Notes under the pieces: generated by a model
Seen by the model: only the letters and a program-made list of their open reading frames with translations
Database searches by the model: none
Told to the model about the DNA's origin: nothing
Shown: positions 1-64,000 of the stretch, piece by piece
Layout: each line of letters starts with the position of its first letter
How positions within the stretch are numbered: position 1 is the stretch's first letter
Virus record (IMG/VR): IMGVR_UViG_3300032219_001391
Location: 1 to 64,000 of that record
Length of the DNA stretch: 64,000 nucleotides
Source: a virus
Taxonomy: Duplodnaviria; Caudoviricetes
Direction: 5' to 3' (one strand)
Program-made: the position numbers and the translations under genes

Positions 1-576
1 AAAACCTTTTAATGTTAAAAAGAATATAGGGTATGGTAAGTTAAAGAAACACGCATATGGTGAGTTATCCCCTTGTTCAAATAGTGCTCTTCCTTGGGGG
101 TCTACTAATTCCATATCAACAGATGGTGTTGATGATCTTGTATTTCTAATTTTAATTGATTTAATCCCTAATAACCCAGTATCTGATGGGTTTTTAACTA
201 CCTGATTATAATATTTAATATCTGAGTTTTCGCTAGATCTTCTTTCTTGTACAACCTGTAATTGATTTATAGCACCACCCGCCAATGAATCCCTACCAGT
301 AATCTGATCCAAATATTCATTAGTTAAAAATTCTTTACCACCTGGCATTAAAAAATTAACCGTTGCGATCTGTTGATTAGTGACCGAACTCGATAAATTA
401 TCCCCTTGTACTAATTTAGTTCTTGGTACCATTTTGGCTTCTAAATTAGCATACATCACTAACTCCTCATGTTTTACCAATCTTTCTTGTGATAACCCAT
501 CAGGACCTATTATTTTATTAGGATCAACAATTGTAATATTTTGAAAATCTTTTACTACTAGTTTCTCATCTGCCAT
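1..576 (-). CDS. Partial (runs off the window start) baseplate hub / tail-associated structural protein
   Basis: Not in the ORF track. ATG at 574-576 overlaps the stop of the LysM gene. Manual translation MADEKLVVKDFQNITIVDPNKII...LGIKSIKIRNTRSSTPSVDMELVDPQGRALFEQGDNSPYACFFNLPYPIFFLTLKGF is open to position 1. Function inferred from tail-module position. Confidence 0.6.
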   Translation of the reverse strand, partial: MADEKLVVKDFQNITIVDPNKIIGPDGLSQERLVKHEELVMYANLEAKMVPRTKLVQGDNLSSSVTNQQIATVNFLMPGGKEFLTNEYLDQITGRDSLAGGAINQLQVVQERRSSENSDIKYYNQVVKNPSDTGLLGIKSIKIRNTRSSTPSVDMELVDPQGRALFEQGDNSPYACFFNLPYPIFFLTLKGF

Positions 577-889
577 AATAGAAAAAATATGTTTTTAATG
601 ATGATGTGTATTCTTGCAAAGAAGTTATTAAAGGAAACGGTATGTTTATAATCGTACCATCAGGTATATTAGACTCCAAACCACCATATTGTGGATTTGA
701 TTGCATAATTAACCACCCAAAAAATGGTGATCCATAATATTGTTGTGAAATCTTATCCATTCTAGATTTACCAACTCGATATATGTAGGACTGATCTGTC
801 GCTTTTTGTCGTAAATTTACATACGGAACAACTGTTTGTTGTCCGTTAATTACGAAGTCACTATACCTGTCATAATACTCTAAAGCCAT
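566..889 (-). CDS. LysM / tail-X-like baseplate wedge protein (gp53-like)
   Basis: YRVGKSRMDKISQQYYGSPFFGWLIMQSNP...IPDGTIINIP matches the LysM-like pattern of baseplate wedge proteins; coupled to neighbours. Confidence 0.75.
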   Translation of the reverse strand: MALEYYDRYSDFVINGQQTVVPYVNLRQKATDQSYIYRVGKSRMDKISQQYYGSPFFGWLIMQSNPQYGGLESNIPDGTIINIPFPLITSLQEYTSSLKTYFFYYGR

Positions 890-3800
890 TAGTTGAATAT
901 TTTCTTAAGGTTAAATTGGTCTTTAACACCAAAATTATTATTATCGAACAATTCTCTTGCACGAGTTTTATCATCACTAGTAAATGTAACACCATCATCA
1001 GTAAAGTCAGTAGTTCTTACAACACCTGATGGATATGCATCAAATTCTAAATACTTTGAGTTATTTTGGTCAGTTTTATAATTTTGTACTACCTTTTTCT
1101 CTTCATTTATTTCAGTAATATACACAGGTTTTATTCTAGAATCATAATAAACATATATAAGATCCTTAAAATCTGGACTTGTGTTAAGTGTTAAATTTGA
1201 TATAAATGAATCCGTTTTATTTATAATTTCATTAGCAATTATCATAAACTCTCGTTGATCTACAACACCACCTATACTTGTTTTTGAAATAAACCCACTA
1301 TTTGAAGTACCATCGTAATCATACAATAAAACGCCAGATGTCTCTAAACTCGTTATGAAATCATTATAATAATCTTTAACTTTAGTTAGATCTGATAAAA
1401 TTTGATCAAATACCGCAATATCATGCGTTAATCTATACAGTTGTGGTTCTCCATTTTTAATAAAACCGTCATTATCTGTTAAAACATAATTCATTGAGTC
1501 TATTGTATATACTAAACTCTGTTGTTTTGTTTGTATGTCGTTTATTGTTTTAGCAATTTGATCTAAGAAATTACTTTTATACGTTTTCAAAAAGTTTTTA
1601 TAATTATTCATGAATGTAGTCTTATCAATTTTAGTAGTACTTGGTGCATTTTGTCCTATATAAGTAAAGAAACCTATCTCATCGTTATCTATGTTTTCCA
1701 AAAATTTGTTGAATAAATTATCAACATATGTTTGATAATCACCAGGTATTCCAAAAATTTTAGTATCCAATGGTGTGTTATAGATATCAATTTTACCATT
1801 AACAAATTTTAGATTAGTCGTTAATAACTGAAGAATACCGTAATTATAATTGTTTATAATACCTTCATTAAAATTAACAATTGAATTGACATATTCTTTA
1901 GATTGTGTTAGAAGAGAATCCATGATCTTAGAATATGATATTGTACCAACAACTTTAGTAGTCGCTGATGTAGTACCGGATGGTGTTGTTGATGTTAAAA
2001 TTTCACCAATAGTTGTAGTACCTAATCTAGGTGTTGGTACTTGGATATTTTTAACACCTGTCGGATCACTACCCAAAATAGACGTAACAACCCTTTTATC
2101 AAGTGCCGAAGTGTCTTCGGTAGCATCAGATCTTGGATCATACATTTCAGTATTAGCATAGTAATTAAAACTTAACGCATTTTGTAATTTGTCTATTGGA
2201 CCTTTCAATCCTTGTCCTCCAACGAAATTAAATTGTAATGATACATCAACAATCATAGGTTGAAGTCCGATACCTTCAGGATTTAGATCAAGACCACCAC
2301 TATCATACTTAAAATCAATATTTGTTGGGATAATTTTTGAATTCCAAAAATCACCAACTCTTAATACCAACACCGGTGGTACCCCAAATGCGGTATTTCT
2401 AGCAGCGTTTGTTACTGTTTTACCATCCAAACCTACTGTTGGTATAGTATCACCAGGTCTTGCACATTGTTGTAAGAATGTTAATCTTGAGTTTAGTCCT
2501 TCAGGTGTCATTGAGTGGAAGGCAGGATTAAAATACTTAATCTTTTCTTTGATTGAGTCAAACACAAACGGATCAGTTTCTTTAAGAACGTCAAAGTAAT
2601 CACATTCTGACATCAATCTATTTAATATTTCTTTAGTAATACCGTCTTTAATACCAGTCTCTAATCTTCTACCCGGTTGAGCTGTTGGTTTTTTAGGTTG
2701 TGGTTTATTTGTTGGATTTGGTATTACCTCACCAGGATCCGTATCTATTGGTGCCGGAGTCTCTGTAGGTTCTTCGAACGTTATTTTATTTATAATACCA
2801 GCTCTACAAGCCATCGCCCTAACTGAAAAAATGGTATCACTAACGTTAGATGCCGCTTTTCTATCCGCATCGGTACAGTTATATGAACCAAATGTTTCAT
2901 TATTGGTAAATGATTTAGGATTAACTGTTGTTTGTTCACCAACACCATCACTTACTATTGTTATTTTTTTCTCATCAAAAAGTTTAGGTAATGCCGCCTC
3001 CAAATATTTTTGAATAGAATCAATTCTTCTTTTAGATAAAATTATATTGTAAGCTTGAGACTCAGGTGAAGATGCTGATGCCGTTAAATGAATTGTAACC
3101 GTTTTAACTTTGTTCGTCTCAAATGCTGTTCTTAAATCGTTAATTAGTTTTGTAACCGCAGCAAAATTATCTTTAACAACTTTAGTGAAAAAGTTATTAA
3201 CCGCGTCTGATTGTCCTGTAGGACAATTAGCCTTGTATCTATCTATATTAGAATCTGATGTATAAGTATTATAATATGTATCAAAATTATATAAACTTAC
3301 AGATTCATTTGTTTGTCCATCAGGTGAGTTGTTTTCAAAATAAAAACCAACATTCACATAATTCTTAAAATCAATATTTCCTGTAGTATTTGATATTGTA
3401 CCAGGTTGATAATTAACAGTCTGTAACGCTTCATTAAATTCTTCAGGAGTTGCGTTTGGATTAGTAATAACCTCTTGTACCCACTTTAATTGATCAGGTG
3501 GTATTGTGTTATATTTAATTGCCAAATCATATAAATCGTATTCTCTACAACCCGCAAAAAATGAATTTATAACAGCATCAACTTTTTGTCTATCAGATTC
3601 ATTCGCCAATTTTTTATTAACAATTAAATTTAAGATAGATGGATGATCCACAACAATCTTGAAAGATAACGTTCCTGTTCTTGTAGTATTTTTGTAAGTA
3701 TAAACCGGTTCAGGTCTTCCAAGAAAACTCTCAGTATTGAACTCAGGTTTAGTTGTTTCAGAATATTTTAAGTCATAAGGTGGGAACCACATAATACGAC

Positions 3801-5688
3801 CACCATTAGGTCCTCTCTCACAAACCGGTAAATCAGATACTCTATACCCAAATCTTGAAGAGGTTCTCCAAGCTAAGTTTTCAATACTTAACATGTATTT
3901 CTTAACGTTCTTTTCAGACGCAGTTTTATCTACGTTTGATGATGTCGGTACAATATTAAGGTTATATGTACTATCCAAATTAGAGTATGCAAATTTCCTA
4001 ATATTACCTGTTCTTTTCTGTAAATTAGCAAAAGTAAAATATGGTTGGTCTTTGGCGAAAATCCTACAATATTCTTGACCTTTCTCAATACCACCCTGAT
4101 CAACAAATGAAATTACTTTACTACCTTTTGTAATTTCCTTATAACCATCATTAAAGACTTTTGAAACCTGATCTATAGCATTACCAACATGTGAAAATCT
4201 TTTCTCACCATTTGGTTGTGAATCAATTAGTCGTTGGGTAGTATCTAAAATACTATAAGGTTTTAGATCATAATTGGTTGATTCGTTGGAATCGTAATTA
4301 TTACTAAATTGATTGTATGTCGGATTAGATCCCCCATAATCACCACCAGGTGAAGCATATTTCCCTGCGTTGTTTTTGTATTTTGGAGAAGTCCAAACAA
4401 ATCCTCCCGCAACACCACCACCATCTTCGTATGATCTACCCCCAAGTCCGTTATTGAATTCTAAATTATTTTCAAAATCTTTTGCAAGATACTCAGGACC
4501 ATAAACGGGTGAATTCATTTCACGACCTGTAGGTGAAATTGGTAAATCACCGGGAGGTGATGTAAATGTAGATGGATCTCTATCTTTATCACCTACGTAA
4601 TAATTACCCGCACTGTCTTGTCTATTAAATATGTTGTTAATAGCACCAACAATACCGGTACTATATGTGTAATAAGGTCTATATCTATTTAATTCAACAT
4701 TTTGTTGTAATTGTTGTTTTTGAGCGTTTCCTGTATATCTTAAAAATAATTCAGAAGGTGTTCTACCTCTTGATCCTCTAGTTCCAAACAAAGCACCAAC
4801 AACACCGTCCTTAAACGCTTTAACAACCTGTTGTACACCTCCAACGTTTTGTTGTTCAACATCTTCATCAAAATAATCACCAGGAATTAAAGAAACAGGA
4901 AAATAAGTACCCGCTATCTTTTGTAAGATATCTACCGCATTACCAACTAAACCTCTATTATCAGTAATTCTCCAATCACGATAAATAATTGGTCGTTTAC
5001 CTGCAAGTAATAGAGAAACATTAAATGGATCTCTTAACGCGTCTATTAAACCAACTCTACCTATAGTTTCGTTTCTTACGTTTTGTTGTACTCTATATTC
5101 TAAATTTTTCTTAAGATATTGTAAAGAAAGTTGTGCAGATGCGGAATCAAGTGTTGATGAACCGGCACTACCTGTTGGTACTTTTTGTAATATAACATCA
5201 TACGGTGAATAACTTGATGGTCTAAAACTTGGTGGTTCCCAATAAGGTTGTAATGTACCTTTTGCTAAAATATTTTCCGTTATATTATATGTGAGATCAA
5301 AACCATTTGATGGTGCGTATCTATTTTTAATAACAGCGGCTTCTTGGAAACTTTTTGAATATAACTCAATAGCATCCAAATATTGTGGATAAAATCCATA
5401 TTCTCCTTTGTTTGGGTCTCTTGGTAATAATGTTGAATAGTTCGGATTTCGATTATACCCGTTATTCGGTCCAAATTCATTTAATTTTGACAACCCATCA
5501 ACAAATACATCATCATCAATAAGAACATCGGGTGAATCAATAACCGAAAAATCACCTAATACTGTTTCATAATTTTGTTTACCTATCTGAGGTGAAAAAC
5601 TACCAGGTTTCCTATATGGAACCAAATTACGAACTATTAACTTTTTCCTTAAGGATTCTGTAGCATTAAACGATAACGGACTTCCCAT
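889..5688 (-). CDS. Large baseplate/tail structural protein with an internal OmpA-like domain
   Basis: 1599 aa. Tube-initiator-like segments (FLGRPEPVYTYKNTTRTGTLSFKIVVDHPS; IGLQPMIVDVSLQFNFVGG) flank FYFENN...LTASASSPESQAYNIILSKRRIDSIQKYL...DGVGE (OmpA C-terminal-like). Lies between tape measure and LysM genes. Confidence 0.65.
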   Translation of the reverse strand: MGSPLSFNATESLRKKLIVRNLVPYRKPGSFSPQIGKQNYETVLGDFSVIDSPDVLIDDDVFVDGLSKLNEFGPNNGYNRNPNYSTLLPRDPNKGEYGFYPQYLDAIELYSKSFQEAAVIKNRYAPSNGFDLTYNITENILAKGTLQPYWEPPSFRPSSYSPYDVILQKVPTGSAGSSTLDSASAQLSLQYLKKNLEYRVQQNVRNETIGRVGLIDALRDPFNVSLLLAGKRPIIYRDWRITDNRGLVGNAVDILQKIAGTYFPVSLIPGDYFDEDVEQQNVGGVQQVVKAFKDGVVGALFGTRGSRGRTPSELFLRYTGNAQKQQLQQNVELNRYRPYYTYSTGIVGAINNIFNRQDSAGNYYVGDKDRDPSTFTSPPGDLPISPTGREMNSPVYGPEYLAKDFENNLEFNNGLGGRSYEDGGGVAGGFVWTSPKYKNNAGKYASPGGDYGGSNPTYNQFSNNYDSNESTNYDLKPYSILDTTQRLIDSQPNGEKRFSHVGNAIDQVSKVFNDGYKEITKGSKVISFVDQGGIEKGQEYCRIFAKDQPYFTFANLQKRTGNIRKFAYSNLDSTYNLNIVPTSSNVDKTASEKNVKKYMLSIENLAWRTSSRFGYRVSDLPVCERGPNGGRIMWFPPYDLKYSETTKPEFNTESFLGRPEPVYTYKNTTRTGTLSFKIVVDHPSILNLIVNKKLANESDRQKVDAVINSFFAGCREYDLYDLAIKYNTIPPDQLKWVQEVITNPNATPEEFNEALQTVNYQPGTISNTTGNIDFKNYVNVGFYFENNSPDGQTNESVSLYNFDTYYNTYTSDSNIDRYKANCPTGQSDAVNNFFTKVVKDNFAAVTKLINDLRTAFETNKVKTVTIHLTASASSPESQAYNIILSKRRIDSIQKYLEAALPKLFDEKKITIVSDGVGEQTTVNPKSFTNNETFGSYNCTDADRKAASNVSDTIFSVRAMACRAGIINKITFEEPTETPAPIDTDPGEVIPNPTNKPQPKKPTAQPGRRLETGIKDGITKEILNRLMSECDYFDVLKETDPFVFDSIKEKIKYFNPAFHSMTPEGLNSRLTFLQQCARPGDTIPTVGLDGKTVTNAARNTAFGVPPVLVLRVGDFWNSKIIPTNIDFKYDSGGLDLNPEGIGLQPMIVDVSLQFNFVGGQGLKGPIDKLQNALSFNYYANTEMYDPRSDATEDTSALDKRVVTSILGSDPTGVKNIQVPTPRLGTTTIGEILTSTTPSGTTSATTKVVGTISYSKIMDSLLTQSKEYVNSIVNFNEGIINNYNYGILQLLTTNLKFVNGKIDIYNTPLDTKIFGIPGDYQTYVDNLFNKFLENIDNDEIGFFTYIGQNAPSTTKIDKTTFMNNYKNFLKTYKSNFLDQIAKTINDIQTKQQSLVYTIDSMNYVLTDNDGFIKNGEPQLYRLTHDIAVFDQILSDLTKVKDYYNDFITSLETSGVLLYDYDGTSNSGFISKTSIGGVVDQREFMIIANEIINKTDSFISNLTLNTSPDFKDLIYVYYDSRIKPVYITEINEEKKVVQNYKTDQNNSKYLEFDAYPSGVVRTTDFTDDGVTFTSDDKTRARELFDNNNFGVKDQFNLKKIFN

Positions 5689-5704
5689 CTATATTGTTTT
5701 ATTG

Positions 5705-5711
5705 ATAAATA
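5705..5711 (-). promoter_or_regulatory. TATTTAT putative late promoter
   Basis: 16 nt upstream of the ATG at 5688. Confidence 0.55.
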
Positions 5712-5754
5712 TTATAAATTGTATTTTATAGTAGTGTTCAATTAAATAGGGTCG

Positions 5755-7446
5755 TTAAAAACTAAAACTAGGTAACGATTGTCTTAAAATATTTTTAACA
5801 CCTTCAATAAAATCAGTGTTACTAAGCAATTGATTAGCATCTATAGAATTAGTGGCATTTGACAGATTTAAGTTAATATTACCAATAACATTATGAGTGA
5901 GAGACCCCGTTATCGGATTGGTTGTTGTACCAACAGGATTAGTAGTTGTTGTTGGTATCGTAGATTGTATGTCACTTCTTAAATCCGATACAGTACCAAA
6001 TAAATTATCATAAACACTCTTAAACGTATTAAAATCACCACCACTTCTAGTTCTAAGAGAATTTTCTATGTTTTTTTCATAATTTTTAAATTCATCAACA
6101 AGCTTTTGTGTTTGTTCTGAGGTAATACCTAAAGTTGTTCGTAATTTATCACCTAATTCAGTAGGATTAAAATCCCCACTAGTAACTGCAGATCTTAAAG
6201 TACTTGTTAATACATTTGCAAGTTCAGGACCTGCAGCCGAAACCTTACTTGGTGGTAAGGTTTTTCTAATTATATCAGATAACTCTGATTGTGCATCAGT
6301 TAATGCACCAATAATAGCCTGTCCTGGTGAAATCCCAACACCTAACCCAATAGTGTCTCGTATAGAAGTTAATAAACCTCTTTGAGCCTCTGCCACTGTT
6401 AATTGTCTCTCGGCGATAGATTCCAAAGTTAATGGTTTTGCGGCCTCTTTTAATAACGCTAAATCAGGTTGTGTTAATTCTGAAACTAATTTTTCAACAC
6501 CACCTATTGAAACTGTGAAACCACCTTTATCCTTATTAAAATCTGCCATACCCGCTATCAGGTTTTTTTCTTCTTGGGTAATATTGGGTAAAAGGTTAAT
6601 TTCTTTTGAAACTTCTGCAAATTGTGCTTGAGCTTTAGACAACTTAAAGAACTCGTCGTAACTCATTCCAAGTGTTGTTGATAATTCTTTTGCAGCTCTA
6701 ACACCTTCAGGTGAGAATTGAAATCTACCAGTTTCTTTGTTGAAAGATCCGAACTGTTCTGTCGCTCTTAATGCCGCATCTTGTAAACCTTCAACATCAT
6801 TCTGTGCTAGATACATCAATCTAAATGGATCCGCCAAATCACCAACCGCAACTCCTAACCTTTGAAATGTGTTTACCGCCTCAATGGCACCGTCGGGATC
6901 AAATACCTTTTCAGCAAAATTAAATACCGAAGTCATATCAGAACGTAATGATGCCGCCTTTGCCGCCATTCTAGCTAAACCATCAACACCAGTATTAAAA
7001 CCATATTGATTGGCATTTTTAAGATTACTTTCAACTTGACTAAGTACCGCTTGAGTATTTACACCAAATTTTCTTGAGGTGTTTGATATTTCTTGTAATT
7101 GTTCTCCAATCGTTGATAAAGCATACCCACCTTCATAAAATACGTTTGCCAAAGCACCCATTTGTTCTGCCGATTGACCAAATGCTTTACCTGCACGTAA
7201 AAGTTGTTGTGCGGTATCAACAGATAAAACAAAATTGGTTTTCATATTTGAACCAATTTTTTCTTGTAACTTTGCAACATCTGCTAATTCAAATGCAAAT
7301 CGTCCTACAACATTTTGTATTTCTGCAAAACTTCTATAAATTGATTCTTGTAGTTCTACAGCAGTACCTATAGACGTTTTTGCTTCTATAGATAGTTTCT
7401 GTAGTTCTTGTGCCATTTTTACAAAATCAAAAGGTCCATCAGCCAT
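5755..7446 (-). CDS. Probable tape measure protein
   Basis: 563 aa, helical and A/L/Q/G-rich (GVDGLARMAAKAASLR, FQRLGVAVGDLADPFRLMYLA); directly downstream of tube and chaperone genes. Confidence 0.65.
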   Translation of the reverse strand: MADGPFDFVKMAQELQKLSIEAKTSIGTAVELQESIYRSFAEIQNVVGRFAFELADVAKLQEKIGSNMKTNFVLSVDTAQQLLRAGKAFGQSAEQMGALANVFYEGGYALSTIGEQLQEISNTSRKFGVNTQAVLSQVESNLKNANQYGFNTGVDGLARMAAKAASLRSDMTSVFNFAEKVFDPDGAIEAVNTFQRLGVAVGDLADPFRLMYLAQNDVEGLQDAALRATEQFGSFNKETGRFQFSPEGVRAAKELSTTLGMSYDEFFKLSKAQAQFAEVSKEINLLPNITQEEKNLIAGMADFNKDKGGFTVSIGGVEKLVSELTQPDLALLKEAAKPLTLESIAERQLTVAEAQRGLLTSIRDTIGLGVGISPGQAIIGALTDAQSELSDIIRKTLPPSKVSAAGPELANVLTSTLRSAVTSGDFNPTELGDKLRTTLGITSEQTQKLVDEFKNYEKNIENSLRTRSGGDFNTFKSVYDNLFGTVSDLRSDIQSTIPTTTTNPVGTTTNPITGSLTHNVIGNINLNLSNATNSIDANQLLSNTDFIEGVKNILRQSLPSFSF

Positions 7447-7466
7447 ATTATCTCATTTTATCTATT

Positions 7467-7473
7467 ATAAATA
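7467..7473 (-). promoter_or_regulatory. TATTTAT putative late promoter
   Basis: 20 nt upstream of the tape measure ATG. Confidence 0.55.
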
Positions 7474-7478
7474 GATCT

Positions 7479-7644
7479 TTAATCATTTTTTGGTGTAAAC
7501 TCCTCGATTAACTTATCGTGTAAAAAGTTTCTAACAAATACCGGTAGTCTCAAAAAAGACTCCCACTGCATACTATTATGTCTTGACAAATTATAAAATT
7601 GTGTCAATTGATTTATTCGGTGATTAGAAGAAAGGACGAAAAAA
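7479..7644 (-). other. Candidate +1 programmed frameshift site and 52-codon extension of the tail chaperone
   Basis: UUU_UUU_CGU_C at 7644-7635. The +1 frame is open to TAA at 7479-7481: (F)VLSSNHRINQLTQFYNLSRHNSMQWESFLRLPVFVRNFLHDKLIEEFTPKND. Fills the gap before the tape measure gene. Confidence 0.6.
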
Positions 7645-8367
7645 GTCCGCCCCAAAGGTGATCGGAACTTCCACCTTATTTCCTGACGGGGCTAAAACAG
7701 TCTTAATCAAATCAAGTTTTGGTTCATTATCCTCAACGAATTTTCTAACAAATTTTGAATCTTTGATTGGCATGGCTTCAACGTACTTAGAAATAATTAA
7801 ACCATCCGAATCACCATTAACTTCAACAATCATCTTACGTAATCTAGCCGTTATTATCGGTGCGGTACGACCTACAGGATACTGATCCACCAATTTTTCA
7901 ACATCTCTCCTTTCACCATAATTTAATGGTTTCACTTTAACTATGTCGCCAGACATAGGTAATGTAATTGTAAATGTACCATCCGAATTTGGTTCAACTG
8001 AAGGTCTTCTAATGTTAAGTTCATCCAATTGGACTATTGTCTCAAATCTTTTACCTGTTTCAGGATCCGTAACATTAAACGTATATTCACTTCCAAAAGA
8101 AGTATTTCTTAAGAAAATTAAAATAGCCTCAATGTCACCCCATAACATCTCATCAGGGTTCAAATCAGATTCGTATAATTTATTTCGTACTAATTGATAA
8201 ATTAAATCATTTGGGTTTGAAAATAAAAAGTTCTCGTCAGCGGCAGTTAAATAACCAACCTTAACGCTTTTCTTTTTATTCTTATAAAAGACACCATTTG
8301 ATGGTAATTGAATTACATCGTGTGGTAAATTAAAATCCATCTGTCCGTATTGTGAAATATTTTCCAT
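7624..8367 (-). CDS. Baseplate hub / tail assembly chaperone (T4 gp26-like)
   Basis: HDVIQLPSNGVFY, VKVGYLTAADEN, GDIEAILIFLRNTSFG, C-terminal VPITFGADFFRPFF; position between tube and tape measure. Confidence 0.7.
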   Translation of the reverse strand: MENISQYGQMDFNLPHDVIQLPSNGVFYKNKKKSVKVGYLTAADENFLFSNPNDLIYQLVRNKLYESDLNPDEMLWGDIEAILIFLRNTSFGSEYTFNVTDPETGKRFETIVQLDELNIRRPSVEPNSDGTFTITLPMSGDIVKVKPLNYGERRDVEKLVDQYPVGRTAPIITARLRKMIVEVNGDSDGLIISKYVEAMPIKDSKFVRKFVEDNEPKLDLIKTVLAPSGNKVEVPITFGADFFRPFF

Positions 8368-8397
8368 AAAAAAACCATAGGGGTTTGCCCTATGGTT
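8368..8397 (-). terminator. Rho-independent terminator after the tail tube gene
   Basis: Perfect 10-bp stem AACCATAGGG (8373-8382) / CCCTATGGTT (8388-8397), 5-nt loop, followed on the minus strand by a T-run ending at the ATG at 8367. Confidence 0.75.
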
Positions 8398-8429
8398 AAA
8401 TATAATTCATCAATATTTTTAGTAAATGA

Positions 8430-8918
8430 TTAGTAAACTAAAATACAACGATCAGGTCTTAATGTAATTTGAAGTCCTGCCAACTTATCGTCTTTGTAGT
8501 CAACTCCGTCCCAAGCCGCTTTAGTGATGAAACAGTTTTGTAATATCCATTTTTCAACTACAACACCAGTTGGATCTAACATTTCCAAATCCACGTTTTT
8601 CTTATAACCCGCCGCATAACCCATACGACCTGTAACTGATTCCGCATGTAAACGAACCCATTCCATGATCGCTTGTGTTGCGGATGGACCGATTGGGTCT
8701 ATTAGTTTCACGTTTAATTCTTTCCATTCAAATCTACCAGCAACATATGTTGAAGTGTTTAAAAACGGGATATCAACAGGTTTAATATCAATACTTGGTC
8801 TGTCAGATGTCTGAATGAACCACTCGTTAATTCCCAAAGTTGAATCAAATCTTAATATAAACCTATTCGCCTTTTTGGGTTCATACGGAATAGGTACTTT
8901 CATTAACAAATCTGCCAT
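8430..8918 (-). CDS. Tail tube protein (T4 gp19-like)
   Basis: YEPKKANRFIL, YVAGRFEW, EWVRLHAESVTGRMGYAAGYKK, LDPTGVVVEKWIL; downstream of the sheath gene. Confidence 0.88.
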   Translation of the reverse strand: MADLLMKVPIPYEPKKANRFILRFDSTLGINEWFIQTSDRPSIDIKPVDIPFLNTSTYVAGRFEWKELNVKLIDPIGPSATQAIMEWVRLHAESVTGRMGYAAGYKKNVDLEMLDPTGVVVEKWILQNCFITKAAWDGVDYKDDKLAGLQITLRPDRCILVY

Positions 8919-8949
8919 TGTCTTATTTTTTAATTTTGTTTTATTTACT

Positions 8950-8956
8950 ATAAATA
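8950..8956 (-). promoter_or_regulatory. TATTTAT putative late promoter
   Basis: 31 nt upstream of the tube ATG. Confidence 0.55.
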
Positions 8957-9007
8957 GTATGAAATCTTTTTTCTATTTACTTTTTATTTTTTAAGGTCTA
9001 TTCTCTA

Positions 9008-9868
9008 CTAGAATTTTCTTTTTTTACCACCAGCAGTTAAATATGTCTGTATTGGACTTTCTTTATCTCCTTTTTCAAAATGTGCTTTCATTTTTTCAAC
9101 ATTTCTAATATCGTCATCTGAAAACCCGATTTTTGGTAAAACAAACTTATTTGAAACTCTATTTTTAACATATGCTTTCTTATGTAATCTTTTAGCGGTC
9201 TTTTTAATATAAGATATGAATTCTTCCATCGCCTTAATTTTACCCTCTTCAGGACTTTGAGCTGATCCAGAACCAAAACTAACGGGATAAAATCTACACA
9301 TATTAAGATACCATCTAACCAATTCATCGTCTAACATATCATCCATATCGGCAATCTCTCTATATTTACGAAGATTTTTAACCAATTGTGACATATCAAT
9401 ACCATTGTGATTACTAACAATCATATTATAAACCGCATCTTTTAATGTTTCAGGATTATGTCCTCTGGCCGTTATGATTGAAAAGATTGATCCACTATTG
9501 ATTGCTTCAACAAAATCATTCCATGCCGGTCCTGTCTCAGCCTTCATAGAATCTATCAAAAATTGTTTATCACCCTCAGTTCTGAAATTTCTGAATGGAT
9601 CATCAGCAAAGTCAACAATAACATTGTTGTTGTATTCAAAAGGTTTTTTACCTATCTCTGTACGATACTCTGCAAAATCCTCAGTACTCATACCAATCTC
9701 ATTACCATCTTCATCAACAAGAATGATTTGTGTCGGCATATAAGCAATATTATCATCCCAATCAAACGAATAGTATTTCATATCCGGAGTACCCTCATCA
9801 CCTATCCCCTCGGTTATATAGGAGGGGATAAGTGAATTTAGGATTCTTTGTTTTAATAAGTCTCTCAT
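9008..9868 (-). CDS. HAD-superfamily phosphatase-like protein
   Basis: Motif I YSFDWDDNI, motif II IITARGH, acidic motif IV IGFSDDD. Confidence 0.6.
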   Translation of the reverse strand: MRDLLKQRILNSLIPSYITEGIGDEGTPDMKYYSFDWDDNIAYMPTQIILVDEDGNEIGMSTEDFAEYRTEIGKKPFEYNNNVIVDFADDPFRNFRTEGDKQFLIDSMKAETGPAWNDFVEAINSGSIFSIITARGHNPETLKDAVYNMIVSNHNGIDMSQLVKNLRKYREIADMDDMLDDELVRWYLNMCRFYPVSFGSGSAQSPEEGKIKAMEEFISYIKKTAKRLHKKAYVKNRVSNKFVLPKIGFSDDDIRNVEKMKAHFEKGDKESPIQTYLTAGGKKRKF

Positions 9869-9871
9869 CTA

Positions 9872-12800
9872 TTAGATATTTTCAAAAGATGCACCTGTTG
9901 GTGTGATCAAGAACTCAATGTCAATGAATTCAAGTGCTTTAGTTGGTTTGATATAAACTTTACCTACCAATTGGTTTCTATCCAAATCTTCAGGTGAAGA
10001 ACTTACTGTTACACGGAAATCATACAAACCTCTATCTCTTCTGATAGCATCTAAGATCGGATTAACCGCATCTAAGAAGTCCTGTCTAACTTTCTCGTCA
10101 TTTTGTTCAAACAACAATCTAACAGCCACCGCAGAAATCAATTTACGTGCCTGTAATAACAATCTTCTTACGTTAATTCTATCAAGTGCAGATTCTCTAA
10201 TTTGAAGTGTTTTGTTACCCCAAACAACAGTACCTACGTCTGAGAATGTAGCAATTGGGTTAATTCTTCCTTGATAAAGAGTGTCTCTATCTGCTTGGGT
10301 AAGTTTCAATCTCGCCTTAACAGAATTTACAAGACCTCTTGTGTAACCTGCTGATGCAAACCAAGGGAACGCGATATTATCAGTTAATGCCAAGTTTTTA
10401 CAAACCTCACCTGTTGGTGGAATGTAAAGTTGTGTGTTATTAACAGTATCTCTAACTAAAATCCAAGGATAATAAGTTGCGGTATAGTTTGAATCAATAT
10501 TTGTTTCTGTCAAATTATCAACCGCGTTTGTTGGATAAATGTAATCACCACCAGTTGATGAAGGTAAGAACATATTATAGTCAGGTGTTGTTGTGATATA
10601 GATAGAATCCGCTCTTTCTTCTTCAATCATAAAGATAGCATCTTCAACCAAGTTACTATTATTTACATAGTCAATACCAGGTGTTACAAATACGTTAATA
10701 TTTACCGCTTCAGGATTTGAGAATGTTCTAATACCTAACAAATATGCGTAATAATCAGTATTTGCGTAATCAATATCACCATCACCTACAGTAATAGGTC
10801 TAAACATACCCCAACCTGTTGCCGATGGATAACGACTATCACAATCAGGATTAACACCATTTCTGTAACCCGTTTGACCCAAAGCGAATGTGTCACTATT
10901 TGTGCGAGATTCTCTGTAGATATCCCAACCATCAAAACCACCTGCAACTAACAAAGTAAATTTACGTGATTGAATTCTATAATAAGGATCATCTGAATTT
11001 GTTGGTTCCGCTCTGAAACTAGCAGCACCTACCTCAAACGCTGTTTGACCTGATGATAAATATGAATTACCAATCCTAACAGATGTGGCACCACTATCCA
11101 TGTGGAAACCTTTAGTTACGTAATCCCAAGCGATTGCATCTGGTGTACAAATATTAGTTGGTGTGTTATATCCCTGATATTGTAAGAAATCACTATCATA
11201 TCCTAATTGAGTTGAAAATCCAAGGAATGTTGTTCTTAATTTATCACCGGAAGATCTAACCGTGTTATCACCCGTTGCGGTACCAAATGGAGGATTGAAT
11301 ATAATCTCACCAGGGAAGTCATATTTTGTTTTATATACCGGTTGTGATGGTGTATTTGTACTTGTTGAATATGTTTTTTGAACATAACCCTCAAAACCAC
11401 AAGGTAACGCATCTACTGGTGCCTCTTCGTTGATCTCCAACATTACATATTTAGACGTTAGAGCAAATTCACCATCTGAAGTACCAATTTTTTTACCAAC
11501 ATAATTATTCTGTGTTGGGTCCATAGAACAGTTAGTGTATTTTTCAACATATACTGGATTAGTATCTGTGTCAAAATAATCACGAATTGTTACGTCAAAA
11601 GTTCCATTTGTAAATGATATGTTTTGAATAGATACCTTCACTTCTGTGTTTGCAACATCACCATCTGAAATGGTTATAAACTTAAACAATCTGTAAACCA
11701 CAGATCCACGTAATTCTGAAACAAGCCAAGGTGAAGACGGTGTTTGATATTGGTTCAAATAGTTTGATATTTGATTAGTTAAAACACCAACACTACTCTC
11801 TAATTTACTTGTTGTCACCAATGAAGTGTTAATACCTCTAATGTAACCTTTATTGTATGCGTAAGACAAAGAATTAGGGAATGTTTCTTGAACAAATAAT
11901 GGTACTTCAGCTCTTGATTTAGCAAAGTTAGACTTTCCAAATACTTTAGAAATATAATTAGTATCACTTGATATCAATGATGCATCAAATACAAAAGTAT
12001 CACCGTCATAAGTTGCCGCTGAAAGTTGGAAATTAGAGTATGGGTTAACTGTTAATCCTGAACTTGTTGAATTTACCAATTGTACTCCAGATGTAGCACT
12101 AATTTCAAATGTTGTACCGTGATTTGTTGAACTATAAGTAGATATACCTCTAGATCTAAATGTAGCAACTACCATGTTATTATATCCTGAATAAGTATAA
12201 CCTGTGAATTTAGTAGTAGAACCACTTATCGTACCTGTAACTGCTGTTACTACAGAACCGTTTGTTGTGTAGGATGCTGATGTTAATTTATTAAAGAATG
12301 AATAACCCAAATAATTGTTACCTGAACTAATATTAAATAATGAATAGTACCAAGGATCGTTGTTAGAATCTGTATAATCATAAGTTGATGACGCAACAAT
12401 TGAATCCGTACCATATACGTTTGAATAGTATGTTGAACCTGTTGATCCTGTGATTGACGCAGCTCCTGTTGATACCGCACCAAAAACATAAACCGAACTA
12501 CCTGAATTACCTGTAAATGTTGCCGCCGCTAAACCTAAAAAGTCTTTGGCCTGATTACTAATTTCATCAATAATTGTGGATGTTGATCCATCAAATTTAG
12601 TGAATGTAGCACCTGTTGGTATGTAAGATGGGATTGTTGAAGTTCCAAACGTTACCGAAGTTGATGCTGTTGTTGCTGTGAAGGTAACTGTAAAATTATC
12701 TCCTGTTGATCCTGAAACGCCAATAGTTGATGGATTAGGGTTAGCGATTGTAGTTAAAGACCAAGATGGTCCCGCATCGTAACCTTGTAAACCCAATACA

Positions 12801-13084
12801 CGGGTTACAAACAATTGGTTAGATTGTTGTAAATAAGACTTAGCAATGTATGCCGCCTCATATTTTGGAATTTGTGTATTAACAAATTTTTCAGCGGATG
12901 TACCACCGAAATATGTTTCAAATTCACCGAAATCAGTTATGAAAATAGGTTCAAAAGCCGGACCTTTCAAGGTTTCACCAACTATACCTAAAGTTGTAAC
13001 ACCAACACTTTGTGCTACGAAACTCAAATCTCTCTCAGAAGTATATACACCAGGAGAAACAAAAACCTTATTAGATGTTGCCAT
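9872..13084 (-). CDS. Tail sheath protein (T4 gp18-like) with large insertions
   Basis: N-terminal SPGVYTSERDLS and GPAFEP; C-terminal WFASAGYTRG, RDTLYQGRINPIATF, VWGNKTLQ, LDRINVRRLL, IKPTKALEFIDIEF. Confidence 0.95.
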   Translation of the reverse strand: MATSNKVFVSPGVYTSERDLSFVAQSVGVTTLGIVGETLKGPAFEPIFITDFGEFETYFGGTSAEKFVNTQIPKYEAAYIAKSYLQQSNQLFVTRVLGLQGYDAGPSWSLTTIANPNPSTIGVSGSTGDNFTVTFTATTASTSVTFGTSTIPSYIPTGATFTKFDGSTSTIIDEISNQAKDFLGLAAATFTGNSGSSVYVFGAVSTGAASITGSTGSTYYSNVYGTDSIVASSTYDYTDSNNDPWYYSLFNISSGNNYLGYSFFNKLTSASYTTNGSVVTAVTGTISGSTTKFTGYTYSGYNNMVVATFRSRGISTYSSTNHGTTFEISATSGVQLVNSTSSGLTVNPYSNFQLSAATYDGDTFVFDASLISSDTNYISKVFGKSNFAKSRAEVPLFVQETFPNSLSYAYNKGYIRGINTSLVTTSKLESSVGVLTNQISNYLNQYQTPSSPWLVSELRGSVVYRLFKFITISDGDVANTEVKVSIQNISFTNGTFDVTIRDYFDTDTNPVYVEKYTNCSMDPTQNNYVGKKIGTSDGEFALTSKYVMLEINEEAPVDALPCGFEGYVQKTYSTSTNTPSQPVYKTKYDFPGEIIFNPPFGTATGDNTVRSSGDKLRTTFLGFSTQLGYDSDFLQYQGYNTPTNICTPDAIAWDYVTKGFHMDSGATSVRIGNSYLSSGQTAFEVGAASFRAEPTNSDDPYYRIQSRKFTLLVAGGFDGWDIYRESRTNSDTFALGQTGYRNGVNPDCDSRYPSATGWGMFRPITVGDGDIDYANTDYYAYLLGIRTFSNPEAVNINVFVTPGIDYVNNSNLVEDAIFMIEEERADSIYITTTPDYNMFLPSSTGGDYIYPTNAVDNLTETNIDSNYTATYYPWILVRDTVNNTQLYIPPTGEVCKNLALTDNIAFPWFASAGYTRGLVNSVKARLKLTQADRDTLYQGRINPIATFSDVGTVVWGNKTLQIRESALDRINVRRLLLQARKLISAVAVRLLFEQNDEKVRQDFLDAVNPILDAIRRDRGLYDFRVTVSSSPEDLDRNQLVGKVYIKPTKALEFIDIEFLITPTGASFENI

Positions 13085-13116
13085 TTAGTTTTTTTTATAG
13101 AATATTTATTTTTCTT

Positions 13117-13123
13117 ATAAATA
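13117..13123 (-). promoter_or_regulatory. TATTTAT putative late promoter
   Basis: 32 nt upstream of the sheath ATG. Confidence 0.55.
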
Positions 13124-13198
13124 CTTTACAAAAAACCAAAAATTACGTATATAATAAAGTTGATTATCTTTTATGCTCCTAAAATTATCTTTTCCGTA

Positions 13199-13205
13199 TA
13201 TTTAT
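13199..13205 (+). promoter_or_regulatory. TATTTAT putative late promoter
   Basis: 5 nt upstream of the ATG at 13211. Confidence 0.5.
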
Positions 13206-13210
13206 CCGGT

Positions 13211-13369
13211 ATGAACGATTTTAATGCCAAGAATATTAAAATATCAAAAGAGACTCACGAGTTATTGAAATTGTATTGTGATAAAAGAGGTTTGAAGATT
13301 TACAAATTTTTAGACAATCTTATTAAGGAGAAATGTACCGAGAAGAAAGACATTTACGGTGAGAATTAA
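13211..13369 (+). CDS. Small ribbon-helix-helix-like DNA-binding protein
   Basis: ATG at 13211 preferred over the TTG at 13160. KNIKISKETHELLKLYCDKRGLKIYKFLDNLIKE fits a beta-strand plus two helices (RHH) pattern. Confidence 0.55.
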   Translation: MNDFNAKNIKISKETHELLKLYCDKRGLKIYKFLDNLIKEKCTEKKDIYGEN

Positions 13370-14427
13370 ACCAATTTAGATTCAAAAATTAAACTTACAT
13401 TTTGAGTATTGTCTGTCGGTGTGATAACAAACTCGGCACTATCACCAAGATTTAATTCTAATTTACTTGGATTCGTATAAGTAACCGTATCCACCCCAAC
13501 ATTATTATCAACCAAGACTTGGAATGATGAAACGTTTGTAGAACCATTTAAGTTCATATTAACCCTGTATGGTGCGTTGTAAGTGTAGTAACCAATTCCT
13601 GTATTATCCGGAGCTACAGTTATGACTATATCAAACAAATCAGGATTTTCAGGGAACTTTTTCTTTTTAGGTTTCTTTTTGTAATTATCAACCTCAAACA
13701 TTGTAAACGCTCTTGATACCACAGGTTTTACTTCAAACTCTTCCTCATCAATTAAAAATCCTTGTAATGTAAAACTATATTTTTGTAAGTAATATTTTCT
13801 CTTTTCTAAATCTAAAACAGATTCATCACTACTTTCTTTCGTAACAATAGGAATATAATGACCTTTAACAGTAGCATACGCTTGAGCAGATGAGAATGTT
13901 TGCATAACAACCTTATTGAAGGTGTTTAACTCTCTCATTCTATTACACATAATATAAACACTATACTCAATATCTATTGGAACGGGTTGAGGTATTGTAT
14001 ATAAATCCAAACCCTTTCTTGTTCCGTCCCAAGTTGGTACAACTGCATAAAAATATTGTTTTCTATTTGGTATTGTATATAATCCAGGTAACGTTCCTCT
14101 TTTAACAACAGATTCACGAACTACAGAAATAAATGGAACTTGTACGTTTTTATCTAAGTCATTAAAATCCCAAGTTTGTGTGAATTGAGCCCAATTTTGA
14201 GTGGTTAATAATACGTTCAAAACTGGAACTACTTTTCCTTCTGAAGTTATTTTTAACCTATCTTGAACAAAGTCCAAAAACCCCCTATCCAAATCAGCAT
14301 GTAATATTGATTTAGGTAAATAAGTCCCATCCTCATTGATAAAATCAAGTAGTTGTTCTCTTCTTTCTAAAAGTGTTTTTTTAGGTGAGAGTTCTATTGT
14401 CGGTATTACTTTTTTAGGTATTGCCAT
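13366..14427 (-). CDS. Tail terminator / completion protein (gp15-like)
   Basis: DLDRGFLDFV, TIPQPVPIDIEYSV, FTLQGFLIDEEEF; between neck and sheath genes. Confidence 0.65.
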   Translation of the reverse strand: MAIPKKVIPTIELSPKKTLLERREQLLDFINEDGTYLPKSILHADLDRGFLDFVQDRLKITSEGKVVPVLNVLLTTQNWAQFTQTWDFNDLDKNVQVPFISVVRESVVKRGTLPGLYTIPNRKQYFYAVVPTWDGTRKGLDLYTIPQPVPIDIEYSVYIMCNRMRELNTFNKVVMQTFSSAQAYATVKGHYIPIVTKESSDESVLDLEKRKYYLQKYSFTLQGFLIDEEEFEVKPVVSRAFTMFEVDNYKKKPKKKKFPENPDLFDIVITVAPDNTGIGYYTYNAPYRVNMNLNGSTNVSSFQVLVDNNVGVDTVTYTNPSKLELNLGDSAEFVITPTDNTQNVSLIFESKLV

Positions 14428-14942
14428 TATAATCCTCTAAATTCGTTATTATTGACAGGTGCCGCAATATACGTTTTATAAAACGCTTTATATCCCCCGT
14501 ATGAATGTTTAAGATCAGATGTAACACGACCATCATTTACCACACTATAATATCTAACTCTTGTTTCGGTTTCGTAGTAAGCAATATAGTCACCAAAATC
14601 TATAGTTATATTCAATTCATCCAATTCTTTCATATAAACCGAAAATGTCATATTACCCGGTTCCATTTGATCTAATTGTGTTTTACCTAACGTTTTATTA
14701 TCGGGACCAACAATCTTAACATAAGCTTTGAATTCTACAGGTGGTTCAAATTTAATTCCGTCGCTAACCGCTTCACCATAGACATCATCATTATTAGTCT
14801 TTTGACGATCTACTTTATATAAAACCAATGTGAAGTTCATATCACCCTCCAACCATTCACGACCCATTTCAATGTCTAAGTCATAGTCTTCGGCGCCAAA
14901 AAACTTTCCTAATCTTGTTATCGGTACTTTACGCTCTGCCAT
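14427..14942 (-). CDS. Head closure / neck protein (gp14-like)
   Basis: FTLVLYKVDR, DDVYGEA, PPVEF, YMKELDEL, GDYIAY...RYYSVVNDG; position in the morphogenesis module. Confidence 0.65.
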   Translation of the reverse strand: MAERKVPITRLGKFFGAEDYDLDIEMGREWLEGDMNFTLVLYKVDRQKTNNDDVYGEAVSDGIKFEPPVEFKAYVKIVGPDNKTLGKTQLDQMEPGNMTFSVYMKELDELNITIDFGDYIAYYETETRVRYYSVVNDGRVTSDLKHSYGGYKAFYKTYIAAPVNNNEFRGL

Positions 14943-14943
14943 A

Positions 14944-14974
14944 TTGATAAATACTTGATTGTTTATTATATTTA
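14944..14974 (+). promoter_or_regulatory. Possible Bacteroidota-type promoter for the helicase
   Basis: TTG (14944-14946), N20, TATATTTA (14967-14974; one mismatch to TAnnTTTG). Confidence 0.35.
14947..14953 (-). promoter_or_regulatory. TATTTAT putative late promoter
   Basis: 4 nt upstream of the neck (gp14-like) ATG. Confidence 0.55.
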
Positions 14975-14984
14975 CCTTTTAAGT

Positions 14985-17834
14985 ATGAATGAAATAAAAA
15001 TCAATCAACCGCTTGAAATTAGAGCACTTGATGTCCTTGATAATTATTCAGGGGCAAACAACTATATTATTAAATTAAAAATCAAAAAAGATACTAATAA
15101 GAAGTTCTATCCCACAAGGAATCAAGCAGAATATATCTTAGCATATAAAGACACTACACCTAAGATTGCAAGAAAATGGGTTAATCTTGATTTATATTTT
15201 GCTAACAAACTTGCGGATGAAAAATTATTAACGGAAGTTCCAACAAAAATATGGGTTGAGAAGTTATTAGTGGAAAAAGATACATCTTATCACATTTGGG
15301 GTAAATTTAATGAACACGAGGAGTTATATGATTTTTGGGTACCAAAATCAGGAATTATTAAAGACAACTCCATTAAAGTTAGTATTGATTATGAAAAGTA
15401 TTCTCATAGACCCCCATTGTCTCACCAAATAGAAGGTATTGAAAAATTAGTTGGGAATAAGAAATATATTCTAGCAGATGATATGGGATTGGGTAAAACA
15501 ACTCAAACAATCATTGCCGCTTTGGAAACGGGTGTTGATAAGATTTTAATCATTAGTCCTGCATCATTAAAGATTAACTGGCAACGTGAAATTGAAAATT
15601 ATACGGATCGTTCAGTTGCTATCATTGATGGTAAAAAATGGGAATCCGCAGATTTCGTTATTGTAAATTACGACATCTTAAAGAATTTTCACGATCCAAA
15701 AAATAGAGAAAATAGTCAGATATTAAATGAAGGTTTTGGTTTGGTTGTTTTAGATGAATGTTTTACATACGATACTAAAATTATCACTGAATTTGGTGAA
15801 AAAAATATTGGAGATATTGTAGAGAATGGGTTAGATGTTAAAATTTTAACATTTAATCACAAAAATAATATTTTTGAATATAAAAAAATAAATAGATGGA
15901 TTAGAAAAAATAAAGACACTATATACAAAATAAAACTCAACAACGGACTATTTATAGAGTGTACTGATAATCATAAGTTCTATGTAAATAATAAAGGATA
16001 TGTTAGAGCAAAAGACCTTACATCAACCGACGACTTGTATATGTTGTCAAAAACCACTTTCAAAGAAACAAATTTGGAAGAAGGGAAAATGTTGTTCAAA
16101 GAGTTGTTCATCAATAATAAGGAACAAAATGTCACCACAAAAACCAAAGGAATTAAAATTTCACAAAAATTGTCCGGAATGTGGAAATATAATGAGTTTC
16201 ACAACAGAAACAAAAATGAAAAAGAAAACATATTGTTCTGTGACATGTTCGAACAAAGTAAAATCAAACAACGTGGAAGTAAAAGAAAAGAGAAAAAAAA
16301 CAATAGAAAAAAATGGTGGGTGGTCAAAAATAATGATAAATACACATATGAAAAATCCTCATATGGCAAAACTATCTTCTCAAAGGATGAAAAAAAACAA
16401 TCCAATGAAAAATTTGGAGAGTTTAGAAAAAATGAAACAAAAATTAAAAGGGAGAACTTTTTTGTCGAGGGGTGGGAATGGCAAAATAACACCTCAACAA
16501 GAAATGTTATTTCAGATGTTAGGGGAAGGTTGGGTGTTGGAATTACCAATTTTAACAGAAAACGTAAAACCTTTATTCAAAAGTTTACCACCTTCTTACA
16601 AAGTGGATATAGGGAATCCAAATTTGAAAATATCAATAGAAGTAGATGGGAAGTCTCACAAAACAAAAAAATGGAAATACTTGGACAGACGAAAGACAAA
16701 GGTATTGAATTCGTTAGGGTGGAAAGTATTGAGATTTTGGAACGAGGAAGTTATGATAAATCCACAAATGTGTATTCAAAAAATACAAGAGTTTATGATT
16801 TAGAAATTGAGGATAATCATAACTATTTTGCTAACAATATCTTAGTAAGTAATTGTCATTATATTCAAAACACACAAGCACAGAGAACAAAACTAATCAA
16901 TGATTTTGTTAAAAAAATTGATAGATTATGGTTATTGACAGGTACACCAATCACATCAAGACCAATCAATTATTATAACTTATTGAATTTAATTGATTCC
17001 CCCGTTGCTATGAATTGGATGGCGTATGTTATCAGATATTGTGAAGGGTATCAATTCAGTGTTGGTAAAAGAAAAGTATGGAATGTTAGTGGTGCATCAA
17101 ATCTTGAAGAACTTCGTGATAGAACATCTCGTCAAGTATTAAGACGTTTGAAAACCGATGTATTGGATCTACCCGAAAAAATCATAACACCAGTCTATCT
17201 TAAATTAAAATCTTATGAATACGAGAGATTGATGGGCGAATATTATGATTGGTACGATAAATCTGAGGAATCAACATCATTGACCGTTCAATTTACCAAA
17301 CTAATGAAAGTTAGACAGGTAATTTCAGAAGAGAAAGTTAAATCAACTATTGAGTTATGTGAGAATATTATTGAACAAGGTAAGAAGGTTATTGTATTTA
17401 CCAATTTTACCAACTCGTTAAATACTATCTTATCACATTTCGGAAAAAAAGCCGTTGGTCTTGATGGTAGTATGCCACAAGGAATGAGACAAGATAATGT
17501 TGATAAATTCCAAAATGATGAAAGTATTATGGTATTTGTTGGGAATATCAAAGCGGCAGGTGTTGGTATTACCTTAACATCCGCCGAGGTTGTAGTTATG
17601 AACGACTTATCATTTGTTCCATCAGACCATTCACAAGCGGAAGATCGTGCATATAGATACGGACAAAAGAATAACGTTTTGGTGTATTACCCTATTTTTG
17701 ATAATACAATTGAGGGTGTTATATACAATATTCTACAGAAAAAGAAAAACATATTTGAAACCGTTATGGGTGATAATCTAAGTAAGGGTGATATTGTTGA
17801 GGAGATTATGAACCTAATCAACACTAAAAGATAA
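14985..17834 (+). CDS. SNF2/SWI2-family helicase (annealing-helicase-like) precursor containing an intein
   Basis: ATG at 14985 (ORF track starts at TTG 14955). Walker A LADDMGLGKT, Walker B LDE|CH split by the intein, motif III LTGTP, motif V AAGVGITLT, motif VI QAEDRAYRYGQ. Predicted spliced product 584 aa. Confidence 0.93.
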   Translation: MNEIKINQPLEIRALDVLDNYSGANNYIIKLKIKKDTNKKFYPTRNQAEYILAYKDTTPKIARKWVNLDLYFANKLADEKLLTEVPTKIWVEKLLVEKDTSYHIWGKFNEHEELYDFWVPKSGIIKDNSIKVSIDYEKYSHRPPLSHQIEGIEKLVGNKKYILADDMGLGKTTQTIIAALETGVDKILIISPASLKINWQREIENYTDRSVAIIDGKKWESADFVIVNYDILKNFHDPKNRENSQILNEGFGLVVLDECFTYDTKIITEFGEKNIGDIVENGLDVKILTFNHKNNIFEYKKINRWIRKNKDTIYKIKLNNGLFIECTDNHKFYVNNKGYVRAKDLTSTDDLYMLSKTTFKETNLEEGKMLFKELFINNKEQNVTTKTKGIKISQKLSGMWKYNEFHNRNKNEKENILFCDMFEQSKIKQRGSKRKEKKNNRKKWWVVKNNDKYTYEKSSYGKTIFSKDEKKQSNEKFGEFRKNETKIKRENFFVEGWEWQNNTSTRNVISDVRGRLGVGITNFNRKRKTFIQKFTTFLQSGYRESKFENINRSRWEVSQNKKMEILGQTKDKGIEFVRVESIEILERGSYDKSTNVYSKNTRVYDLEIEDNHNYFANNILVSNCHYIQNTQAQRTKLINDFVKKIDRLWLLTGTPITSRPINYYNLLNLIDSPVAMNWMAYVIRYCEGYQFSVGKRKVWNVSGASNLEELRDRTSRQVLRRLKTDVLDLPEKIITPVYLKLKSYEYERLMGEYYDWYDKSEESTSLTVQFTKLMKVRQVISEEKVKSTIELCENIIEQGKKVIVFTNFTNSLNTILSHFGKKAVGLDGSMPQGMRQDNVDKFQNDESIMVFVGNIKAAGVGITLTSAEVVVMNDLSFVPSDHSQAEDRAYRYGQKNNVLVYYPIFDNTIEGVIYNILQKKKNIFETVMGDNLSKGDIVEEIMNLINTKR
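15949..15955 (+). promoter_or_regulatory. TATTTAT putative late promoter inside the intein coding sequence
   Basis: 44 nt upstream of the nested endonuclease ATG at 16000. Confidence 0.4.
16000..16803 (+). CDS. Nested +1-frame endonuclease: Cys-rich Zn-binding repeats, NUMOD-like linker and DUF559/Vsr-like PD-(D/E)XK domain
   Basis: CICC...CCSKSC and CPEC...YCSVTC; KNNPMKNLESLEKMK; YKVDIGNPNLKISIEVDGKSH...DRRKTKVLNSLGWKVLRFWNEEV. Lies entirely inside the intein, in a different frame. Confidence 0.88.
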   Translation: MLEQKTLHQPTTCICCQKPLSKKQIWKKGKCCSKSCSSIIRNKMSPQKPKELKFHKNCPECGNIMSFTTETKMKKKTYCSVTCSNKVKSNNVEVKEKRKKTIEKNGGWSKIMINTHMKNPHMAKLSSQRMKKNNPMKNLESLEKMKQKLKGRTFLSRGGNGKITPQQEMLFQMLGEGWVLELPILTENVKPLFKSLPPSYKVDIGNPNLKISIEVDGKSHKTKKWKYLDRRKTKVLNSLGWKVLRFWNEEVMINPQMCIQKIQEFMI

Positions 17835-17839
17835 TGATA

Positions 17840-17846
17840 TATTTAT
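17840..17846 (+). promoter_or_regulatory. TATTTAT putative late promoter
   Basis: 4 nt upstream of the SOD ATG. Confidence 0.55.
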
Positions 17847-17850
17847 CATT

Positions 17851-18528
17851 ATGAAACAATTAGAAAGAAAGATAGAATTACTTGAAACGATATTGGAAGG
17901 TAAAAACATTTTTGAGGCAAATTACAAAGCACAAAAATTGGATTATAACCCTAACTCTTTATCCGACTTCATAGACAAGGAAACTATGGATGTCCATTAT
18001 AATGGACATTACAAAACGTACATCAAAAAATTAAATGATCTTCTACCTGATGATCAAACAATTCCAATTGAGGTTTTAATTAAAAAAATATCAAGGTATA
18101 ACAGAAAGGTGAGAAATAATGCCGGTGGTGTTTATAATCATCAACTTTTTTGGAAAATGTTATCACCAAATAAGACAAAACCATCAGAGGAGTTGTTAGA
18201 TAAAATCATTAAAGATTTTGGTTCCTACGATGATTTTAGAAAAAAGTTTGAGAGGGTTGCACAAGATAAATTTGGTTCAGGATGGGTTTGGTTGGTTGTT
18301 GGAAGTAATGGAAAACTTCGTGTTACCTCAACATCAAATCAAGATAACCCTGAGATGAATAATATTAGAGGTGGAGGAAAAGTTTTATTGGGGCTTGACA
18401 TTTGGGAACATGCGTATTATCTTAGCTACCGAAATAAGAGAGACCAATACATCAAGAACTTTTGGAAGGTTGTAAATTGGGATTTCGTAAATTCAGAATA
18501 TCAGAAACTTAAACCAAATAAAAAATGA
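17851..18528 (+). CDS. sodA: Fe/Mn superoxide dismutase (Mn-like signature) with N-terminal extension
   Basis: Metal ligands retained: VHYNGH, NNAGGVYNH, LDIWEHAYY; FGSGWVWL; GG and NQD residues are Mn-type features. Confidence 0.9.
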   Translation: MKQLERKIELLETILEGKNIFEANYKAQKLDYNPNSLSDFIDKETMDVHYNGHYKTYIKKLNDLLPDDQTIPIEVLIKKISRYNRKVRNNAGGVYNHQLFWKMLSPNKTKPSEELLDKIIKDFGSYDDFRKKFERVAQDKFGSGWVWLVVGSNGKLRVTSTSNQDNPEMNNIRGGGKVLLGLDIWEHAYYLSYRNKRDQYIKNFWKVVNWDFVNSEYQKLKPNKK

Positions 18529-19340
18529 AAAAGTTGTTTGTCATTAACGAAGAAAAAGTAACAAAATGTTCCTATTCAGATGTTATTGAGTACAGAGAGT
18601 TGTTTAACAGAAATCCTAAAGTTAAATGGATTTATCGTGAAGCAATTGACAAAGCGGTTAAATCAGTATTCCACGAAAATTGGGTAGATCATCCAAAAGG
18701 TGGTGAAACCGTATCAGGTGTTTTTGATTTAGAAGGTTCGGGAAGATCGGTATTGAACAAACTAAACACCAACTATAGTGGGTTTTATATCTTAGTAAGA
18801 GATATAAATCGTGTGTTGAGTGCTAAGCAATTAGAATTGTTGAACTTCAATAAGTCAAGTGAGGAACAAATCTTTGAGGTACGTAAAATGGCAGTGGCAA
18901 TTAACACGTTCAAAGATCGTATATTCAATACGGACTCTTCCACTTTCAACACAATCATGTCAACATTAAATCGTACCCACAAATTGGGTGAGAAAAGAGA
19001 AAATGTTGTTGTTGATGTTTTGAAGAAAGTTTATGGTGAGAATATGGTTTCAAAAGTTGGTGGGTTAAATAGTTCTGAGGATATGACATCGGGTGTAGAT
19101 GCGATTATCAATACAAGTACAGGTACTAAAACCGCCCAAGTAAAACCATTCTACAAAACCACAAAAAATGATACAACTATTGTTTTCTCAGATACCGGTA
19201 ACGTTAAAGAGTACAAAACCGATTATATCATTTTTGATGGAGCCAAAGAGGTTTATGTAATGAATAACGATAAAACAAAAATCGTTAATGGTCAATATAC
19301 GTTCCCAATTGAGTCTGTCCTTCATATATTATCAAAATGA
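18525..19340 (+). CDS. Hypothetical protein with C-terminal PD-(D/E)XK-like domain
   Basis: GEKRENVV...EDMTSGVDAII...TAQVKP resembles E...D...(Q)xK restriction-endonuclease-fold motifs. Confidence 0.45.
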   Translation: MKKLFVINEEKVTKCSYSDVIEYRELFNRNPKVKWIYREAIDKAVKSVFHENWVDHPKGGETVSGVFDLEGSGRSVLNKLNTNYSGFYILVRDINRVLSAKQLELLNFNKSSEEQIFEVRKMAVAINTFKDRIFNTDSSTFNTIMSTLNRTHKLGEKRENVVVDVLKKVYGENMVSKVGGLNSSEDMTSGVDAIINTSTGTKTAQVKPFYKTTKNDTTIVFSDTGNVKEYKTDYIIFDGAKEVYVMNNDKTKIVNGQYTFPIESVLHILSK

Positions 19341-19344
19341 TTGA

Positions 19345-19351
19345 TATTTAT
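19345..19351 (+). promoter_or_regulatory. TATTTAT putative late promoter
   Basis: 13 nt upstream of the gp13-like ATG. Confidence 0.55.
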
Positions 19352-19364
19352 ATGAAAAAAGACT

Positions 19365-20477
19365 ATGGCAATTATCCCTGAACCAGAAAGAAGTCAATTA
19401 TACAAAAGAATTAAAAATCTTTTAGGAGCCCCAATCCGTTCTGTTGAGATTGAGGATGAAATGATGGATTCCCTTATGGAATTATCCATAGGTGATTACT
19501 CACAATACGTTTTGGATTGGTTGATTGAATCACAATGGACTTCCCTATATGGATTAAATCTTGATGAAAAATCAGTTGCAAATGCTCTTGTTAGGAGAAC
19601 ATTAGATTGGGAAACTCAATACACTTACGCTTATTCAAAAATTGTGGGATTACAAACAAATGGTCCTTGGGTATTGAAACAAGATTTTTTTGATCTTACA
19701 CCAAATCAACAACTATATGAAATTCCTGCAGGTAGAGAAGTTAATGAGTTAATGTGGTACACAAGACCGGCATTAAATAATACATTATTTGATCCTTGGT
19801 CTATGGGATTTTTAGGTGGTCCCGGTATTGGTGGTCCTGCCGGTTTCTCTCAAATGGGATTCCAAGGTGGATACTTTATGATGTCGGCTTATGATATGGT
19901 TGCTCGTATGCAAGATATCAATCTTAAATCAAGAATTTTAGGTTCCGATCTTACCTATAGAATTACCGCACTTCCTGACGGAAAGAAAATGGTTCACTTA
20001 TTAAACGTTCCTGGTGGTAAATTTAATTTTGGAAATATCGGATATAATCAATACAGAGTTTTTTATTGGTATTATGATACTACCGATGATAATAGAGATG
20101 CGTGTTTATCAGCAAATCCTGATATCGTTAAATTACCTTCCGATGTTCCATTAGAAAATTTATCTTGGATTGATTTGAATGTACCAGCACAACAATGGGT
20201 TCGTCGTTGGTTTACTGCCTATGTTAAAGAAACTTTGGCTAGAGTTAGGGGTAAATACTCGGGTAACTTAAAGACACCGGATTCAGAACTTCAAATGGAG
20301 TATACAACACTTCAGACTGAAGCTAAAGACGAAAAATCTACACTTTTAGAGGAACTTAAATTACGTTTAGAAAGACTACGACCTGAAAAACAAATGGAAA
20401 AAGAAGCATCTATTGCTGAAAACCTAAATAAACAACTTAAATTCAGAGCGTTTAAAGTACCAATTCAAGCGATATAA
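19365..20477 (+). CDS. Neck / head-tail adaptor protein (gp13-like)
   Basis: IKNLLGAPIRSVEIEDEMMD; WVRRWFTAYVKETLARVRGKYSG; TEAKDEKSTLLEEL. Confidence 0.8.
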   Translation: MAIIPEPERSQLYKRIKNLLGAPIRSVEIEDEMMDSLMELSIGDYSQYVLDWLIESQWTSLYGLNLDEKSVANALVRRTLDWETQYTYAYSKIVGLQTNGPWVLKQDFFDLTPNQQLYEIPAGREVNELMWYTRPALNNTLFDPWSMGFLGGPGIGGPAGFSQMGFQGGYFMMSAYDMVARMQDINLKSRILGSDLTYRITALPDGKKMVHLLNVPGGKFNFGNIGYNQYRVFYWYYDTTDDNRDACLSANPDIVKLPSDVPLENLSWIDLNVPAQQWVRRWFTAYVKETLARVRGKYSGNLKTPDSELQMEYTTLQTEAKDEKSTLLEELKLRLERLRPEKQMEKEASIAENLNKQLKFRAFKVPIQAI

Positions 20478-20478
20478 T

Positions 20479-20796
20479 ATGCAACAAGTTAAAAGAACAA
20501 TTGTAAGAACAAGTTTACCTGACCTAAGAAGAACATTAGTTAGTGATTTAGATATCATCACAACTAGTGGTGAATCATTAGTTATTGCAAAAAATAATTG
20601 TAAGATTAAATTAAACTCACAATTAGGTGATTCAATAATTGTTAAAGTACTAAACGGAGCTTTAATTATTCCAGATTTTGGTCGTATTGACGAAGAATGG
20701 GATGAAATTATTTTAGAAAAAGGTGCCTGTGTTGATTTCAGGTTTGTTGAAGGGAACTGGTATATTCTATCATCAGATGGGTTGAAAACAGTTTAA
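20479..20796 (+). CDS. Hypothetical small beta-rich structural protein
   Basis: Coupled to the neck gene; C-terminal GACVDFRFVEGNWYILS resembles fibre-protein termini. Confidence 0.45.
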   Translation: MQQVKRTIVRTSLPDLRRTLVSDLDIITTSGESLVIAKNNCKIKLNSQLGDSIIVKVLNGALIIPDFGRIDEEWDEIILEKGACVDFRFVEGNWYILSSDGLKTV

Positions 20797-23579
20797 ATGA
20801 ACTGTTCCCAACCCTCTGTTGCGTTTTCATACATATAGTATGGATCTAATCCTCTTTTTCCCCAATATTTAAACTCATCTTCAGATATGGTCAATACTTC
20901 TTGTAGGGAGTCTTGATCACCATCTTCTAATGGAAGACCATTAACCAATTCACATTGTGTTGCGGTAAACAATCCTCTATTTTCGGGTTCGGAAACCAAA
21001 AGACTATTTCTAACTTCTTCACCAAACACAACCATAAGTGGTTCTAAACGTTTGTTAAATGTAACAACCGCTCTCGGTACATTATAATCTCCTAATAAAT
21101 CAGGATTATTCTCAATGTCAGCCGGATCTAATCTGTAACAATTTATTTTAACTGTAGGATCATAATATTGGTTAGGATCATTAACTTTACCATAAGCCAA
21201 CATCTGTTCTTCCATTTCCTTTTTGGCCTTGACACTTGTAACTTTTTGAACGTCTCCGTGAGATGCTTTAGTTCCATTATTTACATAATAAATAACATCA
21301 CCAAGGTTCACAGATATTCCGTCTTTCATCACTAACTCCATATGTGCCATTCTACTCATAGAATTACCCGCTTTAGTTGTGGACGAACATCGGATTTTAT
21401 AATCCTCCATACTCAACTTAACTTTTGCTCTCTGAGCAATCTTAACTAAAGGAATTTGTTTGTTATAGATCTTATCAAGGTATTCATAATAATACTCAAC
21501 AAATTCCTTACCCTCACCTTTCAATAACATCTTAATCCCCTTATCCAAGAATTCCTCAATATATACCGGTAACTTCTTAGATTTAATCGTGTTCCCAACA
21601 AGTTTAATCTTACCTTTATCAGTGATAAGAGCGTAGTTCTTTCTAGCGATGTTAATACAGGACGGCCAAACACCATCAGTATCTAACGCCATTTCACCTC
21701 TCATAAATAAATCGTTATATTCGGCAACATCAGCTTCGGCTCCTGTATATTCCTTACCCTCCTTAACTTTCCAATTGTTTCCTTTCCCAATATACTTACG
21801 ATTATCAATATCGTCAGGAGATGAAAAGTTCACACCATCGGTATCCATCACAAGTGGTTGATACCCTTTCTTCATAAAGAATTTAATCATCTGTCTTAAA
21901 TATTGACGACCAGTACAGGTGATCTGTTCTCCCATATACATATCCCCCCAATGATATACTTGTGGAGCAGATAACGCACCAAACATCGAGTTAATGAAAA
22001 TCTTAATAGGAAGTTGTTTTCGGTCATAAGATACTGATTTTTTAGGATCAATAGTATAAAACTCCTCGGCGAGTTGTTTATATTTAATACGAGTATCACG
22101 GAAATACTTTAACATCCCCTTCATCGCACCTGTAATGTCACATTTTGGGAACACATCATGTACTAATTGGATTGATGGGTAAAGTGATGAAAAGTCGAGT
22201 TTCAATACGTTCTTAGAATACCCTACAGTAATCAATCTTGATAGACCACCAACAAAGTCTGTTTTACCTTGTTTTTCAGGAATTGCCAATTTGTATTTAT
22301 AGGACCAAGCCAACATAATCATTTTCCATAACGTTGCCGTACCCATTGTTGAAACTCTCTCATATGTTGTTGGTACCTGTGATGCCAACAAGAACGAACC
22401 TTGTGAAAATTCTTCATCCACTTTGAGAGTTTCCTCCAAGTCATCGTCAAGATACATCTCAACCAATTCCCTACCACTGATCTTTTTATAAACACCAGGA
22501 AAACGAACATCCAAATCATTAAATTCAGGTTTATCTGCCTTTTTGTATTTACCGTTGGTAACGTTCAACCAAAAATCATCATTGTCTCTGTAATAAGGTC
22601 CGATATCCAAGTGGTCAATATACACACGATCAGGTGCCTCGGCTTCAATATATTGGGTAATATATTTAAGACCCGCACTTTTAATACTTGAATTGATTGC
22701 CTGTGCTCTACGAACTGAATGGATAATATCAATTACGTTATAACCCCACATACCAACTTGGTTATACTTCTCAACCTCATTGGCTAATTTCAACAAAGAC
22801 TCATTTTGTTTAATCTTAACTTCAGGATTTAATGTTTGAGCAATCTTCTTAATATCCAAACCAAGAATTCTTGTTCTTTCAAATATCCAATACCAGTCAA
22901 AGTTTGCGGAGTTATAACCACCGATAATACTTGGTTTTAACTCGTTTATAACTCGGAAAAATTCAATCAATCCTGCACGTTCCTCATCGTCGTTAGTACA
23001 TTCAATAACCCGACGATATCCTTTATTGGTTTTCATACCAATCATGAAGATACGACCATCCTTTGGTTCTAACGAGGTCGTCTCCAAGTCAAATACAAAT
23101 CTAGTAATCTCATCATACTCCTCAAATCCTTTGAATAATCGTTTTTCCTTTGATATTAAGAATTGTTCTACAGGTGGTAAGACCATAATAAGATCCTTAG
23201 TGTTTTCACCCCACGGATCAACTCCACCCTCTCTAAAAAATTGTATTAGATTTCTATATCCCATTAAGGATCTTACCATAAACGTAAGACCTTTTTCTAA
23301 TCTTTCATCATCATCCGTACGGAGTTTTTCAATGACAATTTTGTGTTTTGTCATCGCTTCCTTCTGTGCCGCTTTGGAAGATTTATAGAAGTTTAACCCC
23401 CTTAAATCACCAACCCAAGCAAATGGAATAAATGTGTCTTTTTTGATTTGTTTTCCGTGGATCGGGTGTTCAATAATTTTCCAAATACAATCTTTGGTAT
23501 AATCATATTCAACACCGACAATGTATTGCTCAGGATCATTTCCTTGCAAAAACCTTTCAATTTCGTTTTGATCAATCAT
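20793..23579 (-). CDS. Family B DNA polymerase
   Basis: Likely ATG at 23579 (track starts at TTG 23618). ExoI FDLETT, ExoII GYNSANFDW, Pol A DFSSLYPS, Pol B KIFINSMFG, Pol C MDTDG. Confidence 0.96.
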   Translation of the reverse strand: MIDQNEIERFLQGNDPEQYIVGVEYDYTKDCIWKIIEHPIHGKQIKKDTFIPFAWVGDLRGLNFYKSSKAAQKEAMTKHKIVIEKLRTDDDERLEKGLTFMVRSLMGYRNLIQFFREGGVDPWGENTKDLIMVLPPVEQFLISKEKRLFKGFEEYDEITRFVFDLETTSLEPKDGRIFMIGMKTNKGYRRVIECTNDDEERAGLIEFFRVINELKPSIIGGYNSANFDWYWIFERTRILGLDIKKIAQTLNPEVKIKQNESLLKLANEVEKYNQVGMWGYNVIDIIHSVRRAQAINSSIKSAGLKYITQYIEAEAPDRVYIDHLDIGPYYRDNDDFWLNVTNGKYKKADKPEFNDLDVRFPGVYKKISGRELVEMYLDDDLEETLKVDEEFSQGSFLLASQVPTTYERVSTMGTATLWKMIMLAWSYKYKLAIPEKQGKTDFVGGLSRLITVGYSKNVLKLDFSSLYPSIQLVHDVFPKCDITGAMKGMLKYFRDTRIKYKQLAEEFYTIDPKKSVSYDRKQLPIKIFINSMFGALSAPQVYHWGDMYMGEQITCTGRQYLRQMIKFFMKKGYQPLVMDTDGVNFSSPDDIDNRKYIGKGNNWKVKEGKEYTGAEADVAEYNDLFMRGEMALDTDGVWPSCINIARKNYALITDKGKIKLVGNTIKSKKLPVYIEEFLDKGIKMLLKGEGKEFVEYYYEYLDKIYNKQIPLVKIAQRAKVKLSMEDYKIRCSSTTKAGNSMSRMAHMELVMKDGISVNLGDVIYYVNNGTKASHGDVQKVTSVKAKKEMEEQMLAYGKVNDPNQYYDPTVKINCYRLDPADIENNPDLLGDYNVPRAVVTFNKRLEPLMVVFGEEVRNSLLVSEPENRGLFTATQCELVNGLPLEDGDQDSLQEVLTISEDEFKYWGKRGLDPYYMYENATEGWEQFI

Positions 23580-23594
23580 AAAATATTTTTTTCG

Positions 23595-23642
23595 TGTGGT
23601 ACATTCGCTGCCCGACAAACGGACATTAACCTTAACACCACA
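23595..23642 (-). promoter_or_regulatory. Structured 5' leader of the DNA polymerase mRNA (nested hairpin)
   Basis: Outer stem UGUGGUG/UACCACA; inner stem UGUCCG-UUUGU-CGGGCA. Mismatches resolve as G-U pairs only on the minus strand. Confidence 0.5.
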
Positions 23643-23671
23643 AAGATATCTTAAAAAAACAACAAAATCAA
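23641..23671 (-). promoter_or_regulatory. Bacteroidota-type sigma70 promoter upstream of DNA polymerase
   Basis: TTG (23671-23669), N20, TATCTTTG (23648-23641); matches the TTG/TAnnTTTG consensus. Confidence 0.55.
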
Positions 23672-23683
23672 CAACAGGTCATA

Positions 23684-24271
23684 TCAAGTTTGTGTATTGG
23701 TTGGTGTAATACTTGGTGTTGGTGTAATAGTTGGTGTAATAGTTGGTGTAATACTTGGTGTAATAGTTGGTGTAATACTTGGTGTTGGTGTAATAGTTGG
23801 TGTAATACTTGGTGTGGGGGTTTGGGTTCTTCTTGGTGTTAGCGATGGAAAATCAACATTTGATGAACAACAAGAAATATTTAATTTATATTTAGTATTA
23901 TTTGTTTGAAGTTCACCACCAAAAGAATCTAAAACCATACAATAAATTTTTTCTTTGATTGGGAATATTTCGGTACCTCGTTCATCAATATGAGAAATCT
24001 GAACTTCAAATGTTTTACTTTCTTTAGTTTCATTCAAACTAAATTGATAATTTATAAAGTAACTTAATAACCCTTCTTCATTTACTTCACTGGTTATCGT
24101 ACATTCTTTTTTTATTGTTTTGTATATTTTCTTTTCAATGTCCCACAAAGACAAATAAAATGTGTCAGAATTACCCAAAGCAGTATTCAACAGATAATCA
24201 CTACGACCATCATTGATCAATTCAAATTTTAACTTTGGTAATGTTGAGTTTTTCTTTATAAAAAAATTCAT
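23684..24271 (-). CDS. BppU-N-like (baseplate upper protein-like) protein with Pro/Thr-rich tail
   Basis: MNFFIKKNSTLPKLKFELINDGR, paralogous to the next gene; C-terminal (TPTPSI/TPTI)n. Confidence 0.55.
   Translation of the reverse strand: MNFFIKKNSTLPKLKFELINDGRSDYLLNTALGNSDTFYLSLWDIEKKIYKTIKKECTITSEVNEEGLLSYFINYQFSLNETKESKTFEVQISHIDERGTEIFPIKEKIYCMVLDSFGGELQTNNTKYKLNISCCSSNVDFPSLTPRRTQTPTPSITPTITPTPSITPTITPSITPTITPTITPTPSITPTNTQT
23701..23820 (-). repeat. Tandem 12/18-nt repeats encoding TPTI/TPSI/TPTPSI
   Basis: GGTGTAATAGTT / GGTGTAATACTT / GGTGTT units repeated head to tail. Confidence 0.9.
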
Positions 24272-24280
24272 TAGATATAA

Positions 24281-24640
24281 TTATGAAAAATCAGTTATGT
24301 TTATGAAAAGTCGGTCTCTAATTGGTGTGATCAAGGTACCATTTTCGGTCTGTATAATAAACTCACCTTCAAACCTACCTGCTTTATTTGTATCAACAGG
24401 TCTAAATTTGTAGTAAATATAATATTCAGGTTTTGCGTTAGGATCCATATTTGTTTTTTCCACAATTCTTGCAGGTAATGTATTGATTTTTATAATACCA
24501 TTATCCGTGTTTGTCATTGAAAAATATATGGAAGCGGTTTCTAACGTATTCATAAAATTTTCAAACGTCATTCTTCCATCATTTACCACTTGCATTTTTA
24601 GAAGTGGTAATGTTGCGTCTTTTCTTATAAAAAATTCCAT
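24281..24640 (-). CDS. BppU-N-like (baseplate upper protein-like) protein
   Basis: MEFFIRKDATLPLLKMQVVNDGR...YKFRPVDTNKAGRFEGEFII...LITPIRDRLFINI. Confidence 0.6.
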   Translation of the reverse strand: MEFFIRKDATLPLLKMQVVNDGRMTFENFMNTLETASIYFSMTNTDNGIIKINTLPARIVEKTNMDPNAKPEYYIYYKFRPVDTNKAGRFEGEFIIQTENGTLITPIRDRLFINITDFS

Positions 24641-24644
24641 AATG

Positions 24645-24651
24645 ATAAATA
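24645..24651 (-). promoter_or_regulatory. TATTTAT putative late promoter
   Basis: 4 nt upstream of the ATG at 24640. Confidence 0.55.
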
Positions 24652-24656
24652 TATCA

Positions 24657-26318
24657 TTATGATTCTTTTCTTAAGTCTCTTGAATAATGATCAAACCTAT
24701 CGTGTTCAGTTGGTGTCATTAACAATAACGCACCATTTAGATTACCTTTTTTGTGTTCTTGATACATAAAACTCATCCAAGTTTGTTCATATGGATGTGC
24801 CCATTTAGTATTCAAAAACATTTTTCTATTACCTTCACGACTTACAACCTGTGGCCAATTTGAGTAATATATCTCACCATCAACATATGGAACACCTTGA
24901 TATGATCTAATATTGTTGAACTTTGTTTTTGGTGCGTTAGGATCGGTTCCGATTTGAGGTAATTTTGGGTATGTTGGCCAGAACTCTTCTCTAATATTTT
25001 GTGGGACATTATACCAAGACCATTGTGTGCCATTATCTCCAAAAAACTCAGTATAATTTAATTTAAGAAAATCAAAATTTTGATTGTTAATTATACCCAT
25101 AGATTTGTTGTATAAGTTTTCAACATATCTATTTAAACCATTTTTACAAACTTCACCTTTTTTTGGATAAAAGAACATATCATCTTCAAAAAACCAATAA
25201 TAATCTAATCCCGATTCTTCAAAATGTTCCGCAATCCACTGTCTTCCACCACAAATACCTAAATTATCTTTCTTTATATGTTCAAAACCATAAATTTCAC
25301 ATAGTTTTTTGTATTCATCAGTAGTTGATAGATCAGTTGAATTATCTAACAGGTACTTTTTAGTATCATCTATAAAGTTTCTATCATACTCTAACATTGA
25401 AAATATTAGAGTTTCAAATTGTTTTGGACTATTAAATCCTATTACATATAATCCTGTCTTGTCTGTGTCGTGATTATATAAAACTTTCTTAAATGATTTT
25501 GTAACAACATTATCATTTTTAACATCTTCACAAAATTTACTAATCAATCCATTACCTTCTATTTCAAAATAATTATATCTTTCTGAATTACGATACAACA
25601 AAATACTAAATATAGATTCTTCAGTACCCATATAACCACTTCTTAACGTCTCCATCAACATTGAGTAATAGTCTGAATTAAACTGGGTAATCATTTCTTT
25701 TGGTCCACCAAATATACCACCTCTACCCACATACTTAACATCATCACCGGCATATTTATTCATTGCATTTATTTCAAAACCATGAATTTCAGATGTTGTT
25801 TCATAAGGAAAACAAATAAAACTTACTTTTTTGAAAAGTGTGTCAAATTTATTTTGAATGTTATCGTGAGTGAAATATCCGGAATGAATAGTATTTGTAA
25901 TACCCGCATCAATCCATACTAAATGAGTTGATTCAAATTTATCTAATATCTTAGCATCATGTAATAAAAAAGGTTTTGACATAACCAATGGATTATATAA
26001 TTCTAATCTAGCTTGAGTAGACTCCACTAACCATCCTACTTGGTTATACCATTCAGGTTTTTTTCTTATATCTTGGATTAACTCATAATATTCATTACTT
26101 CTAAACCAAGAAACATCTCTTTTAATAAATTGAGTATTAGATATGTCTCTTCGTTCAAAAACAAATTTTTCAATCTCGTCATCACCAAAAATAATCATAT
26201 TATTTTCAATTTTTAATAATTGATCAAACTTGTCTAAATAATGTTGGAATGTCCGTGACCACCCTTCGGTTAATCCATCTCTGTTAATATTCCATAAACC
26301 TGTAACTATTGTGATCAT
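24657..26318 (-). CDS. HtrL/YibB(WlaTC)-like glycosyltransferase fused to a GT-A-like domain
   Basis: ITIVTGLWNINR, YNPLVMSKPFLL, LVWIDAGI; second domain GICGGRQWIAEHF...FFEDDM. Confidence 0.65.
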   Translation of the reverse strand: MITIVTGLWNINRDGLTEGWSRTFQHYLDKFDQLLKIENNMIIFGDDEIEKFVFERRDISNTQFIKRDVSWFRSNEYYELIQDIRKKPEWYNQVGWLVESTQARLELYNPLVMSKPFLLHDAKILDKFESTHLVWIDAGITNTIHSGYFTHDNIQNKFDTLFKKVSFICFPYETTSEIHGFEINAMNKYAGDDVKYVGRGGIFGGPKEMITQFNSDYYSMLMETLRSGYMGTEESIFSILLYRNSERYNYFEIEGNGLISKFCEDVKNDNVVTKSFKKVLYNHDTDKTGLYVIGFNSPKQFETLIFSMLEYDRNFIDDTKKYLLDNSTDLSTTDEYKKLCEIYGFEHIKKDNLGICGGRQWIAEHFEESGLDYYWFFEDDMFFYPKKGEVCKNGLNRYVENLYNKSMGIINNQNFDFLKLNYTEFFGDNGTQWSWYNVPQNIREEFWPTYPKLPQIGTDPNAPKTKFNNIRSYQGVPYVDGEIYYSNWPQVVSREGNRKMFLNTKWAHPYEQTWMSFMYQEHKKGNLNGALLLMTPTEHDRFDHYSRDLRKES

Positions 26319-26320
26319 AA

Positions 26321-26950
26321 TTATCTTTTTACCTTACAAACCCAAACAACCTTATCAAAGGTTTCTTTTTTATAACTTATTAAATTATTTTTAATACAAG
26401 CGTTCTCAATATCAGAATCAGATATTTCATACCAATTCCATAATTTCATATAAACATCTCGTTCAAAAGTTTCCCTATCCTGAGAATAATCATGTGCCAT
26501 AATATAATCACCAGTTTTTAGATAGTTTGATAATAGATTAAATTCATGTATTTTACTACCCCCATCACAAAGAATTAAAGTAACTCCGTCTTGTTGGATG
26601 AAGTCAATAACTTCCTGTTTAACCTCTGAATAATCGTAATTAAAAACATTCTCAACTCTAACATCAATACCTTCTGAAATCATATCTTTATACCAACTAT
26701 GTTCGTTAATATCATAAGACAAAATATGACAATCAATTGATATTTTTTTACAGGTATAATTCAAAAATGATGTGAAGCCCCCGATTGAGGTACCTATTTC
26801 CAATATTCTACTTGGTTTTATATCATTCAAAAAATAGTGGAAGGTCTCAAAAACATTTGGGTTTTGTTGAGCACCCCATCCATCATACGTGGATATACTA
26901 TCATTATGTTCTAAATTTGATTTTTTGTAAACTTTATCTTCGTAATTCAT
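26321..26950 (-). CDS. Class I SAM-dependent methyltransferase (CmcI / sugar O-methyltransferase-like)
   Basis: ILEIGTSIGG, ILSYDI, ILCDGG, YIMAHD. Confidence 0.7.
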   Translation of the reverse strand: MNYEDKVYKKSNLEHNDSISTYDGWGAQQNPNVFETFHYFLNDIKPSRILEIGTSIGGFTSFLNYTCKKISIDCHILSYDINEHSWYKDMISEGIDVRVENVFNYDYSEVKQEVIDFIQQDGVTLILCDGGSKIHEFNLLSNYLKTGDYIMAHDYSQDRETFERDVYMKLWNWYEISDSDIENACIKNNLISYKKETFDKVVWVCKVKR

Positions 26951-26951
26951 A

Positions 26952-27815
26952 CTATAATGTTATTATTTTTTTTAATAGATTAAACTCCTTAAAGTATCTT
27001 TTTTTAATTTGTTTTAGTCCTTCTATTTTTTGTTTATAAATTTCATCAGAATTATTGTTTATATGATTTAACAAGTTACTTATCTCTTCAAGATTGTTAA
27101 TATCATTTATTAAGATATATCCGTCTTCAGGATATATATCTTTAATATTTTTACACCCAAAATAAATAGGTATAGTATCTGTTAAAACTGAATCGTAAAA
27201 TTTTTCAGAAATCCAGTTTTTTTGATATTCGTTTTCAATTGAGATGTTGAATTTATAATTAACCAACGAGTCGTGTCTTTTTGGACTATTTTTCCAACCA
27301 CCGTACACATCCACAAAAGGTAAATGTTCGTTAATCATTTGAGCAATTTGATATCTTTGGGGATAGAGACAATTAGGTCCTTCTAATTTGTTTAAACTTG
27401 TAATTGATGATGATATATTTTTTGTTTTTGTAAAATTATAACTTTTTAAGTTATCATAAGACCAGAAATCTAACGGATCCATCCATGGCCCTCTACCTCC
27501 ATAAAACGTATGTGATGGGGTTTCAATACATGGTTTATTATATAAACACTCTTCATAACCAAATATAGTCAAATCTTCATTAAATATTTTTTGATGACTC
27601 CCTGAAAATGTAGGTTCGTGTGGAAAAACAAATAGTCTCGTATTTTCCTTTACAGTTAGATTAACATAATTAAAAAATACAACAACATCATAATCATCAT
27701 CATAAACAAATTGGATACCATCTAAATTAATGTCTTCTGTTTTGAATTGTTTAATTAATCTTTCAGTTATATTTTGTGAATTATCCCATCCAGCTGAAAC
27801 TCTAATTTTTTTCAT
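26952..27815 (-). CDS. GT10-like alpha-1,3-fucosyltransferase
   Basis: YKFNISIENEYQKNWISEKFYDSVLTDTIPIYFG matches the GT10 alpha-1,3 motif. Confidence 0.8.
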   Translation of the reverse strand: MKKIRVSAGWDNSQNITERLIKQFKTEDINLDGIQFVYDDDYDVVVFFNYVNLTVKENTRLFVFPHEPTFSGSHQKIFNEDLTIFGYEECLYNKPCIETPSHTFYGGRGPWMDPLDFWSYDNLKSYNFTKTKNISSSITSLNKLEGPNCLYPQRYQIAQMINEHLPFVDVYGGWKNSPKRHDSLVNYKFNISIENEYQKNWISEKFYDSVLTDTIPIYFGCKNIKDIYPEDGYILINDINNLEEISNLLNHINNNSDEIYKQKIEGLKQIKKRYFKEFNLLKKIITL

Positions 27816-28610
27816 TTATTCTATCATTACATATTCGTACCTATCCTCATCATCTACCACATAATCTATATAATTATCATTTTGTGCGTTGGGAAAATAG
27901 GATGTGATTGGGTATATTATTTTATTTGCCCTACTTAAAAATGCCGCCCAAAATGAGAAACTACCTTGACTACATATTATGTTTTTATATTTAGTCAAAT
28001 CTTTAAACGTGTCTGGTTCATTTGTTTTCATTAAAATAGGATTATACGGTTCTAATGCTTTTAATACATCTTCGTGATTAATAATGTTATCGGCATAGAT
28101 ATAAATTTCCGGTACATTCATTTTTTCAATTGAGTCAATATAATATTTTGGATATACCTTAAATCTTTTATCTAATGGATCATTTCTTAAATGAATTGCA
28201 ACTTTATTTTCATCATAAGATTCATTCACTGATATGAAATCATTAAAATATGACTTAACCTTTTCTTTATGATTTTTCCAATATGAATATTTTTGATAAT
28301 ACCCACCACTAATAATATTGTAATTTTTAGTAGATAAAAAATCAATAGCATTGTCTACTGTTTTATGTAATGTTGAAAACCCATCATCAATTCCGTATAG
28401 TTCATTTTGTGAAAAATCTAAGCCCTCTAAATCTTGAAATTTATGTTCTATATTGGGAGTTTGATATTGCGTATTGGGTAAATTATATTCAAAAGATGGA
28501 CTGACTAAACTATAATTTAGATTTTCTGCAAGTAATCTACAATAAGAATACATAAATAGTTTATTTCCTAAACCAACAGAATTAAATGGGTAACTATCTA
28601 TTTTAATCAT
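27816..28610 (-). CDS. GT11-like alpha-1,2-fucosyltransferase
   Basis: GLGNKLF, GGYYQ, VAIHLRND, SQGSFSFWAAFLS. Confidence 0.8.
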   Translation of the reverse strand: MIKIDSYPFNSVGLGNKLFMYSYCRLLAENLNYSLVSPSFEYNLPNTQYQTPNIEHKFQDLEGLDFSQNELYGIDDGFSTLHKTVDNAIDFLSTKNYNIISGGYYQKYSYWKNHKEKVKSYFNDFISVNESYDENKVAIHLRNDPLDKRFKVYPKYYIDSIEKMNVPEIYIYADNIINHEDVLKALEPYNPILMKTNEPDTFKDLTKYKNIICSQGSFSFWAAFLSRANKIIYPITSYFPNAQNDNYIDYVVDDEDRYEYVMIE

Positions 28611-28613
28611 ATT

Positions 28614-29351
28614 CTATTTTTTATTACCATTAAATTCAAAACCTAATATGGTAACCGTGTCACCATAAGACATATCAAACATATCATTTAATTCGGCTTT
28701 CCTCAAGGAAATACCAATTTCAAAAGCATCACAATGACTACCGCCTTCCCCATTTTTATTTTGTAAAAAAGTATTCATTTCACACCAGTTATCAGCAAAC
28801 GTTTTTATCTTATTTGGAACATTTTTTAATATTAAAAAATGTTCACTTGGTAATCGTGATTCAAATATATCATCATTTAGGTTGTACTTTAAGATTTCAT
28901 ACGAATCAAATTTATGTGAGAATGTATTACTCATATTATCTAAATAATAGTTATATTCATTTTTTAATACAGCATCTAATCTAGTCCCAATAACTTCATT
29001 ATTTTCTAATAACCTCTCAATTAAATTTATTGATTCTTGTCTCCATCCTTTTAATTTTATATCCCCATCTAAATAAATTATATAATCATACTTTTCAGGA
29101 ATATTTTGAAATGATAAAAACTTCAAGTTGTAATTAAAACCCGCCGAGTATTTTAGAATTAGTGATGAGTCGTTAATTTCCCGAATTATAACTCTGTTAT
29201 TTATTTTATTTGAAAAATAAATAACCTCGTTAGTTGTTAAGATAATATCAAAATCAGTTCGGTTTAAAATTTCATCAATCAAATTAGATGTTGCATCCAA
29301 ATACATTGGGTTCCCACAATTTACCGACAATAATGTAAATACTCCTCTCAT
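28614..29351 (-). CDS. Putative GT-A glycosyltransferase
   Basis: YDYIIYLDGDI (DxD-like); located in the GT cluster. Confidence 0.45.
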   Translation of the reverse strand: MRGVFTLLSVNCGNPMYLDATSNLIDEILNRTDFDIILTTNEVIYFSNKINNRVIIREINDSSLILKYSAGFNYNLKFLSFQNIPEKYDYIIYLDGDIKLKGWRQESINLIERLLENNEVIGTRLDAVLKNEYNYYLDNMSNTFSHKFDSYEILKYNLNDDIFESRLPSEHFLILKNVPNKIKTFADNWCEMNTFLQNKNGEGGSHCDAFEIGISLRKAELNDMFDMSYGDTVTILGFEFNGNKK

Positions 29352-30289
29352 GATATAAATTTATTAAATTTTGACATTACAATTTCAGGTGAAAACTGAA
29401 GATACGGGGTATAATAATCATCATATTTAATATAATTATCAAGATTATTAATGATGTCGTAAACATTTTCTTTTCCTTTATAATAGATCCCTCTTTCTCC
29501 CAAAATTTCAATGTGACTTCTTTCTCCTGATAATTCATAAGTAATAATTGGTTTATTTGACAAAGCAAATTCTGAAATAGCCAAACCAAACGTTTCACCA
29601 CCACTTCTAGCGTGAATCATAGCATCACATGTATTAACAAATGCCGACTTTTTATTTAAGTCATATGAACCTGGTAAAAATTTAATTTGTGGGTGTGAAT
29701 AAAACTCATCAACATTCATAAAAATAAACGTAATATCATTTCTGTTTTCAACAGTTTCAATAATAGCTTCTTTTACAAACTGAATATTAAATTCAGTTGA
29801 TCCTCCGTAACATCCAAATACTTTAGATGTTAATTTGATGTCCAGTTCTTCTCTTAAATTATAATTAACTTCTGGTAATTTTTCACAAATATATGGTAAT
29901 GAATGAGTTTCAGGGTCATATCCTTGGTCTTTAGCTAACCAATCAGAGATATAAATATATTTATACCCATGTGGGTTATTAAATCTAAACACAGTATGTA
30001 CTATTGTTTTTGGTTCATTAAAAGAATAACCATCATCTAATCCCATTTTAGTAACATAAAGAAAATCAAAATTATTTTCTTTTAGATAAGTTTCATATCC
30101 CCACCAATCTATCAATACAACTTCAAATCTTTCTTGAAACTTAGGTAACGCGTCCATATTAGCACCAGGAAATGAAAATATAACACTTTTATTACCTAAT
30201 ATTTCTTCATTGTATTTGGCATAATTAAACATCGCTACTTCAGTTCCTCGTAAGCATAGTTGATTACTATGGAAAGCTATTTTTTTCAT
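29348..30289 (-). CDS. GT-B (GT4-like) glycosyltransferase
   Basis: LRGTEVAMFNYA; CDAMIHARSGGETFGLAISEF. Confidence 0.75.
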   Translation of the reverse strand: MKKIAFHSNQLCLRGTEVAMFNYAKYNEEILGNKSVIFSFPGANMDALPKFQERFEVVLIDWWGYETYLKENNFDFLYVTKMGLDDGYSFNEPKTIVHTVFRFNNPHGYKYIYISDWLAKDQGYDPETHSLPYICEKLPEVNYNLREELDIKLTSKVFGCYGGSTEFNIQFVKEAIIETVENRNDITFIFMNVDEFYSHPQIKFLPGSYDLNKKSAFVNTCDAMIHARSGGETFGLAISEFALSNKPIITYELSGERSHIEILGERGIYYKGKENVYDIINNLDNYIKYDDYYTPYLQFSPEIVMSKFNKFIS

Positions 30290-31551
30290 AAATTACCTGT
30301 TAATCTTTCACACCAACCCTTAGATGTACTATATGGCCAAACAACCCAATATTTAGGTTTGATAGTTGTTTGGAATTCTCTCCATACCTTACAATATCCA
30401 TCAGGATCGTTGAAGTATCCGTTTATTTCGTTTATATCAGAATCTTTTCTAAATATTGTATTGTCGTCCTCGTCATGGAACGCGACAACCCAAAACTCAT
30501 AGTCTTTTTCAGGTACTTGTGAATATCCAACATCAATACAATGTTTGAATATACTTGAGAAACTATCTTTCCACTCTTCTTCTGTTTGATAGTTGTACGT
30601 ATTTGGTGGATATTTTTTATCAATCGTTTCTTGTTGGATCGCTCTACGTTCAAACAATAACCCTGAGAATTTTTCGTATTCTCTCAGTGTTCTAACTGAC
30701 CCAAAACCATATTTTCCAAAATCTATAACGTCTGTCTCACCATCCATACCAAACAATACTCTGTTTCGTTTGTGTGCTACGTTGTTCTTATCACCCCATT
30801 GTTTATCATCATCCCATTGTTTGGTTCTTCCTTTTCTTGTGTATTCATGCCAAATAATTGGTTTGTGTGGGTGAAATAAGTCGTAACCATGTGTGTAAGC
30901 TCTCGCGGCAATTGATATCTCTTCCCCGTGAAAATAAAATAATGGATCGTGTTGTACTTCCTCAGAAAACTCACCAAGGGTAAAACAAAAATGTGCCGAA
31001 TAAAATCTTGATGTTACCGGTCTGTTTAATGATTGCCAATTTGGAATTGTCTCAGGTAAAAAGAAAACCGCACCTTCTGGAATAAAACGATCAAACACCA
31101 TTCTCCAAGGTTCCTGTACTCTTGCGCCAGGATCATTATCAGGATCAAAAGATGGAATATAACCTGTTAAAAGTGGTTTTGGATAACCATCATTTTGTAG
31201 ATCTTTAACCATCTTAATGAGTTCTGTATCCCAATGAGGTGTAAATCTATGGTGTGAATCCAATTGTAGTGTGTAACCCTCACCATCATATTGTTGTTGT
31301 AATAAATTTCTTGCCCAACAAGCACCTTTGGATTCTGTGTAGATTACATCAATAATCTTAAATCTTTTATCCTTACGATATTCATCCAATGTATCAAAAC
31401 CATCTTCATGGTTATATTGACGACAAATTGATAAAACTAAATTTTCGGGTTTGTCAGCATTTTCCAACATTGATTTAATTGTTGGTTCAAGTTGTGGGTC
31501 TCTGTATGATGCAATCTGAACAAAGATCTTACTATTACGTCTTTTAGCCAT
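30286..31551 (-). CDS. GT60-like polypeptide N-acetylglucosaminyltransferase (Skp1 GlcNAc-T family)
   Basis: IFVQIASYRDP, GACWAR, LQLDSHHRF..WD, FHGEEISIAARAYTHGYD, WHEY. Confidence 0.8.
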   Translation of the reverse strand: MAKRRNSKIFVQIASYRDPQLEPTIKSMLENADKPENLVLSICRQYNHEDGFDTLDEYRKDKRFKIIDVIYTESKGACWARNLLQQQYDGEGYTLQLDSHHRFTPHWDTELIKMVKDLQNDGYPKPLLTGYIPSFDPDNDPGARVQEPWRMVFDRFIPEGAVFFLPETIPNWQSLNRPVTSRFYSAHFCFTLGEFSEEVQHDPLFYFHGEEISIAARAYTHGYDLFHPHKPIIWHEYTRKGRTKQWDDDKQWGDKNNVAHKRNRVLFGMDGETDVIDFGKYGFGSVRTLREYEKFSGLLFERRAIQQETIDKKYPPNTYNYQTEEEWKDSFSSIFKHCIDVGYSQVPEKDYEFWVVAFHDEDDNTIFRKDSDINEINGYFNDPDGYCKVWREFQTTIKPKYWVVWPYSTSKGWCERLTGNL

Positions 31552-31600
31552 TTAACTTATGTTTGTAATAAACATAAATTATAAAAAATAAAAGTATAGG

Positions 31601-32662
31601 TTACCAACCCAATAAAGAGGATCTTTTCCATTGGTTAGTTCCCACACAAATATAAATAAAATCAGAATCCCAAGTTATGGTTCCTGTTGTTCCAGTATCT
31701 CCACTATTTGTTGGGGGAGTAGATGGTTGAGGTAATAAAAAAGATCCATTTATTGTGGTTGTGGTGTTTATAGTCGTTGCCGTACTTTTAAATACCGCAG
31801 AATTACTAAGAGAACCATCAGCACCATTACCAATGATAAATAAGGTATTAGAATCGGTTATTGGTGAGTTGTATCTACCAACAACAAATTGATTATCACC
31901 ATCAGAAGTTGTGTGATCACCTGACGTAAATGAATTCGTATTATTTGATGTTGTATAATTACCAAGAGCGGTTGAGTTTTGACCGATAGATCTTGCGTAA
32001 GTACCTTGAGATAATGAGTTTGGACCTGTTGATTGTGAGAATGTTCCTAATGCAATGGAAAATCCTCCTGTAGCATATGTTCCAAACCCTAAACTTAAAT
32101 CCGAAGATCCTACCGAAGTTGCTGAGTTATTCCTAACCCCATTACTAAAAGTTGTTATACCGGTAACATTTAATGTATTCAAAATTGTATTATTAAATAC
32201 TGTTACAGCACTTAAGAATGATGAAACACCTGTAACTGTTAAAAGATTGATTGTTATACCACTATTAATAAATAAATTATTATAAAAGTTTGTTAAACCA
32301 TAAAAACTACTATTACCGGAAATTGTTAAATTATTATAAATTAAGGTATTACCACTAAATTCTGTTTGACCGGTAACCAATAAATTATTTATTGTTGCAG
32401 TACTATTTAAGAAATTTGCAGCATTATCTAGTCTAGTATTACCAGTTACATATAAATTACTATTAATATTAACAGTATTACCGGTTGAATAAATATTAGC
32501 AGTATATACATTCCATCCGGTTGAAACAACTGATTGAGCCATTCCGGATAATGTTATTTTTTTAGTAGTTGGTGTATTTCTAATATCTACTATTGGAAAT
32601 AGGTCCCCACCACCGGGTTGATCACCTAATAAAGGTAATTCAGTTATTTTAACATTTGCCAT
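31601..32662 (-). CDS. Tail fibre / adhesin-like protein with YadA-head-like repeats
   Basis: MANVKITELP N-terminus; about 14-aa repeats (SIALGTFSQSTGPNSLSQG...STALG); C-terminal GTITWDSDFIYICVGTNQWKR. Confidence 0.65.
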   Translation of the reverse strand: MANVKITELPLLGDQPGGGDLFPIVDIRNTPTTKKITLSGMAQSVVSTGWNVYTANIYSTGNTVNINSNLYVTGNTRLDNAANFLNSTATINNLLVTGQTEFSGNTLIYNNLTISGNSSFYGLTNFYNNLFINSGITINLLTVTGVSSFLSAVTVFNNTILNTLNVTGITTFSNGVRNNSATSVGSSDLSLGFGTYATGGFSIALGTFSQSTGPNSLSQGTYARSIGQNSTALGNYTTSNNTNSFTSGDHTTSDGDNQFVVGRYNSPITDSNTLFIIGNGADGSLSNSAVFKSTATTINTTTTINGSFLLPQPSTPPTNSGDTGTTGTITWDSDFIYICVGTNQWKRSSLLGW

Positions 32663-32663
32663 A

Positions 32664-34646
32664 TCAAATTATTTTTGTATAAATTTCATCACCATTTTCG
32701 GTGGTTAATATATCATCATCTTCTGTTGATAAATACAGAGTTGTTGGAGTGTAATCACAATTAACACAGAAAAGGTCTAACAACCCAAAATTATTTTTTA
32801 ATATTCTAAAATTATGTTGAACTTCAGGAACACTTAATGGTTTTGAATACATTCTAAATTGTGAGATTGCCCCATCAAAACTTCCTGCAAATGATTGTTC
32901 AATTAAAATATTTGTGTTTAACCCACTTAAACTTGTTTGTTGTAAAATGTAATCGGGGAATAATTGTGGATCTTGTTGGTATGTAAAAGTATTTCCTGTT
33001 GTCAAAGCACTTAAAACCAAATTTTCATGTAATCCTTGTGTACCCCCACCCCAAGATATGTTGAATGGGACACCAACCTGTCTTTCTTTTCTTTCATTTA
33101 ATGGTCTTGGTATTACTTCTTCAAAGTTATCTATAACAAAAAATTTCTTACCATTAACATAAATTGTTAATTTACCTAATCTATAATATAAATCATCAAT
33201 CCATTCACGATCTAATGAAACTATTTCAATCTGTTCTTCGGGTAAATCATCATGAGTTACTGGTGGTCTAACCAAACTAATTGAGTTACTTGCCATGGAT
33301 GCGGTGTAAGCCGAGTGAGTTAGATTACCAATTCCTCCTCGCCAGTATAAATCACAATCATCTAAATACATATTTCTCTCAAATGAGATATCAACTTGAA
33401 CCCAATGAGGATATTCAACCCAAGTTGTTCCGGTACAACTATCATAAATTCTACTAGTAGAACAATATGTCTCAATTGTATATCCACTTGTATAAGTTTG
33501 ACCCGTATTAAAACAAGAACCTGATGTCGTACAATCACCTGTTATTTTCAATACTCTAGCACAAATATTTGGGTTAAGTGGATTACCACTAAACATAACT
33601 GCGAGAGCGTTCGACATTGAATCATCTAAAGGATTATGAATTGGGTCTAAAACAGTTTCACAAGATACTTTCGGTTGTTCAAAATAATTTATTTTATGTA
33701 TGTTAGTCGTCCCTTGTTTAGGATAAACTGTAATACAATCTGAATTGGTTATTGCCGTATTTGAACAAGCACAAGTTACTAACTCTTTTGAGGTTTGTGT
33801 AACCGGTGTATAACCACTTGAAGTACCTGTTAGTATGTAATCGGCCGGATGATAGAATTTATCCTCGGCACGAGTACCCATATAAAAGAATATGTTCTTA
33901 TTGTTTGGGTAATATTCATTTAATGTTGTTTCACCAACTGTTGGTAAATAATCATTACTAACTCTGGGTCTTAACAACATTTCTACCGACCATCCTTTAT
34001 GAAATCTTGTCGGTAATACTTCGTAATCATATCCAAATAACTTATAAAAACCTTGGTAAAAAGAACCATATAATTCGTGATACCTTCCGTAAGGGTATTC
34101 GTCAAATGAAACCACACCATAATCAGTCGCTGCGGTTATACCTGAAAAATACGAACCCAACTCTCTGACATTAGATTTTACTTGGAACATCTTAAATCTT
34201 CTATCGTATGAGTATCTATCAAACATAGAATTACCGGTTAGTAATCCCATAGTATAACTAATAGAGTTACCTGTCATTCCTGACATCAATCCGTTATCAA
34301 TACCTGTTAGTCCAATATCACAAATAGTTTCACTTAAAAAACACCCACTTTCTAAAAATGAACGAGAATAATTTTCAAGGTTATAGTAATTCTTAGAAAT
34401 TAAAATGTTATTGTAGGGATAAGGTCCGTAATAGGTAATATCTAAAGGTTGTGCCGAACCTGAAAAATCCAAGTTAATGTTAATAGGTAAAACGTTACCG
34501 TCATTTGCACCGATAACGTCAGTAGAAAACACAACTTCTTCATTAAAATCTTTTTCATCAGATGTTAATGAAATGTCTGATATTTCTATAGCAGGTTTAA
34601 GATAAACCTTACTAAATACATATTGATTTATATTTTGATATGCCAT
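32664..34646 (-). CDS. Virion protein with concanavalin A/LamG-like domain
   Basis: GWSVEML, GKLTIYVNG, FAGSFDGAISQFRMYSKPLSVPEVQHNF; C-terminal LSTEDDDILTTENGD. Confidence 0.55.
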   Translation of the reverse strand: MAYQNINQYVFSKVYLKPAIEISDISLTSDEKDFNEEVVFSTDVIGANDGNVLPININLDFSGSAQPLDITYYGPYPYNNILISKNYYNLENYSRSFLESGCFLSETICDIGLTGIDNGLMSGMTGNSISYTMGLLTGNSMFDRYSYDRRFKMFQVKSNVRELGSYFSGITAATDYGVVSFDEYPYGRYHELYGSFYQGFYKLFGYDYEVLPTRFHKGWSVEMLLRPRVSNDYLPTVGETTLNEYYPNNKNIFFYMGTRAEDKFYHPADYILTGTSSGYTPVTQTSKELVTCACSNTAITNSDCITVYPKQGTTNIHKINYFEQPKVSCETVLDPIHNPLDDSMSNALAVMFSGNPLNPNICARVLKITGDCTTSGSCFNTGQTYTSGYTIETYCSTSRIYDSCTGTTWVEYPHWVQVDISFERNMYLDDCDLYWRGGIGNLTHSAYTASMASNSISLVRPPVTHDDLPEEQIEIVSLDREWIDDLYYRLGKLTIYVNGKKFFVIDNFEEVIPRPLNERKERQVGVPFNISWGGGTQGLHENLVLSALTTGNTFTYQQDPQLFPDYILQQTSLSGLNTNILIEQSFAGSFDGAISQFRMYSKPLSVPEVQHNFRILKNNFGLLDLFCVNCDYTPTTLYLSTEDDDILTTENGDEIYTKII

Positions 34647-34651
34647 TACAG

Positions 34652-34678
34652 ATAAATACGCAACTAATAGATATTTAT
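34652..34678. promoter_or_regulatory. Back-to-back divergent TATTTAT pair
   Basis: Minus copy 34652-34658 (5 nt from the ATG at 34646) and plus copy 34672-34678 (13 nt from the ATG at 34692). Confidence 0.6.
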
Positions 34679-34691
34679 TGATAAAAAGTTT

Positions 34692-35513
34692 ATGAGTTTC
34701 ATAGGTAAAGATCTTTTTTATCCACCTTACTACTTTTTCTTGAAAGAGAATAAAGATGGATATACTTTATATTATAGTGTTGAAAACACATTGTCCGAAG
34801 CAACAAAAAAGGACAAGTCAGTTAAGTTCAAAAAATCATCAAAAAATGATATAAAAAACTTGATGTCAAAAGCCGTTGGAAGTAGGGGGAAATTCAAAAT
34901 TGATGATATTGAGAATGAGATTAAGAAAATTAAAAAAACTGAGGTTGATGAGTTTGTAGATGATGATTTGTCAATATCTAGTTCTAACGTCCCCATTCTT
35001 AATTCAAGACTACATCCAAAGAAAACTCAAGACCAAACAGTTGCGGCTACAAGACAAACTATGAATCCAATCTTACGAGGTTATCGTGTGTATTATGGTG
35101 AATCGGTTGTTAGAGAAACAGATATGTCTGATGCGTTTGGTTATGAGGAAACAAAAGATTTAGATGGTAAAAAAACTTATAAATATTTTAAGGATAATTT
35201 AGACTTATCACCTGAAGAAGCAAAAGATAGAACAGAACAACAAGGTAAAGATCCTTCAGGTAAAAGAACAAAAAAGGCACCAAAATCAATTAGAAGAAAA
35301 AAAGGATTTATAGATAGATTGACATTATCTGAAAAGGAAGAAAAAATGTTAGAAGATATAATATCCAAAAAATTAAGAGATACTGATATTTTATTTAAAG
35401 ATCTTGATTATTCAAAGTTCTTTTTAAGACAATTAAAAACCCTTAAAAGAATGGCTGATAAAGAAGGAATCTCAAATAAAGAAATTTTGAAATTACTAAA
35501 TAGAGATGAATAA
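34692..35513 (+). CDS. Hypothetical protein
   Basis: 273-aa charged ORF with TATTTAT motif upstream; first gene of a coupled run. Confidence 0.6.
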   Translation: MSFIGKDLFYPPYYFFLKENKDGYTLYYSVENTLSEATKKDKSVKFKKSSKNDIKNLMSKAVGSRGKFKIDDIENEIKKIKKTEVDEFVDDDLSISSSNVPILNSRLHPKKTQDQTVAATRQTMNPILRGYRVYYGESVVRETDMSDAFGYEETKDLDGKKTYKYFKDNLDLSPEEAKDRTEQQGKDPSGKRTKKAPKSIRRKKGFIDRLTLSEKEEKMLEDIISKKLRDTDILFKDLDYSKFFLRQLKTLKRMADKEGISNKEILKLLNRDE

Positions 35514-35964
35514 ACAACTATACGGAAAAAATTATCCATTACCTAACAAACTAGTGAAGTATTTAGATCAATGTTTTAATCACGTTAAAAACAAAGATGA
35601 AAATACTGAAGGGTTTAGAAGAAATAGAGATCTTGTCTCAAAAAAACAAGTAAGTTATTCTGTATTGAAAAGAATAAAAAACTGGTTTGACAACTTCAAA
35701 GGTAAAAAAAATGACGCACCATATATCTTAAATGGTGGTGATTATATGAGAAATTGGGTAAATAGTAGTTTGGAAATGGATAGAAAAGGTATTGAAAGAA
35801 GTAGTGATAATAGAGAAAACACCGGCATGGACAACAATAGTAATCCTTCATCAAGTGATGCTAAAGTAGGTAAAGACAATATAAATATGAAGGTTGAAAA
35901 ATTGGACATGGCTGTTACAGAAAGTCTTAAAAGAATAAACGAAATAATGAGTAAACTATTATAA
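35506..35964 (+). CDS. Hypothetical protein
   Basis: 152-aa ORF overlapping the previous stop. Confidence 0.6.
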   Translation: MNKQLYGKNYPLPNKLVKYLDQCFNHVKNKDENTEGFRRNRDLVSKKQVSYSVLKRIKNWFDNFKGKKNDAPYILNGGDYMRNWVNSSLEMDRKGIERSSDNRENTGMDNNSNPSSSDAKVGKDNINMKVEKLDMAVTESLKRINEIMSKLL

Positions 35965-35965
35965 T

Positions 35966-36256
35966 ATGGCACTAGAACCATTAGATTTTTCACAACCAGC
36001 AAATAGGTTATCAAAAATCGCAGAACAACAAAGAGCAATATTATTTCCAAGAAATGATTTTGTTCAATTTAAAAACGAATATAATGCAACTAACCCTGAT
36101 GCGCTTGCCGATGGTGATGAAATGGGTAGAGGTACTGGTGTGTTTTTAGATGTATATAATGAAAATGCGGGTACGTCTATTGACGTAACCGAGAGAAAAC
36201 TTGAAGTTAAGATAAATAAGTTTTCACCATCAAACCCATATAAAGTAGTTGATTGA
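35966..36256 (+). CDS. Hypothetical protein (probably structural)
   Basis: 96-aa coupled ORF (HPDALADGD-like NPDALADGDEMGRGTG). Confidence 0.55.
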   Translation: MALEPLDFSQPANRLSKIAEQQRAILFPRNDFVQFKNEYNATNPDALADGDEMGRGTGVFLDVYNENAGTSIDVTERKLEVKINKFSPSNPYKVVD

Positions 36257-36663
36257 TGAAATTACTTAATACCGTTAAACAACTTGTTTTAGAAGGGGTA
36301 TCCGTTCAAACAATAACCGATGCTATTAAGAAAAAACAAGTTGTGGTTATATACTACGATGGTGATGAACCCGGAGGTCGTGGTCTTAGAGAAGTGTGGC
36401 CAGTATGTTTGGGTTATTCAAAAGCGAATAACCAAGTGTTACGTGCTTGGGATCTTGAAGGTGCTTCACACAAAGCGTATTTAGGTAAAAGACCATTACC
36501 TAGTTGGAGATTATTTCGTGTTGATAAAATACAATCATTTAAACCTACAGGTGAAAACTTTACAACTTTACCATCTGATTATAACATTAACGGAGATAAG
36601 TCTATGACAAGAGTTATCATAAACGCAAGACAAGAAAATGAACCAGGAGTAACTGAAGCATGA
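36256..36663 (+). CDS. Stand-alone WYL-domain protein
   Basis: VVIYYDG...REVWPVCLG...LRAW...WRLFRVDKI is the WYL fold signature; no HTH domain. ATG at 36256. Confidence 0.8.
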   Translation: MKLLNTVKQLVLEGVSVQTITDAIKKKQVVVIYYDGDEPGGRGLREVWPVCLGYSKANNQVLRAWDLEGASHKAYLGKRPLPSWRLFRVDKIQSFKPTGENFTTLPSDYNINGDKSMTRVIINARQENEPGVTEA

Positions 36664-37226
36664 AAAATGAAAATGATTTAATATCAAAACTTATGGTATC
36701 CAAAGCCATAATGGATAAACATAGTGGAATAAAAAGAGGTAATATGGACGCAATGGCATTATCCAACCCAATGGTTGAGGGATATGAACCGGTATCGGCA
36801 AATTACAATATTCCTCAAGAATTGTTATCTGAAGTCCAAACACCAACACCTAAAACACAGGGACCACCAACAAAAGATAGAATTTTAAGTTCTAAACTTC
36901 CTGATGAAATCAAGAGACTAATGATGGAAAACCCAATAGTACAACCTGCAGGTCCTGCGGTTGGTATTAGTAATGAATTGGCTGAAAAGGCGAGTAAGTT
37001 GATGGGACTACAAAAAAATAACACGGTAACCCCAATACAGAAGAACTCATCACCATCAATAGATCCTACAGAACTTAAAGATATGATTCGTGAAGCACTA
37101 TCTGAAGTGTTGGAAGAAAGTGGATTGTTGATTGAATCAACAACAAATTCAAAAGAGATGATCCAAATCAAAATAGGAAAACATATTTTTGAAGGTACGA
37201 TCAAAAAGGTTAAAAAAACAATTTAA
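36660..37226 (+). CDS. Hypothetical protein
   Basis: 188-aa coupled ORF followed by a terminator. Confidence 0.6.
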   Translation: MKNENDLISKLMVSKAIMDKHSGIKRGNMDAMALSNPMVEGYEPVSANYNIPQELLSEVQTPTPKTQGPPTKDRILSSKLPDEIKRLMMENPIVQPAGPAVGISNELAEKASKLMGLQKNNTVTPIQKNSSPSIDPTELKDMIREALSEVLEESGLLIESTTNSKEMIQIKIGKHIFEGTIKKVKKTI

Positions 37227-37229
37227 TGT

Positions 37230-37257
37230 AAACCCTCACAAAAAGTGAGGGTTTTTT
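37230..37257 (+). terminator. Rho-independent terminator
   Basis: AAACCCTCAC-AAAAA-GTGAGGGTTT followed by further Ts, directly after the stop at 37226. Confidence 0.85.
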
Positions 37258-37318
37258 ATTTGACGTACTTTATGTTTCGTTCATTTTATATTACAATTAA
37301 ATTAGAAAAAATATAATT

Positions 37319-38545
37319 ATGAGTGAAACAAAAAAAGAAAAAATTAGAGTACTAGTCGTACCATCTGACAGAACAGGTGTAGGTAAATTTAGATCAGTTG
37401 ATCCACACATTTTTTTACAAAATCTGTATCCAGATGATTTCCATATTGATATTGAGTTTAATCCTGACTTAAACAACATAGGTCATTTGATGAGTTATCA
37501 AATCATTCACATGCACAGAAGTTTAGGACCTGATTTTGACAGATCAATACAAGCGATAAAAACATTAAATTCATTAGGTGTAATTACAATACTGGATATT
37601 GATGATTATTGGTTACCCGGTAAAGAACACCCTATCCACGATATTATCGTTGCAAATAAGATCAATGAAAAGATTATTGAGAATATTAAAGTAGCTAAGT
37701 ATGTTACAACAACTACAACAATCTTTGCGGATGAAATTAAAAAATACAATAAAAATGTTGTAATTTATCCAAACGCTATTGATCCAAACGAACCACAATT
37801 CAAAGAGAAAACACAACCATCGGATAAACTACGTATTGGTTGGTTAGGGGGTTCATCTCACTTACACGATTTAATGTTCTTAAATGATTTATTTCCAAAA
37901 GTAAGTCCTATTAAAGATAAAATGCAAGTTTATTTATGTGGGTTTGACACTAGAGGAACTATGACTGAAATTAACCAACAAACAGGTGAACAGAAACAAA
38001 GACCTATTAAACCTGAAGAAACTGTTTGGTTTACCTATGAAAATATTTTCACAAATAACCATAGTCTTATCTCACCTGAATACTCAACCTTCTTAAAGAA
38101 ATTTAAACAAGAAGATAGACCTGAATATTCTGACGAGTTCTATCAAAGAGTTTGGACTAAACCTGTTACATCTTATGCTAAAAACTATTCAAAATTTGAT
38201 GTATCATTAGCACCAATTAAAAATCACATCTTCAACAGAGTTAAATCACAACTTAAAGTAATTGAAGCAGGATTTTATAAGAAAGCGTTGATCGCATCAA
38301 ATATCGGACCTTATACTATTGACTTGAAACATTGCTTGGAAAATGGTAACTTTGTAGATGGAAACGCACTTTTGGTGGATGAACAAAGAAACCATAGTGA
38401 TTGGTTCAAATACGTTAAAAAATTAGTTGATAATCCTAATATGGCTTTTGATATGGGACAAAGACTATATGAAACAGTAAAAGATACTTACGATTTGAAT
38501 CAAGTTACCAAAACAAGGGCAGAATGGTATAAAACTTTAATATAA
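37319..38545 (+). CDS. GT-B (GT4-like) glycosyltransferase
   Basis: DIDDYW, RIGWLGGSSH, FDVSLAPI...FNRVKSQLKVIEAG, LIASNIGPY. Confidence 0.8.
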   Translation: MSETKKEKIRVLVVPSDRTGVGKFRSVDPHIFLQNLYPDDFHIDIEFNPDLNNIGHLMSYQIIHMHRSLGPDFDRSIQAIKTLNSLGVITILDIDDYWLPGKEHPIHDIIVANKINEKIIENIKVAKYVTTTTTIFADEIKKYNKNVVIYPNAIDPNEPQFKEKTQPSDKLRIGWLGGSSHLHDLMFLNDLFPKVSPIKDKMQVYLCGFDTRGTMTEINQQTGEQKQRPIKPEETVWFTYENIFTNNHSLISPEYSTFLKKFKQEDRPEYSDEFYQRVWTKPVTSYAKNYSKFDVSLAPIKNHIFNRVKSQLKVIEAGFYKKALIASNIGPYTIDLKHCLENGNFVDGNALLVDEQRNHSDWFKYVKKLVDNPNMAFDMGQRLYETVKDTYDLNQVTKTRAEWYKTLI

Positions 38546-39243
38546 TGATAAACACACCTCTAACAAAACTTTTGTTCTTAGACATTGAAACCGTCGGAAC
38601 CGAAAAGGATTTTTTCCATTTCACAAAAAATTACCCAAGAATATCTGAATTTTTTATTAAAAACAGATCTTGGTTAGATAAACGATATCCTGAACATCAG
38701 GAATCAACGATTGAAGAATTATATCTTAGTGTTTCTGCACTAATCCCTGAATTTGGAAAAATCGTATGTGTTGCGGCAGGATTTGAAGATCCTAACGGGA
38801 ACTTTGTTACAAAAATAATTAGTGGTGAGGAAAAACATATCCTGAAAGAAACTCATTCCTTACTTAATAAAGTACAAGGAATGGGTTTTTGGATATGTGG
38901 ACACAATGTTAAATCATTTGATATTCCATATATCATAAAAAGAAGTTTAATGAATGGTATTAAACCATCAACACTATTACCAACACCCGATACTAAACCT
39001 TGGGAAGTAAAAGCGGTGGATACTAAAGAATTTTGGCAATTGGGTAATTATACCTCACTTTGTTCATTAGATCTAATGTGTGCGTCAATGGATGTTGAAT
39101 CTTCCAAAGATGGTGAAGTAACAGGAAACAATTTACACTTTTCGTATTGGAATACTGATAGTCAAGAAAAAATAAACGAGTACTGCGAAAAAGACATCAA
39201 GGTACTATACCAAGTAGTAAAGAAATTTTATGAGCTTAAATAA
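38545..39243 (+). CDS. Stand-alone PolB-like 3'-5' exonuclease
   Basis: FLDIETV, GHNVKSFDIPY, EYCEKD (DEDDy). Confidence 0.85.
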   Translation: MINTPLTKLLFLDIETVGTEKDFFHFTKNYPRISEFFIKNRSWLDKRYPEHQESTIEELYLSVSALIPEFGKIVCVAAGFEDPNGNFVTKIISGEEKHILKETHSLLNKVQGMGFWICGHNVKSFDIPYIIKRSLMNGIKPSTLLPTPDTKPWEVKAVDTKEFWQLGNYTSLCSLDLMCASMDVESSKDGEVTGNNLHFSYWNTDSQEKINEYCEKDIKVLYQVVKKFYELK

Positions 39244-39859
39244 TTCTGAAATTTCCATTAAAGAATTGATGGAACTTAGACAACAATTAGAAGATCAATT
39301 TGATCTAATCCAAGAAACAGGAAATGAGGATATCTCAAATAAAATAAAAGAAATGTTTAATATTGATTTGAATGATCTTGATAATGAGATTGATGATTTA
39401 TTACACAAAGTAAATCTTAAATTTGAGTTGTTGTGTGATGAAGAAACAAATGAAAAAATTACACCAACATATAACTACCCATCAGATTCGGGGTTTGATT
39501 TATATAACGTTGGTCCTCATATCATATTACAACCGTTTAGTCGTACATTGATACCGACAGGAATTAAATTAGATATTCCAAAAGGTTTTGAAGTACAGGT
39601 AAGATCTAAAAGTGGTTTAGCTTTGAACCAAGGTTTATTTGTGTTAAATAGTCCTGGAACTGTTGATCAAGGATACACCGGTGAGATTAAAGTTATTTTA
39701 TATAATTCTACCACAGAACCAATTAACGTACCCAATATGATGAAGGTTGGACAAGCGGTTTTATGTCCTGTTGTTTCAGGATCAAAAGTAATGTTAGTTA
39801 ACAAAAAAGTGGAAGATAAAGATAGATCAGATAAAGGTTTTGGAAGTACGGGAATATGA
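39230..39859 (+). CDS. dut: Trimeric dUTPase with acidic N-terminal extension
   Basis: SGFDL, RSKSGLA, GTVDQGYTGE, GQAV, RSDKGFGSTG. Confidence 0.93.
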   Translation: MSLNNSEISIKELMELRQQLEDQFDLIQETGNEDISNKIKEMFNIDLNDLDNEIDDLLHKVNLKFELLCDEETNEKITPTYNYPSDSGFDLYNVGPHIILQPFSRTLIPTGIKLDIPKGFEVQVRSKSGLALNQGLFVLNSPGTVDQGYTGEIKVILYNSTTEPINVPNMMKVGQAVLCPVVSGSKVMLVNKKVEDKDRSDKGFGSTGI

Positions 39860-41469
39860 TTACAATAGGTTATAGTACAAGAAGTCATAAACCTGAGTTT
39901 ATTGAGTATTTGAAAAGTGCGGCAGGACATCCAAAAGTACAAATCATTGAAAAGGTAAATAATGGTGAAAAATCATTATCTCAAGTATATAATGAAATTA
40001 TTGAAGAATCTGAATTTGATATTGTGGTGTTGTGTCACGATGACTTATATTTTGATTCAAAAAAGTTTGCATTAAAGATTGAAAAACATTTTTCTAAATC
40101 AGACTACGGAATATTAGGTGTTGCAGGTACCCCTGAAATGCCAAAATCTGGTATGTGGTGGGAAGGTAGAAGAATGTTGGGTATTGTTAATCACGAACAC
40201 GAAGGAAACAAATGGGAAAACAAATACTCTGAAGATTTAGGTAACCAAATTAGAACCGCAGCTGTTGTTGATGGTTTGTTTATTGCATTACATAAACAAA
40301 GAATTTCCAAAACTTTTGATGAGACAGTAGAGGGATTTCACTTCTATGACATTAACTTCTCTTTTAGAAACCTTTTAGATGGGGTTAAAATTGGTGTTAT
40401 TTTTGACGTTAGAATTACTCACTTATCTATTGGTATGACCAATGATAGTTGGGAAAAAAACAAACAGATTTTTGCTGAAAAATATAAAGAACAATTACCA
40501 AGAAGAGTAAAACTGAGAGAAGATGAAAAATTAAAAATTTTAATAACTTGTTTGAGTTTTAGGACATTTACAGGATCTGAAATGTATGTGTATGAATTAT
40601 CTAAGAAATTAAAATCATTAGGTCACGATGTTACAGTATGTTCAGAAATTGGGGGACCTTTAACAATGAAGGCAAACAATGAAGGGATTAAAACTGTTTC
40701 ATTAAGAGAACCACCAGGGTTTAAATTAGGTGATGGTAAGTCTAGTATACAAACACCTGAAGGTGTATTTGTTACTCAACCTAACCAATTATATTTTGTA
40801 AAAGACACTAACTTTGATCTTATATTAACACAACATACACCAATTAATAGATATATGTGTCAAATATATCCAAACACAGATAAGATCAATATCATTCACT
40901 CCGAAAAGGCAATAAGATCCGCAACAGAAATGTTAGAAGAACCCTTTATCCATCCATCAATAAGAAAATACATAGCAATCAGACCATCAATTAAAGAACA
41001 TTTGGTTGATAACTTTTCAATTGATGAAAATATGATTGATGTGGTATATAATCCATTTGATGAAAATAGATTTAATACTAAAAATACATCAGATAATGGG
41101 TTTACATTATTCGTAGGAACCATTGATTATCTTAGAAAAGAAATGTTGTTTGACATTGCGGAGAAAACAAAAGAAGAGGGTAGAGATTTATACTTAGTAG
41201 GTGCTGACCACGGAAACTATTTAAGTGATTTATTAAAATATGACCATGTGAAGAAGTTTGATCCTGTGTATGATATTGAAAGATTTACCAAAAAATGTCA
41301 CAATACTGTTGGTATATTATTAGGTAGGACGACTATTGAGGGATGGATGTGTGGAAAACCAGGTTGGATCTACTACGTAGACAATGATGGTTACATTTTA
41401 AATAAAGAATATACCGAACCAAACTATGATTCGGTTAAATGTGATATGAATAAATTATTGGAAATATGA
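39856..41469 (+). CDS. Two-domain glycosyltransferase (GT2-like plus GT-B-like)
   Basis: VLCHDD, AAVVDGLFIA, FHFYD; second domain FTGSEMYVYELS...GRTTIEGWMCG. Confidence 0.8.
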   Translation: MITIGYSTRSHKPEFIEYLKSAAGHPKVQIIEKVNNGEKSLSQVYNEIIEESEFDIVVLCHDDLYFDSKKFALKIEKHFSKSDYGILGVAGTPEMPKSGMWWEGRRMLGIVNHEHEGNKWENKYSEDLGNQIRTAAVVDGLFIALHKQRISKTFDETVEGFHFYDINFSFRNLLDGVKIGVIFDVRITHLSIGMTNDSWEKNKQIFAEKYKEQLPRRVKLREDEKLKILITCLSFRTFTGSEMYVYELSKKLKSLGHDVTVCSEIGGPLTMKANNEGIKTVSLREPPGFKLGDGKSSIQTPEGVFVTQPNQLYFVKDTNFDLILTQHTPINRYMCQIYPNTDKINIIHSEKAIRSATEMLEEPFIHPSIRKYIAIRPSIKEHLVDNFSIDENMIDVVYNPFDENRFNTKNTSDNGFTLFVGTIDYLRKEMLFDIAEKTKEEGRDLYLVGADHGNYLSDLLKYDHVKKFDPVYDIERFTKKCHNTVGILLGRTTIEGWMCGKPGWIYYVDNDGYILNKEYTEPNYDSVKCDMNKLLEI

Positions 41470-42134
41470 AATTACTTATAAAGTTTCCTACCAGAGGTAG
41501 GCCCGAAAAGTTTCTCAATACCTTAAAATTATATTATCAAAATTGTACTGATATTGATAATATAATTTTCTTGATAACAATTGATCAAGATGATCCATCA
41601 ATGAATAGTCCTGATATAATTGATCAATTGAAAACTATGAAAAATCTATATTTCTTTATAGAAAAAAGTACATCTAAAGTTGACGCGGTAAATAGAGACT
41701 TAGATAAATTTGATCAAGAATGGGATATTGTATTACTAGCATCTGATGATATGATACCACAAACTAAAGGATACGATGTTATAATAAAAAAATTAATGAA
41801 AGAACATTTTTCAGATACTGATGGTGTTCTACATTTTAATGATGGATATCAAAAGGAAACATTAAATACTTTATGTGTATTAGGTAAAAAATATTATAAT
41901 AGGTTTAATTACATCTATTATCCAGGATACAAATCATGTTGGTCAGATAATGAGTTTATGGAGGTTTCACGATTATTAAATAAAACCATTTATTTTGATT
42001 TTATAATAATACGTCACGAACATCCTGATTGGGGGCATGGTAATCACGACATAATACATACTAAAAATCAAATAGATTATGAATTTGATCAAAATCTGTT
42101 TTTAACAAGAAAACAAAATAATTTTAATATATGA
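41466..42134 (+). CDS. GT2-like glycosyltransferase
   Basis: KFPTRGRPEKF, SKVDAVNR, LLASDDM. Confidence 0.7.
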   Translation: MKLLIKFPTRGRPEKFLNTLKLYYQNCTDIDNIIFLITIDQDDPSMNSPDIIDQLKTMKNLYFFIEKSTSKVDAVNRDLDKFDQEWDIVLLASDDMIPQTKGYDVIIKKLMKEHFSDTDGVLHFNDGYQKETLNTLCVLGKKYYNRFNYIYYPGYKSCWSDNEFMEVSRLLNKTIYFDFIIIRHEHPDWGHGNHDIIHTKNQIDYEFDQNLFLTRKQNNFNI

Positions 42135-42961
42135 GAGTAGCTATAAACACTATGGTAAAAAACGAAGAAATATTACTTTCAAATGTTTTACCTATTTGGA
42201 AATCTTATCCTGTTGACCATTTCATTTTCTATGATGATAACTCATCAGACAATACTTTAAGTGTGATTCAAAATATTTTACCCAAAGAAAAGATAATCAT
42301 TATTAATGATAATTTAGAAAAATTCAATGAGGGATATCAAAGACAGCAGATGATTAATAAATCAAGAGAATTAAATGTTGACTATGTGATTTGTTTAGAT
42401 GCCGATGAACTACTAAGTGCCAGTATTACAAGAGATTTTAAAAAATTTTTAAGTATATATGATAATACAAACTTATATTTATATTGGTTTAATATCGTAA
42501 ACGATTCTTTAAATTATTATAGATCAGATCCTCAATATATTAATAATTATAGATCATTTGTACTTCCTTTAAAGTACACATCTAATTTAGATACTAATTT
42601 ATGGCAATATCATACACCTAGAACTCCAAATATAAACTTACCATCCTCACACACAAAAGAATATGGTATTATACACTTACAATCTGCAAATAAAAAGTAT
42701 TATACATTTAAACAATTATGGTATAAACATTATGAATATTTAAATTATAAACATACTGTTGAATTCGTTAATCAACGATACGATCCTGTGGTAAATAATT
42801 TAACATTTAATGAAACAACAACACCTAACAATATAATAGATGGAATTACAATTAATTTATCATTTTTTGAAGGATTAGAGGTTACTAAAGGTTATTATGA
42901 TTTTGTAAAAAATAATTTAAATAAAGAATTATTAACATTTGGTAAAGAGTATTTTTTATGA
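42131..42961 (+). CDS. GT2-like glycosyltransferase
   Basis: MVKNEE, FYDDNSSDNT, CLDADE. Confidence 0.75.
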   Translation: MRVAINTMVKNEEILLSNVLPIWKSYPVDHFIFYDDNSSDNTLSVIQNILPKEKIIIINDNLEKFNEGYQRQQMINKSRELNVDYVICLDADELLSASITRDFKKFLSIYDNTNLYLYWFNIVNDSLNYYRSDPQYINNYRSFVLPLKYTSNLDTNLWQYHTPRTPNINLPSSHTKEYGIIHLQSANKKYYTFKQLWYKHYEYLNYKHTVEFVNQRYDPVVNNLTFNETTTPNNIIDGITINLSFFEGLEVTKGYYDFVKNNLNKELLTFGKEYFL

Positions 42962-43698
42962 ACTTAACAATAGGAATAACAACCTTTTCTAAACGATTTG
43001 GATTTTTAGAAAAATTAGTAGGTCAAATTCGTTCTTTTGTTGATTACCCAATAATATTAACAATTAATGGTGAAAAAGACGGTAAAACAGATGACCAATA
43101 TTTAAAAAATGTTTTATCTTTATGTCAGAGATATAATCAAATATATCCTACATTCTTTTTAGAAACTAGAGGGTTATCTAAAATGTGGAACACTATAGTT
43201 ATTAACTCACCTAATGACAATATTTTAATATTAAATGATGATGTGGAGATTATCAGTAATGAAATTTTTATAAAATGTGAAGAAGTTTTTAAATCAAACC
43301 ATTTCCAAGGAATTGTAAAAATGAACTCATCATTTTCTCATTTTTTAGTTGATAAAAAAATAATTGAAGAGTTGTCATTTTTTGATGAAAGATTAATTGG
43401 TTTTGGGGAAGAAGATGGTGACATAACTTACAGAATGTTAAAAATGAATAAAACAATAGGTAATGTACACGTTAATGGGTTAATAAATATTGTTTCAGAA
43501 ATAAGACATGATCATATAAAATCAGGTATTGGTAAATATTCAAAATTTAATCGTGAATTTATCTATGTTCATAAGTATATGACAGATTACAATAGTACAA
43601 TAAGAGGTATGTTTGACACTCCGATGAGGGAAAACTTAGAGAATATACCACAATATCCGTATGAGTTATTTTTTAGGAAAAATAAATCTAATTTATGA
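42958..43698 (+). CDS. GT2-like glycosyltransferase
   Basis: GLSKMWN, LILNDD, FDERLIGFGEEDGD. Confidence 0.75.
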   Translation: MNLTIGITTFSKRFGFLEKLVGQIRSFVDYPIILTINGEKDGKTDDQYLKNVLSLCQRYNQIYPTFFLETRGLSKMWNTIVINSPNDNILILNDDVEIISNEIFIKCEEVFKSNHFQGIVKMNSSFSHFLVDKKIIEELSFFDERLIGFGEEDGDITYRMLKMNKTIGNVHVNGLINIVSEIRHDHIKSGIGKYSKFNREFIYVHKYMTDYNSTIRGMFDTPMRENLENIPQYPYELFFRKNKSNL

Positions 43699-44915
43699 AA
43701 AAAATAATTAAATTACAAGATTTAAAACCTTTCATAAATTTATTTGTGAAAGATGAAAATGATAGAGAAATAAATATTTATCATTTAAATAATGTACAAT
43801 TTTATCAAAATAATACATATTACCCAAACGTATTATTAGATAGTGATTATGGTATAATTGACCCAGTGAATGAAACAATACAATCATTAAAAAGTATCTC
43901 ATTTGATAAATTAAATACTACAAAAAGTGAAGTTCTGGGTTTTAATGATCAACCTTTATTTTTCTTCATATATAATACTGATAATTATTATCATTTTATT
44001 TATGATACCTTACCATATTTGATTAGTTTTTTTGAATTAAAAAAACGTATTCCAAATTTAAAACTTTTAATGAATTATCCTAATAATCAAAAAATAAACA
44101 ATTATAAATTTGTTGATGAGTTTTTAAATATATTATCAATAACCGAAAATGATATACAAATTGTAAACAGTTACACCGAATACCGTAATCTATACATATC
44201 AAATTCATATACACATGATAATAAATCTAACTTACCACCTAGAAATGAAATTTATGAACTGTATAATAATATAGTTAAAATTGTGACAAATAAAAACCCT
44301 GTCTATCAAGAACTACCTAAAAATATTTACATATCAAGGAGGACTTGGATTAATAAAGACACTTCTAATATTGGTACTAACTACACAACAAGACGAAAAT
44401 TAGTAAATGAGGATGAAGTTGTTGAATATTTAAAATCTAAAAATTTTGTTGAGGTTTTTACTGAAAATCTATCAACTGAGGAAAAAATTCTTTTATTTGA
44501 TTCTGCTGAACACATTGTCGGTCCGATTGGTGGTGGATTGTGTAATGTTCTTTTTTCTAAAGAACACACTAAACTTGATGTCATTAATTCCCCTCATTTT
44601 TTTGAGATTAATAAAAGATTTATCTTCTCATTCAACAATGTTAGATATAATATAATTAACATTTCGTCTCATGTGGAAGAGGGTGAAATTAAAAAATATA
44701 TGAGAGTCAAATTTGACAATATGGTTGGAGAAGTTATTGATATAAATGATAATATCATTATAATTAATGTTAGTGATATTGACGTGGCTGGATGGAATAA
44801 TAATAATCAGTATATGAAAATAACAAAAAAAATGGGGGAGGTTGAAAAGTTGGATGAGGGTTTAAATTCGGAATGGGAAATAAACATGAAAAAATTAAAA
44901 GAAATTATATGTTAA
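43695..44915 (+). CDS. GT61 (DUF563)-like glycosyltransferase
   Basis: NYYHFIYDTLP, IYISRR, RKLVNEDEV, IVGPIGGGLCNVLF. Confidence 0.8.
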   Translation: MKKIIKLQDLKPFINLFVKDENDREINIYHLNNVQFYQNNTYYPNVLLDSDYGIIDPVNETIQSLKSISFDKLNTTKSEVLGFNDQPLFFFIYNTDNYYHFIYDTLPYLISFFELKKRIPNLKLLMNYPNNQKINNYKFVDEFLNILSITENDIQIVNSYTEYRNLYISNSYTHDNKSNLPPRNEIYELYNNIVKIVTNKNPVYQELPKNIYISRRTWINKDTSNIGTNYTTRRKLVNEDEVVEYLKSKNFVEVFTENLSTEEKILLFDSAEHIVGPIGGGLCNVLFSKEHTKLDVINSPHFFEINKRFIFSFNNVRYNIINISSHVEEGEIKKYMRVKFDNMVGEVIDINDNIIIINVSDIDVAGWNNNNQYMKITKKMGEVEKLDEGLNSEWEINMKKLKEIIC

Positions 44916-45709
44916 ATTTTGTGATTTATACCCACACAGATTACTTAGACGTATTAACAATACAAACTGATTATTGTGAAAAAATTTATAATAAAGTCTT
45001 GTTCATCAATGAAAATAGTTTAGACCTTAGTGACATTTACTCTAAATATGAACGAGTTTGTTTTTATAAAAATGAGGACCCGTACTCAAAAAGGTTAATA
45101 CAATGCCTAAATCAAATAGAAGATGATTATATTGTTTTTTTTCACGATATTGATATTCTAATTAATATGAACCCAAATACAATTATAACACTACATGATT
45201 TTTTAAAAACTAAAAAATACGATAGGATTGATTTAAAACATACCGAATCAATTAATTCGTCGTTAATCTATGAATGTTTAAATATTCATGATCATTTAAC
45301 TTGGGGTAAATGTGATACTGTTAATGATACTAATATGTTTTTAATTAAACAAGATGACCCGAGAGAGTATATATACAATGTTAATCCGTCAATATGGAGA
45401 AGAGAAACTTTATTAGAAATAATGAATAAGTTCCCAACTAAGACATACAGAACAATTGAAGATATGGATGTTCAGTTATTTTGTAAAAAATATAATATAT
45501 TTAAACTTTACTCAAAACATAAATACGAATGTGGTTATTTTAATTGTGTTGAAGATTTCAAATTCTTACATATCTCACACAATGGTAAATTACTACCATT
45601 AAATGATTATAGAACCGTTTATGGTCAATCATATTTGGATGTTAAAGATGAATACGAAAGTATTGTAAATAAATTTGATTTAAAAAAAAATAATAAATGG
45701 ATAAATTAA
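44909..45709 (+). CDS. Hypothetical protein, possible GT-A fold
   Basis: ATG at 44909 (track 44873); [14 protein letters not shown]; located in the glyco island. Confidence 0.45.
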
Positions 45710-46452
45710 AACCTGTTTTTATTATTGCTCATAAATATTTTAGAGGATATACATCATACTTAAAACATTATATTGAAAATATTTTTAAGTTTTACGGTAA
45801 CAATTGTTTAATTATTATTGTTGATAATAATTCTAACTATCCTAGCGACGTTTTTAGTACATTACCTGTTAATGATAATTTAATAATATTAAATAATGAT
45901 ATTGCCTGTAAATTTGAATTAGGTGCTTATCAAGTGGGGATTAAATACATATTGGATAATAATATATTAAATAATTACGACTACTACGTATGTACTCAAG
46001 ATAATTTTATTATTAAAAATAAAGTAGATTTTGATCAGTTATTTAAATCAAATGTTTTTGCATGTCCAATTAATTCTTATTATCAGGATGGTGGTCATAT
46101 GGACATTTGTAATTATGTACTAAATAGATTGAATTTAAACAATAACATAGACAAATTAACATTTTGTTGGTGTAGTAGTTTTATTGTCCATAGGGATAAG
46201 ATTGAACAATTATACAATTATCTAACCCAAATAATTATAACTGTTAGGAGAGAAAGTGAGGCGTCTGAAAGATATCTTGCTAGAATATTATGGGAATTAA
46301 ATAATTATAAAAACAATGATATTGATGGTGATATTCGGGATTTAAAGGAACGTCATTATTACTGTTGGGATGTAGACCCATTATCTCCAGCGACTTCCTT
46401 TTTTGTAAAAAGAGTTCAACAAAAAAATGAACTTACCCAAGATATATTATGA
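45697..46452 (+). CDS. Hypothetical protein, possible GT2-like
   Basis: IIVDNNS, KFELGAY, CTQDN. Confidence 0.45.
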
Positions 46453-47357
46453 GTTTAAAAAAAGTTAATAATTCTTTAATTTCATATTATGAAATACCAC
46501 CATTACACATAAGTGAATATTATAACTATTGTTTAAATATTTTAATTAATTTATTGTCAAAGACAGATTTTAGTTTAAATATTATATTTGGGGATATACC
46601 AACAAATTTTAATAACAAAAACAAAATTATTAAAATTGATATTCAATGTGAGCATACATTGGTATTAAAAGGTGGTAGAGGTGTGACTGAAGAAATATTT
46701 GGCAATACTATGAACGAAAATAACGAACCTTACCTAATACGAGTAGATAGATATAATTATCTGAATAGTATTGATTTTGTCATTGACTATAGTTTTCCCA
46801 ATCTCTTCAATATAACAAGTAATAACTATTTTAATCAGTTCAGTAAAAAAATATTAGTAGTTTCACCAATAATATATGATGTGAATACTTCAAATAAAGA
46901 AAAAACTGATTCAATCACTATGTTCACTAACATTAACAACCCTAGAAGGGATCAAATGTTAAATAATTTAAAAAAAGTAGATCCTAAATTTAAAAATATA
47001 ACGGATTGTTTTTCTTCTAAAGATATCACAAGACTTTATAAAACAACTAAAATATTAGTAAATATACATCAAACAGACCATCATCATACTTTTGAAGAAT
47101 TACGTGTTTTACCTGCGTTAACTCAAGGGGTTTTAGTCATTAGTGAAAATGTACCATTAAAGGATAAAATACCATATCATGAACATATTATATGGTCAGA
47201 TTATGATGATATACCAAACACTTTAATGTATGTTCAAAACAATTATGAAATGATTTATAATAAAGTTTTTAATGATAGTCTATTTAAAAAATTTGAATTA
47301 ATGTTATTAAATAATAATCAAGAATTTGCTAAAATTTTTAATATAGAAAACGAATGA
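46449..47357 (+). CDS. Putative GT-B-like glycosyltransferase
   Basis: KILVNIHQ...[19 protein letters not shown] resembles GT-B C-terminal domains. Confidence 0.5.
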
Positions 47358-48796
47358 CGGCAGCAATATTAATTTCCGGTTATTTAAGATCTTATGATAA
47401 CATTATAAAGTATGTTCAAACAGATTTGATAAATCATTTTGATGAGTATGATGTATTCATTCACATAACTAAAAATGAAAGTAAGGAAGACAAATATTTA
47501 AACCTAATTGACGAAGAAACAGATATTAAAAAAATTATAAATAAATTAAAACCTAAAAGTGTTTTAATTGAGGAAAATGAACACTATACTAAATCTACAA
47601 ATATTGATTCCACAATAAATCAATGGGCTAAGCTTTATAGATTAAACACTATTAAGACAAGTTATGAAATCCTTGAAGGTAAAAAATATGATGTAGTTAT
47701 AAGATTACGTCCTGACCTACATATAAAAACTAATAATATTTTTAATATAAAATGTAAAGAAAATACAATTTATGTCCCAAAGGATAGTAAAATTGACCAT
47801 ACAAAATTGTTAAATATTAATGATGAATACCTTTGTGACGCAATTGCGTTTGGGACATCAGAAAGTATGGACAAATACTTTTTAATTTACGAGAACATAT
47901 ATAATAACATAAAAAAATATGGATATATCTCAGAGACATTATTAATTAATCACCTAAGAGACGTAAATCTTAAGGTAAAAAAAATGAATATAGATTATAG
48001 TTTTATCTTATCAAAGTGTAATGTATTTGCAATATGTGGTGATTCTGGTTCAGGAAAAAGTACATTAAGTGAAATACTAAAAGGGTTGTTTAAGGATTCT
48101 TTTACCCTTGAATGTGATAGATATCACAAATGGGAAAGGGGTAACAAAAATTGGTCAAAATTTACTCATTTAAATCCGAGTGCCAATTATATTGAAAAGA
48201 TGAAGGAAGATGTTTTTAATCTTAAAATTGGTAAAGAAATTTATCAGGTTGATTATGACCATAAAACAGGTAAATTTACAGAACAACAACAAATAGATCC
48301 GTCAAATAATTTAATAATTTGTGGTTTACATACAATATATGATGAAAAAATAAACTCACTATATGATGTTAAAATATTTATGGATCCACAAAAAGAACTT
48401 AAATATAAATGGAAAATCATTAGAGACGTTAAACATAGAGGATATAGTATTGAAAAAGTACTTGAGTCTATCAAACAAAGAGAATCTGATTATGAAAAAT
48501 ATATACTACCTCAAAAAGATAATGCTAATATAGTTGTTAGTTTTTTTAGTAAGAACGAAATAAAAATGTATGATTTGGATGATGAGGATGAGATCGGATT
48601 AAAAATTACATTAGATAAAGATATCAATATTGAGTACATTAACAATATATTAAGTAACTCCAACATTAGTTATGAAAAAATAGAAGAAAATGATAAAACC
48701 TCATTCATATTCAACAACTACACCCCCTCCCCACTTATAAAAAATTATGTAAATAATTTTTATGATTATGTGATTTTATTTATCCTGAATTTGTAA
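47354..48796 (+). CDS. Fusion of a GT-like domain and a phosphoribulokinase/uridine-kinase family domain
   Basis: N-terminal ILISGYLRSY...YDVVIRLRPDL; C-terminal P-loop CGDSGSGKST, CDRYHKWER, HLNPSAN, YDHKTG, GLH, RDVKHRGYS, YILPQK. Confidence 0.75.
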   Translation: MTAAILISGYLRSYDNIIKYVQTDLINHFDEYDVFIHITKNESKEDKYLNLIDEETDIKKIINKLKPKSVLIEENEHYTKSTNIDSTINQWAKLYRLNTIKTSYEILEGKKYDVVIRLRPDLHIKTNNIFNIKCKENTIYVPKDSKIDHTKLLNINDEYLCDAIAFGTSESMDKYFLIYENIYNNIKKYGYISETLLINHLRDVNLKVKKMNIDYSFILSKCNVFAICGDSGSGKSTLSEILKGLFKDSFTLECDRYHKWERGNKNWSKFTHLNPSANYIEKMKEDVFNLKIGKEIYQVDYDHKTGKFTEQQQIDPSNNLIICGLHTIYDEKINSLYDVKIFMDPQKELKYKWKIIRDVKHRGYSIEKVLESIKQRESDYEKYILPQKDNANIVVSFFSKNEIKMYDLDDEDEIGLKITLDKDINIEYINNILSNSNISYEKIEENDKTSFIFNNYTPSPLIKNYVNNFYDYVILFILNL

Positions 48797-48819
48797 TTTA
48801 CTATTACCTTTAAAAACGG

Positions 48820-48827
48820 TATATTTG
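48820..48827 (+). promoter_or_regulatory. Bacteroidota-type -7 element upstream of the aldolase gene
   Basis: TATATTTG (TAnnTTTG) 19 nt before the ATG at 48847; TTTA 19 nt further upstream. Confidence 0.45.
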
Positions 48828-48846
48828 TTATATAACACTAATATAA

Positions 48847-49497
48847 ATGAATACCGACTTATTAAATTTATCTAAATCTATATCTAAATATGTTGTTGGT
48901 ATGGAGGGTAACATATCAAGAAAAAACAAAAATAGTATTACAATAAAGGCTAGTGGTGCTAAGATAAATAACATTACAAATGATGATTTTGTTGATGTTG
49001 ATTTTGATGGTACTCAACTAAATAATTTTGACAAAAAGGGTAGTATTGAGTTGGGGTTTCATCTTTTCTTATTAAGTAATTTTGATATAAAATATGTCTC
49101 ACATACACATCCTACAAATACTTTAAAGATACTGACAACAAACAAGTCAAAATTATTTGCGGAAAAAAGATTCTTTCCTGATCAAGTTGTTTTTAATGGT
49201 AAAAAGTCATGTTTAGTTCCCTACGCAAAACCAGGTGTTGATTTGACAAATAGTATTAAAAAATCAATCCATTCATTCATATCTGAGGAGAATTTTTTTC
49301 CAAAACTAATATTATTAGAAAATCACGGAATAATTGTATGTGGTAACACTATAGATGAATGTACGATAATTACAGAAATTTGTGAAAAGTCTGCAGAAAT
49401 TTTTCTAACTCAATTTGAAATAAACTATTTAAGTGATTCTGAAATCAATAACTTAATTACTGATAAAAATGAAATATATAGACTTAGTAAAGTATGA
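48847..49497 (+). CDS. Class II aldolase/adducin family protein
   Basis: EGNIS, IKASG, SIELGFH, HTHP, LENHG. Confidence 0.85.
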   Translation: MNTDLLNLSKSISKYVVGMEGNISRKNKNSITIKASGAKINNITNDDFVDVDFDGTQLNNFDKKGSIELGFHLFLLSNFDIKYVSHTHPTNTLKILTTNKSKLFAEKRFFPDQVVFNGKKSCLVPYAKPGVDLTNSIKKSIHSFISEENFFPKLILLENHGIIVCGNTIDECTIITEICEKSAEIFLTQFEINYLSDSEINNLITDKNEIYRLSKV

Positions 49498-49787
49498 AAA
49501 TAATATACGTAGATATTGACGAAACAATATGTGTAACGTCGGAAGATAGAAAATATGAAAACTCAAAACCAATATTTAAAAACATTAGTAAAATTAATAA
49601 ACTTTACGATGAGGGAAATACAATAGTATATTGGACTGCAAGAGGTAGTAGAAAACAGATTAATTGGTATGATTTAACTTTGGAGCAATTAAATAATTGG
49701 GGTGCGAAATTTCACGAACTAAGAGTAGATAAACCATATTACGATCTCTTTATTGATGATAAAACATGTGACATTAAAGATATATGA
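49494..49787 (+). CDS. Small HAD phosphatase (capsule-biosynthesis type)
   Basis: YVDIDETI, YWTARG, FIDDK. Confidence 0.8.
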   Translation: MKIIYVDIDETICVTSEDRKYENSKPIFKNISKINKLYDEGNTIVYWTARGSRKQINWYDLTLEQLNNWGAKFHELRVDKPYYDLFIDDKTCDIKDI

Positions 49788-50665
49788 ATTTTTCTTTAGA
49801 CAAGATAACCATTTCATCTTATGAAATGGGTTTTATTTTAATAAAAAATAATAGTGGTTTCTGTTATGATGAAAATAAATCGTTTATTTTAGAGTCTAAC
49901 GATTCTTGTTACCTTTTTAATGGTATTTGTAATCCACCACAAATTGTTTCTGAAGATACGTTTTTAAATTTTAAGATAATTCCATTTTTAACCAATTTCC
50001 ACACTGGAGTACATGCGTATTCAGGTATATATTCAATGTTAAATGAGTATATGAAAAACTATAATTTATATGTTGATTATAAAATTTGTGTTTATAAAAA
50101 CATACAAAAAGGAATTTTAGACATATTATATGAATTTTTTGATAAATCAAAAATAGTATTATTAAATCAAGATATTGTTTATCGGTTTTCAGAAATAAAA
50201 ATAATACCTAACTCATTACATAGTTTTTTAGAAAATAAAAACATAACTAAGGAAATATCTGAACTACTCATTACAAAAGTTAAAAAATCAAATAACGAGA
50301 TATATCCAAAAAAAATAGCAATTTTTAAAACGTTTGATACCTCAGTAACATCAACAATGGGTGCTATAAATTTTGATGATGCTAAAAATTATTGTATAAA
50401 TAATGGATATGATCTAATTATACCTGAAAAATTAGGTGAAGTTAATTTAATTAACTATATTAATAATTGTGAAGAAATAATTTTTTCATGGGGTACCACT
50501 TTTATGAAAAATTTTATTTTTATTTCAGAAAAATGTTTAAAATCTAAAGTTTTTGTATTCGGTAATGAATTTAATTATGAATACAATGATGCTATAAGAA
50601 GAGATATATTAATACAAAAATATAAAAATTGTACTTTTGAGTACGTAATAAACGAATTAAAGTAA
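49784..50665 (+). CDS. GT61-like glycosyltransferase
   Basis: HTGVHAYS, IIPEKLGEV.LINYINNCEEIIFSWG. Confidence 0.5.
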   Translation: MNFSLDKITISSYEMGFILIKNNSGFCYDENKSFILESNDSCYLFNGICNPPQIVSEDTFLNFKIIPFLTNFHTGVHAYSGIYSMLNEYMKNYNLYVDYKICVYKNIQKGILDILYEFFDKSKIVLLNQDIVYRFSEIKIIPNSLHSFLENKNITKEISELLITKVKKSNNEIYPKKIAIFKTFDTSVTSTMGAINFDDAKNYCINNGYDLIIPEKLGEVNLINYINNCEEIIFSWGTTFMKNFIFISEKCLKSKVFVFGNEFNYEYNDAIRRDILIQKYKNCTFEYVINELK

Positions 50666-50672
50666 ACTTAAA

Positions 50673-51290
50673 ATGGGTGATTATTTAATGAAATTTGAAC
50701 AAGAGTATTTTGATACAATAAAACACAATTGTGACATTATTTTTGACGTTGGGGTTGGGGATTTTTCAGTATTTTTTGAGGAACCTAATCTTGAGGTTCA
50801 TTATTTTGAACCGTTTAAAAGATCATACGATTTGTTGAACGGTTTAGATATTAAAAATAAAAAATATTTTATAAATAACTTCGGTCTTAGCGATAGTAAT
50901 GAAATTGTTCAATATTATGAGGAAGGGTCTCTCTTTGATAGAAAACTAACTAATAAAATATTAGAAGAGTGTCTTGTTAAGACTGGCAAAGAATATTGTA
51001 TTGAAAATAATATTTCACATATCGACTTTCTTAAAATAGACGTTGAGGGTATGGAAACTAAAGTACTTTTAGGGTTTGGTGATTTTCTAAAAAATGTTAG
51101 GTATATCCAATTTGAGTATGGTATTGGATTACAAGATGCCGGAAGTAATTTATCCGAAATAACACAATTACTTAATGAGTATGGGTTTAAAGATTTTTAT
51201 CGTGACGGTAACGTAAAATTAGAAAATTCAAATGATTTTTGGCAATGGTGTAATATTAACAGTGAAAATGTAAATTTTATTAAAGAATGA
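50673..51290 (+). CDS. FkbM-family methyltransferase
   Basis: IFDVGVG, HYFEP, FGLSD, IDFLKIDVEGME, IQFEY. Confidence 0.85.
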   Translation: MGDYLMKFEQEYFDTIKHNCDIIFDVGVGDFSVFFEEPNLEVHYFEPFKRSYDLLNGLDIKNKKYFINNFGLSDSNEIVQYYEEGSLFDRKLTNKILEECLVKTGKEYCIENNISHIDFLKIDVEGMETKVLLGFGDFLKNVRYIQFEYGIGLQDAGSNLSEITQLLNEYGFKDFYRDGNVKLENSNDFWQWCNINSENVNFIKE

Positions 51291-51733
51291 TTAAAATATC
51301 ACATAGAGGTAATATAACAGGGTCTAACGTTGAAAAAGAAAATCGTCCGAGTTATATTGACGTAGCATTACAATTAGGTTATAATGTTGAAATAGACATT
51401 AGATTTATTAATAACGAATTTTGGTTAGGTCACGATTTTCCACAATACAAAGTAGATTTGAATTGGTTAAGTTTAAGAAAAGATAAATTATGGATACACT
51501 GTAAAGATAAAAATTCAGCATCTGAATTTTTGAAATGTAATCAAGGTTTTAATTTTTTTTGTCACACTATGGATCATTATGTTTTAACAAGTTCCGGTCA
51601 TATATGGTTACATGATTTGTCGTCTAATGTTGATGAAACAACAATAATACCCCTATTAAATTTGGAGGATATTGAAAACTATATTGGGAATGTTCCTTTT
51701 GCAATATGTTCTGATTATGTAAGTGTTTTATAA
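51287..51733 (+). CDS. Small GDPD/PLC-like phosphodiesterase-family protein
   Basis: ISHRGN, ENRP, VEIDIR, LGHD, WIHCK, ICSD. Confidence 0.7.
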   Translation: MIKISHRGNITGSNVEKENRPSYIDVALQLGYNVEIDIRFINNEFWLGHDFPQYKVDLNWLSLRKDKLWIHCKDKNSASEFLKCNQGFNFFCHTMDHYVLTSSGHIWLHDLSSNVDETTIIPLLNLEDIENYIGNVPFAICSDYVSVL

Positions 51734-51734
51734 A

Positions 51735-53294
51735 ATGGATAATATACAATTAATAATACCAATGTCGGGAGTTGGTAGAAGGTTTATAAACTCAGGTTAT
51801 TCCGAACCAAAACCTCTAATTGAGGTTGACGGTAAAACTATGATAGAACACGTTTTAAATTTGTTTCCAGGTGTTAATGACATTACATTTATATGTAATA
51901 AAAAACATTTAGAAACGACAAATATGAGACAAGTTTTACTAACTTTGAGACCTGATTCTAAGATTGTTGAGGTTGGTAATGATTTAAAAAAAGGACCTGT
52001 TTATGCAATATCTGAAAGTTTTGATTTTATTGACGATAAAAAAGAGATAATAATCAGTTATTGTGATTATAGTAGTGTTTGGAATTTTGATGAATTTTTA
52101 AAAATTAGAGAAAAGTATGATGGTATTATACCTTGTTATACCGGATTTCATCCTCACATGTTAGGAACTGATAATTATGCATTCTGTAAGGTAGTTGATG
52201 GTTATGTATCTGAAGTTAAAGAAAAAGAACCTTTTACCGATAACAAAATGAATGAATATGCATCAAATGGTACTTATTATTTTAAATCAGGAGAAGTTGT
52301 TAAAAAATACTTTAAAGAGATAATATCCTTAGATATTAATGTTAATGGAGAATATTATGTAAGTTTAGTATATAATCTATTAATTAGGGATGGTTCAAAG
52401 GTTGGTATTTTTGAAATAGATAAGATGTTACAATGGGGAACACCTTACGATTTGGAAATTTATAAAGGGTGGTCATCTTATTTCAATAAACTGAAAGTGT
52501 GGAACCCTTCGTCAAAATGTCCAAAAAACACAACTCTTATATTACCTATGGCGGGTAAAGGGAGTAGATTTTCTAACGTGGGTTATGATGTCCCAAAACC
52601 ATTATTACCAATAAATAATAACCTTATGATCATTGAAGCAGTAAATTGTTTACCGAAAACAGACAAAAAAACTTTTATGTGTTTAAATGATCATATATTG
52701 AAATATTCAATAGATAATACATTACTGACTAATTTTGAAAACAGTAATGTTGTGAAAATTACTAAAACTACAGAAGGACAGGCTTGTACTTGTGAGATAG
52801 GTATTATTGAAAGTGAAATTAATGAAGATTATCCGATACTGATATCTGCCAGCGACAATGGAATATTATATGATAATCAAGAAATTCAAAGATTGTTAGA
52901 CGATGAAAACATAGATGTTATTGTTTGGTCCTTTAGAAATAATCAATCAAGTAAATTACAACCAAACTCTTATGCGTGGTTAAGTGTTGATAATGAAAAT
53001 AATATACTTAATGTTTCTTGTAAAAAATTCATACATGACGATCCATTAAAAACACACGCAATTGTTGGTACTATGTTTTTTAGAAAAACCAAATATTTTA
53101 TTGACGGATTAAGAAAAAATTATGAAGAAAATATACGAACAAATAATGAATTTTATGTTGATGATGTTATAAATCAAAATATAAAAAATGGATTAGTTGT
53201 TAAAGTATTTGAAGTTGAGAATTACATTTGTTGGGGAACCCCTAATGATTATTTAACTTATAACTATTGGTATGAATATTTTAACATACAATAA
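51735..53294 (+). CDS. Tandem two-domain sugar-phosphate nucleotidyltransferase-like protein
   Basis: Two copies of IP-M-(S/A)-G-x-G-x-RF...PKPL...(Q/C)WGTP-x-D. ATG at 51735. Confidence 0.8.
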   Translation: MDNIQLIIPMSGVGRRFINSGYSEPKPLIEVDGKTMIEHVLNLFPGVNDITFICNKKHLETTNMRQVLLTLRPDSKIVEVGNDLKKGPVYAISESFDFIDDKKEIIISYCDYSSVWNFDEFLKIREKYDGIIPCYTGFHPHMLGTDNYAFCKVVDGYVSEVKEKEPFTDNKMNEYASNGTYYFKSGEVVKKYFKEIISLDINVNGEYYVSLVYNLLIRDGSKVGIFEIDKMLQWGTPYDLEIYKGWSSYFNKLKVWNPSSKCPKNTTLILPMAGKGSRFSNVGYDVPKPLLPINNNLMIIEAVNCLPKTDKKTFMCLNDHILKYSIDNTLLTNFENSNVVKITKTTEGQACTCEIGIIESEINEDYPILISASDNGILYDNQEIQRLLDDENIDVIVWSFRNNQSSKLQPNSYAWLSVDNENNILNVSCKKFIHDDPLKTHAIVGTMFFRKTKYFIDGLRKNYEENIRTNNEFYVDDVINQNIKNGLVVKVFEVENYICWGTPNDYLTYNYWYEYFNIQ

Positions 53295-53298
53295 AAAA

Positions 53299-54267
53299 AT
53301 GAAGAGATCACTTATAACAGGAATTAATGGTCAAGATGGGTCTTATCTTGCCGAATTTTTACTAAACAAAGGGTATGATGTACACGGAACATTAAAAAGA
53401 AATTCAGTGTCAGAAAATCAAACATCTCGATTAGAAAGTATATACGAGAAAATTACCTTACATTATGCAGATTTAACCGATATGTCATCACTGATTTCGG
53501 TTATACAAAAAGTAATGCCAGATGAAATATATAACTTAGCCGCTCAATCACACGTTAGAATATCATTTGACCAACCATTATACACCGCAAATGTAACAGG
53601 TATTGGTACTTTGAATTTATTAGAGGCGGTTAAACTTATAAAACCGGACACTAAAATATACCAAGCATCATCATCAGAAATGTTTGGTAACTCGATAGAT
53701 TCGGACGGATTCCAAAGAGAAACGACACCAATGAACCCTGTATCACCATATGGTTGTGCTAAAGTATTTAGCTATAATATTTGTCGTAATTATAGAAATT
53801 CTTATGGAATGTTCATCTCAAATGGGATCTTGTTTAATCACGAATCACCAAGACGAGGAACTAACTTTGTGACAAATAAGGTATGTAAAGAAGCCGTTAA
53901 AATTAAATTGGGTTTGTCTAATGAATTAAAACTTGGTAATCTCGATGCTACCAGAGATTGGGGACATGCTAAAGACTATATTAAAGCTATGTGGGAAATA
54001 CTACAATTAGAACAACCCGATGATTTTGTTTGTTCAACAGGAATTTCACATTCAGTTAGAGAACTTTGTCAATATGTTTTTTCTAAGTTAGACTTAAATT
54101 GGTCTGATTATGTAAAACAAGATGAAAAATTTTTAAGACCTGAAGAATTGAATGACCTAAAAGGTGATTCGTCTAAATTAAAAAACGCAACAGGTTGGGT
54201 TCCTGACTATACTTTTGAGAGTATGTTAGATGAAATGATACAATATTGGTTAGAATATTATGGATAA
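53299..54267 (+). CDS. gmd: GDP-mannose 4,6-dehydratase
   Basis: LITGINGQDGSYLAEFLL, YNLAAQSHV, QASSSEMFG, SPYGCAK, NHESPRRG, RDWGHAKDY. Confidence 0.97.
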   Translation: MKRSLITGINGQDGSYLAEFLLNKGYDVHGTLKRNSVSENQTSRLESIYEKITLHYADLTDMSSLISVIQKVMPDEIYNLAAQSHVRISFDQPLYTANVTGIGTLNLLEAVKLIKPDTKIYQASSSEMFGNSIDSDGFQRETTPMNPVSPYGCAKVFSYNICRNYRNSYGMFISNGILFNHESPRRGTNFVTNKVCKEAVKIKLGLSNELKLGNLDATRDWGHAKDYIKAMWEILQLEQPDDFVCSTGISHSVRELCQYVFSKLDLNWSDYVKQDEKFLRPEELNDLKGDSSKLKNATGWVPDYTFESMLDEMIQYWLEYYG

Positions 54268-55165
54268 TAAAAAATTGTTAATTACCGGAAAAGGTCTTAT
54301 TGGTTCTGAATTTGTGAATGAACAAAAAATAGGATCTGAATATGATTTAAGAAACAAAACCGTTTCCGATTTAATTATTAGTCATTATAATCCTGATTAT
54401 GTTATACACACAGCAGGTAAGGTAGGTGGTTTAGGTGCTAATATGAATATGTTAGGTGAGTTCTTCTATGACAATATTATGATGAATACTAATATAATTG
54501 AAAGTTGTAGAAAATATAATGTAAAAAGACTGATATGTTTTTTATCAACGTGTGTATTCCCTGACAATGTTGAATATCCCCTAACCGAAGATAAAATCCA
54601 ATTAGGACCTCCTCACCCATCTAATTTTGGTTATGCTTATGCTAAAAGAATGGCACAGGTTCAAATTGATGCCTATAATAAACAATATGGGACAAAATAC
54701 TTTTCGGTTATACCTTGTAACGTATATGGACCCAACGATAACTATAATTTGGAAAATGGTCACGTAATCCCTTCCTTGATCCACAAAACATATTTAGCTA
54801 AGAAAAACAATACTGATTTAGTAATATGGGGTTCAGGTAACCCATTAAGAGAATTTATATATTCTAAGGACATTGCGAAAATTTGTATGATCCTGATTGA
54901 AAAATATAATGATACTGAACCGATTATTTTATCTACATCACAAGAAATAACAATACGTGATGTAGTTGAAATGATTGTTGAAATAATTGGATTTGAAGGT
55001 AATGTGATATACGATACTTCCAAACCTGATGGACAATATAGAAAACCATCCGACAACTCAAAACTTTTATCTATCATTGGTGATTTTGAATTCACACCAT
55101 TAAGAACTGGTCTTGAAGAGACTATTGAGTTTTTTGTAAAAAACTATAATATTTTAAGAAAATAA
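54260..55165 (+). CDS. fcl: GDP-L-fucose synthase
   Basis: AGKVGG, FLSTCVFP, YAYAKR, PCNVYGPNDN, HVIPSLI, WGSGNPLREF, KPDG. Confidence 0.95.
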   Translation: MDNKKLLITGKGLIGSEFVNEQKIGSEYDLRNKTVSDLIISHYNPDYVIHTAGKVGGLGANMNMLGEFFYDNIMMNTNIIESCRKYNVKRLICFLSTCVFPDNVEYPLTEDKIQLGPPHPSNFGYAYAKRMAQVQIDAYNKQYGTKYFSVIPCNVYGPNDNYNLENGHVIPSLIHKTYLAKKNNTDLVIWGSGNPLREFIYSKDIAKICMILIEKYNDTEPIILSTSQEITIRDVVEMIVEIIGFEGNVIYDTSKPDGQYRKPSDNSKLLSIIGDFEFTPLRTGLEETIEFFVKNYNILRK

Positions 55166-55169
55166 TTAA

Positions 55170-55889
55170 ATGACTAGACGTAAATCAAACTTGTCTTTAG
55201 AAGAGTCAAAACCTTTATCTAAAAAAGACATCATTAACAAAATTGTTACAAAAAAATCAAAAGATAAGTTTTTAACTGACAATCAAAAAAAATATTACGA
55301 TACTTTATCTAATAACCAAATAACGATTTGTTCAGGTCCTGCGGGTGTTGGTAAATCATACATCGCGATGAAAGCGGCTGTTGATTTATTGGTTGATTAT
55401 AACACACCATATGAAAAAATTATTATTGTTAGACCAGCAGTTGAAGCTGAGGAAAAATTGGGAGCACTTCCGGGTAACCTTGAAGAAAAATTGGATCCTT
55501 ACATCTTTCCATCATATTACTTATTAAGTAAAATTATTGGTAAAGACGCTAAAGAAAAATTAGTAGAGAATGAGGTTGTTGAGGTATTCGCTTTAGCATA
55601 TATGAGAGGGATGAATATTGACAACTCAATCTTGATCTTTGAGGAAGGTCAAAACGCGACCCCTAAACAGATGAAACTACTAATGACACGTATTGGGTCT
55701 AATAGTAAGTTTTTCATCTCAGGTGACTTAGAACAGACCGACAGGTATAAAGAAAAAACACAATCGGGATTGTACGACGCTCTTCGGAGATTTAATGATA
55801 TTAACGATATTGGTATCTTTGAATTTTCAAATGAAGATGTTGTTAGAAATCCACTTATTTCTAAAATATTAAAAAAATACGAAGAATGA
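55170..55889 (+). CDS. phoH: PhoH-family ATPase
   Basis: GPAGVGKS, RPAVEA, LGALPG, AYMRG, EEGQN, TRIG, GDLEQTD, VVRN. Confidence 0.95.
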   Translation: MTRRKSNLSLEESKPLSKKDIINKIVTKKSKDKFLTDNQKKYYDTLSNNQITICSGPAGVGKSYIAMKAAVDLLVDYNTPYEKIIIVRPAVEAEEKLGALPGNLEEKLDPYIFPSYYLLSKIIGKDAKEKLVENEVVEVFALAYMRGMNIDNSILIFEEGQNATPKQMKLLMTRIGSNSKFFISGDLEQTDRYKEKTQSGLYDALRRFNDINDIGIFEFSNEDVVRNPLISKILKKYEE

Positions 55890-56482
55890 GGATTGGTATT
55901 GATGTGAATGGTGTACTTAGAGACACAATTGGTAAGTTTAAACAAACTTATGAGAAGTTCTTAATAGAAAAATCTGAAATTTTTGAAAACGATGAGTTTG
56001 AATATAAAATTACAGAACCTATTGATACCTTAAATTTAATGGATCATTTTACTTTTAAGGATGAAGAAGAATATTTGTCTTTTATGTACGATGAATTTCC
56101 TATGCAGATTTTTGGTCATGCAGGATCTACCGAACTATCAACATTCCATGATTTACAAGATTTTTATTTAGGGAATAGAGACAAACACGAAATAACTATT
56201 TTTTCACAAGAAAAAGGTAAAACCAAACCGGCAACATTGTTTTTTTTGTCAAAATTTGGTTGTGAGGTTGAATCCGTTAAATTCTATAATCAATCAACGA
56301 TTGATAAATTATGGGAAGATTATGATTTAATTTTAACAAGTGATCCCGAATTACTTTCAAAAGTTACAATTTTTACTATATTGATAAAATACAATACAGA
56401 GTACAATAAAAATAGTAAGATTACTTGGAACGTAGACACGTTCAAAGAATTTAACGAACTAATTAAAAAAGAAATAAAATGA
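55886..56482 (+). CDS. HAD 5'(3')-deoxyribonucleotidase-like protein
   Basis: RIGIDVNGVLRD; C-terminal YNTEYN; later HAD motifs degenerate. Confidence 0.6.
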   Translation: MRIGIDVNGVLRDTIGKFKQTYEKFLIEKSEIFENDEFEYKITEPIDTLNLMDHFTFKDEEEYLSFMYDEFPMQIFGHAGSTELSTFHDLQDFYLGNRDKHEITIFSQEKGKTKPATLFFLSKFGCEVESVKFYNQSTIDKLWEDYDLILTSDPELLSKVTIFTILIKYNTEYNKNSKITWNVDTFKEFNELIKKEIK

Positions 56483-56754
56483 TTGAAGTATTCGGAGAAC
56501 ATTATTTCATCGACATTGATAAGATGGAACAATTCATTAACATACCAAAAACAGAACCTGTTAGTGGTGACACAAATGAACAACATATCAGTGTTGTTAA
56601 ATACGAAGTGGTTAAAACTATGATTGATGTAATCATGGGAGAAAACGAAGAGTTTGATGATAACTTGGGTCTTAAAAGTGCGAAAGGGGCTTCACTACCT
56701 TTCAAAATAGCTTTCAATACAATGCTTAAACATAAATTAATTGAACACTTATAA
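56479..56754 (+). CDS. Hypothetical protein
   Basis: 91-aa coupled ORF. Confidence 0.6.
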   Translation: MIEVFGEHYFIDIDKMEQFINIPKTEPVSGDTNEQHISVVKYEVVKTMIDVIMGENEEFDDNLGLKSAKGASLPFKIAFNTMLKHKLIEHL

Positions 56755-56755
56755 T

Positions 56756-57808
56756 ATGGATCAAAACTTAAAAGTTAAGTTGGAGACCTCGATCTCTAAT
56801 ATGGAGAATAAATCATCCAAGATTTATTTCTTTGTACAAGACACAATGGGAAATGCCAAAGCCTCAATTAGACACATTTACAAAATGGCTATGGTTCTCA
56901 AAAAAGAAGGATATAATCCTATAATGCTACACGAAAAACCTGACTACACCGGTATTGGTGGATGGTTAGGTGTTGAATATGCTGAGTTACCTCACCAATC
57001 TATTGAGGGTACTCAACTTATGGTTGCCCCTGAAGACTTTTTAATCATTCCTGAAATCTTTGGATTTGTTATGGAACAAGTTAAAGATTTACCTTGTGGT
57101 AAAGTGGTACTATGTCAAGCATATGACCACATGTTAGAAACATTGGCACCAGGTATTGGTTGGTCACAATATGGTTTTTATAAATGTATTACAACTTGTG
57201 AAACACAGAGACAACAGATTGATAAAATCATGAAAGGGGTTTCAATTGATATTATTGAACCAACAATATCAAGTTGTTTTGAAAAACAAAAATATCCACC
57301 AAAACCTATTATTGCTGTACATGCAAGAGAACAAAGAGATGGTTTGAATTTAATTAAACAATTCTATTTGAGATTCCCACAATACAGATGGTTTACATTT
57401 AGAGATTTGAGAGGTATGTCTGAAGAAGAATTCTCAAATTCATTAAAAGATTGTTTTGTATCGGTATGGATTGATCCTACCAGTGGTTGGGGATCGTTTC
57501 CTTTGGAATCTATGAGATCAGGAGTTCCTGTTATCGGTAAAACACCTAATTTGGTTCCTGATTGGATGAATGAAAAAAATGGTATTTGGGTAGAAAATCA
57601 AAATCATATTATTGATGTATTAGCCGATTTTTGTCAAAACTGGCTTGAGGATAATATTTTAGAAGAACTATATACGAATATGGAAGAAACGTCAAACAAA
57701 TATATTGACGAAAATAAATTTGAGACTTTAGTTGTTTCCAGTTTTGAAGGTTACTTAAATACTAGAAAACAATCTTTTGTTGATCAACTTCAAAAAATTA
57801 GTGAATAA
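56756..57808 (+). CDS. GT-B-like glycosyltransferase
   Basis: IIPEIF, SVWIDPTSGWGSFPLESMRSGVPVIG. ATG at 56756. Confidence 0.7.
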   Translation: MDQNLKVKLETSISNMENKSSKIYFFVQDTMGNAKASIRHIYKMAMVLKKEGYNPIMLHEKPDYTGIGGWLGVEYAELPHQSIEGTQLMVAPEDFLIIPEIFGFVMEQVKDLPCGKVVLCQAYDHMLETLAPGIGWSQYGFYKCITTCETQRQQIDKIMKGVSIDIIEPTISSCFEKQKYPPKPIIAVHAREQRDGLNLIKQFYLRFPQYRWFTFRDLRGMSEEEFSNSLKDCFVSVWIDPTSGWGSFPLESMRSGVPVIGKTPNLVPDWMNEKNGIWVENQNHIIDVLADFCQNWLEDNILEELYTNMEETSNKYIDENKFETLVVSSFEGYLNTRKQSFVDQLQKISE

Positions 57809-58614
57809 TGAATAAATTTAATGTATCGGTAGTATTACCCATCAAGTCTTCAGTGGTTAAAGATTTTGATGTTTATTTTGAAAAAGCAATCACATCATTA
57901 AAAACCCAAATTGTAGGGATCAATGAATTAGTTATCGTTCATACAAATGAGACACAATTACTAGAAAAATTAGAGTCGTTTGACTTTGGTGATCTTAATG
58001 TTGTAAAAGTTTTATTTGAAGGTACACCATCATTTCAAGCACAAGTGAACCTTGGTATTGAAAAATCAACAGGTGATTGGGTTTCCATTTTTGAATTTGA
58101 TGATGAATATTCATCAATTTGGTTTAAGAATGTTAAGAAGTATGTTGATGCATATGGTGATGAAGTTGACGCTTATTTACCTATTGTTGTTGATGTTGAT
58201 AACAAGGGAGTATTTGCAGGATTTACAAATGAGGCAACATTTGCGGCGGCATTTGCAATGGAAGTTGGATACTTAACAAATGATATGTTACACGACTATC
58301 AAAATTTCCAATCATCAGGTATGGTTGTAAGAAGAGAAAGATTGATGGAATGTGGATTATTCAAAGAGAGTTTCAAATTAACCTTTGTATATGAACTCTT
58401 ATTAAGATTAACATACAACTCGTTAAAAATTATGACGATCCCAAAGATCGGATACAAACACCAAAATATGAGAGAAGGATCTATCTTTTGGAACTATAAG
58501 TTTGGTGACGATCGTGTTACCGATGAAGAAGTTCAGTTTTGGTTGTCGGCAGCAAAAAAAGAGTATTTCTTCAAGAATGATAGAAATCTAAAATTCGAAC
58601 CCAAAAACGCTTAA
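57808..58614 (+). CDS. GT2-like glycosyltransferase
   Basis: VSVVLPI, QVNLGIEKSTGDWVSIFEFDD, YELLLRL. Confidence 0.75.
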   Translation: MNKFNVSVVLPIKSSVVKDFDVYFEKAITSLKTQIVGINELVIVHTNETQLLEKLESFDFGDLNVVKVLFEGTPSFQAQVNLGIEKSTGDWVSIFEFDDEYSSIWFKNVKKYVDAYGDEVDAYLPIVVDVDNKGVFAGFTNEATFAAAFAMEVGYLTNDMLHDYQNFQSSGMVVRRERLMECGLFKESFKLTFVYELLLRLTYNSLKIMTIPKIGYKHQNMREGSIFWNYKFGDDRVTDEEVQFWLSAAKKEYFFKNDRNLKFEPKNA

Positions 58615-59357
58615 TGTTATCAGGTGAATCAATTACCAATGATTTACAACTCACAAGAAGGGGACGAAAAACAGTAAAAGATAATTATTTTGATGTTAGA
58701 GAAGAGGTTGCGGTTAGGATGTACTTAACCGCAACTACTTTTGATGAGAAAAACAAAATCTATAATAATTTCTTACGAGAACCCTTAGATAAGATGATAT
58801 CTTCAATCATTAGAAGATATAAGTTGTATCGTAAAGATATGGACTTCTCAGAAATCCATATAGATACTCATTCATTTTTGATGACAAAAATTGATAAATT
58901 TTCACCATCAAAAGAAAAAAAGGCATATTCTTATTTTGGAACAATTTGTAAGAATTATTTGATGGGTCAAATAATTAAAGACCAAAAAGATACGAATAGA
59001 AAAATTTCTTACGAAGATATATCATCCAATTTAGAAAATAGACCTGATATGGTTTATTATATTGAAAATGAACAAATTGAAGCGGAAGAAATAATTCAAA
59101 AATTCAAAGACGATCTCAAAAAATTTATTGATGTTGAGGAGATGACAATCAATGAGAGAAAATTGGGAATTGCGTTAATTGATATATTTGAGAATTATGA
59201 TCAGATAATATCCGGTAATGAAACTAACAAATTTAATAAAAATGTTATATTGATGACATTAAGGGAAAATACTAATTTAAGTACCAAAGAAATACGGTCA
59301 TCAATTAAAAAGTACAAAAAGTTATATACCGTATTATTAAATAAAATGTTGCAATAA
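58614..59357 (+). CDS. Phage sigma factor (T4 gp55-like late sigma)
   Basis: Sigma region 2-like KIDKFSPSKEKKAYSYFGTICKNYL; no clear region 4 HTH. Confidence 0.65.
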   Translation: MLSGESITNDLQLTRRGRKTVKDNYFDVREEVAVRMYLTATTFDEKNKIYNNFLREPLDKMISSIIRRYKLYRKDMDFSEIHIDTHSFLMTKIDKFSPSKEKKAYSYFGTICKNYLMGQIIKDQKDTNRKISYEDISSNLENRPDMVYYIENEQIEAEEIIQKFKDDLKKFIDVEEMTINERKLGIALIDIFENYDQIISGNETNKFNKNVILMTLRENTNLSTKEIRSSIKKYKKLYTVLLNKMLQ

Positions 59358-59365
59358 ATATTTAT
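59354..59365. promoter_or_regulatory. Palindromic ATAAATATTTAT (overlapping TATTTAT on both strands)
   Basis: Plus copy 59359-59365 lies 4 nt upstream of the ATG at 59370; minus copy 59354-59360 spans the sigma gene stop. Confidence 0.5.
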
Positions 59366-59369
59366 TGAT

Positions 59370-59738
59370 ATGGCAAAAGGTAAAAAAGAAATCAATTTAA
59401 CAAAAGATTCTGTGTTAGCTCTTTTACAAGAGGTTTATAATGAACTTGTTGAACAGAGAAATACCGCAATTAGAATGCAAAATAAATTGATCGGTATGAT
59501 GAAAACAGCTGAAGATATGACGGTACTTGGTCCAGTAATTGAAAAACAACAAAAGATCATTAACGATTGTGTTGATAAAAAATTACAATTGGGAAAACTA
59601 CAATCCGGTCTTTGGGAAAAAACTCAAAACACATCTGATAATTTTACTTTGACTGAAATGGATGATGATCTATTACAAAGTTTAATCATGAAAGATGTTG
59701 AAAAAGGGAGTAACGATTCTGTAAAATATAATTTATAA
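59370..59738 (+). CDS. Hypothetical coiled-coil protein
   Basis: 122 aa, heptad pattern; TATTTAT motif 4 nt upstream. Confidence 0.6.
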   Translation: MAKGKKEINLTKDSVLALLQEVYNELVEQRNTAIRMQNKLIGMMKTAEDMTVLGPVIEKQQKIINDCVDKKLQLGKLQSGLWEKTQNTSDNFTLTEMDDDLLQSLIMKDVEKGSNDSVKYNL

Positions 59739-59739
59739 A

Positions 59740-61659
59740 ATGGCGGTAACTTTAGATACTTCACAGGCTTACAGAGAAATCTCTGAAGAATTAGCATCCA
59801 TTCAATCGTTCAAATCGGTTCAGGATGCTAATGATCTATTGAAAAAGAAAACAGGTGATAAATTAGAACAAAATAAAAATAACTTAGTCACCGAATACAA
59901 GAAGGTTAAGGAAGCTCCCAAAAAGTTTCAACAACAAGTAAAAACACAATTGGATCATTTGGTTGATCTTTTGAAACAAACAAAACCAGGATCAAGTGAA
60001 ACTACGAAATACATTAAGAAAACTTTATTCAAAACAGCAGTAAAAGTTAAACCTGAAATTAAACAAATAATTTTAGATGAATATAGTAAAGTTTTAGGTT
60101 GTTCACAAAATCAAGAATATGTACCACAACCTATTTGGATCCCTGTAAGTTCTATTGACCTATTTCAAATGTTAAAATCTGAACCGAGTTCAAATTATGG
60201 TAAAATTACTTTTGAAACTTCAGATTTATCCACAAGTAGTTTTCCATATCCGATGAATAAACAACTTTATAATCGAACACAAAACTTAGGTAATTCGTTT
60301 GAACAAGAATATGATCAATTTTATAAAGGTGCTTCGGGACAAGATTTATTTAATATTGAATATACTAACACCAATCAAAGTGGTTTTACTGGTGGTGATT
60401 ATTTTAAGGTGACATTATTATCAAGACAAATTGGTATAAATTCAATTGAAGAATTCATTGTTGATTATTTTGAATCAATACAATTATTTGAAAATCAAAA
60501 CTTTTTCAAGAATTTAATGGAGACTATTGTTGGGTCATTAAAAGTTCAGTTACCAACAAAAACGATTGAGGTTGATCAAAAATTTCAAAAACTCATACAA
60601 CGAGTATTGGGAATGTGTTTTGATAATGCAACTGAGATTGATGTAACGGGTACCGCTAAGATTTCAGAATCTGATGGTATTGATGATTCTTTTTTTGAAA
60701 TGACATCAATAGATCTTAGACAAATTGATGAATCAATTTCGTTAATTCAAAGAGGTGTTGTTAAGTTTGAAGATTGTGACAATGTTGAATTACCTGTTGA
60801 TAAAGATTCATTGATACAAAAGATCACACAATTAACCAATCCTGATGTATCTGATAATGATTCAAAGATTGTTGAAGTTGCTGACGAATTAACAAACACG
60901 TTATCAAGTCCTTGGTCTTTTACTATCCCAACAGGATTAAATCTAACAATAGATACTGATCTTATTAAAAATCTTATTAAAGGTTTAATGACCACAATTT
61001 TATCACCAAAAGTATTATTACCATTGATGGTTATGTTAAAGGCTATCGGTAATCAAATTGTGGATTCTATTTATGATGCGGTTGAGTTCTCAAGAAAATT
61101 AAAAACATTGTTCTTAAATGTGGTATCAAAAATAGGTGCAATATTTATAAAGACCTTAACCGATATTTTAATTAAAGATATTAGAAATTTACTATTAGTA
61201 GTCCAAAAAGAACTAGCCAATAGTAATAAATTAAAACAATACCAAATCTATGTGGCGGCGTTAAACACCGCACTAACTGTGGCTAAGGGGATTAAAGACT
61301 ACCGAAAATGTAAAAGTATTTTGGATGAAATAAAAACGATAATCCAACTTGCCAAATCATTATTACCAACATTTGTTCCAAAATCAATTAGAAGTTTGGC
61401 GGCACTTAAATCAGGTTATGATTGTACCAGATCGGTTCTTAATCAAATAAAAGAATTACAATTGGTCGGATTTCCTACAGGACCAACACCATCGGGAAAA
61501 CCAAATATGAAAATACAAACAATGATTGCGGCATGTAAGGGAGCTCAAAAAGAAAGAATTGATAATGGAAAGATGGTGGGTATAATACCACCAATTGATA
61601 TTAGCCAATTATTGGGTGCCGCAACAGGACCTATAAACATTGATGTACTTGAATCATGA
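59740..61659 (+). CDS. Hypothetical large (probably structural) protein
   Basis: 639-aa ORF in the operon leading to the gp5-like spike gene. Confidence 0.55.
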   Translation: MAVTLDTSQAYREISEELASIQSFKSVQDANDLLKKKTGDKLEQNKNNLVTEYKKVKEAPKKFQQQVKTQLDHLVDLLKQTKPGSSETTKYIKKTLFKTAVKVKPEIKQIILDEYSKVLGCSQNQEYVPQPIWIPVSSIDLFQMLKSEPSSNYGKITFETSDLSTSSFPYPMNKQLYNRTQNLGNSFEQEYDQFYKGASGQDLFNIEYTNTNQSGFTGGDYFKVTLLSRQIGINSIEEFIVDYFESIQLFENQNFFKNLMETIVGSLKVQLPTKTIEVDQKFQKLIQRVLGMCFDNATEIDVTGTAKISESDGIDDSFFEMTSIDLRQIDESISLIQRGVVKFEDCDNVELPVDKDSLIQKITQLTNPDVSDNDSKIVEVADELTNTLSSPWSFTIPTGLNLTIDTDLIKNLIKGLMTTILSPKVLLPLMVMLKAIGNQIVDSIYDAVEFSRKLKTLFLNVVSKIGAIFIKTLTDILIKDIRNLLLVVQKELANSNKLKQYQIYVAALNTALTVAKGIKDYRKCKSILDEIKTIIQLAKSLLPTFVPKSIRSLAALKSGYDCTRSVLNQIKELQLVGFPTGPTPSGKPNMKIQTMIAACKGAQKERIDNGKMVGIIPPIDISQLLGAATGPINIDVLES

Positions 61660-61853
61660 AAAATTTTGAAGATATTATTGAGAAACTAAAAGATATTGAA
61701 AATCTACCAAACAAAGATCTTACTGATTTAATGGATCATTTGCAAGAAGATTTTACAAAAACTAAACAAGCAATTATTGATTTGACATATCATTTAGATA
61801 ATGTTGAAATCCTATATAATAAGATAAACAAAGAATATGAACGAAGGTTTTGA
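61656..61853 (+). CDS. Hypothetical protein
   Basis: 65-aa coupled helical ORF. Confidence 0.55.
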   Translation: MKNFEDIIEKLKDIENLPNKDLTDLMDHLQEDFTKTKQAIIDLTYHLDNVEILYNKINKEYERRF

Positions 61854-63357
61854 TTTAAGTAAGTTAGACAAGAATTTATTTCAAACAATTTTTACGGGTA
61901 TAGTTATTGATGACCAAGATCCGATGATGCTTGGTAGAATTAGGGTTGAACCTCAAAACATATGGAATATTCAAGATGTTAAAGGAACGTTCAACGAAAA
62001 TACTGATAAATGGTCAAACAAAGACCCATTCCTATCTTACCCAATATTACCTTTCTTTGTGTATCAAACACCAAAAGTTAATGAGTATGTGAACATACTC
62101 TTTGGTGATAATAAGTTTCAATATCAAAATATGTTTTATTTTCAAGGGATGTATTCATCACCGATGGCATCTCCTTTTGAAACATATAATCAGTCAATGA
62201 AATCTAATTCTTTGGGTTCAAGGGTTAGACCAAGTTTGGCATTAAAAAATAATTTAGGTGAGTTAAATAACAAAAAGAGTTTAGGTATTTTCCCTGAACC
62301 TGGTGATAATGCTGTATTAGGTAGAGGTCCGAGTGACATTGTTGTTAAAAGTAATGAAGTACTTTTACGTGCAGGTAAGACAAACGAATTAAACATTGAC
62401 AGATACCCAACACCAAATCCAAATAGAGCATCACTACAATTATCAAACTTTACAACCGCAACTCTTAATGTTGGTCCGAAACAAGAAGCGTTAATTATTG
62501 AGGAAGGTATTCAAGATGTTAAATATATTATAGAATATTTAATATCCAATCCTGAAAATAATGAAGATAGTTTCTCCGGTAATATCACCATAAAGAGTTT
62601 AAGACCTAATGAATTAACAAAAAGTAATGTAATAAAGGTCACCTCTAATTTAGAAAGTTTAGAAACGTTATATTATACTGAAAATTTTTCAGCACTTCCG
62701 ATGAGTGGTCTTGTAAATACTATTAACACATTTATTACAAACTTTAATAATGGTACTTTTGGTAGTAATCAAACAATAACTAACCAATTCCCATTTGCAT
62801 ATAGACCATCACCATTAACATACGCTTGGATTAAGAACTTCAATGGTATTGATAGTGTTAAACAATTTACCAACGTAACAAAATTATTTATCCAAGTTGG
62901 ATTATTTCCGGGTATTAAGGGTCGTGGGTTTGGTATTGTTGGTGGTCAAAACCAATTAGGTATTGCACCAAAGATTAACATAGACGAATCACAACCAAAA
63001 ACCACAGTAATAGTACCGAATTCTGCTGCAATATTGAATGCGGATAAGGTTGTATTCTTAGCTAATAATACTGCTCAACCCGGTAAAGACATTATAAATT
63101 TAGAAAATAATATTTACGGATTTTCTCAAAATGAGATTAACAATGATATTACAAAAAATACATCATCTATGGTTAGGGGTGAAGCCCTTGTTGAAGTATT
63201 GGATCTTATAATAAAATTTTTAATTTCCCACATACACCCCGAAGCAATGTTACCACCTGATGATGTTTCATTATTGGGGACATCCACAACACAACTACAA
63301 ACGGAATTACAAAATGCTTATCAAAAACTTTTGAATTCAAATATCAGAATCAATTGA
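61837..63357 (+). CDS. Baseplate central spike (gp5/VgrG OB-fold-like) protein
   Basis: GIVIDDQDPMMLGRIRV...P.LPFF...PKVNEYVNILF; C-terminal VRGEALVEVL...HIHP. Confidence 0.7.
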   Translation: MNEGFDLSKLDKNLFQTIFTGIVIDDQDPMMLGRIRVEPQNIWNIQDVKGTFNENTDKWSNKDPFLSYPILPFFVYQTPKVNEYVNILFGDNKFQYQNMFYFQGMYSSPMASPFETYNQSMKSNSLGSRVRPSLALKNNLGELNNKKSLGIFPEPGDNAVLGRGPSDIVVKSNEVLLRAGKTNELNIDRYPTPNPNRASLQLSNFTTATLNVGPKQEALIIEEGIQDVKYIIEYLISNPENNEDSFSGNITIKSLRPNELTKSNVIKVTSNLESLETLYYTENFSALPMSGLVNTINTFITNFNNGTFGSNQTITNQFPFAYRPSPLTYAWIKNFNGIDSVKQFTNVTKLFIQVGLFPGIKGRGFGIVGGQNQLGIAPKINIDESQPKTTVIVPNSAAILNADKVVFLANNTAQPGKDIINLENNIYGFSQNEINNDITKNTSSMVRGEALVEVLDLIIKFLISHIHPEAMLPPDDVSLLGTSTTQLQTELQNAYQKLLNSNIRIN

Positions 63358-63364
63358 TATTTAT
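63358..63364 (+). promoter_or_regulatory. TATTTAT putative late promoter
   Basis: 11 nt upstream of the ATG at 63376. Confidence 0.55.
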
Positions 63365-63375
63365 AATAAAAAGCA

Positions 63376-64000
63376 ATGTCAATATTCCGATCTTATTTCA
63401 GTAAGAACAACACAATTACTTATAGTTCAACAACAAATACTGGTAGAAATCCAATAACTCAGTTATATTTTGGATCACCAAATGACACATTAGGTCCTGT
63501 TGGGTATTCAAGATTTATCTTTGATTTGGATCTGACAGATTTACAAAGTAAAATATCTGAAGGACAGATAACTCAATCAACAATTACTTCTCACATTTTA
63601 AGAATGACAAATACCTCAGCATTTGATACTGAGTTATTAAATTCAACAACAAGTGAGGGTAGTAGAAGAGCCACATCATTTGATTTAGTTCTTTACAGAA
63701 TACCTACAAGTACTTGTACCGACGCGGAAATGTGTTCTTGGGACGAAGGTGTTGGTTATGATTATAACGATACTAAATTAAGTAAAAACTCGTCTTCGGG
63801 TTCATTATCTATTGATAACTTAAATAGTGATAGATCGTATTCTGATAGACCAAGTAACTGGCCAAAAAAATCAACATTATATTCTTGGGGTAATCCCGGT
63901 ACATATAACAATTCGGGACCATTACCTGTTGAGATTGATAGACAACATTTTGAATTAGGTAATGAAGATATCGCGTTTGATATGACAACCGAAATTAACA
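63376..64000 (+). CDS. Partial (runs off the window end) probable virion protein
   Basis: Not in the ORF track. Manual translation MSIFRSYFSKNNTITYSSTTNTGRNPITQLYFG...SRFIFDLDL...ATSFDLVLYRIP...SWDEGVGYDY is open to the end; TATTTAT 11 nt upstream. Confidence 0.65.
   Translation, partial: MSIFRSYFSKNNTITYSSTTNTGRNPITQLYFGSPNDTLGPVGYSRFIFDLDLTDLQSKISEGQITQSTITSHILRMTNTSAFDTELLNSTTSEGSRRATSFDLVLYRIPTSTCTDAEMCSWDEGVGYDYNDTKLSKNSSSGSLSIDNLNSDRSYSDRPSNWPKKSTLYSWGNPGTYNNSGPLPVEIDRQHFELGNEDIAFDMTTEIN

Follow-up and report, generated by a model that had tools for sequence, protein, structure and literature searches.

Most inteins are thought to hold their endonuclease as an in-frame domain, and overlapping-frame versions are treated as rarities. 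The helicase locus described here raises the question of whether an intein can instead share its DNA with an endonuclease gene in another frame and, if so, how both are kept open. The locus lies in a 64,000-nucleotide stretch of viral DNA (IMG/VR record IMGVR_UViG_3300032219_001391), which we designated the window. The SNF2 helicase ORF spans 14955-17834 on the plus strand in the frame defined by position mod 3 = 0, and it contained no stops across its entire length; the true start is likely the ATG at 14985 (MNEIK...). Pfam identified SNF2-rel_dom, DEAD and Helicase_C in the helicase. In the ORF list, the N-extein (14955..15758, plus strand) ends at motif II with ...VVLDE, and the C-extein (16854..17834, plus strand) starts with CHYIQN..., the remainder of motif II. 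The insertion point is therefore motif II, DE/CH, where the slash marks the joint.

The intein is encoded in the helicase frame (15759..16853, plus strand; 365 aa) and was recognized by Pfam and by its conserved splicing residues. PF14890 (Intein_splicing) matched frame 0 with an E-value of 8.9e-16 and a score of 58.5 against a cut-off of 35.8. TGT at 15759-15761 encodes Cys1, AAT at 16851-16853 the terminal Asn, and TGT at 16854 the +1 Cys. Block B comprises T69..H72 (TDNH), and block F/G reads VYDLEIEDNHNYFANNILVSN, followed by the +1 Cys. C1, T69, H72 and N365 were invariant among 22 aligned inteins, and the C-terminus, ...LVSN365, has a penultimate Ser, not His, as in most members of the family. 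An N-terminal Cys, TxxH, a terminal Asn and a +1 Cys are the sequence features of a class 1 intein, and the coordinates and splicing ends assigned from the sequence alone all held.

AlphaFold2 modelled two confident beta-rich lobes in the intein, at aa 1-100 (15759..16058, plus strand; pLDDT 78-92) and aa 314-365 (16698..16853, plus strand; pLDDT 67-91 except for one loop), which we rated as a Hint fold. The frame-0 linker between them (aa 101-313; 16059..16697, plus strand) had no Pfam domain and a pLDDT of 31-49. The model predicts it to be disordered; its amino acids are unconstrained, and it is kept only stop-free. The lobes themselves are partly double coding: 16000-16058, the last 59 nt of the N-terminal Hint lobe, doubles as code for endonuclease residues 1-19, and 16698-16803 in the C-terminal Hint lobe doubles as code for the last 35 endonuclease residues (LGWKVLRFWNEEV...).

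The second protein is encoded in the +1 frame by a homing-endonuclease gene of 267 aa (16000..16803, plus strand), recognized by the ORF list, Pfam, AlphaFold2, dN/dS and homologues, of which 94 were found. Pfam matched the +1 ORF to DUF559 (E 2.6e-14) and MTES_1575 (E 3.7e-10), and AlphaFold2 folded the protein with a pLDDT of 87. Two Cys-rich modules of the form CxxC...CSxxC (16036..16248, plus strand) occupy residues 13-36 and 58-83; C32, C58, C61, C79 and C83 were invariant, and C16 and C36 nearly invariant, among 19 homologues. A profile search matched GATA, MYM and YacG-type zinc fingers weakly (E 0.003-0.2), and the modules are likely DNA-binding zinc ribbons. The linker that joins these modules to the nuclease domain contains conserved RMKxNNPM and GRTFLSRGGNGK motifs (16384..16485, plus strand; residues 129-162), with M130, N134, P135, G158, G159 and N160 invariant in 19 homologues. 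This segment returned 0 matches in a Pfam search and may bind DNA.

The Vsr-like (EDxHD-type) nuclease domain covers residues 199-265, the Pfam DUF559 span (16594..16794, plus strand), and the putative catalytic residues D203, E214, D216, H220 and D229 were all invariant in 19 homologues. The region of E214, D216, H220 and D229 aligned with the IEV.G...DKRK segment of 3r3p. The best fold matches of the +1 protein were I-Bth0305I, NGO0050 and Vsr, with I-Bth0305I ranked best. Foldseek matched the model of the +1 protein to 3r3p (I-Bth0305I) with a probability of 1.00 and a target TM of 0.70, to 3hrl with a target TM of 0.79, and also to 1vsr; the E-values were merely about 1e-2, because 105 of the 267 residues align. 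Profile searching recovered both structures, 3hrl with an E-value of 1e-12 and 3r3p with one of 0.0014. Pfam gave no NUMOD or HTH profile match at the N-terminus. The sequence-only reading had described Cys-rich repeats, a NUMOD-like linker and a DUF559/Vsr-like nuclease; the repeats and the nuclease stood, and the linker had no Pfam match.

The +1 frame was open only over 15988-16800 and elsewhere showed one stop per approximately 10-13 codons. The third frame contained approximately 45 stops inside the same interval. As first read from the sequence, the endonuclease ATG at 16000 falls within the intein codons TAT GTT, and its TAG at 16801 within the block F codons GAT TTA GAA. An antisense ORF (16199-16549, 116 aa) was considered and rejected for lack of support; it is probably a by-product of the A-rich sense strand, and none of the 79 relatives had an antisense ORF spanning the endonuclease.

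Codon choice in the endonuclease gene followed the stops that it would otherwise create. None of the 45 T-endable endonuclease codons located before AA, AG or GA ended in T, versus 57 of 96 elsewhere (Fisher p 9e-14), as expected from the earlier proposal that C-ending codons are used where a T would make an intein stop. Among C- or T-ending codons, the counts were 11 C to 0 T before AA, AG or GA versus 5 C to 57 T elsewhere. The helicase frame is stop-free across the linker because endonuclease codons never end in T before these dinucleotides. When endonuclease codons were resampled synonymously, the helicase frame acquired 15.4 stops on average with the gene's own codons permuted and 27 with the codon usage of the window, and 0 of 20,000 resamples were stop-free in each of the two tests. 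These results indicated that the double coding, with both frames stop-free over 804 nt, is real and maintained by selection, far beyond chance.

Substitution patterns separated the two frames further. Three indel-free pairs, differing at 47-123 positions, gave a dN/dS of 0.11-0.26 in the endonuclease frame versus 1.06-1.7 in the intein frame, as a simple Nei-Gojobori count that is biased in overlapping genes. Among six collinear inteins, variable sites outside the overlap were concentrated at intein codon position 3 (46 of 79), as in 15759-15999, where they peaked at that position. From 16000 to 16058 the intein codon periodicity was gone and variation was low. Across the linker, variable sites in the six inteins peaked at endonuclease position 3, which is frame-0 codon position 1 (157 of 305), and the C-terminal overlap was the least variable stretch, with 21 variable sites in 106 and no codon periodicity. 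Frame-0 amino-acid identity was 0.51 in the linker versus 0.82-0.85 in the Hint lobes. The endonuclease frame is thus under purifying selection, and amino-acid constraint is relaxed in the overlapped intein segment. The absence of a Pfam domain, the low pLDDT and the dN/dS all agree with the previous description of the central intein region as an off-frame junk linker.

Taken together, these results make it highly probable that the mobile intein consists of two overlaid genes, a cis-splicing Hint intein in the helicase frame and a free-standing endonuclease gene in the +1 frame. In the helicase frame, two class 1 Hint lobes would be bridged by an unstructured linker of approximately 213 aa, and the 365-aa insert would be translated along with the helicase and then splice itself out, restoring motif II as DE-C-H. 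The 267-aa endonuclease is probably translated separately from its own ATG at 16000. By analogy with I-Bth0305I, its probable targets are helicase alleles that lack the intein, cut near ...ATTGATGAA/GCACAT..., and repair of the cut allele would copy the intein in. Selection would target the endonuclease protein and both Hint lobes, and on the linker it would act only to avoid stops in the helicase frame. Intein and endonuclease would be inherited as one unit, in a large phage family at DE/CH-like Walker B/motif II sites, both in SF2 helicases and in clamp loaders of the DnaX type.

Targets for such a cycle were plentiful. Among the best 80 helicase homologues, 79 were intein-free and colinear, reading ...IIDE/AHYIQN... 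(DEAHYIQN). Contigs of the intein-free allele were present in the same runs as the intein allele, X2 and X3 (joints 15742/15746 to 16860), and one intein-free allele (L093) reads ...ATTGATGAA before the insertion site and GCACATTATATTCAAAAC... after it. The intein DNA was 85-94% identical between phages whose adjoining extein DNA was only 60-81% identical, a sequence pattern which indicates that the intein is mobile. A near-identical sister phage (L005/L006, L092) lacked 16152..16703 (plus strand), a 552-nt in-frame deletion that leaves a 181-aa mini-intein, with the C-terminal Hint lobe kept (L005), and an 87-aa remnant in the +1 frame. Other broken endonuclease alleles carried a frameshift (L011) or a 52-nt deletion (L045).

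The homing cycle predicts decay after fixation, and these broken alleles, together with expression signals of the +1 ORF that are not direct, could mean that the ORF in the window phage is an inactive relic, intact only through recent invasion, and that only the helicase/intein frame matters now. The window copy, however, is full length and keeps all residues invariant in 19 homologues, including the five putative catalytic residues, and its clade shows the low dN/dS given above. Homing still pays, since intein-free alleles are abundant and are present in the same samples. We therefore consider a relic improbable and retain the reading of two functional, overlaid genes.

The expression signals of the endonuclease gene were assessed around its start and across the overlap. 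AAAGGA ends 1 nt upstream of the ATG at 16000, and there is no Shine-Dalgarno sequence at the normal distance, a feature that only 4 of the 55 long ORFs in the window possess. In some relatives from Shine-Dalgarno-using hosts (L073, L074, L087 and L042), AGGAGG-like sites lie 6-9 nt before the endonuclease ATG. Sigma-70-like promoter matches were not enriched over 15400-17000 (7 versus 8.2 expected in shuffles), and a terminator search over the same interval found none. The RNA fold at the endonuclease start (15950-16050) was no more stable than shuffles (z -0.22), with no sign there of 5' hairpins like those that Dassa et al. saw in free-standing genes. One 216-nt contig of the X18 metatranscriptome (16457-16672) fell within the overlap, and RNA-library contigs of a relative in X19 spanned 15600-16148 at 94-96% identity; DNA carry-over is possible in both cases, which makes them weak signs of transcription. 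Most X18 pieces were 30-nt matches to the A-rich 16281-16313, which are meaningless as an RNA signal and were set aside.

The same region is A-rich, with many possibly slippery homopolymer runs, and ribosomes might shift +1 near 16000 and back before 16801, so that the endonuclease becomes an in-frame domain of a canonical intein. This would take two precise shifts, the first at a start that showed no significant RNA structure, and a +1-frame stop sits 5 codons upstream of the conserved ATG. Relatives with a Shine-Dalgarno sequence before their own endonuclease ATG also argue against frameshifting, as does the helicase frame, which is stop-free over 804 nt against the 15-27 stops expected, an openness that would serve no purpose in a frame from which ribosomes had shifted away. 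Frameshifting is thus very unlikely, and separate translation of the two overlaid genes remains the preferred reading.

Long A runs are prone to indel errors, but an assembly or sequencing artefact, in which two compensating indels displaced an in-frame endonuclease, has a negligible probability, as contigs from two independent studies (X2 and X3) contained 0 indels over the region, collinear independent contigs hold the same frames at 84-94% identity, and such indels would leave the openness of frame 0 over the entire overlap unexplained. Both frames were likewise open in the independent contigs L002, L003, L007 and L010. When the intein DNA was compared in distant mode with the GenBank phage collection, there was no match, and hence no annotated relative. 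In L007-L010, only the endonuclease had been called, and the helicase was missed or truncated.

The overlapping arrangement extends well beyond the window. The endonuclease ORF was conserved in the +1 frame of the host ORF in 79 of 79 related viral loci examined (32-91% identity, GC 28-61%, host ORFs of 470-2578 aa), and only 1 of 23,700 codon permutations across related loci was stop-free. Intein_splicing was carried by all 8 of the host ORFs tested, and the insertion sites in all 79 loci were the Walker B/motif II of helicases or clamp loaders. Because +1 nesting is common to the endonuclease family down to 32% identity, it is old and was co-inherited with the intein. The proposal that a free-standing endonuclease gene invaded a mini-intein out of frame was accordingly supported with a correction: frame 0 carries the splicing domains and the +1 endonuclease gene is real, but the nesting is family-wide and so was not acquired by invasion in the window phage.

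The +1 position is proposed to be constant because it is the sole sense frame in which synonymous NNT-to-NNC changes remove every host-frame stop; the other sense frame would impose 1-13 unavoidable stops per gene, and 8 for the window endonuclease. We see an even chance that the zinc-ribbon/Vsr-like endonuclease and its intein constitute a large undescribed family of obligately dual-coded mobile elements, spreading among unrelated P-loop NTPase genes (SNF2, ResIII/DEAD helicases, helicase-methylase fusions and DnaX clamp loaders) via the DNA encoding Walker B/motif II, DE/xH, with the +1 frame forced by stop avoidability.

For this endonuclease family, the overlapping layout is the normal and stable state, found in all 79 phage loci from 28% to 61% GC. 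It offers a natural system for the study of two proteins that share DNA, with one unconstrained partner, the linker, and two short doubly folded stretches. Gene callers often report just one of two overlapping genes. The 181-aa natural mini-intein and its parent are candidate protein-engineering tools.

Several known systems resemble parts of this element. I-Bth0305I, a characterised member of the EDxHD/Vsr-like family whose gene lies in a group I intron of recA, carries N-terminal NUMOD2/HTH modules (2011, PMC3239194; PDB 3r3p). Like it, the window protein has a C-terminal Vsr-like nuclease fold with conserved E/D/H/D residues, is multidomain with an N-terminal DNA-binding region, and is phage-borne and tied to a self-splicing element. 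Unlike I-Bth0305I, it has two CxxC...CSxxC modules and sits inside an intein, and its activity is a prediction. Because it is without NUMOD2/HTH, it is filed as a relative by its nuclease domain and not as a close member of the I-Bth0305I family.

In fractured genes, the two halves of a split intein flank a free-standing gene for a Vsr-like endonuclease (Dassa et al. 2009, PMC2677866). They share with the window the Vsr-like superfamily, an origin in aquatic-metagenome phages, and an endonuclease between the N and C intein parts. The 3' end of their endonuclease overlaps the C-intein coding start by 6-69 bp, versus approximately 106 nt in the window, and their host gene is cut in two, the first ORF ending in a stop and the second opening with a new start after a 27-51 nt spacer (PMC2677866). 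The helicase frame of the window, in contrast, is unbroken over 14955-17834; because the host frame runs through the entire endonuclease gene, the intein is in one piece and would be expected to splice in cis. The window element is thus a contiguous counterpart to the fractured-gene split inteins.

A complete endonuclease ORF inside the intein bounds, with the host frame open throughout, places the element among overlapping-ORF inteins. The sequence-only reading had left room for this layout being unreported, but overlapping or antisense intein endonucleases are already described in two preprints (bioRxiv 10.1101/2025.01.02.630785 and 10.64898/2026.09.14.751524), and each preprint credits Gorbalenya 1998 with overlapping-frame intein endonucleases. 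Gosselin, Arsenault and Gogarten describe non-canonical actinobacteriophage inteins with the endonuclease in a separate frame, propose that a free-standing endonuclease gene invaded the intein, and see signs of continuing transfer (bioRxiv 10.1101/2025.01.02.630785). The window element lends support to an order in which splicing domains existed before free-standing endonuclease genes invaded them. As in the actinobacteriophage inteins, the host frame runs unbroken through the intein, the endonuclease ORF lies over the part between the splicing blocks, and the in-frame segment lacks a predicted fold. Those cases comprise antisense LAGLIDADG, antisense VSR-like and sense 'frame 3' endonuclease VII-like genes, in DNA polymerase, capsid, terminase and thymidylate synthase genes; according to Gosselin et al., the VSR-like type is otherwise known only from split inteins (bioRxiv 10.1101/2025.01.02.630785). 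The window differs in having a sense-strand +1 VSR-like gene with zinc-ribbon modules, in helicase motif II, and its host is an AT-rich freshwater myovirus-like phage rather than an actinobacteriophage. While the overlapping-frame layout is already known, the sense-strand +1 Vsr-like version is new relative to the literature found, which contained no description of it.

Phillips, DeSimone and Gogarten describe a cyanobacterial dnaX intein with an out-of-frame LAGLIDADG endonuclease (bioRxiv 10.64898/2026.09.14.751524). It and the window element have in common a sense-strand overlapping ORF, a disordered in-frame linker, coexisting intein-free alleles, a sporadic distribution, and a contrast in dN/dS, with low values for the endonuclease frame and elevated ones for the host frame. 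The dnaX case differs in its LAGLIDADG endonuclease, its '+2 ORF', its cellular host and its single host gene, whereas the family found here is phage-borne and spans several NTPase families.

The window has a GC content of about 31%, carries T4-like tail and baseplate genes, and lies within a 77-kb IMG/VR record. A SNF2-family helicase ORF at 14955-17834 (+ strand; Pfam SNF2-rel_dom, Helicase_C and DEAD) contains a 365-aa intein at 15759-16853 (+), inserted between the E and C of helicase motif II (VVLDE|CH). The insert matched Pfam Intein_splicing (E = 8.9e-16), and every hallmark of class-1 inteins is present: Cys1, block B TDNH, block F/G VYDLEIEDNHNYFANNILVSN, and the +1 Cys. The intein is predicted from these motifs to splice. 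Within it, on the same strand and in the +1 frame, is a 267-aa endonuclease ORF at 16000-16803 that matched Pfam DUF559 over residues 199-265 (E = 2.6e-14). About 45 stops occur in the third sense frame across the nested-ORF stretch, and the +1 frame outside 15988-16800 has one stop per ~10-13 codons. The sequence-only reading had described this layout, with the nested ATG arising from intein codons TAT GTT and the TAG from codons GAT TTA GAA; both origins were borne out, and the coordinates, ORFs and intein ends were found to be correct when rechecked. The helicase gene is adjoined downstream by an Fe/Mn superoxide dismutase gene (17851-18528, +), which is unusual among phage auxiliary genes; it keeps its position in the related contigs L005, L007 and L010, where a T4 gp13-like gene comes next.

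An assembly artefact was ruled out: contigs from two independent studies had no indels and 0-4 mismatches over 15600-17000, and both frames were open in L002 and L003/L004, viral contigs of independent origin that align collinearly across all 1095 nt (L002 ends short), and in L007-L010, with an endonuclease identity of just 52-53%. The assembly indels that the sequence-only reading had considered were thus absent. Public gene calls for L007-L010 give the endonuclease ORF and omit or truncate the enclosing 900-aa helicase, so automatic annotation conceals the architecture.

A helicase-frame stop arises when an endonuclease codon ending in T precedes one starting with AA, AG or GA. T-ending codons were found at 0/45 stop-prone positions versus 57/96 comparable codons elsewhere (Fisher p = 9e-14), and C- and T-ending codons were distributed 11 C : 0 T at stop-prone positions and 5 C : 57 T elsewhere. 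When synonymous codons were redrawn with the endonuclease protein held constant, the helicase frame acquired a mean of 15 stops if the gene's own codons were permuted and 27 if codons were drawn from the window's usage, and 0/20,000 resamples were stop-free. These results confirmed the avoidance of T in favor of C and the improbable double open frame that had been proposed previously.

Among the window, L002 and L003, the overlap differed at 47-123 positions, concentrated in the third position of endonuclease codons (e.g., 22, 27 and 67 differences in positions 1, 2 and 3). By the Nei-Gojobori method, dN/dS for these three was 0.11-0.26 in the endonuclease frame versus 1.06-1.7 in the intein frame. 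Across six collinear inteins, variable sites in the intein-only stretches peaked at intein codon position 3 (46/79 and 10/15), and in the linker (intein residues 101-313) the peak moved to endonuclease position 3 (157/305). Where both products are folded, at 16000-16058 and 16698-16803, variable sites were few (18/59 and 21/106, respectively) and the periodicity was gone. Amino-acid identity in frame 0 was 0.82 and 0.85 for the N and C lobes, respectively, and 0.51 for the linker. The +1 frame is constrained without such constraint on the frame-0 linker, a contrast that the sequence-only reading had proposed to look for.

Structure prediction of both frames agreed with this pattern. The AlphaFold2 model of the +1 protein (19-sequence alignment) had a mean pLDDT of 87, and its top PDB match was the catalytic domain of the homing endonuclease I-Bth0305I (3r3p; probability 1.00, target TM 0.70), with further matches to the DUF559 protein NGO0050 (3hrl; target TM 0.79) and E. 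coli Vsr. E-values of these fold matches were modest, since the aligned part is limited to the C-terminal 105 residues; the family profile matched 3hrl with E = 1e-12 and 3r3p with E = 0.0014. Residues D203, E214, D216, H220 and D229 are invariant in the endonuclease alignment, as are C32, C58, C61, C79 and C83, with C16 and C36 nearly so; the profile's N-terminal portion weakly matched GATA, MYM and YacG-type zinc fingers. By analogy, the +1 protein is a putative cleaving enzyme. In the frame-0 intein model, pLDDT was 78-92 for residues 1-100, 67-91 for residues 314-365 except one loop, and 31-49 for the linker.

Searching viral contigs with the alignment of the endonuclease gave 343 relatives; the best 80 were retrieved and 79 examined (identity 32-91%, GC 28-61%). 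In 79/79, the endonuclease ORF lay wholly within a 470-2578-aa ORF one base upstream, and is therefore always in the +1 frame, a conservation that the sequence-only reading had proposed to look for in homologues. The third sense frame was closed in all 79, and none had an antisense ORF spanning the endonuclease. Permuting each relative's own synonymous codons predicted a median of 13.4 host-frame stops, and 1/23,700 permutations was stop-free. Intein ends (CF.Y.T ... HNYFANGILV[SH]N|C) were present in the host-frame sequence of nearly all relatives, at DE|CH, DExH(x)|CK or DEAH|S. Intein_splicing was detected in 8/8 host ORFs scanned, which comprised SNF2 and ResIII/DEAD helicases, a helicase-methylase fusion and a DnaX-type clamp loader. 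The helicase ORF of L003 (1873-5841), shared with L013, has a second intein at Walker A (GLGK|...HN|T), which is canonical and carries its LAGLIDADG endonuclease in frame, and L034 (ORF 1259-5365) has LAGLIDADG_3 and Hom_end_hint matches upstream of the dual-coded intein; both architectures are thus possible in one gene.

NNT-to-NNC changes are always synonymous, so every host-frame stop can be removed with the endonuclease unchanged. With the other sense frame, a TGA becomes unavoidable wherever Met precedes Ile, Met, Thr, Asn or Lys; this would happen 8 times in the window endonuclease and at least once in 80/80 proteins. Removability of stops is a possible, post hoc explanation for the fixed +1 frame, and shared ancestry alone could account for it.

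A +1-frame stop lies 5 codons before the nested ATG, so 16000 is the earliest possible start, and the endonuclease is probably translated separately from this codon. No Shine-Dalgarno site was found at the normal distance from ATG 16000; such a motif lies 4-20 nt upstream of just 4/55 long ORFs in the window, which suggests that the host uses these sites little. Relatives whose hosts appear to use them have AGGAGG-like motifs 6-9 nt before the endonuclease ATG. No promoter signal above chance was found in the region searched, nor any RNA structure at the endonuclease start. RNA-library contigs overlap the region, which is not proof of transcription.

Between phages, the intein DNA was 94% identical over its N part and 85-94% across the overlap, and the flanking helicase DNA only 60-72% upstream and 74-81% downstream; this step at the insertion site points to horizontal transfer. 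The insert was missing from 79 of the 80 viral-contig homologues closest to the helicase (site ...IIDE|AHYIQN...), the nearest with 93% protein identity, and sequencing runs X2 and X3 contained contigs of this intein-free allele (...ATCATTGATGAAGCACAC...) beside those of the intein allele. In the remaining homologue, the near-identical sister phage (L005/L006/L092), 16152-16703 is missing, a 552-nt deletion (a multiple of 3) that leaves a 181-aa mini-intein and whose breakpoint matches the end of the disordered linker. One X3 contig (depth 7.5) connects 16408 to 16714, omitting 305 nt of the endonuclease gene, and may be a further deletion variant in the population. L045, otherwise identical to L034, has a 52-nt deletion at locus positions ~4230-4285 that cuts the endonuclease short and puts the helicase out of frame shortly before block F, giving a broken allele. 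In L011, a 2-kb metagenome contig, a single mid-overlap indel breaks both frames into overlapping ORFs, one (42-1322) with N-extein, N-intein, linker and C-half of the endonuclease and the other (863-1921) with C-intein and C-extein; a sequencing error, a dead allele or an intermediate on the way to a 'fractured gene' could each explain it. Invasion, coexisting empty sites and endonuclease-gene decay fit a homing cycle.

Codon, selection, structure, mobility and family data together support the interpretation of an out-of-frame endonuclease gene within an intein. The architecture was confirmed in sequence, but elements of this kind are not new, and the general idea is already published. Gosselin, Arsenault and Gogarten (bioRxiv 10.1101/2025.01.02.630785) described actinophage inteins whose endonuclease genes are LAGLIDADG (antisense), VSR-like (antisense) or endonuclease VII-like (sense, 'frame 3'), and they credit Gorbalenya 1998 with the first overlapping-frame cases. 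According to the same authors, VSR-like endonucleases are otherwise known only with split inteins, and Dassa et al. 2009 (PMC2677866) reported Vsr-like endonuclease genes between split-intein halves in phage-like metagenomic DNA; I-Bth0305I was characterised by Taylor et al. 2011 (PMC3239194). The full-text collection searched, which lacks most subscription journals, gave no paper on a contiguous intein with a Vsr-like endonuclease on the sense strand in the +1 frame, or on such elements occurring throughout a family at motif II of helicases. Phillips, DeSimone and Gogarten (bioRxiv 10.64898/2026.09.14.751524) described a cyanobacterial dnaX intein with a '+2 ORF' LAGLIDADG endonuclease, in which the frame-specific selection pattern is the same as in the window. 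The window element is of a recently described kind, within which its endonuclease family, its strand and frame, and its host site are new, and it belongs to a large phage family, most of which is unannotated.
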